Part shown: piece after piece, positions 1-32,000 of the stretch
Layout of the letters: each line of letters begins with the position of its first letter
How positions within the stretch are numbered: position 1 is the stretch's first letter
DNA from: Candidatus Saccharimonadota bacterium
Lineage (GTDB): Bacteria; Patescibacteriota; Gracilibacteria; BD1-5; UBA2023
Length of the DNA stretch: 32,000 nucleotides
Assembly: GCA_046350815.1 (NCBI GenBank)
Contig: JAXLZO010000001.1
Span: 420,001 to 452,000 of the forward strand
Direction of reading: 5' to 3'
The notes under the pieces: generated by a model
The model's input: the letters and a program-made list of their open reading frames with translations, nothing else
Database searches by the model: none
What the model was told of the DNA's origin: nothing
Position numbers and translations under genes: made by a program

Positions 1-578
1 AGTATTTGCATAGTCCTGCGGATTTCTTCTTCTCTGCCAATCACTGGATCAATCTTTCCTTTGCGTGCTTCTTCGACAAGATTGATGGTGTATTTTTCGA
101 GCGCCTGATATTTTGATTCGCTCTCTGGACTATCAGCTTTTTGACCCTGGCGAAGCTCTTGGATCATTTTTTCTACTTTTTTCTCTTCGATCTGATACTT
201 CATAAATATCTCCTTGAGAGATCGGGCTCGTCGTAGAGTGGCGAGAAAGAGATGCTCTTCGGTGATGTAGTTATCACCCATTGATTTCATGATTTTTTCA
301 GCTTCTGCGATGACTTCTATGAGCTCTGATGACAGGGTTGTTTGAGGATCTCATTCGGATTGTGGCAGCTTTGTGAGTTGTGTTGTAACCTGCTGTATAA
401 GATTCGCTATATCTATACCAATTTTTTGGAGTATATGCTGTATAAGTGAGTCAGAGTCATCAAGAATAGCTCTGAGAAGATGAATGGGTTCAACGGTGGT
501 ATTTCTCTCACCGATCGCGAGCATCTGTGCTGATTCGAGGCGACTTCGTGCTTGCGATGTAAATTTTTCGATATTCAT
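1..578 (-). CDS. clpB: ClpB-type AAA+ disaggregase, N-terminal ~192 codons (partial, continues past window start)
   Basis: Track ORF 351..578 (MNIEKFTSQARSRLESAQMLAIGERNTTVEPIHLLRAIL, Clp_N-like) continues in frame through TGA at 351-353: ...LPQSE-G-DPQTTLSSELIEVIAEAEKIMKSMGDNYITEEHLFLATL...GKIDPVIGREEEIRRTMQI. The last stretch is the conserved DPVIGR(D/E)EEIRR segment before Walker A. Confidence 0.9.
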
Positions 579-594
579 ATGTGTGAAATTAATA

Positions 595-633
595 TTAGCA
601 CTTGAATTATATATGTGCTAATATTTGAGTCAA
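595..633 (-). promoter_or_regulatory. CIRCE-like HrcA operator overlapping the clpB promoter
   Basis: 595-621 = TTAGCACTT-N9-ATGTGCTAA (consensus TTAGCACTC-N9-GAGTGCTAA). On the minus strand, TTGACT (628-633), a 16-nt spacer and TATAAT (606-611) place the -10 box inside the CIRCE spacer. The clpB ATG is at 578. Confidence 0.75.
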
Positions 634-687
634 GAGATTTTTCATCACGTGTAATTTATATTAAATCAAAATATATATTATTGACAA

Positions 688-715
688 TATTATATAATAA
701 TTATTATATAATAAT
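688..715. repeat. Perfect tandem duplication 2 x TATTATATAATAAT in the clpB / ORF734 divergent intergenic region
   Basis: 688-701 and 702-715 are identical 14-mers, each containing TATAAT. TTGACA lies at 681-686. This is probably the promoter region for the + strand gene at 734. Confidence 0.6.
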
Positions 716-733
716 ATATTTTTCTCGATATTT

Positions 734-2722
734 ATGAATCAAATAAAACCATTGGATACACCGCCAGATGATATAGGTATTCCTCCTGATTCGCTTGAGT
801 CACGTGCGAATCAAATGTATGAATATATCTTGAATATTTATAGCAATCTTGATCTGACTAATTTTTATCAGCATATTGATGATCTTTCTCAAAGAATTTT
901 CCTGTCTGATGAAGAGAAAAAGGTGGCATTGCCGTATATTCTCAATAAAATAACTCAAAAAGTTATTACGGAATATAGTCAAAAAAATATTGTTTTAGCA
1001 TCCTGAAATATTATAGCACATCCAAAGCAATTTTTAATTATTGCGTTAAGTCAGATGTTGATTGAGGCTATTTTTGATCAAGAATCAGCTACTTTTGATC
1101 TCCTTGCTTTAGATAAGGCCTCTTTGTCTTGAGTACAATTAAGCTATTTAAGTATTGTAAAGCATCTCGCTCTTCTTAGTTGAAATAATAGTAGTGAAGA
1201 ACTTTTTATAAATCAAACTGAAGTATGATCAGAATTTTTTTGATTAACTTTAGAACTCTATCCTCTTTGATCACCTCAGCGAAGCCCTGGTTATTGGATT
1301 GATATGTTCCAAAAGTTACAAGGAAATCGGCGAGAATTCCTTAAATCCGTGCCATTTATATGGTGAGAAAAAGAATTTCGATCCTGTGTTCAACGATGAT
1401 TTAACCAATCACATGTACGTATCAATGGAAAGCAGTATAAAGTAAATGAAAAAGCAAAGAGTGTCTGGGAAAAGTCATTGAAACAACAGAAAAAAATCGA
1501 AAATCAGGGATGGGAAAGACGGGTAGTTATAAATGATAACACACTAACGATACAAGCAGATAATAATCCTCAATGGTGCATCTATATGACCATGGATGAT
1601 GAGGGTCCATCTATAGAATATATTCCAACTTCAGATCATAATAAATTTCTTGCCTTTTCCTATAAACACAAATCAGAGTGATTAGTAAGTAGCGAAATAA
1701 GTCTGAACCGGACTATAACACAAAAACTAGATAAAGAAGAGTTGGATAAGAACATTAAGACTATTTTTTTGCATACTTTCATATCATATGATCGATTCTT
1801 TGATGAACAAATTTTTGCAACTTCATTGGATAATCTGAGAAAATTCGATATGTGAGAATCTACTCAAACAAGGCTCGCAAACTCGGTCGTTGAGAGTGCC
1901 TCACACAATGCAACAACACTCATAAATAAAGTCTTTATTGATCCGAAACAACATCATACAGACATTGCACACTCACTTTGACTCGATATCGTTGATCACG
2001 GTAATGATATTGGGATGGCCGAAGGAGTGATAGCAATGCCCCATCTACGATATAAGAGTCAAAATGGAGAGAGCAGTCTTCACTATCTTCCCAAGATAGC
2101 ATGGTTGATTGATCTACTCAAAGATATTATCCCAAGAAACGAACATGGAAAAATCACAGCATATACACTCCCCTCGAGCCCCTATGTTTTTATCTATACC
2201 AATACAGGTACCATTTTTATCTCTGATGTAGACAATATTGCAACCCAAGTGTTTGCACAGAAAGTTGATCCGAGTTTTATAAATACCGATTTTTCATTTT
2301 CAGCACTATGAGGGCTTTTTTGACCACTAACATCCATTAAAAACAATTTTGAAGAAGTTATATCTGATGAAAAGGCCGAGAGTTGGGCTAAGAATATTGT
2401 TGATGCGCTTGCAAAGAAAGATGGATACTTCCCAGACCTCATGAGCGATGGGCAGCCTCGTTGGTGAATAAATCTGCGTGCTTTGTATCATTCATGAGAA
2501 ATGACAAAGAAAAATTTTGCAACACCAATAGCACTGAAACAGTTTCTTGAGAACTATAACAGGATAATCCTCCTTCGAAGTGATATAACTATAAAACAAA
2601 AGCAAGATCTCTCTGTGGTAAATTCACGCGGATGAGTTCCTAATACTCAATCCCTTATCAATGCACTTTGAGGTCATTCCTTCTTTACCTCGTATCATGG
2701 TCATGCACCGTTTTTCTCATAA
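734..2722 (+). CDS. Hypothetical protein, 662 aa (code 25), no recognisable domain
   Basis: Track fragments 734..1006, 1478..1681 and 2015..2311 share one frame. I walked 1007-1478 codon by codon and read the rest of 734..2722 through in the same frame, finding 17 in-frame TGA and no TAA/TAG. The ORF ends at TAA 2720-2722. Confidence 0.7.
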
Positions 2723-3073
2723 TATTTTGATACCCTTCTTTCAAATAATGTAGAATATAAAGATGCTCTCTATGAAAGATTGCGTTCAAAGAATAAAGTG
2801 AAATCTTTAGTGGAAAATTGGATCAGTGAACTCAAAAATTGAGTGAGAACCATATCAGAGAATCAACTTCATCAACTTTTTTCTACAGATACACACGTTA
2901 AAAAATCAATGAGAAAAGAGCTCGATGTGCCTTTTGGGCTTCTCACGAGCACAAGCTGGATCATTGCTCTCGGTTATGATCCGGAACAATGTATACAATG
3001 AGAAACCCCAGAAGTATGTCTTCGTAGAATTCTCATTCAGGAGAATATTATTCCTGGACCAAAATGATTGTAA
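2723..3073 (+). CDS. 116 further sense codons in the same frame directly after TAA 2720: either the interrupted C-terminus of the 734 ORF or a small separate gene
   Basis: Frame stays open from 2723 to TAA 3071-3073 (YFDTLLSNNVEYKDALYERLRSKNKVKSLVENWISELKNGVRT...IIPGPKGL). Possible internal starts are TTG 2780, GTG 2798 and ATG 2909. The only terminator hairpin follows at 3089. Confidence 0.4.
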
Positions 3074-3088
3074 AACAACTCTTCGTAT

Positions 3089-3132
3089 AGAAAACATACC
3101 TCTTTCATAGAATTGTTAGAGGTATGTTTTCT
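3089..3132 (+). terminator. Hairpin terminator after the 734..3073 unit
   Basis: Perfect 15-bp stem AGAAAACATACCTCT (3089-3103) / AGAGGTATGTTTTCT (3118-3132) with a 14-nt loop and a T-rich 3' arm. Confidence 0.7.
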
Positions 3133-3135
3133 ATA

Positions 3136-3171
3136 CTAATAATATTAAAAATATATTTTTAATATTATTAG
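3136..3171. repeat. 36-bp perfect AT-only-core palindrome
   Basis: CTAATAATATTAAAAATA|TATTTTTAATATTATTAG: the right half is the exact reverse complement of the left. It lies between the 3089 terminator and the -35 box of the 3249 gene. Confidence 0.9.
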
Positions 3172-3199
3172 TTGATTTGCAAATAAAGTTATGTACAAT
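3172..3199 (+). promoter_or_regulatory. Sigma70-like promoter of the GC-rich orphan gene
   Basis: TTGATT (3172-3177), a 16-nt spacer, then TG-n-TACAAT (TACAAT 3194-3199, TG at 3192-3193). A purine-rich GAGGAAGAG lies 6 nt upstream of ATG 3249. Confidence 0.55.
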
Positions 3200-3248
3200 A
3201 AAAAACATACCATTCGGTAGCAATTTTTGCACATGAGGAAGAGCAAAA

Positions 3249-4121
3249 ATGAACAAACAAACCGTATTTCTTTTCCCCAGAGGGATCAGGATGCAGCTGA
3301 GCGATGCACTTGCTCAAAACTACGCCATGTCGTTCAAAGCGATTTGTAAGTGCTCTACCATGGAGACGCGTGTGCTCAGCATTTTTGCTGATCATGCTAC
3401 GTTTTTGGCAGAAAAAATTCATATTATGGAACGGTCGAAGGGTCGTCTCTCAAGGGATCGTCCCATAATGGTCTCTGACCAGTCGCCCGTGTTGTATGTG
3501 TGGACAGGACAGGGGAGGCAAGCCTTCGAAGTTCATTTATCGTCCGAGGAGTATGGGCGTGCAACTTGCAGATCTCCTGAGGATATTGCTACCTTGTCAG
3601 CTGAACCAACCCCCTTCGTGACCACAGCAGAACCTGAAGGAACCAAAGAGGTTGAGGTTTTGGATCCTGAGATGGTTCGTTGTCTTTTGGCTTTCAAAAA
3701 AGGGCTTCAATCGCCACGTCAGGTATCGGTAACGGTTGCTCGTTGTCAGGAGGCCATTGCTGCACATGATCATCTGAATGTTGTTTCACTCTACCAGCAG
3801 TGGTTTGTGAATATGATGGTGGCTATTCAGCCTCATACGAGTGCAAATATAGCTCGTGTTCGGATTGATCACGACCGTCTTGAAGCCTTGCTCATCCGAG
3901 CTGGGTATGCATTCAATAGTCAGGGCTATCTGATAGCTTCAGGCGATCCAAACTTACCAGCGTTTGAGCAGCTTCCACCAACCATCGTTCAGGAAAGTCA
4001 AGATCAGTGGGTAGGTACTGATGTGGCTTCAAGGTCACCTCTGCTTGCTCTGCTACCAGAAGGTTGCGCTGATCCGGTAGGGTATCTGACTGATTTTTTT
4101 AATCAGATGCTCGTCAAGTAA
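3249..4121 (+). CDS. Orphan hypothetical protein, 290 aa, compositionally foreign (about 50% GC, GC-rich third positions, no in-frame TGA)
   Basis: Intact ORF even under the standard code. A sampled 100-nt stretch (3471-3570) counts 56% GC against the mid-30s % of neighbours. All ~13 Gly codons are GGN. Ends in TAA, followed by a terminator at 4155. An alternative start is ATG 3291. Confidence 0.7.
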   Translation: MNKQTVFLFPRGIRMQLSDALAQNYAMSFKAICKCSTMETRVLSIFADHATFLAEKIHIMERSKGRLSRDRPIMVSDQSPVLYVWTGQGRQAFEVHLSSEEYGRATCRSPEDIATLSAEPTPFVTTAEPEGTKEVEVLDPEMVRCLLAFKKGLQSPRQVSVTVARCQEAIAAHDHLNVVSLYQQWFVNMMVAIQPHTSANIARVRIDHDRLEALLIRAGYAFNSQGYLIASGDPNLPAFEQLPPTIVQESQDQWVGTDVASRSPLLALLPEGCADPVGYLTDFFNQMLVK

Positions 4122-4154
4122 AATTACAAATCAAATCAAAAAGAGGACCAATTT

Positions 4155-4186
4155 AAAACTCCGCTTTCCATGGGAAGCGGAGTTTT
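4155..4186. terminator. Bidirectional hairpin terminator between convergent genes
   Basis: AAAACTCCGCTT (4155-4166) / AAGCGGAGTTTT (4175-4186) are exact complements. An A-run precedes and a T-run follows, so it can serve both the 3249 (+) and 6250 (-) genes. Confidence 0.8.
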
Positions 4187-4207
4187 TCGTGATGTTGGAT
4201 ATCCGAT

Positions 4208-6250
4208 CTATTTTGCTATTTTTCCATCGCCGGTGCTATCTCCGTATTCAACTTGGGTTAACACTATTTTTACATATTTCGCTTCGAGTTCCGAATCTCT
4301 TGCTGGTCGAAATTCTATAGTTGCACTCGTATTTTTCGGAAGAATTCAAAAGTTTCATCCGTTAATATTGAGGTCTCCTGTATGATTCACAAAATTTTGA
4401 ATGAATTTGCCGTTCATGTAGAGATCAATGCTTACTTTTTTAGCACCAGGATTATTTGCAGAGATGGTAAATGAACTAGTATAAGGTGATACATCATCAA
4501 ACGTTTGATATTTCCATGCTCAAAGAGATCCGCTATTGGTGCTGGAAGGTTGTGTAATACCAGATATTTGAGTCATTTTGAGAGATGCTTGAACTGGTGC
4601 TGGTGTAGTGATGATTGGCTTGAAGGCTACAACATTTGATGGAAAATATACTTCATGAGTTCCACCACCAGAGCTACCTTCCAGATCATTTTCACTCACA
4701 GACTTGAGAATAAGTTTTACCGTTCCGCTGTATGTATTTGGGGCAATTACTGTCACAGAAACAGGAGCATTCTGATACTTTTCAAGATTGAAGCCGCTAC
4801 CAAGAGTACTTGCCCCATTGCGTACATCGATAATTTCACCATTTGCCCGGGTTGTCAGGATGAAGTCTGACTTTTTTGCTGATGGATTACTCAATACAAG
4901 CACTACATCGTGACCACTGATATTGAGTTTTGTTTGTCCGTTGTTCGTGATAGTATAGCTGAGAAGTTTTGTTTCTTCTCAAGCATACGCTGTAAATGTA
5001 CCGAGACTGAGTGAATGGTCCTTGAGACTGATATATGGTTTGTTTATTACGGGAAGATTAGGTGCTTTTCTCGAATAAATCTCACTATCATTCCACACAC
5101 ATCGAATGGATGATTGAGGATTACTATTAGCGTTGAGAAGACAATTTTTGAGTGCTTCTGATTTGGTGATTGATTCTGTAGTGATGAAGATTTTTTCATT
5201 CAAATATCCTCTATAGAGACGCTTTATAGCTTCTTCTTTATAGATGGTAATATCATTCCATATACACTCAATAGTGGTGTCCTGGTATTTACTTCGATCT
5301 CTTTGACAATAATAATCAGCACTTGATCTGGTGATACTGGAAAATCGAGATTTTTCTATCCCATCTACAACTAATCGATATGTAGCTGTGACAGGAGTTG
5401 GTCTTGAGATCTGCACCATGACTCATCCAATGAATTGCATCGCGTTTGCATTGTCACCACAGAAGTAGTATGCGCTCGTAACACTTGCATTAATCGTCAT
5501 ACATTCTTTTGTTGTGAAAAAAGAATATGTGGAATGTTCTTCAAAAAAAGCAGGATTTTTTGGCTGTATTATGAGATCAAATGTTTTACTGTTTCCATTG
5601 TATATATTTCGCTCATCTCCAATGAAACTGAGAATAACATGATTATCAGAATTGATAGACGCTTGCGTGGTCACACGAACACCATTATATTCTAACCATA
5701 CTGATTCAATATTACGAGCGGAACCATATCATGTGCGCAATAGATTGATGGTAGTAGGTTCTGTCGTGCCATTGTAGGATGTAACACGAATCGATCCTAC
5801 TTTTGTAGCATCTCACGATCGAAGATATCTGACTCATCCATTTGTCGTACTTACTTCAAATGTTGTCGGAATAACTGGTGGGGTAGGTATGACTGGCGGA
5901 GTAATATCTGTGAGTTCATTAATGACGAGCTGATAAATAGCAGACAGTCGATAAGCACCGATTCGCTGAAATCGTGCGAGTTTGCGTTCAAGTTGAGCAA
6001 GAATATTTGGACGAATATCATCACCTTCACGATTGATCATGAGTTCATATCGATTGATGAGTCGATCTGCTGTTCGTTCATCACGAGCTGTCAGGGTATA
6101 GGCAAATGCCTGTTGTGTCATTCCAAGAAGGAGTATGACCGTTATAAGTATGCGATATATAGAAAGAAAGAAAAATAGAGTGCTTCTTAAAAGAGAAGGT
6201 CGTCTGTGAATTATATAAAAGTGGGAGGGGACGCAACAAACCTCACACAT
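4208..6250 (-). CDS. Large secreted hypothetical protein, 680 aa, with signal peptide, TPPVIP x2 linker and repeated Cys/W-N-D modules
   Basis: Track ORFs 5834..6250, 5423..5674, 4979..5419 and 4520..4903 share one frame. I walked all gaps and the tail 4519-4208 and found only TGA until TAG 4208-4210. The N-terminus ...LFFFLSIYRILITVILLLGMTQQAFA|YTL resembles a signal peptide. Internal repeat: DTTIECIWNDITIY / QSSIRCVWNDSEIY. The ATG 6250 start is uncertain. Confidence 0.7.
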
Positions 6251-6385
6251 TCTTCATAAAATCTTCAGATAAACCTCAGGTTTCATTTTGTCAATAGTTG
6301 CCACTGGTCTCATATCCATTTCAGAATATATATTTGACATATGTATATATTTATGTTTTAATAATCATGTCAATAACCAATAACC

Positions 6386-6838
6386 ATGACGCATCGAACA
6401 ACATGAATTTTTCACTCAATCGTAGCTGAAAAAGAAAATTATCGTACATCTGTAGAATACAACAAGCTTATGAGTTTGTTGGACTATCCTGAATCTCGGT
6501 CTGCCGCACTCGAAACACTCGTTCATCAAGCTTCGAAATCAGGCTATGAGGAGGTGCAAATGCAAGCAATGGCTGCACTCGCAACACAAGTGGAACTACC
6601 AAAATACATTCTTGATCAAATTACAGCCCTTGTTTATCAAGAATCAAATCTCAATGTTCAGATGGCAGTAATTGAACTTCTCTCATGACATGGGTCTCAT
6701 GTACGTATAGCATTTCATATTCTCAAAGATATGATCCATGATTGACTCTCTCGTGATGAGTGATATATGCTTTCGTGACTCTACAAAAAAATGAAAATGC
6801 AATATTTTTCCGACCAAAGGGAGCTTGCTCTTTTGTAA
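6386..6838 (+). CDS. Small helical-repeat (HEAT/ARM-like?) hypothetical protein, 150 aa
   Basis: ATG 6386 follows an in-frame TAA at 6374. The ORF contains track ORF 6470..6688 and reads through 5 TGA (6404, 6686, 6740, 6755, 6773) to TAA 6836-6838. Sequence includes ...ALETLVHQASKSGYEEVQMQAMAALATQVELPKYILDQITALVYQESNLNVQMAVIELLSGHG... A TTGACA at 6334-6339 sits upstream. The domain call is weak. Confidence 0.55.
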
Positions 6839-6905
6839 GAGAAATAATCATTGATGTGACTCATCTTTTCCAGGTGAGTTTTTTTACACGTGCATAAAAA
6901 TCAAT

Positions 6906-7445
6906 ATGATGCATTCTATGCAACGAATCAACCAAAGTATTATTGAGTCACATCTCTTACATTCCCTCGGACTCTCTCGAAGTCGATCGGCACAAAATAC
7001 ATTTTCTCCTTGATATTTTGACCGAGATAGTATTGAAGTATATAATCCGACATTGCCGAGCGATCATATACTTTGGTCGCGTGGTGACGCTCCTTTGTTG
7101 AGTCGTTTTGATCAAAAAAAAGCACTTCATACATTTGAGATATACTGGAAACATGGATGACTTCAAGCTAACAAGATAGCAGTATCTCTTCTTAAGAATT
7201 GCCTAACAGAGTGGAATCAACGTCTTGTTCTAGAATCACTTTGGGTGGAATGATCTCTCGATAAAGAAAAGAAAATATTTTCTTCTTCGAGGACCCAGAT
7301 AGCTGCGGATATTGTATATCGTCAATCTTGCGCTCATCTTTGTTTTTTTTATGGAGCATCACAATGTATTATTCCAAAAGAATGGTTTGTGCCAGATAAC
7401 ACCACATCACTTTTCTCCCGTATCAGCACTTTTTTTCAGCGATAA
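6906..7445 (+). CDS. Hypothetical protein, 179 aa, translationally coupled to dprA
   Basis: I indexed all 180 codons: no TAA/TAG, 3 in-frame TGA (7011, 7158, 7251). Stop TAA 7443-7445 lies 2 nt before the dprA ATG 7448. This ORF is absent from the standard-code track, which instead shows short antisense ORFs. Confidence 0.55.
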
Positions 7446-7447
7446 TT

Positions 7448-8563
7448 ATGTCAGATCATACTCAAAAACATCTTCTCATTGCATATGCACTTCAAGTTGG
7501 CCTCACTCAACGTGATTTGGTTTCATACGCTTTGGTAGCTCTTGAGACACCTCTTGAGGCATGGCTTGTATCAAGTAGTATGAAGGAGGAGCGAAAAGAA
7601 AATATACGAGAGAATAGCGCGAAGACTTCGATGCAGGTGATTGAGGATGTTGTCGAAAAAGGATATTTGATTCTTCTGCGGTGAGACGATGCTTATCCGC
7701 AATCACTTGCATCGCTTTCTCATCCTCCTGAGATGCTTTGGGCACGTGGGAATGTGAGCCTCCTCAATACTCCCTCGATTGCGATTGTCGGATCACGCAA
7801 ACCGACCCAATATACACAACGATCTCTTGATATAATTATCCCAAATCTTGTTGATGCGGGATATACAATTGTTTCTGGTGGTGCACTTGGTGCGGATACG
7901 ATCGCTCATGAGGTTGCTCTGAAATGTGGTTGATCAACGATTGCTGTCTTTGGTACAGGGATCGATCGATCCTATCCAGCATCCAATCGAGCACTCTTTA
8001 CGCGTATTCTTGAGAGCGGAAGTCTCATTATCTCGCAATTTCCGCTTGGTACTCAAGGGATTGCATACAATTTCCCAATACGAAATGAGATCGTCGCCTG
8101 ACTATCTCTCGGACTTCTTGTGACAGAGGCAGCTGAAGAGTCATGATCTCTCATTACTGCAAATCTTGCACTTGAATCGAATAAAGAAGTATTCGCTCTT
8201 CCATGATTCATAGATCACAGTGGAAGCTCTGGGGCAAATCGCTTGATTCAAAAATGACATGCAAAATTGATTCTCAATGCAGAGGATATTCTCGTAGAGA
8301 TTGAGCGTGAGAGAGGGATTATGAAACCAACAGCTAAATGAGGTGTCTCCTGAAATAAAAAAACTAACTCCTTACAAAGTAAAAGAGAGAACTTAAGTGA
8401 GATTCATAGGTGAATCTATGATGCTATATCGGCTGGTGCAGTCCACATGGATATGATCTCTCAGGAAACAAATATAGATATTTCCTCACTCTTTGCACAT
8501 ATGGCAGAGCTCGAAATTGCCGGAATTATTACTCAATGACCTTGATGATATGTTCTCTCCTAA
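7448..8563 (+). CDS. dprA: DNA-processing protein DprA (Rossmann-like DprA domain plus C-terminal winged helix), 371 aa
   Basis: Fragments 7448..7684 and 7733..7933 plus the downstream sequence lie in one frame. Motifs: ...IAIVGSRKPTQYT...[37 protein letters not shown]...[45 protein letters not shown]... There are 12 in-frame TGA and the stop is TAA 8561. Confidence 0.9.
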
Positions 8564-9581
8564 TACTCCCCGTGAGCTTGCGAAGCTCTTTGGTGAAACC
8601 AAGAAAATTATTCTCCTATGATCGGCTACTTGAGGCCATGTGATGCCTATTATTGCTTTTACAAAACATCTTCCTGACAAAGATTATATCTACATCACCG
8701 CTCCCGATTCCCTCGAGGAGAAAATGGCAAAGATGAATCATATATCGACAATCACTGCCCCCATCGAGCGACTCAGGGATACTTCTTGGACTGCAAAAAT
8801 TTGATATATATATTCTTTTCTACCGTTATTTTTTTGGGGAATACACAAGTTCTCTCTGCTCAAGAAACAATGATACTATCTCATTATGAGCAAGGGTTGA
8901 CCAGGATCTGTACCACTTTCTCTTGCTGGAAAAGTACTCTGAATGCAACTTGCTATCCATGAGTCTGACACAATCCCATGAAAAGCAAACCGATTGCTCG
9001 GAAAAATAGCTGATATTATCTTGCTTTGATATGACGATGCTTCAAGGTATTTTCCAGGAATGAATGCTCTTGTGATAGGACAAATTCTTGATCCGATATG
9101 GTATAAACATGCGGAACTCTCATCCGCTATCACATGGAAGACAAATCTTCGTCATATTCTGGTAATATGTGGATCACAAGGGTCTCGTGCGATTTTCGAA
9201 GAGCTTGCTCACACGATCGGTTCCATCGATGCTGAGTTCAAGATTATTCTCGGTACACTCAATCAAGATATGAAGTCCCAATTTATACAATATCCTCATG
9301 TAGAGACGATTGATTGGATCGAGAGTTCAGATTTACTTTTCGTCTTGCAAGATACGGATCTTGTTGTGACTCGATGATCAGCAACTACCCTCGCTGAGCT
9401 CTCAACATCCGCGGCACATTTTATTATTGTTCCACTTCCGGATGCTATGAATGATCATCAGTATCACAACGCTCTTTATTATGAGCGACTTGGTCATACC
9501 GTACTTCCTCAAACAGATCTCTCTCTCCTCTCACAAAAAATAAAATCCACACTTCTCCTCTTATGAAAATACAAAAAATAG
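8550..9581 (+). CDS. murG: MurG, UDP-GlcNAc:lipid I N-acetylglucosaminyltransferase, 343 aa
   Basis: Every codon 8550-9060 was indexed. Motifs: KIILL-G-SAT-G-GHVMP (GGTGGH), IMSKG-G-PGSVPLSLAGKVL-G-MQLAIHESD, C-terminal VVTR-G-SATTLAELS...IIVPLPDAMNDHQYHNA. Contains track ORF 9060..9377. Stop is TAG 9579. ATG 8550 overlaps the dprA end by 14 nt. Confidence 0.9.
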
Positions 9582-10150
9582 GAATTCAATGAGATATTGG
9601 AAGTTATAATTTCATCGCTCTTCAGGGTTATCTCTCTAAAAATAAAATAGAGGCTGAGGTTGTGCCACTCTATACGACCGAATGAGTTCTCCAGGCACTT
9701 CAAGATGGAATGGTGGATCTCGGTCAGTTTGCTCTTGCGAATTCCACTGGGGGATTGGTGGATGAGACGATTCGTGTGTTGGGGTATTATCATTGGGATT
9801 ATGTCACGCATTATGCTATCAAGATAGAGCATTGTATTCTTGCTCGGATCGGATCGACGTTGGAAGATATTTCCATTATTATGGCTCACGAACAGGCAAT
9901 CAAACAATGTAGAAATAATCTTGTAAAACTCTACCCAGAAAAAATACTTCAAAGTGGGGAAGGTGAGTGGAGTGATAATGCTCGAATTGCTCGTGGTCTT
10001 GCTCATAGTGCGCTTCCAAAACATGTTGGTTGTCTTGGTCATCGATCACTCGCAGAGCTTTATGGACTCCAAGTTCTTGCAGAATGACTTCAAGATCGGG
10101 CTGACAATGAGACGACTTTTGTGTTGGTGAGATGAAACAATGTAGAGTAG
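9563..10150 (+). CDS. pheA: Prephenate dehydratase (PDT) catalytic domain only, 195 aa, no ACT domain
   Basis: MKIQKIGIQ-G-DIGSYNFIALQGYL...VVPLYTTE-G-VLQALQDGMVDLGQFALANSTGGLVDETI...DNETTFVLVR. Contains track ORF 9710..10087. Stop is TAG 10148. The start overlaps murG by 19 nt. Confidence 0.75.
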
Positions 10151-10251
10151 CATTTGGTTCAATCTATGAAATAGTTGCAATGACTATAGATAAATCTTTC
10201 ATCATTTCATGGAACCATAAATCAATGAGTATAGTTCATGACAATGGTTAC

Positions 10252-10281
10252 AAAAATAACACCTCTAGAGGTGTTATTTTT
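10252..10281. terminator. 30-bp perfect palindrome acting as a bidirectional terminator between convergent pheA and trpA
   Basis: AAAAATAACACCTCT|AGAGGTGTTATTTTT is an exact inverted repeat with flanking A and T runs. Confidence 0.8.
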
Positions 10282-10395
10282 GTATGCTTCATCGCATGAT
10301 AGAGGTGAATTTGAGATTCATTGACCTGCAACTTCAACCACTTTGCATCGCACTGAGAAGATATTGCTATAATGAAGCCATAGATAAGATAGAGA

Positions 10396-11166
10396 CTAGA
10401 TTTTAGTAATTTCTTGTAAGAACTTTTCTAGTCATATGAGTCAGGATTGCTGAAAAATTGTTATGAGTACTGATCAGAGAATTGGAAATGCTCCAGAATT
10501 TCTGATATGAATGATATCAGTTATGGTTTTTACTCCAAAGCCAACCCCAATTTTACCTTTGTATACTTCACGAATTTTGTTTGTATATATATGAACATTC
10601 TTTTCAAAGTTTACATTACTTCAGGTGATTGCATTCGTCGAGATCGCATAGAGAAAAGGACTTTTTATATTTCCGATCATGTTTTTTATTCTTCTTGACG
10701 GCGTTGATGGTGCTATTACCGGTATGAGAGCAAGATCTCTTTTCTTCATTTCAAGGAGAAGTTGTTCTCCATCAACGGTATCAAAAGGGATATCAGGGAT
10801 AATGCATCATACAACTCATGATTTCTGACAAAGGTCGAGGAATGGCTCGAGACCATACGTATATATGCGATGATAATAGGTCATAATAAGTATCTCACAG
10901 TCTGTATTTTTGTGTCTTCTATTCATCAGCTGGAATACTCATTCTAAATCCATATTATTCCCAATAGCTACATTATTGGCATCCGAAATGACAGTTCCAT
11001 CAGCGATAGGATCATTGAACGGGATTTGTACTTCAACATATCTACTATATTTGCAGAGAAGATTCAGTATCTGTTCACTCGTTTCTTTATCTGGATATCC
11101 GGCTACGAGATGTGTCATCATAAGATTGGACATATGCGTGAAGGTAGGGGATAAATTTTGCGTCAA
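10396..11166 (-). CDS. trpA: Tryptophan synthase alpha subunit, ~256 aa
   Basis: Track ORF 10939..11166 (...[42 protein letters not shown]...) was walked codon by codon through TGAs to TAG 10396-10398. Motifs: ...[15 protein letters not shown]..., [27 protein letters not shown]. The start is TTG 11166 or ATG 11133. Confidence 0.85.
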
Positions 11167-12352
11167 AATAAGGTGCTGTTATAAAGAGATCTTTTTCACC
11201 GCGACCTGAGAGATTGACAACAACATTAGTGTTGTTTGGGAGGGTTGGAAGTATCTTGATAGCATGAGCAACCGCATGAGCAGACTCAAGTGCTGGAAGA
11301 ATTCACTCGTACTGCATTAGTATTTGTACTGCCTCCAAAGCCTCGCGGTCTGTGGCGGCAAACATTTCAAGACGATTGATGCTTTGTAGATATGCAATCT
11401 GGGGGGATACCCCAGCATAGTCAAGACCTGCTGAAATAGAACTTGTTTCCCTGATATGCCATTCAGTTGTTTGTAGGAAGATAGATTTGAATCATTGGGT
11501 AACTCATATTTTTCCATCTGCAAATCGGGCAGCATGCTCTCCTGTATCAATTCATCTTCATCATGCCTCCACTCCCATTAGCCTTGTATTTGTATCGTCG
11601 AGAAAGTCATAAAATAAGCCAAGGGAATTGCTGCCGCCACCAACACAAGCTATAAGTATATCAGGGTTGGCACCAATTTTTTCCTGAAATTGCAATCGAA
11701 CCTCTTCTCCAATAATTTTCTGAAAAAATACGTTCATGGATGGATAGGGTGCGGGACCACAGGCAGTACCGAGAAGATAGTAACTCTCATCAGCATGAGC
11801 TATCAAATCTTGAAGTGCTGCGGTGATTGCGGAACGAAGAGTTGCGCTCCCGGTATGAACGGGAATTACCTTCGCTCACGCCAACTCCATAGCATATACA
11901 TTTGGTCTTTGGCGGTCATAATCTTTTGCTCCCATATAGATAACACATTCTATCCCCATGCGCGCACATATACTTGCTGTTGCGATGCCATGTTGTCATG
12001 CGCCTGTTTCGGCAATGATTCTGGTTTTTCCAAGATATTTTGCAAGAAGTGCCTGTCCGACACAATGATTTATTTTATGGGCTCATGTATGGTTCGTTCA
12101 TTCGTTCTTTATGAAGAGTCTTGCACCACCAAGATACTGAGAGAGCCTATTACAGGATACAAGTGGTGATGGACGTCCTATATATTCTCGATAGAGCGCA
12201 TGTAGATCTTGGAGAAAATTTGGATCATCCTTGAGTCGAAAGAATGCTTGTGATATTTCTTCCATGAGTGGATGGAGTAGCTCTGGTATATACGCCCCTC
12301 CAAAGTCACCAAAGTATCCAGATCGGTTTATAATGATTTCTTTTAGCGTCAT
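11087..12352 (-). CDS. trpB: Tryptophan synthase beta subunit, 421 aa
   Basis: Fragments 12098..12352 and 11561..11806 plus the tail lie in one frame. Motifs: H-T-[TGA]-AHKINH (PLP lysine motif), [49 protein letters not shown]. Stop TAA 11087-11089 lies inside trpA. Confidence 0.92.
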
Positions 12353-12579
12353 AGTGGGTCAAAGTAAGTTTGTAATATGTGTTTCATTCTTCCTCGAGTT
12401 TCAGAGGTAATGCTTTGTGGGTTTTTGGGTAACATAGTTTTGATTCGCTTTCTTTCTACTTCTGAGAGAGAAGCAAGATGATTTGTGAGCTGAATGGGTG
12501 AAATTTCGAGAAAGATGGATTTCAAAGTAGTATAAAATACCTCATCATCTTCAAGATGAGTTGCGTTTGTGGAGTTCAT
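12343..12579 (-). CDS. Small hypothetical protein, 78 aa, between the TrpR-like gene and trpB
   Basis: Track ORF 12349..12579 extends 2 codons past its TGA to TAA 12343. It starts 3 nt after the upstream gene's TAG and overlaps the trpB start by 10 nt. It contains no Trp codons. Confidence 0.5.
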
Positions 12580-12582
12580 AGT

Positions 12583-12828
12583 CTATAAATATTTTGAAAT
12601 AGTGTTGTCTTCGTATTGGAGAATGCGATTGCCACGACTAACAGTTGTGACCGATATGGCGAGTTCTTCGGCAATGGTACGTTGGGTTTTGCCTTCTTGG
12701 AGCATTTTGAGGAGTCGTATGCGATCGGCAATCTCAGTAATTTCTGCTGGTGTAAGAAGATCAGCAAGTACACCTGACAAATCAGTGATTGTGTCGATTC
12801 GCCACAATGTATCTGTAACAAGCTTCAA
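12583..12828 (-). CDS. TrpR-like (YerC/YecD family) helix-turn-helix protein, 81 aa
   Basis: LADLLTPAEITEIADRIRLLKMLQEGKTQRTIAEELAISVTTVSRGNRILQ matches my memory of the YerC/YecD Trp-repressor-like pattern. It sits directly upstream of trpBA. True stop is TAG 12583. Confidence 0.7.
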   Translation of the reverse strand: MKLVTDTLWRIDTITDLSGVLADLLTPAEITEIADRIRLLKMLQEGKTQRTIAEELAISVTTVSRGNRILQYEDNTISKYL

Positions 12829-12897
12829 TCATTCTGGATACTTCATATATTGTATTAGTATGGTGATACAATATGAGTTCTTTCATAAAATGCAAAT

Positions 12898-12925
12898 AAA
12901 AACTTACCGATTTTGGTAAGTTTTG
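12898..12925 (-). terminator. Rho-independent terminator of the 12960..13436 gene
   Basis: Stem AAAACTTACC (12899-12908) / GGTAAGTTTT (12915-12924). On the minus strand it is followed by TTTTTATTT. Confidence 0.75.
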
Positions 12926-12959
12926 AGGACTTTAATTCGATAGAAGAGAAGAATTGATG

Positions 12960-13436
12960 TTAAGCAGCATCTTTCGCTGATTTGAATAATACAACATTAG
13001 AGTCTTGTTCTTGTCTAAATAGTGTAGATATTTGTGTGATAATATGTGTCCGAATATCATCGATCTGTTCTGATAGCATGATCTTTGCATATTCTTTTTC
13101 TCCGTTTTGGTTGATTTTTGTAACACCAACACCAATATTTGACCATTCTTGTGAATCAGTCGGTCGTGATCGAAAAATGCTTGAAATAGAGATATTCTCA
13201 AGAGGAAAATCTTGTTGAATGATTTGATGAATTTCTTTAGAAAAACCTTCAGCCTTTGCTCTATATTTCAAATCTCTGCGAAGTGTTGCTGTGAGAGTTT
13301 GATATTTTTCTTGGTATTCTTCTGGAGTCCAAGATGATGGATTTTCATCGGGATAGTAATACTCTATGGTGGTTGGATTGATAGATCTGATGATAAAGTT
13401 ATCGATCTCGTCATGTGAGGCTATAAGATTCCGCAT
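12960..13436 (-). CDS. Hypothetical protein, 158 aa
   Basis: Intact ORF ATG 13436 to TAA 12960 with typical AT-rich composition and its own terminator. No recognisable motif. Confidence 0.6.
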   Translation of the reverse strand: MRNLIASHDEIDNFIIRSINPTTIEYYYPDENPSSWTPEEYQEKYQTLTATLRRDLKYRAKAEGFSKEIHQIIQQDFPLENISISSIFRSRPTDSQEWSNIGVGVTKINQNGEKEYAKIMLSEQIDDIRTHIITQISTLFRQEQDSNVVLFKSAKDAA

Positions 13437-13575
13437 ATTGATTGAAAATAATAGATTTCAAAAATTGAGTGAAACTCCAATTCTATGTTTTGTCGATGAC
13501 TTGTCAAAAAAAGTTTCTCCATTCTCCTCTTTTCGCTTTTTTAGAGTTTTTCGCTATAATTCCCCAAATTTTTCT

Positions 13576-14970
13576 ATGTTTGCATTTTCTGCCGTTAATC
13601 TGGGCTGTTCCAAAAATCTTGTCGATCTTGAGTTTGCTATTGGGGAGATACTCAAATGGAGTGATCGTGTCCCAGTTGAATATATCAGTGATCCAGACGA
13701 TCCCAATGCTGAATATATTATCGTGAATACGTGTGGTTTTCTCTCGTCTGCACGCCGTGAAAGTGAGGAGACGCTTGCGTACTATGATTCTCTCTGAAAA
13801 AAGCTGGTCCTCATGGGGTGTTATGTCTCTGTCAAAGATGATGCATTTCTCTCGAGTCTCAAGAACCTCAAAGCAGTCGTTCCATTTATTAGTTATTCTA
13901 CAATCGAGGAACTTGTGACCGGAAAGAAATCAAAATTTAACCTTGGTGCTATTGCACGCGCTCGCAAGGCGGCACATGAATCGAAGGAAGCAAAACTCAC
14001 TGAATATCTCGAATCCATCCAAGCACCTGGCAAATGAAACAAAGCCTTTGTTTGGACTGGTAATGAAGTTCGGGCATATATTCATGCTCCTTTTGGATAT
14101 GAATATCTCAAAATTGCAGAAGGATGTGATAATAATTGTACTTTTTGTATTATCCCTAATATTCGCGGACGACAGAATTCTCGAAAAATAGAGGATGTAC
14201 TTTCAGAAGTGAAGATGATGCTTGCAAACGGAATTCGTGAGATACAGATTCTTGCACAGGATACGACTCGATATGGTACAGACATCAATGATGGCAAGAG
14301 TCTCCTCCTCGATCTCCTTGAAAAAATAGACCAGTTAGAGGGGGACTTCAAATTTCGAGTCTACTATCTCTATCCTGATACACTCACCCTTGAGCATCTT
14401 GATCGACTCGCAAAACTCAAGAAATTTCTTCCATACTTTGACATACCATTTCAGCACGCGAGTGAAAAGGTCCTCAAACTGATGGGTCGTCATTATGATC
14501 GCGCACATATTGATGATATGCTCTTGAGTATCCGTACAAAATTCCCTCAATCTTTCATACGAACAAGTTTCATTGTTGGTTTTCCTGGTGAGTGAGATGA
14601 AGATTTTGAAATACTCAAGGCATTTGTTGAGAGAGAGCGATTTGAGAGTGTGGGAATTTTTGAATATCACGATGAACCCCTTGCAGCCAGCTCGAAACTT
14701 CCGAGTAAGATAGATGATGAGACGACGAGAAAAAGGTCAACCGAAATTGGTGTCATTCTTGAGCGTATCTATACCGAACAGAGAGGCACACGAAAATGAC
14801 AAGAGAGCCAAGGATATATCATGGAGCTTCGTAAAAAGACGGCTATTATCCGACGAGAAATCACAGCCCCAGAAGTTGATGAATACGATGAGATAGAGTA
14901 TAGATTGATTGACTCACCACGGGATCAACTCGAAATTGGATCCTTTGTTCATTATTGCCAACCATCGTAA
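13576..14970 (+). CDS. rimO: Ribosomal protein S12 methylthiotransferase RimO (radical SAM MTTase), 464 aa
   Basis: MFAFSAVNLGCSKNLVDLE..., IIVNTCGFL, radical-SAM CDNNCTFC, FIVGFPGE-G-DEDF, C-terminal TRAM-like region. Fragments 13813..14037 and 14209..14595 share the frame. Stop is TAA 14968. RimO versus MiaB assignment rests on the N-terminal pattern only. Confidence 0.8.
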
Positions 14971-14978
14971 TTTCCCCC

Positions 14979-16703
14979 ATGAAGTTTTTTCAGAATCGCT
15001 CCCTGATCGTTATCTTTTTGATATTCAGTCCTCTCTTTTTTTCAGAGGGCGTTTTTGCTGCATCTGGAGATGTGACTCGATCCCAATTTATCTCGACGCT
15101 TCTTGAGGCAAATTGTGATTCATGTAAGATCGTGAACGCAATCGATGCATGGAAATTTGAGACGCCCCGTTTTGCAGATGTAGGACTCTCGAATCCTGAT
15201 TATTATTGTATTGAGAAAGCTATTTCTAAGTGATATGTTGAGGGATATGATAGTGCCACTCTCTGCCAAGATGGATCGAATGCATCAGGGTCAAAATTTT
15301 GTCCAAATAATCTCATCACGAGGATTGAGGCAAGTGCGGTACTTTTGCGACAAGCATTTATTTGGAGTGACTCACAAGATGTTGCTGATACTACCCCACG
15401 TGGCACTATAACTGGTTTAGATCCACGATGGAATCGATATGCGCGCAAGGCGATCGAAGCATGACTTGTGACTGGTGATATCAATACTATCCGCTGGAAT
15501 GATCCGATTTCTCAGATAGAGTGGACGGATATGCTCACGAAATTTGATGCTATTAAAATGTGTGTTAACCCATTCTCTAATCCAAATTCCTTTGGTCTTG
15601 ATATTGGAGTAAATTCCAGCTCGACTGCTGGAGGAATAACTACTTACAATCTTTCAAGTTTCGTTGATGGTCGTGATTCGGATGAGGTCACATATGAGTG
15701 GATTATCACGAAGAGATCACCTAGCGTACCGGATGTTATTGCTACCTATTCAAGTACGAATGCACCTACAATATCACTCAATCCGAACGAAGAATACGGT
15801 GTTCATCTTCGAGTCAGGGATGTAGCAGGTATCCAAAGCGAGGCGTTCGTATCGCTCTCAAATAATGCGAATCAAGTGCTTGATCCGAATTTATCAACCA
15901 TTTATGGTGGTAATCCAACGGTTGTGACTGGAGCGATAGTTGGTAATACGGATCTTATGTGGAATGATAATTGATTATCAAGTAGTACATGAGCTCTCTG
16001 GAGTTCTAGTTATACAACAGCTTGAGCACACCAGATTTCTCTTATTGATAGAATTGGTGATAATGTTATGACTCGTATGAGTACGGTTGGTATCATAGCG
16101 AATACCGATCTCGATAGTGATGGAATCTCGAATGCAAATGATCTCTGTCCAAGTATCAAGTGAACTCTCTCAAATGGTTGCCCATCTATCGTGCTCTATG
16201 GCGAAAAAACACCAACATGAGTGTATATTGAGACGATCAACCAAGATACTAAGGAAGTAGCTATCAACTATACAGGGGATAGTCAAGCTGAGGTAAATTA
16301 TGGAGATGGATCAGATCCTGTTATTATTTGGCCGGGAAGATCGTTCCATATATTCCAAGGTGATCTTGGAAATTATAATGTTTCCCTTCGTCTTCTTGGA
16401 GGTCGAAACGCCTGATCATTTTTGTATTTGAATGTTGGATTCGATGGAAATGGAGTAGCATATGGTGGAAAAGTTCGGTGACTCTATGATGGTGCAAGTG
16501 CGTGTGAAAAGACAGCAATTTCGAGATATGGATCACTCGATGTTGTAGTAGCCTGCAATCAATGTCCATGTCCACAAATGATCAATTCTCTCATGGATAT
16601 TAAGGCATGTGACACGCTCTATCCAACTTTTCTCTCTAATGACAAATCCACCCTCTTCTCTCAGGGTCCGTGAGTTGATGTGAGTTTTGATTTTTGATTT
16701 TAA
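14979..16703 (+). CDS. Secreted cell-envelope protein, 574 aa, with SLH-like repeats and a TSP3-like Ca-binding motif
   Basis: Signal peptide MKFFQNRSLIVIFLIFSPLFFSEGVFA|AS. SLH-like FADVGLSNPDYYCIEKAISK-G-YVEGY...FCPNNLITRIEASAVLLRQ with a second copy RWNRYARKAIEA-G-LVTG. Also DLDSDGISNANDLCP. Fragments 14955.., 15468.. and 16221.. share the frame. The gap 15972-16221 was indexed codon by codon and the other TGA junctions read through in frame. Stop is TAA 16701. Confidence 0.7.
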
Positions 16704-16715
16704 TATATTTTTTCA

Positions 16716-17867
16716 ATGAGTACACAACTCCATCTCCATCAACCGGGAAATATTTTTCGACTCCTTGCAACAACCATTGCGGGACTTGAGTCGCTGACGA
16801 AATATGAGATCCAAGATCGTGGACAAAATTTGCTTCGTAGTGAAGATCGCTCGCTTCTCTTTGAGACAGATCTTCGATGAGTTTATCAATCACTCATCTC
16901 AAGTCGCTATGCGAACCGTATCTATCTTGTTCTCTGAGAATTTGAATGAGTCACTGATTTTGATGAGCTCTATCGAGTGATGTCTCTCATAGGCTGGTCA
17001 TCTCTTCTTCCGCAAGATCATCCAGTTGTTATCGATGCAGCTTCGATCACATCAGAACTCTCAAGTATTCCGAGCATCCAACGAGTTGCAACAAAAGCAC
17101 TTCATGAGCAGATACAACTTCGACCACAGTATGGACGTGATGAGATTCATATTGAGCTGCTGCTCAAAAAAAATCGTCTCTCTATTCTTCTCGATATAAC
17201 CTGAGAAGCACTCCATAAGCGCGGGTATCGCAAAGAATCATGAGAAGCACCACTCAAAGAAACACTTGCAGCAGCACTTGTCACGCTTTCTAGATACCGA
17301 GGCAATACATCATTCTATGATTATTTTGCTGGTTCCGGGACGATCGCTATTGAGGCAGCTATGATTGCTCGTCGTATTGCTCCAGGACTCTTTCGAGGAT
17401 TTCGTATTTCGTCACTTCCATGGCATGATGATGGGATTCTAGATGAGGTTCTCGACAAGGCTGAGGCTACTATACTCCCAATAGATCAGTGCAGGAATGG
17501 TGACAAGGCGATAAAGATTTTTGCTTCAGATTCTGATGCATTCATGCAAACAATCGCACTATCGAATGCGAGGCGAGCTCTCGTCGCAGATATGATTGAG
17601 TGGCGAACAGGAAGTTTTGAGACACTCTCTCGAGATGACCTCGCGCTGGGTCAGCCCATACATTGGGTCAGCAATCCACCATATGGGGATCGCATGGAGT
17701 TGAGTGATGATCTTCGATGGTCACTCATTGATTTTCTCAAACACTCACTCACACGAGGCGGTATCATCATGGCGGATGAATACGTCCATGAAGAACTACG
17801 AAGAATTTCTTTTAAGAATCGTAAATTCAATCAGGGAGGAATGAATGCATATTTTTATAGTAAGTAA
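16716..17867 (+). CDS. THUMP-domain class I SAM-dependent RNA methyltransferase (RlmL N-terminal half / YpsC-like), 383 aa
   Basis: ...LD [29 protein letters not shown]..., FAGSGTIAIEAA (motif I), SNPPYG (motif IV). Fragments 16977..17204 and 17361..17867 share the frame. Confidence 0.8.
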
Positions 17868-17936
17868 AAATTGTGAAAGATTGGAAAACTCGGAAAAAAT
17901 CGGTAAAGTATAGTTATATTTCATATCTTCATTTTT

Positions 17937-18758
17937 ATGAGCAAACATCATTCTTTGGGAAGTCAGAACAATATTATGATTGCGGGTATTGCTCTCGGTG
18001 CTATTGTGATCGCCATTCTCCTTGCAGTCTTGGTCAAGGTAACTGCCGAGGAGCATGAATGTGAGAAGAAAATGGGATTCTATGATACATCTACTCGTAA
18101 GTGTCGTATCAATACTTCGACTGGAGAGCCAATCGAGGCAAACACCAATAAAATTACCTTTACAACACCAAATCGTGAAGTAGTCGTGACTGGCAGTCTT
18201 GCTCCAAATTTCAACGGAACGAAGACACTCATCAATCCTGATTTGAGAGAGATTTCTCGTGTTATTGAGGGTGTACAGGACTCGCTCCAAAAGCCGAGTA
18301 TCGATACCAATGATCGAAAAAGATACGCATTTGAAGCAGGGCAACTTTCATTTGCTCTCGATATTCCAAAATCATGAGTATCTGTTACTGTCTATCGTGG
18401 TAAGAACAATCTCCTCTATGCAACCACCACCAATAGTGGAGCAATGACGCCAGGAGCTTATGTAGCGATCCGTGGACAACTCACAGCACCAGAGTATATC
18501 TCTCGAGTGATTCTTGCGAAGCTCGATGATGCATCACGAGCCACTTGTCGCATCTATGAAAGCAAGGTATCATCAGCAGGTACCTATTACTACACTCTTC
18601 AGGGCGCAGGCTGTGCAAAATTGGATAGCATGTACCAGAATGTGGTATTCAGTATGAACAATACTCGGATCCCATCTCTCATCGTGATATCACCAGAATC
18701 AAACACTCTACTTGATTTAGAATCTATTATTATTCCAAGTCCAAGATTTGTGCAATAA
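17937..18758 (+). CDS. Membrane-anchored hypothetical protein, 273 aa
   Basis: Fragments 17937..18377 and 18444..18758 share the frame and are joined by a TGA. There is an N-terminal TM helix IMIAGIALGAIVIAILLAVLV. Stop is TAA. Confidence 0.65.
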
Positions 18759-18775
18759 GAATGGAATACTATATC

Positions 18776-18810
18776 AAAAATAATCCCACAACAATAAGGG
18801 GATTATTTTT
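18776..18810 (+). terminator. Rho-independent terminator
   Basis: AAAAATAATCCC (18776-18787), 10-nt loop, GGGGATTATTTTT (18798-18810). Confidence 0.75.
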
Positions 18811-18854
18811 GAGATTTCTTCATGACGTAATGATTTTTTTCTATAAGATAATCT

Positions 18855-18863
18855 TGATATAAT
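18855..18863 (+). promoter_or_regulatory. Extended -10 promoter (TGATATAAT) of methyltransferase M1, near-leaderless
   Basis: TG at 18855-18856 and TATAAT at 18858-18863. The ATG at 18872 is only 8 nt downstream. Confidence 0.5.
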
Positions 18864-18871
18864 ACTCTCTT

Positions 18872-19654
18872 ATGCCGCATCATAACGATTTTGATCTTCA
18901 AAATTGGAAAGAAATAGATCTCAATATGGATAGTTTGTGGATAATTAATGAGCGAGCAAAAGGTGGGAAACACTCTAATTTTTACCATGGAAATTTTATT
19001 CCACAAATTCCGAATCATTTTATTCAAAGATACACAAAAAAATGATGATGGGTGTATGATCCATTCCTTGGTAGCGCAACAACAGCTATAGAATGTGAAA
19101 TACTTGAACGGAATATCATAGGAATAGATATACAGGATGCGCTCATCGAAAGAGTAAAAAATCTGATTCCATCCAATCTGATTCATGCTCATTTTTGAGT
19201 ATGAGATAGCGGGTCAAAAGAGATACTCGAAAAAGTACAGAAGATATTGAAACATCGAGAGATTGATGGCGTAGATCTTGCAATTCTTCATCCGCCATAT
19301 GCTGATATTATTAAATTTAGTGATCAAGAAGGTGATTTATCAAATACAAAAGATACCCAACATTTTCTTGAATCCTTTGGTAAAGTCATTCACAATACCT
19401 ACAAAATTCTCAAGAAAAAAGGCTATATGGTGATAGTAATCGGAGATGCATATAAGAATAGCGAATGGGTGCCGCTTGGTTTTATGTGTATGACTGAAGC
19501 TCAGAAACATTGATTTCTCCTCAAATCAATAATAGTGAAGAATATGGAAGGGAATAGAGGAAAGATGGGTGCGAGCGGTATATGGAAATATCGAGCCCTA
19601 TCGAGTGACTACTACATTTTCAAACATGAGTATATTTTAGTTTTTAAGAAATAA
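18872..19654 (+). CDS. R-M methyltransferase M1: amino-(N6A/N4C) DNA methyltransferase, 260 aa, motif order X-I...IV (gamma-like)
   Basis: HGNFIPQIPNHFIQRYTKK-GG-WVYDPFLGSATTAIECEILERNIIGIDI (motif X plus FxGxG), later DLAILHPPYADI (PPY motif IV with His). Contains track ORF 19247..19513. Five in-frame TGA. Stop is TAA 19652. Confidence 0.75.
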
Positions 19655-19692
19655 TAAAACAACCCGGAACATATTTTTTCTATTACATAGAT

Positions 19693-19733
19693 ACTTATAG
19701 TCTGTAGATTTATAGTCATCATTTCTTATAGTG
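19693..19733 (+). promoter_or_regulatory. C-box operator: three TTATAGT(C/G) repeats upstream of the controller gene
   Basis: ACTTATAGTC (19693-19702), TGTAG, ATTTATAGTC (19708-19717), ATCATTT, CTTATAGTG (19725-19733). The C-gene ATG is at 19759. This resembles GACTTATAGTC-type C-boxes as I remember them. Confidence 0.7.
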
Positions 19734-19758
19734 AATTTACTTTTATTTTTCGTCTATC

Positions 19759-19962
19759 ATGGATATTAAGAAATCTTTTTGAGAAACAATCCGAGCTTTA
19801 CGAAAAGAGAGAAAAATTTCTCAAGAATGACTTGCTGAAAAATCCTGACTGCATAGAACCTATATAGGTAATGTGGAAAGATGAGAAAAGAATATTTCTC
19901 TCGAAAATATCGCTATTCTTGCAATAGCTCTAGAGGTGGAAATAAAAGATTTATTTTCGTAA
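19759..19962 (+). CDS. Controller (C) protein, XRE-family HTH, 67 aa
   Basis: MDIKKSF-G-ETIRALRKERKISQE-G-LAEKS-G-LHRTYIGNVER-G-EKNISLENIAILAIALEVEIKDLFS carries the C-protein signature GLHRTYIG..ERG..N.SL.N. Four TGA fall at Gly positions. Stop is TAA 19960. Confidence 0.85.
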
Positions 19963-19976
19963 AACATGAGTCTTTT

Positions 19977-20630
19977 ATGAGTCATAATCCATTTAACGAG
20001 GGAACGCAAATTCATAAGATATTTGAGATATTATCAGATTTAAAATGGCATTGTTCAGAGCATGAATTACCTTGAAGCCAACCAGCAAAAGCACTCCAAA
20101 TGATCCGACAAAAAGGGTATGTGATGGAAAAAGTAGGATCAAATTATGAGAAAAGGATATTATGTTCTGTATGCGGGAGAAAAACTCCACATAGAAAACT
20201 TGCTTCTCTCGAAATTCAACATACCTCTATTGAGAGGACTAAAAGCTTAGATACAAAATTAAAAGAAAGAATTATATCTCTATATAACGGTGAGGATGCT
20301 ATTCTTTGATATGCGCCGACTGGTCGAAAAATAGAAGTTGATCATCGGATTCCTCAGATTCGGTGGATAGAAAAAGAAGAAGATTATGAAGATATGACTG
20401 ATGAACAATTGAAAGCACAATTTATGCTTCTTGTACGAGAGCATAATCTTCTCAAGAGTCGTTTTTGTGAAAAATGCAAAAAAACTAATACGAGACAAAA
20501 ATTCCTCTGAATTAAGTATTTTTTTCAATGAAATGAGAATTATACAGACAATTTATGATGTAAGTGATGTGGTTGGCACAATCCTGAAGAGTGGAAAGCA
20601 TCGCTGAATAATAAATTATCTTGAAATTAG
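19977..20630 (+). CDS. Candidate type II restriction endonuclease, HNH (beta-beta-alpha-Me) with CxxC zinc motifs, 217 aa
   Basis: Starts 15 nt after the C gene. CSVCGRK ... EVDHRIPQIRW ... LLVREHNLLKSRFCEKCKK gives an HNH D-H...N pattern plus two CxxC motifs. Fragments 19881..20075 (true start ATG 19977) and 20100..20309 share the frame. Stop is TAG 20628. Confidence 0.65.
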
Positions 20631-20672
20631 ATATAAATTGAATACTATGAGTAACAATTAATAATACGAAGT

Positions 20673-21746
20673 ATGAATTATATTGGATCAAAACTCTCTC
20701 TTCTAGAGTTTCTCTATACTTCCATATCTTCCGTAGTTGAAGATCGAAGATATGTTTTTTCGGATCTTTTTGCGGGAACTGGCACTGTTGGGAGATATTG
20801 GAAACAGAAGGGGTATCAAGTTTGGGCGAATGATCTTCAGTATTATAGTTACATCCTGAATCGCCACTATATTGGCAATCATCAAGATCTCTACTTTACG
20901 GGTCTCACAAGCGATATTCCGGAACTTCTCGTAGCCGGAGTGAACGAAATAAAGAATATTGTGCTTGCGCATTTGAGTCAGATCGAGCCCACAAGCTGAT
21001 TTATCTATAAGAACTACTGTTCTGGTGGAACACTCTGAGGAGAATATGAGCGGCAGTATTTCTCAGATGAAAATGGGAAGCGATGTGATGCTATTCGTAC
21101 GCAGATAGAACTCTGGAAGATGGAATGAAAAGTGACGGAAGATGAGTACTTTTTTTTGCTTGCGTCACTCCTCGAAGCAATTGATAAGGTTGCGAACACC
21201 GCTTCCGTATATGGCGCATTCCTCAAGAAGCTTAAAAAATCTGCACAAAAACCACTCGAACTCAAGCCTGTTCAATATCACCTCAATGATCATGATCATA
21301 TTGTGACAAATAGTGATGTGGGATTGCTGGTAAGGAATACAAAACACGATGTTGTTTATCTTGATCCACCGTACAATCACCGTCAATACAGTGGAAACTA
21401 TCATATTCTTGAGACGATTGCAAGATATGATAGTCCTGAGATTCATGGCAAGACAGGTATGCGAGACTGTCGCGAACAAAAATCAGATTATTGCAGTCGA
21501 TCAAACGTTAAAAGGGCGTATAGTGAATTGATAGAAAATATTGATGCAAACTATATTTTCCTCTCGTATAATGATGAATGATTGATGAGTCATGATGATA
21601 TTCGAGATATTATGAGTACAAGGTGAGAGTATGGATTTTTCACCCAAGAATATCAACGATTCAAGGCAGATAAGACAGAATCAAGAAATCATAAAAAAGA
21701 TCGAGTAATAGAATATCTGCATTATGTAATCATTAAAAATCCTTAA
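20673..21746 (+). CDS. R-M methyltransferase M2: D12-class (Dam-like, alpha) N6-adenine DNA methyltransferase, 357 aa
   Basis: MNYIGSKLSLLEFL...FSDLFAGTGTVG (motif I) ... NDLQYYSY ... VVYLDPPYNHRQYS (motif IV) ... IFLSYNDE. Fragments 20673..20999 and 21132..21581 share the frame. Stop is TAA 21744. Confidence 0.8.
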
Positions 21747-21750
21747 GCCT

Positions 21751-21783
21751 AAAATAAGAGTCACGATATCTGACTCTTATTTT
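21751..21783 (+). terminator. Rho-independent terminator closing the R-M cassette
   Basis: AAAATAAGAGTCA (21751-21763), CGATATC loop, TGACTCTTATTTT (21771-21783), then ATTT. Confidence 0.8.
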
Positions 21784-21828
21784 ATTTGCTTGCGACTCAA
21801 TAGTATTCTCATAAAATACAAAGAAAAA

Positions 21829-23802
21829 ATGCAACTCACGAAAACGCTTCTTCATACCACAGATGCATACATCAAAAAACTCGCTGATGGAGGGATTCAG
21901 ACGGTTGAGGATATGTTGACTCACTATCCACGGACACTTGAGGAAATTGGGGGAGTGGTGCGAGAGTGGGCGTATATTGATGTGAGTTCGATCAATACGA
22001 TTGAGGGGATTATCGAGCATATTTCACGAGAGCGCACTAGAAATGGTAAACAACTTACTAAGATCACTCTTCGCGATATCCATGGAAGCTATGTGGAGGC
22101 GGTCTATTTTCATGCGAATTATCAACTCAAGAATCTCTCAAAAGATCAAAAAATCACCCTCATAGGCAAACCAAAATATGAGTATGCAAAAATGAGTTTT
22201 GTGAGTCCTGAGATCAAGTTCTCTACGGAAAATATAAGCGAGATACGCCCACTCTATAGCGATATAAACTATATTCCAGGATCTTGGTTTGCAGCGAAGA
22301 TACCCCTTCTCTTCGAGTATATAACTCTTCTCGATGATCCATTGCCTCGAGATTTTCCTACCTATCAGACGCTTCTTGGATTTCATGACGCGGTTAAGAT
22401 GATTCATACACCTTGAACACTTGAGGAATATGAGCGTGCAAAACATAGTCTTGGGTATCGTGAACTCTACAGCTATCAAAAACGAGGCATTGAAAAGAAG
22501 TTTGCTCTTCAAAAGCAGAGCCAAGGACATAGTCTTGTGGTTCCACTCAATGCGGACTATATGAAGGAACTCCTGACACGAATTCCATTTGAACTGACGA
22601 ACAAACAAAAAATAGCAACCTTTGCGATCCTCAAGGATATGGAATCTCCTTATGCGATGCATCGACTTTTGCAGGGTGATGTCGGTACAGGTAAGACGAT
22701 TGTCGCTTTTCTGACAGCACTTCATCTCCATCATGCGACGGGTGCACAGATTGCTATAATGTCGCCAACTGAGATTCTCACGAGACAACATTTTGCAGGA
22801 TTTGAAAGGGTATTTGGTGATTTTTGACTCTCGAGTGATTTGCTCGTCGGAGCGCTCACACCCAAGCAAAAAAAAGAAGCAAAAAATCGCCTCGCAAATG
22901 GAGTGACGGATGTTATATTTGGGACACATGCATTGATTCAGGAAGATGTACAGTTCGCGAAGCTCGGATATGTAGTGATCGATGAGCAACATCGATTTGG
23001 CGTGAATGAACGCACCGTCCTCGAGACCTATTTTTCCAGTCGGTGAGCATGTCATCCACATGTGCTCAATATGACAGCAACCCCGATTCCACGAACCCTC
23101 TCTCTGACAATCAATGGTGATCAGGATATGTCGATCATCAATGAATATCCAAAAGGGAGAAAGCCTATCTATACAAAAGTACTCAAAACAGATCATCTCA
23201 CTGATCTCTACCGTATGGTCGAGAGTGAAGTGACGAGTGGACATCAGGTCTACTGGGTGTGTCCTCTGGTCGAGGAGAGTGAGACACTCGATATTGCTTC
23301 TGCTGTCTCGAAGAGCGAAGAACTTCGCCTCATTTTCCCAGATCTCACAGTTGGTCTCATTCATGGCCGTATGAAGTGATCAGAGAAAGATGTTATTATG
23401 CAGGAGTTTATAGCTGGTAATATCGATATTCTCACGAGCACATCCGTGATAGAGGTTGGTGTCGATAATCCTAATGCGACTATTATCGTGATTGAGTGAT
23501 CAGAGCGATTTTGACTCTCACAACTTCACCAATTCCGCGGAAGAGTCGGGCGTGGGCAGGATCAGTCGTACTGTTATCTCCTCACGAGTGAGGATCGAAA
23601 AAAGACAGAGCGACTGCGAGCTATGGAGGAGACGAATGATGGATTTATCCTCTCTGAGATTGACCTCGAGCTTCGCTGACCCGGAGAGGTGTATGGTGTG
23701 AGACAAAGCGGTGTCCCTGATTTCAAAATTGCGGATATTACCGATCTCGAGAAAGTGAGTGAAATTCGGGAGACGATCATTGCTTATTTACAACCATCAT
23801 AA
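21829..23802 (+). CDS. recG: ATP-dependent DNA helicase RecG, 657 aa
   Basis: Fragments 21790.., 22537.., 22840.. and 23062.. share one frame. Motifs: [11 protein letters not shown] (Walker A), [10 protein letters not shown] (DEQH), [44 protein letters not shown]. Stop is TAA 23800. ATG 21829 (MQLTKTLL...) is preferred over TTG 21790. Confidence 0.92.
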
Positions 23803-23805
23803 ATT

Positions 23806-24321
23806 ATGGCACGTATCAACGAAATACTCTGAAGTCCACATGAATTCTTGCAAAAAATCTTTCAATGACTCTCAGAAGATGCGATCGATGTGAGTGGCTG
23901 CGAACTTGATCATATATGTTATCGTACAGAGACGGTGGAACGATATCAATTTCTCAAAAATCAAATCGAGTCTGGTTATGGAAAACTTCTCGATGAATCA
24001 ATAATTGGTTGAAGACCCATTGCAACGTATCGACTCAATGATCCAGTTATTTTTGTAAATCGGAAGATCCAACTCTTAGAGCTCCCATCACCGAAGGCAA
24101 CAAGTTTTTATCCAGAGTGATACGAACATGTTGAATTTGTCATAGATGAATCATTTTCAGATTTTTGCTCGCGTTACTCATGAGTTTCTTTTGATACAAA
24201 ATCCCAATTAAAAGAAATCAACCCTGATATATCGAGAAAGTATTCGTTCGGAAGTGTAAAATTTCATCATGCATCCCTTGATCAAGTTATCGAGATGGAA
24301 CAAGTAATAAAAATGAATTAG
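23806..24321 (+). CDS. YecM-like VOC (glyoxalase-fold) family protein, 171 aa
   Basis: ...CELDHICYRTETVERYQFL...IIG-G-RPIATYRLNDPV...IQLLELPSPKATSFYPE-G-YEHVEFVI matches my memory of E. coli YecM. It starts 3 nt after the recG stop. Stop is TAG 24319. Confidence 0.6.
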
Positions 24322-24335
24322 GATAACATCATCGA

Positions 24336-25286
24336 TTATCTTTTGTACTTCTTCACCATTGAACCAACAAAATCTTCAATCGAAAGCTCAGCCGCATGAA
24401 GTTGCTGTGGTATGAAGCTTGTTTCGGTCATACCAGGTATCGTATTGATCTCCAGTACAACCAGTTCTCCTCGTTTATTGAGAATCATATCGGTGCGAGA
24501 GATGTCCTTGCATCCACAGAGCTTATGCACTTGAAGGGCGAGCTCTTGGATTTGTTTTTTCAGATCATCATCAATGTTTGCTGGAGTGATTTCTCTACAT
24601 CCATTTGGTGAATATTTTGCACCATAGTCGAATATATCACTTTTAGTGAGTATAATTTCTGATGGTGGGAGAGTAAGAATATCATCATTTATTTCTACTA
24701 CTCCACACGTAAATTCTCTCCCCTGAATATACTCTTGAACGAGAATATCAGATCGTGTTTTGAGTTCTTTTATACATATTTTCCAAAGCTCCTCCTGAGA
24801 ATTTGGTTTATAGAGTGATACACTAGACCCATCAGCGCGCGGTTTGACAATGCATGGAAGATCAAGAGCTATTTGATGGAGTTCGTGAATATCTCGTACT
24901 ATAAATGATTGAGGAACTCGAATTCCGTACTGTCTAAGAAAATCACCAGTTTCCTGTTTGTCTATGGTGAGTTCTAACGATTGGCTTCATGATCCGATAA
25001 AAGATAGCTTTGTTTTCTCAAGGATACGGGCAAATTGTCCATCTTCACCAAAAGCCCCGTGCATTACTGATAAAATAATACCCACATTCCCTTCCATCGT
25101 TTTCAGAAGATCATCGAGATTGATTGTCTTTTCATCAAGAAAATATTGTCCTTGTTGGGTCAGAAGAACGATGTGAATATCCAGATTTGGAGTATCTTTT
25201 AATGTATTTGCTATGTTTCTTCATGACGCGAGAGAGACATTATGTTCTGATCAAGGTCATCCGATAAAAAGATAAAGATGTTGCAT
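24336..25286 (-). CDS. ddl: D-alanine--D-alanine ligase, 316 aa
   Basis: MQHLYLFIG-G-P-G-SEHNVSL..., MHGAFGEDGQ, IVKPRADGSSVS, LVQEYIQGREFTCGV, C-terminal track ORF 24336..24530 (LEINTIPGMTETSFIP). Stop is TAA 24336. Confidence 0.9.
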
Positions 25287-25358
25287 GTGATAATGAGGCA
25301 ATAAGCATAAGTTTCCATTTTATCTTTGAATAGTTTTTATACAACCATTCTTCTAAAA

Positions 25359-25384
25359 TTAGCACGAAAATAAATAAGTGCTAA
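25359..25384 (+). promoter_or_regulatory. CIRCE-like inverted repeat immediately upstream of the dnaK -35 box
   Basis: TTAGCACGA-N8-AAGTGCTAA has perfect 7-bp arms TTAGCAC/GTGCTAA. The spacer is 1 nt shorter than canonical. Confidence 0.7.
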
Positions 25385-25390
25385 TTTTAT

Positions 25391-25418
25391 TTGACACAGA
25401 AAAAAAGTATGCTATACT
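25391..25418 (+). promoter_or_regulatory. dnaK sigma70-type promoter
   Basis: TTGACA (25391-25396), 16-nt spacer, TATACT (25413-25418). Confidence 0.7.
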
Positions 25419-25428
25419 CCCCATGTTG

Positions 25429-25455
25429 TTAGCACAAAGATGTTCTCTGTGCAAA
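25429..25455 (+). promoter_or_regulatory. Second, degenerate CIRCE-like element in the dnaK 5' leader
   Basis: TTAGCACAA-N9-CTGTGCAAA has canonical spacing with 7/9 arm complementarity. It lies between the -10 box and ATG 25485. Confidence 0.5.
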
Positions 25456-25484
25456 CGAAGAATATTTCATTTATTTCAAAAGTT

Positions 25485-27362
25485 ATGTCAAAAATTATTG
25501 GTATCGATCTTGGTACAACTAACTCATGTGTTGCGTTTATGGAAGCGGGATCTCCAAAGGTGATCCCAAATGCAGAGGGTGGAAATACAACCCCATCTGT
25601 TGTAGCAAACAAAGGTGGTGACACGCTTGTGGGTATGCCAGCAAAACGTCAGGCAGTTATGAATCCTGCTCAGACAATTTTCTCAGCAAAGCGATTCATT
25701 GGTCGTCAGTTTAGCGAAGTTCAAGCGGAAATTAAGAATGTTCCCTATAAAGTAGTTGCCGGTTCCAATGGTGAATGTCTCATCGAATACAACGGTGAGA
25801 ATGTTCGTCCAGAAGAAATTTCTGCAAAGGTTCTTGAGAAACTTAAAGATGACGCGGAAAAATACCTCGGATCAAAAGTTGCAGGGGCTGTTATTACTGT
25901 TCCAGCATACTTCAATGATTCCCAACGTCAGGCAACTATCAATGCTGGTAAGATTGCTGGACTTGATGTAAAACGTATTGTGAATGAGCCAACTGCCGCA
26001 GCTCTTGCATACGGTCTTGCAAACAAGAAAGATGAGAAAGTAGCGGTCTATGACTTTGGTGGAGGTACGTTTGATATTTCCATCCTAGAGATTGGATCAG
26101 AAGGTACATTCGAGGTTCTTGCAACTAATGGTGATACTCATCTTGGTGGTGATGATTTTGATCAGAAGATATTTGAGTATATTGTTGCTGAATTTCAAAA
26201 GGATCAAGGTGTTGATCTTCGTAAGGATCCAATGGCAGTTCAACGTGTTCGTGATGAGGCGGAAAAAGTGAAAAAAGAGCTCTCATCAGCGACAGAGGTT
26301 GATATTAATCTTCCATATATTACGGTTGATACGAGTGGTCCAAAAAATCTCTTTATGAAGATTACTCGAGCAAAATTCGAAGAGCTTATTGCAGATCTCG
26401 TGGAACGATCTATCGAACCATGTCGTAAGGTGCTCAAGGATGCAGGACTTCAAGCATCACAGATTGATGAGGTAATTCTCGTTGGTGGATCGACTCGTGT
26501 ACCTATGGTGCGAGCCAAGGTGGAAGCATTCTTCGGAAAGAATCCAAATAACTCTGTACATCCAGATGAAGCGGTAGCCGTTGGTGCAGCGGTTCAGGCT
26601 GGTATTATCCAAGGTGATGTGACTGACGTGCTTCTTCTTGATGTGACTCCACTGTCTCTCGGTATTGAGACCCTTGGTGGTGTTATGACTCGTATGATCG
26701 AGCGTAATACAACGATCCCAACTTCCAAGTCTCAAGTCTACTCGACAGCTGCTGACAATCAAGATAGTGTCGAGATCCATGTTCTCCAAGGTGAGCGTGA
26801 AATGGCTGGTGATAACAAGTCACTCGGAAGGTTTATCCTTTCTGGTATTCCACAGGCTCCGCGTGGCGTACCCCAGATTGAAGTTATTTTTGATATTGAT
26901 GCATCCGGTATTCTTCATGTAACTGCAAAGGATAAGGGAACTGGTAAAGAACAAAAGGTGACCATTCAGGCAGGTACGAATATGGATGAAAAGGAAGTTG
27001 AGAAGCTTGTAAAGGAGGCAGAAGCTAACCGCGAATCTGATAAACTCAAGAAAGAGTCGATCGAAGCTCGTAATCATGCGGACTCGGCTATCTATCAAGC
27101 AGAAAAGACTCTCAAAGACAATGAGGGAAAATACGACGCAAAAGATGGTGAAGATGCAAAGGCAAAGATCGAAGAGCTCAAGAAAGTTCTTGAGCCTTCT
27201 GATGCATCCAAGGCTGATATTGATGCAAAACTCAATCCACTTCAAGAGGTTATGATGAAAATTGGTCAGGCAATCTACGCACAAGGCACAACAGATGCGG
27301 AGACTGCAAATGACAAGAAAAATGACGATGGAACAGTTGATGCAGAGGTAGAAGAAAAATAA
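25485..27362 (+). CDS. dnaK: Chaperone DnaK (Hsp70), 625 aa
   Basis: [14 protein letters not shown]..., [17 protein letters not shown] prefer ATG 25485 over the track start 25440. There is no in-frame TGA although I count about 50 Gly. Stop is TAA 27360. Confidence 0.97.
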
Positions 27363-27373
27363 TATGAATTGAC

Positions 27374-27416
27374 AAAATAAAGTATCTCAATATTAATATT
27401 TGAGATACTTTATTTT
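27374..27416 (+). terminator. dnaK rho-independent terminator
   Basis: AAAATAAAGTATCTCAATATT / AATATTTGAGATACTTTATTTT form a near-perfect ~20-bp stem with one bulged T, followed by GATTTTT. Confidence 0.8.
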
Positions 27417-27435
27417 GATTTTTACTGTCGAATAT

Positions 27436-27990
27436 ATGTTTTCGCTTGAGACGAACGCTGAGCTTATATGAGCATCACGGACAGTAAAAAAGATACTTCC
27501 GGATAATCCGAAGATACTCTATCCTGCTTGCTGAATGGATATTAGTCTTGAACAAACATTTCCACAAGCATCTGTTACATATCTTGACCCATCTGATACG
27601 GCATGTGAAGCATTAAGAGTTGATACGAGCAGAAGAGTCCTTCAGTTAGCACTTCCTACAGAGCAAGATATAGGAAAATATAATTTAATTGTTCTTATGA
27701 ATCAAAATGGTGATTTCTCTACTTTGGATGTTGCGCGACATTTGTCAGAGAGAGTCTGATATATTCTCGCACTTTGATTATCATGGAATTTTGACGCAGA
27801 GAGATACTTATTTGATGGACGTTTTGAATTAAACGGTGTATTGTTATCAGACAACAATAAAAATACGTACTCATTGATACAAAAAGACATTGAGGAATAT
27901 AGAAAGATAAAATTTTATTCAACTGACACCCTTAAGAGAACTCAATTTTTCCGTCATGCAGACTGGTATCTTTTTTCACCTTATAATTAA
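27436..27990 (+). CDS. Hypothetical protein, 184 aa, weak Rossmann/SAM-MTase-like pattern
   Basis: Extends track ORF 27535..27759 in both directions across TGAs. KILYPACGMDISL / VTYLDPSD / YNLIVLMN resemble MTase motifs I, II and IV positions, but this is a weak call. Stop is TAA 27988. The start (27436 or 27535) is uncertain. Confidence 0.5.
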
Positions 27991-27999
27991 CTGAGCTTT

Positions 28000-28479
28000 A
28001 TGAATACATTACGAGAGTATGCCACATGAGAATACGTTCAGGCAACATTGAAGCAATCTGACGCCATTATCGCAATTATTCAAGCGAATATTGTGCGACT
28101 GGTATGAGAACAAGTTGAGCCACAACAGCAAGACGGACAAAGCGGATCTTTTATCTATTTTTCAGATAGACCAACTGAAACATACGTCGTCTATATTTTG
28201 AATAAGATAGTGCTTGAGATGCTTGCTGGAAAATATAACAAACCCATCTCAGGTCTTCATATTCATGATAATGTTAATACAGAGTGATCAGTGATTTGTT
28301 GGCCACAAAAGATTAATACTGTTGATGAAGCAAAGAAAGTTTTGTCTGATTGGTTATGACTCATTGGTTCTCTTTTTGCTTCTGATATACAGGACATTAA
28401 TCATTTTCATCAACCCGAAAATACTCATTGGATCGAAGATACACCGACTCAATATGGAATTCACGTAGAGCTTCAGTAG
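28000..28479 (+). CDS. Hypothetical protein, 159 aa
   Basis: ATG 28000 to TAG 28477 reads with 4 in-frame TGA and no TAA/TAG. The ORF is invisible in the standard-code track. It starts 9 nt after the upstream stop. Confidence 0.5.
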
Positions 28480-28504
28480 CTAGAAATATTTTATTGATAG
28501 AACC

Positions 28505-29611
28505 ATGGATGATCTTGAAAAAAGGTTACATAATTTGTGAATTTTCACAAAAGAGATAAGTTGAAGTACAAATGAGAAAACTAATTACATACGTGGATAT
28601 ATGAAAGGTGCACTAAAATTACTCATGCAGTATAATATACCGGAGGATAAAGACTATCAGCTTATCATCCGATCTTTTCAGGATCTCTTTAAAATAACAG
28701 AAAGGAATCATATTCACACTACATCATGATTGTTCGATCGTAGAAGAAGATCTGAACTATGTATGAATGCTCTTGAAAGGTATCGTGAAACTTTTACAGA
28801 TGAAGAGTATGATCTTCTTAAGTGATTGCTACGTCGAATTCGTCTGGAGAACTGGACAAAGCAACTTTCTGCACCTTATGGTATAATTCGAAATTCCGAT
28901 CTCAAGAAAGAACTCTACCTTAATGAAATAACTGATCTATCTAAAACAGTTTTTGAACCACGTGAATATATCGGTATTGATCCATGAGCTGATTCTGATT
29001 TAGAGGCACCATCGGTTATTACTGCTATGACACCACCAGGCTATACCCAGCCAATACATAGTCATGATTCCACAACAGAAGTGACTTTCTATACTGGAGA
29101 TTCGGAAGCTATATATTACGATAATTGAGTAGAAAGAATTATTCCAGTATCGTCTGGAGATATGGTTATTATTCCTCAAGGTATTACTCATACAATCCGA
29201 AATCCAACTCTCAATCCAGTGAAAAATATTTCAGTTAAACTCCCACAGGCGCTCCTTGATCGCTGTAATACGCTTAGTAAAAACAGGGCATCTGGCGTGG
29301 AAGTTCGTCGTATGTTTTCCAATAATAATGATGTATATTCTTTTGACCTGACCGATCTTCATCTTGGTTATAGTATCGAGATACATCGATTTGATTATGA
29401 AAAATTTCACTATGTCACCTCTCGTTGAAAATCTCTTATTTATGTGTTGGATGGTGGATTCCTTATAGATTTTCTCCCTAAAGATGGTGAAATACAAACA
29501 ACACAAAATGTGCTTGTTCCGTGAGATGTTGCTATATGCGAGAATATGAGATCTATTCGACTCGAAGCAATTCAAAGAATTGGTTCTGTTTATATGGTGA
29601 CGTTAGTATAA
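28505..29611 (+). CDS. Cupin-domain protein, 368 aa (helical N-terminal region plus metal-binding cupin)
   Basis: GYTQPIHSHDSTTEVTFYTG fits cupin motif 1, G(X)5HXH(X)4E..G. GDMVIIPQGITHTIRN matches motif 2, G(X)5PXG(X)2H(X)3N, exactly. Contains track ORF 29162..29428. Stop is TAA 29609. Confidence 0.65.
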
Positions 29612-29621
29612 TTTTCTCTCT

Positions 29622-30185
29622 ATGGGTGATATTCTTCCATTTCCATCTGGTAAGATAAGAGAACAAAAAGCTGAGAATCATCCGCCAGTTGTTATCGAGT
29701 ATGTACTCCCACGCTCTGATAATCTTTCTCGCGATAGGATTATGCAGATTCGTATACAGGTTGCGGAAATTATGAAATCTTCAGATGAAGCAGAAAGTTT
29801 CTCTCTGCGAGAAAATGGCTTGATGGTCTATGATGTGATTATTGATACTTTGAATGAACCGATAGCAAGTATTGATCTCGATGCAGTTGAGTTTTTGCTG
29901 GCACTCATATTCCGTGATGACTATGATGAAGTATTTGATATCTTTGCTGAGTATATACACAGCTTTATAAGAACTTTTCAAGAATATCACAATCCACATG
30001 CACCAAGTACTGAATCATATGATATGAAACAAGCTGATATACTTTATCAGCAGATTGATGAATTGATAGCAAGATCTGATGATATTGTTTCGAGAAAATG
30101 GTTTTTGGCAGTGAAAAAAGTTTTACCGACTGTAAATCAGGTACTCTATGATCAGCAAATTATTGCACAAATTTTTGAGGAATAA
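29622..30185 (+). CDS. Acidic hypothetical protein, 187 aa
   Basis: Intact track ORF that starts 10 nt after the cupin gene stop. No recognisable motif. Confidence 0.55.
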   Translation: MGDILPFPSGKIREQKAENHPPVVIEYVLPRSDNLSRDRIMQIRIQVAEIMKSSDEAESFSLRENGLMVYDVIIDTLNEPIASIDLDAVEFLLALIFRDDYDEVFDIFAEYIHSFIRTFQEYHNPHAPSTESYDMKQADILYQQIDELIARSDDIVSRKWFLAVKKVLPTVNQVLYDQQIIAQIFEE

Positions 30186-30261
30186 TTTTTCTTAAAAATC
30201 TCATCAGAAAGCGATTTTATTGAAAGAAAAAAAAGAAAGGGAAAAAAAGTCAAAAAATCTT

Positions 30262-30289
30262 TTGACACCCCAATCATTTTCTATACAAT
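30262..30289 (+). promoter_or_regulatory. rRNA operon promoter with an A-rich UP-like region
   Basis: TTGACA (30262-30267), 16-nt spacer, TACAAT (30284-30289). Preceded by GAAAGAAAAAAAAGAAAGGGAAAAAAAGTCAAAAAA and located ~180 nt upstream of the 16S 5' end. Confidence 0.65.
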
Positions 30290-30466
30290 CCCCCTCGCTT
30301 TCGCAAGAGGTAACCCCTCCATCGAAAAGGTCATTAACACTCAACACAAGAAGAAAACTCCATCTCATACAAGAGATGGTTTTAAGTAATATCGAGTGTT
30401 CGCGTAAGCGAAACACTCACAATCAAGATAACAGCGAATCGCGCAAGCGATTCAAAGCTATCGTTC

Positions 30467-31994
<1,528 letters not shown>

Positions 31995-32000
31995 CAATAG

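What the first reader, a model, noticed from the sequence alone, without database searches (positions are those of the whole stretch)
18855..21787. Complete C-protein-controlled type II R-M cassette (M1 - C - R(HNH) - M2) written in the alternative code
Four co-directional genes sit between two strong terminators (18776, 21751). M1 is a gamma-like amino-MTase, followed by a 67-aa controller protein with upstream C-boxes. Next is a 217-aa HNH/CxxC nuclease starting 15 nt after C, then a D12-class m6A MTase (M2). Two dissimilar MTases with one small HNH nuclease is the layout known from asymmetric-site (type IIS-like) systems such as MnlI, where each MTase protects one strand. That specificity is my inference. 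All four genes carry in-frame TGA-Gly (4 in the 67-codon C gene), so the cassette cannot be expressed in a standard-code host. This makes it an R-M system locked behind a genetic-code barrier. The cassette sits directly upstream of recG.
Basis: partly seen in the sequence, partly recalled or inferred. Interest (0 to 1): 0.65.

Follow-up and report, generated by a model that had tools for sequence, protein, structure and literature searches.

The report
C-controlled NlaIII-type restriction-modification cassette, Gracilibacteria
This is a real but ordinary bacterial restriction-modification (anti-phage) gene cassette of the NlaIII/IceA1 family, with a classic controller protein and two methylases, sitting as a strain-variable island in a genome that reads TGA as glycine.

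Summary
Four co-directional genes lie between two strong hairpin terminators: M1 (18872-19654), C (19759-19962), R (19977-20630) and M2 (20673-21746). They carry 21 in-frame TGA codons. Standard-code homologs have Gly at those positions in 66% of cases and never Trp.

All four genes match known type II R-M components. R belongs to Pfam ICEA, the NlaIII/IceA1 His-Me-finger family that cuts CATG. M2 is a D12-class methylase. M1 is a circularly permuted N6/N4 methylase with an invariant HPPY motif. C is a PvuII/BclI/AhdI-type controller. Its C-box (TACT-TAT-AGTC-TGTA-GATT-TAT-AGTC, 19692-19717) is invariant upstream of C in six recoded genomes.

The "asymmetric, MnlI-like site" inference is not supported:
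- M1-R pairs and R-M2 pairs exist alone elsewhere.
- A published Campylobacter IceA1/NlaIII cluster with two methylases shows only C(m6A)TG.
- CATG is avoided in carrier genomes.

The "code barrier" applies to every gene in this genome. Still, the cassette is a strain-variable island absent from syntenic relatives, so its donor was also a TGA=Gly organism.

One unplanned finding: short M1 (as here) co-occurs with M2, while a long M1 stands alone.

Verdict: new member of a known kind, with modest interest.

The parts
18759..21790 (.). Strain-variable island that holds the whole cassette and both terminators
   Evidence: Syntenic contigs L092 and L093 (82-89% nt identity) and L091 (94%) match the window up to 18757/18758, the stop of the upstream 260-aa gene. 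They match again from about 21790-21808. None has an M1, C, R or M2 hit. L092 carries a different 1.78 kb segment of 30.7% GC in this slot. GC is 34.6% for 18855-21787 against 39.3% for the rest of the window.
18774..18812 (+). Hairpin terminator of the upstream gene (left border)
   Evidence: RNA fold gives -17.3 kcal/mol with z -7.5, and 0 of 200 shuffles fold as well. The consensus scan missed it, presumably because its loop is longer than the scan's 3-8 nt limit.
18855..18863 (+). Putative extended -10 promoter of M1 (TGaTATAAT), 8 nt before the ATG
   Evidence: Read directly from the sequence. This is an inference only. The consensus scan found no more promoter-like sites than chance.
18872..19654 (+). 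M1: short-form, circularly permuted N6/N4-family DNA methylase (260 aa, 5 TGA). Motif I is DPFLGSATT and motif IV is LHPPY.
   Evidence: Pfam PF01555 scores 4.3e-26, with the C-terminal half of the profile matching the N-terminal half of the protein. PDB beta-class DNA methylases align in permuted order. PADLOC MTase_II model PDLC03351 scores 9.6e-90, aligned to model positions 92-347 of 348. HPPY is invariant in 240 homologs, and motif I precedes motif IV in 189 of 189. An M1 homolog lies near R in 61 of the non-redundant loci examined.
19692..19717 (+). C-box operator (OL + OR): TACT-TAT-AGTC-TGTA-GATT-TAT-AGTC
   Evidence: It is the only hit to the published consensus in the window (2 mismatches, 0.04 expected). 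The stretch ACTTATAGTCTGTAGATTTATAGTC is identical upstream of C in six recoded genomes, while the flanking intergenic DNA differs. Its half-boxes TACT and GATT and its TGTA spacer are the same as in the wild-type PvuII C-box (PMC2175313).
19727..19732 (+). Putative -10 (TATAGT) of the C-activated C/R promoter. The -35 would overlap half-box 2A (GATT).
   Evidence: A TATAAT, TACAAT or TATAGT hexamer sits at the same offset after the C-box in five of the six loci. The geometry matches that described for PvuII (PMC2175313). This is an inference.
19759..19962 (+). C: controller protein (67 aa, 4 TGA) with an HRTY recognition helix
   Evidence: Pfam HTH_3 scores 6.5e-16. The best PDB hits are C.BclI (1.2e-15), C.AhdI (9.7e-15) and C.Esp1396I. 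PADLOC Control_protein scores 1.1e-21. Three of the four TGA codons align with Gly in C.BclI and C.AhdI.
19977..20630 (+). R: NlaIII/IceA1-family His-Me-finger (HNH) restriction endonuclease (217 aa, 7 TGA)
   Evidence: Pfam PF05315 ICEA scores 42.4 bits against a cut-off of 24, E 7.6e-11. PADLOC REase_II PDLC03537 scores 1.8e-26 over the full length. D122-H123, N157 and the Cys pairs C63/C66, C164/C167 and C195/C198 are invariant. The AlphaFold2 model of a 73%-identical homolog has pLDDT 92, and its weak Foldseek hits are enriched in Cas9 and Cap5 HNH domains. Homolog N-termini support the 19977 start.
20673..21746 (+). M2: D12-class N6-adenine DNA methylase (357 aa, 5 TGA), with FAGTG and DPPY motifs
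   Evidence: Pfam PF02086 scores 2.7e-47 over profile positions 1-252 of 253. PADLOC MTase_II PDLC03257 scores 4.5e-106. It sits directly downstream of R, the order I recall for iceA1-hpyIM; the C. jejuni hpyIM ortholog is a D12-class CATG methylase (PMC8743553).
21750..21784 (+). Hairpin terminator ending the cassette (right border)
   Evidence: The stem has 14 bp and is followed by a T-run. RNA fold gives -18.4 kcal/mol with z -6.0.

Best explanation
A horizontally acquired, C-protein-regulated type IIP restriction-modification cassette of the NlaIII/IceA1 family, most probably CATG-specific, resident in a Gracilibacteria-type genome that reads TGA as Gly.

**Shown**
- The identity of the four genes.
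- The operator.
- The recoding.
- The island status.

**Inferred mechanism**
1. M1 is transcribed from its own promoter. M2 is transcribed from a promoter in the R-M2 gap, by read-through, or both. Together they methylate the chromosome first.
2. The M1-C gap has no terminator, so read-through and basal initiation give a trickle of C.
3. A C dimer binds the distal operator (TACT-TAT-AGTC) and activates the C/R promoter. This gives a delayed burst of R.
4. At higher C, the proximal operator (GATT-TAT-AGTC), which overlaps the -35, is filled and shuts the promoter. This is the PvuII/Esp1396I/AhdI scheme.
5. R is a winged-helix-like domain plus a Zn-stabilised HNH domain. It cuts unmethylated sites in incoming DNA.

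**Roles of the two methylases**
M2 is the NlaIII/HpyI-type C(m6A)TG methylase. M1 is a second methylase that acts on the same site rather than on the other strand of an asymmetric site. Its short form appears to depend on, or complement, M2.
For: - **Family assignments.** Pfam, NCBIfam, PDB and PADLOC searches identify the four genes.
- **R family.** ICEA is the NlaIII/IceA1 family within the His-Me finger superfamily (PMC5714182). IceA1 is a CATG enzyme (cited in PMC2816704).
- **C-box.** It occurs once in the window and is conserved in six loci. The HRTY helix paired with a TGTA spacer matches the PvuII subgroup rule (PMC2175313). The operator logic follows PMC2504287.
- **Linkage of the three enzymes.** In 80 genome loci the gene orders M1-R-M2, M2-R-M1 and R-M1-M2 all occur. 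M1-R pairs alone are flanked by GyrA, AlaRS and similar genes. R-M2 pairs alone also exist.
- **Methylome precedent.** C. jejuni cluster X has an IceA1/NlaIII homolog plus two putative methylases, and its methylome shows only C(m6A)TG (PMC4202330, PMC8743553). Cultured Aliarcobacter butzleri carries all three gene types, with an HTH gene between R and M2.
- **CATG avoidance in carriers.** Observed/expected is 0.15 in Halobellus (rank 1 of 136 4-mers), 0.31 in Clostridia (rank 2), 0.63 in M1-R-only loci (rank 2) and 0.61 in CPR loci with all three genes (rank 4).
- **Island status.** Shown.
- **TGA=Gly.** Shown. The cassette has 23 TGA per 1000 codons against 13 in host genes, and TGA positions are shared with other recoded cassettes.
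Against: - CATG specificity is inferred from family membership and relatives, not measured.
- The ICEA match is moderate (42 bits) and covers residues 80-215.
- R is only 42-48% identical to the relatives that pair with a single methylase, so specificity could differ between clades.
- CATG is not avoided in the window (O/E 1.01) or in the other Gracilibacteria loci (0.86).
- The avoidance test has no set of non-carrier control genomes, and GATC and GGCC are also depleted in those pools.
- I could not confirm at sequence level that the second C. jejuni methylase is an M1 homolog.
- Foldseek gave no significant PDB hit for R.
- The promoters are consensus-level guesses.
- Short M1 almost never occurs without M2, so simple redundancy is not the whole story.
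Confidence: 0.75

Rival explanations
1. The system recognises an asymmetric (type IIS-like, MnlI-type) site. M1 and M2 each methylate one strand, and R is a monomeric HNH nuclease.
For: Two dissimilar methylases sit with one small HNH nuclease. Short-form M1 is found with M2 in 30 of 30 loci that have M2, and without M2 in only 2 of 31 loci that lack it. That fits mutual dependence.
Against: - R is in the NlaIII/IceA1 family.
- Long-form M1 alone, and M2 alone, partner R homologs with no other methylase nearby.
- The C. jejuni cluster with two methylases yields only palindromic C(m6A)TG (PMC8743553).
- No asymmetric 5- or 6-mer stands out as avoided in 285 kb from carriers of all three genes.
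- Two methylases for one palindromic site is an established layout in DpnII (PMC3573125).
Confidence: 0.1
2. M1 is an independent or orphan methylase with an unrelated specificity. It only neighbours the true C-R-M2 system because defence genes cluster.
For: The M1 family is very large, with more than 6000 homologs at E<=1e-3, while the R search returned about 100. In L081, L006 and L007, unrelated defence genes (GmrSD_N and others) sit between M1 and C.
Against: An M1 homolog lies within a few kb of R in 61 non-redundant loci across many phyla and in every gene order. Often they are 1-30 bp apart. M1-R pairs alone lie between housekeeping genes. The short and long forms of M1 track the presence or absence of M2.
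Confidence: 0.08
3. The cassette is a decaying or domesticated remnant. R is inactive, and the methylases act only as epigenetic or orphan enzymes.
For: There is no CATG avoidance in this genome. iceA1-type genes are often disrupted in other bacteria; for example, the R gene is split in Arcobacter cryaerophilus L088.
Against: All four ORFs are intact. Every invariant catalytic and Zn-ligand residue of R is present. The C-box and C are conserved. The island differs between close strains, which suggests recent turnover.
Confidence: 0.07

Closest known systems
NlaIII (Neisseria lactamica) and HpyI/IceA1-M.HpyI (Helicobacter pylori) CATG systems
   Same: R passes the Pfam ICEA (PF05315) gathering score and keeps the DH...N His-Me core with CxxC pairs. 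A D12-class adenine methylase lies immediately downstream of R, the order I recall for iceA1-hpyIM (PMC5714182, PMC8743553).
   Different: This cassette has an extra upstream methylase (M1) and a controller protein. Sequence similarity to the family profile is moderate. Specificity has not been measured.
IceA1/NlaIII gene cluster of Campylobacter jejuni ST-677/HS:19 ('cluster X'), and the M1/R/M2 loci of Aliarcobacter and Clostridia
   Same: One NlaIII-type nuclease sits with two methylases, one of them D12-class. The published C. jejuni methylome shows C(m6A)TG (PMC4202330, PMC8743553). The same three gene families occur in L089, L066 and L057-L072.
   Different: The gene order differs (M2-x-x-R-M1, or M1-x-x-R-HTH-M2). 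There is no PvuII-type C gene directly upstream of R. These organisms use the standard code. Homology of the second C. jejuni methylase to M1 was not verified here.
C.PvuII, C.BclI, C.AhdI and C.Esp1396I controller circuits
   Same: C is a 67-aa Xre-type HTH whose best PDB matches are C.BclI and C.AhdI. It has the HRTY helix. The double C-box with a TGTA spacer has the same half-boxes as wild-type PvuII. C lies directly upstream of R (PMC2175313, PMC2504287).
   Different: All genes are co-directional, with one methylase upstream and one downstream. In PvuII the methylase gene is divergent, and in AhdI and Esp1396I it is convergent. C has a leader of about 20-25 nt, whereas I recall the PvuII transcript being leaderless. 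Regulation has not been tested.
DpnII system (DpnM + DpnA + R.DpnII); I recall MboI and LlaDCHI having the same layout
   Same: A D12-class methylase and a small N6/N4-family methylase serve one palindromic 4-bp site with one nuclease. DpnA methylates single-stranded DNA during transformation (PMC3573125). DpnA-named structures are among the PDB hits of M1.
   Different: The site (GATC) differs, and as far as I recall R.DpnII is not an HNH-type nuclease. M1 is circularly permuted and has HPPY in motif IV. No evidence bears on activity towards single-stranded DNA.
   Same: An HNH-type nuclease with two methylases.
   Different: The HNH family and the domain layout both differ. Comparative gene context argues for one shared palindromic site.

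Membership tests
Type II restriction-modification system | Separate REase and MTase genes that are adjacent and intact | tested here: met
   PADLOC gives REase_II at 1.8e-26 and MTase_II at 9.6e-90 and 4.5e-106. All ORFs are intact under table 25.
NlaIII/IceA1 (Pfam ICEA, His-Me finger) REases | Score above the Pfam gathering threshold | tested here: met
   42.4 bits against a cut-off of 24, E 7.6e-11, residues 80-215. Most homologs also carry PF05315.
NlaIII/IceA1 (Pfam ICEA, His-Me finger) REases | beta-beta-alpha-metal core (DH ... N) with structural Cys pairs | tested here: met
   D122, H123, N157, C63/C66, C164/C167 and C195/C198 are invariant in 28 and 45 sequences. Fold search was only weakly consistent.
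NlaIII/IceA1 (Pfam ICEA, His-Me finger) REases | Recognition of CATG | not testable with these tools
   Support is indirect only: CATG avoidance in carrier genomes and the C. jejuni methylome (PMC8743553). There is no avoidance in the window itself.
C.PvuII-group controller proteins | Small Xre-type HTH homologous to characterised C proteins | tested here: met
   C.BclI 1.2e-15, C.AhdI 9.7e-15 and C.Esp1396I 1e-7. PADLOC Control_protein 1.1e-21.
C.PvuII-group controller proteins | Double C-box GACT-N3-AGTC-N4-GACT-N3-AGTC upstream of the C gene | tested here: met
   A single hit at 19692-19717 matches 14 of 16 positions, with 0.04 expected. It is conserved in six loci.
C.PvuII-group controller proteins | C gene immediately upstream of, and co-transcribed with, the REase gene | tested here: met
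   The C-R gap is 14 nt with no hairpin. Co-transcription itself is inferred.
C.PvuII-group controller proteins | Autogenous activation and repression of the C/R promoter | not testable with these tools
   This needs EMSA or reporter assays.
D12-class N6-adenine DNA methylases (M2) | Full-length Pfam PF02086 match with FxGxG and DPPY motifs | tested here: met
   2.7e-47 over profile positions 1-252 of 253. FAGTG and LDPPY are visible in the sequence.
Beta-class N6/N4 DNA methylases (M1) | Motif order IV ... I (DPPY before FxGxG) | tested here: not met
   Motif I (residue 63) precedes motif IV (residue 140). The order is the same in 189 of 189 homologs. M1 is a permuted relative with a gamma-like order, not a beta-class member.
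Type IIS / MnlI-like two-methylase systems | Asymmetric site requiring one methylase per strand | tested here: not met
   M1-only and M2-only partners of R homologs exist. Carrier genomes show no avoided asymmetric word. This is a comparative test, not a biochemical one.
Genetic code 25 (TGA = Gly) | In-frame TGA at positions that are Gly in standard-code homologs | tested here: met
   66% Gly against a 6% background, and 0% Trp, over 21 positions.

The most novel reading that the evidence does not exclude
The two methylases are neither redundant nor strand-specific. The short M1 has lost a conserved N-terminal domain of about 100 aa that lets the long form protect alone. It has become an auxiliary enzyme that works only alongside M2. 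It might be a DpnA-like methylase for incoming single-stranded DNA, which would matter for DNA-scavenging episymbionts. It might instead modify a second base of CATG, or act in complex with M2. Separately, the C-controlled version of the cassette circulates only among TGA=Gly lineages. This is a concrete case of the genetic code partitioning a mobile defence-gene pool.
Probability: 0.3. Interest if true: 0.45.

Novelty: new member of a known kind. Interest (0 to 1): 0.28.

Why it matters
The main value is as a clean annotation. It gives a fully specified R-M system, with operator, promoter geometry, borders and codon reassignment, in a poorly studied and uncultured lineage. Twenty-one independent positions confirm TGA=Gly.

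Two points go a little beyond routine:
- **Code-matched gene transfer.** The cassette is absent from 82-94% identical syntenic strains yet is richer in TGA-Gly codons than the host genes. Its donor must therefore have been another recoded organism, which documents code-matched horizontal transfer.
- **Two forms of M1.** Across 61 loci, M1 is short when M2 is present and long when M2 is absent. This offers a testable explanation for why NlaIII-type systems so often carry two methylases.

Neither point changes how R-M systems are understood.

Tried and rejected
- **PDB sequence search with R.** No hit.
- **Foldseek of the R homolog model against PDB.** Nothing at E<=1e-3, only weak HNH and winged-helix hits.
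- **R against plasmid and phage collections.** No match.
- **Direct link of M1 to the C. jejuni cluster.** I searched with an Arcobacteraceae M1. This returned Aliarcobacter, Sulfurimonas and Sulfurospirillum proteins but no C. jejuni protein in the top 120.
- **Literature searches for a methylome of an organism carrying all three genes.** Beyond C. jejuni, nothing usable turned up. Xu et al. 2002 on iceA1 is not held.
- **Search for avoided asymmetric 5- and 6-mers in carriers of all three genes.** No candidate emerged.
- **tRNA scan for a tRNA-Gly(UCA) in the window.** None found.
- **Alternative R start at 19881, overlapping C.** Rejected because homolog N-termini align with the start at 19977.
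- **TGA=Trp (table 4).** Rejected, although the public protein collection translated this contig that way (P0001).
Full report

Yes. Under table 11 the window is broken up: ORFs of 100 aa or more cover only 48% of it. Reading TGA as sense produces long ORFs throughout.

Four co-directional genes occupy the reported region:

| Gene | Coordinates | Length | In-frame TGA |
|---|---|---|---|
| M1 | 18872-19654 | 260 aa | 5 |
| C | 19759-19962 | 67 aa | 4 |
| R | 19977-20630 | 217 aa | 7 |
| M2 | 20673-21746 | 357 aa | 5 |

- The public source contig (Logan SRR26348422) has the same gene calls. There TGA was translated as Trp (P0001).
- Both bordering hairpins are strong. The left one is 18774-18812 (-17.3 kcal/mol, z -7.5). 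The right one is 21750-21784 (-18.4 kcal/mol, z -6.0).
- The M1-C and R-M2 gaps contain no hairpin.
- recG follows at 21829.

**2. The genetic code**

I took the 21 in-frame TGA positions of the cassette and looked at standard-code homologs. They have Gly in 66% of aligned cells, against a 6% background, and Trp in none. Several positions are invariant Gly: R185, R197, M2-303 and M2-318. Three of the four TGA codons in C align with Gly in C.BclI and C.AhdI.

So TGA=Gly (table 25) is confirmed. The closest R and M1 homologs that carry a source name are from Gracilibacteria. No tRNA gene lies in the window.

**3. What the four genes are**

*R.*
- R passes the Pfam gathering score for ICEA (PF05315; 42.4 bits against 24). 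This is the family of NlaIII and IceA1 within the His-Me finger superfamily (PMC5714182). IceA1 is a CATG enzyme (cited in PMC2816704).
- PADLOC's REase_II model PDLC03537 matches over the full length (1.8e-26).
- Alignments of 28 and 45 homologs show invariant D122-H123, N157 and three CxxC pairs.
- An AlphaFold2 model of a 73%-identical homolog is confident (pLDDT 92). Foldseek finds no significant PDB neighbour. The weak hits are mostly Cas9 and Cap5 HNH domains, plus winged-helix domains for the N-terminal part.

*M2.* It is a full-length D12-class adenine methylase (PF02086, 2.7e-47; PADLOC 4.5e-106).

*M1.*
- M1 matches PF01555 in two pieces in swapped order.
- It aligns with beta-class DNA methylase structures in permuted order.
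- It matches a type II methylase model collinearly (PDLC03351, 9.6e-90).
- Its motif IV is HPPY, which is invariant in 240 homologs. Motif I precedes motif IV in 189 of 189.

*C.*
- The published C-box consensus occurs once in the window. The hit is 19692-19717, TACT-TAT-AGTC-TGTA-GATT-TAT-AGTC, 42 nt before the ATG of C, with 0.04 expected by chance.
- The two deviating half-boxes (TACT, GATT) and the TGTA spacer are those of the wild-type PvuII operator. The HRTY recognition helix goes with TGTA spacers, as described in PMC2175313.
- The stretch ACTTATAGTCTGTAGATTTATAGTC is identical upstream of the C genes of six recoded genomes. The surrounding intergenic DNA is not conserved.

**4. Comparative context**

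A scan of one genome per species found 412 R relatives. I mapped M1, C and M2 onto the best 80 loci and ordered them on an R tree.

| Group | Gene arrangement |
|---|---|
| TGA-recoded Gracilibacteria/Peribacteria clade | M1-C-R-M2, sometimes with extra defence genes inserted |
| Standard-code CPR bacteria | M1-R-M2, no C |
| Clostridia | M2-R-M1 |
| One locus | R-M1-M2 |
| About 31 loci (Chloroflexota, Planctomycetota, Acidobacteriota, Ignavibacteria and others) | M1-R only |
| Three loci | R-M2 only |
| Halobellus | R with neither methylase type |

- The M1-R-only pairs lie between housekeeping genes such as gyrA and alaS, with no other methylase nearby.
- Cultured Aliarcobacter butzleri carries M1-x-x-R-HTH-M2.
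- A C. jejuni ST-677/HS:19 cluster is described in the literature as an IceA1/NlaIII homolog plus two putative methylases. Its only type II motif attributable to the cluster is C(m6A)TG (PMC4202330, PMC8743553).
- CATG is among the most depleted 4-mers in carrier loci: Halobellus 0.15, Clostridia 0.31, M1-R-only 0.63 and CPR loci with all three genes 0.61.
- CATG is not depleted in the window (1.01) or in other Gracilibacteria (0.86). No asymmetric word stands out.

These results argue for one palindromic site, probably CATG, served by either or both methylase types. They argue against one methylase per strand. Two methylases for a palindromic site is the known DpnII layout (PMC3573125).

**5. 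An unplanned finding**

M1 exists in two forms.
- In all 30 loci that also have M2, an in-frame stop lies 1-19 codons upstream of the position equivalent to residue 1. This is the short form of 260-265 aa, as in the window.
- In 29 of 31 loci without M2, M1 extends 35-152 codons further upstream. In most of these the extension is a conserved domain of about 100-120 aa ending ...ERAKYYLERL...KTSKINDINLNRW.
- The REBASE-derived PADLOC model also contains this N-terminal part.

So short M1 seems unable to stand alone, and the two methylases are probably not simply redundant. What the short form contributes is unknown.

**6. Is it an insertion?**

Yes.
- Metagenome contigs from close relatives are collinear with the window on both sides. 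L091 has 94% nt identity, and L092 and L093 have 82-89%.
- Homology stops at 18757/18758, the stop codon of the upstream 260-aa gene. It resumes at about 21790-21808, just before recG.
- None of these contigs has an M1, C, R or M2 hit. L092 carries a different 1.78 kb segment of 30.7% GC with two minus-strand membrane-protein ORFs.
- The cassette region has 34.6% GC against 39.3% for the rest of the window.
- The cassette uses TGA for 33% of Gly codons, against 19% in host genes. Many of its TGA positions are shared with other recoded cassettes.

The cassette was therefore exchanged among TGA=Gly organisms. R relatives in other clades also occur in recoded genomes (P0053, P0054, P0094, P0096), so the family entered such lineages more than once.

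**7. Mechanism**

The mechanism is inferred from the anatomy and from the PvuII, AhdI and Esp1396I literature.
1. The methylases are expressed first. M1 has an extended -10-like TGaTATAAT at 18855-18863.
2. No terminator separates M1 from C, so basal transcription supplies a little C.
3. C bound at the distal operator activates a promoter whose -35 overlaps half-box 2A and whose -10 is TATAGT (19727-19732).
4. R, and probably M2 by read-through, then rise.
5. At high C, occupancy of the proximal operator represses the promoter.

None of this was tested. The promoter scan is at chance level.

**8. Verdict**

- The R-M, controller, HNH and code-25 reading is right.
- The asymmetric-site inference is not supported.
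- The "code barrier" point is true of every gene here, and the need to recode TGA for E. coli expression of an R-M system already has precedent (PMC6191088).
- All four components match existing family models, so this is a new member of a known kind.
- The short/long M1 split and the code-matched transfer give it modest extra interest.

Noticed in passing
window 18872-19654; loci L013-L060 versus L001-L085 (M1 genes): M1 has two forms. The short form (260-265 aa) occurs in 30 of 30 loci with M2. The long form occurs in 29 of 31 loci without M2, and in most of these it carries a conserved N-terminal domain of about 100-120 aa. The function of that domain is unknown.
   Followed up: partly
window 30467-31994: A complete bacterial 16S rRNA gene (Rfam RF00177, 1420 bits). 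It could place the organism precisely.
   Followed up: no
window 25485-27362 (dnaK): dnaK has no TGA among 625 codons and 51 GGN Gly codons. Neighbouring genes use TGA for up to 50% of Gly. This may reflect expression-linked avoidance of the reassigned codon.
   Followed up: no
L092 6204-7980, against window 18759-21790: In a related strain, the slot between the 260-aa gene and recG holds a different low-GC segment with two minus-strand membrane-protein ORFs (199 and 229 aa). The slot looks like a hotspot for variable genes.
   Followed up: partly
window 24336-25097 (- strand): An ATP-grasp, D-Ala-D-Ala-ligase-like gene lies between yecM and dnaK. It has no counterpart in the syntenic contig L092, which has only about 125 nt there. 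This is a second strain-variable spot.
   Followed up: no
L008 6518-12139: A Gracilibacterium whose RecG is only 40% identical also has M1-C-R-M2 upstream of recG, separated from it only by a 73-aa ORF, with a further methylase-like gene upstream. This could be coincidence or a preferred insertion site.
   Followed up: partly
L081 (=L004) 3388-9772; L006; L007: In other recoded genomes the cassette is interrupted. A GmrSD_N-type gene and a 257-aa gene lie between M1 and C. A gene of about 400 aa with no Pfam match lies between C and R. In L081 (=L004) an extra 67-aa HTH gene lies upstream of M1.
   Followed up: no
L006 about 6640-6665, and the equivalent positions in L007, L008 and L081: An inverted repeat (GTCATCATT-N6-AATGATGAC in L006, variants in L007, L008 and L081) spans the putative -10 just after the C-box. 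It is degenerate in the window (19715-19740). It may be a third regulatory site.
   Followed up: no
L023, L026, L031 and other Halobellus loci: Haloarchaeal R homologs have neither an M1-type nor an M2-type methylase nearby, yet these loci show the strongest CATG avoidance (O/E 0.15, rank 1 of 136). In L005 (Pyrinomonadaceae) the partners of R are an HTH, an m5C methylase and Vsr.
   Followed up: no
L066 8720-8938; L089 7533-7757: In Arcobacteraceae, a 72-74 aa Xre-type HTH gene sits between R and M2 instead of upstream of R. This suggests a different regulatory wiring of the same three enzymes.
   Followed up: no
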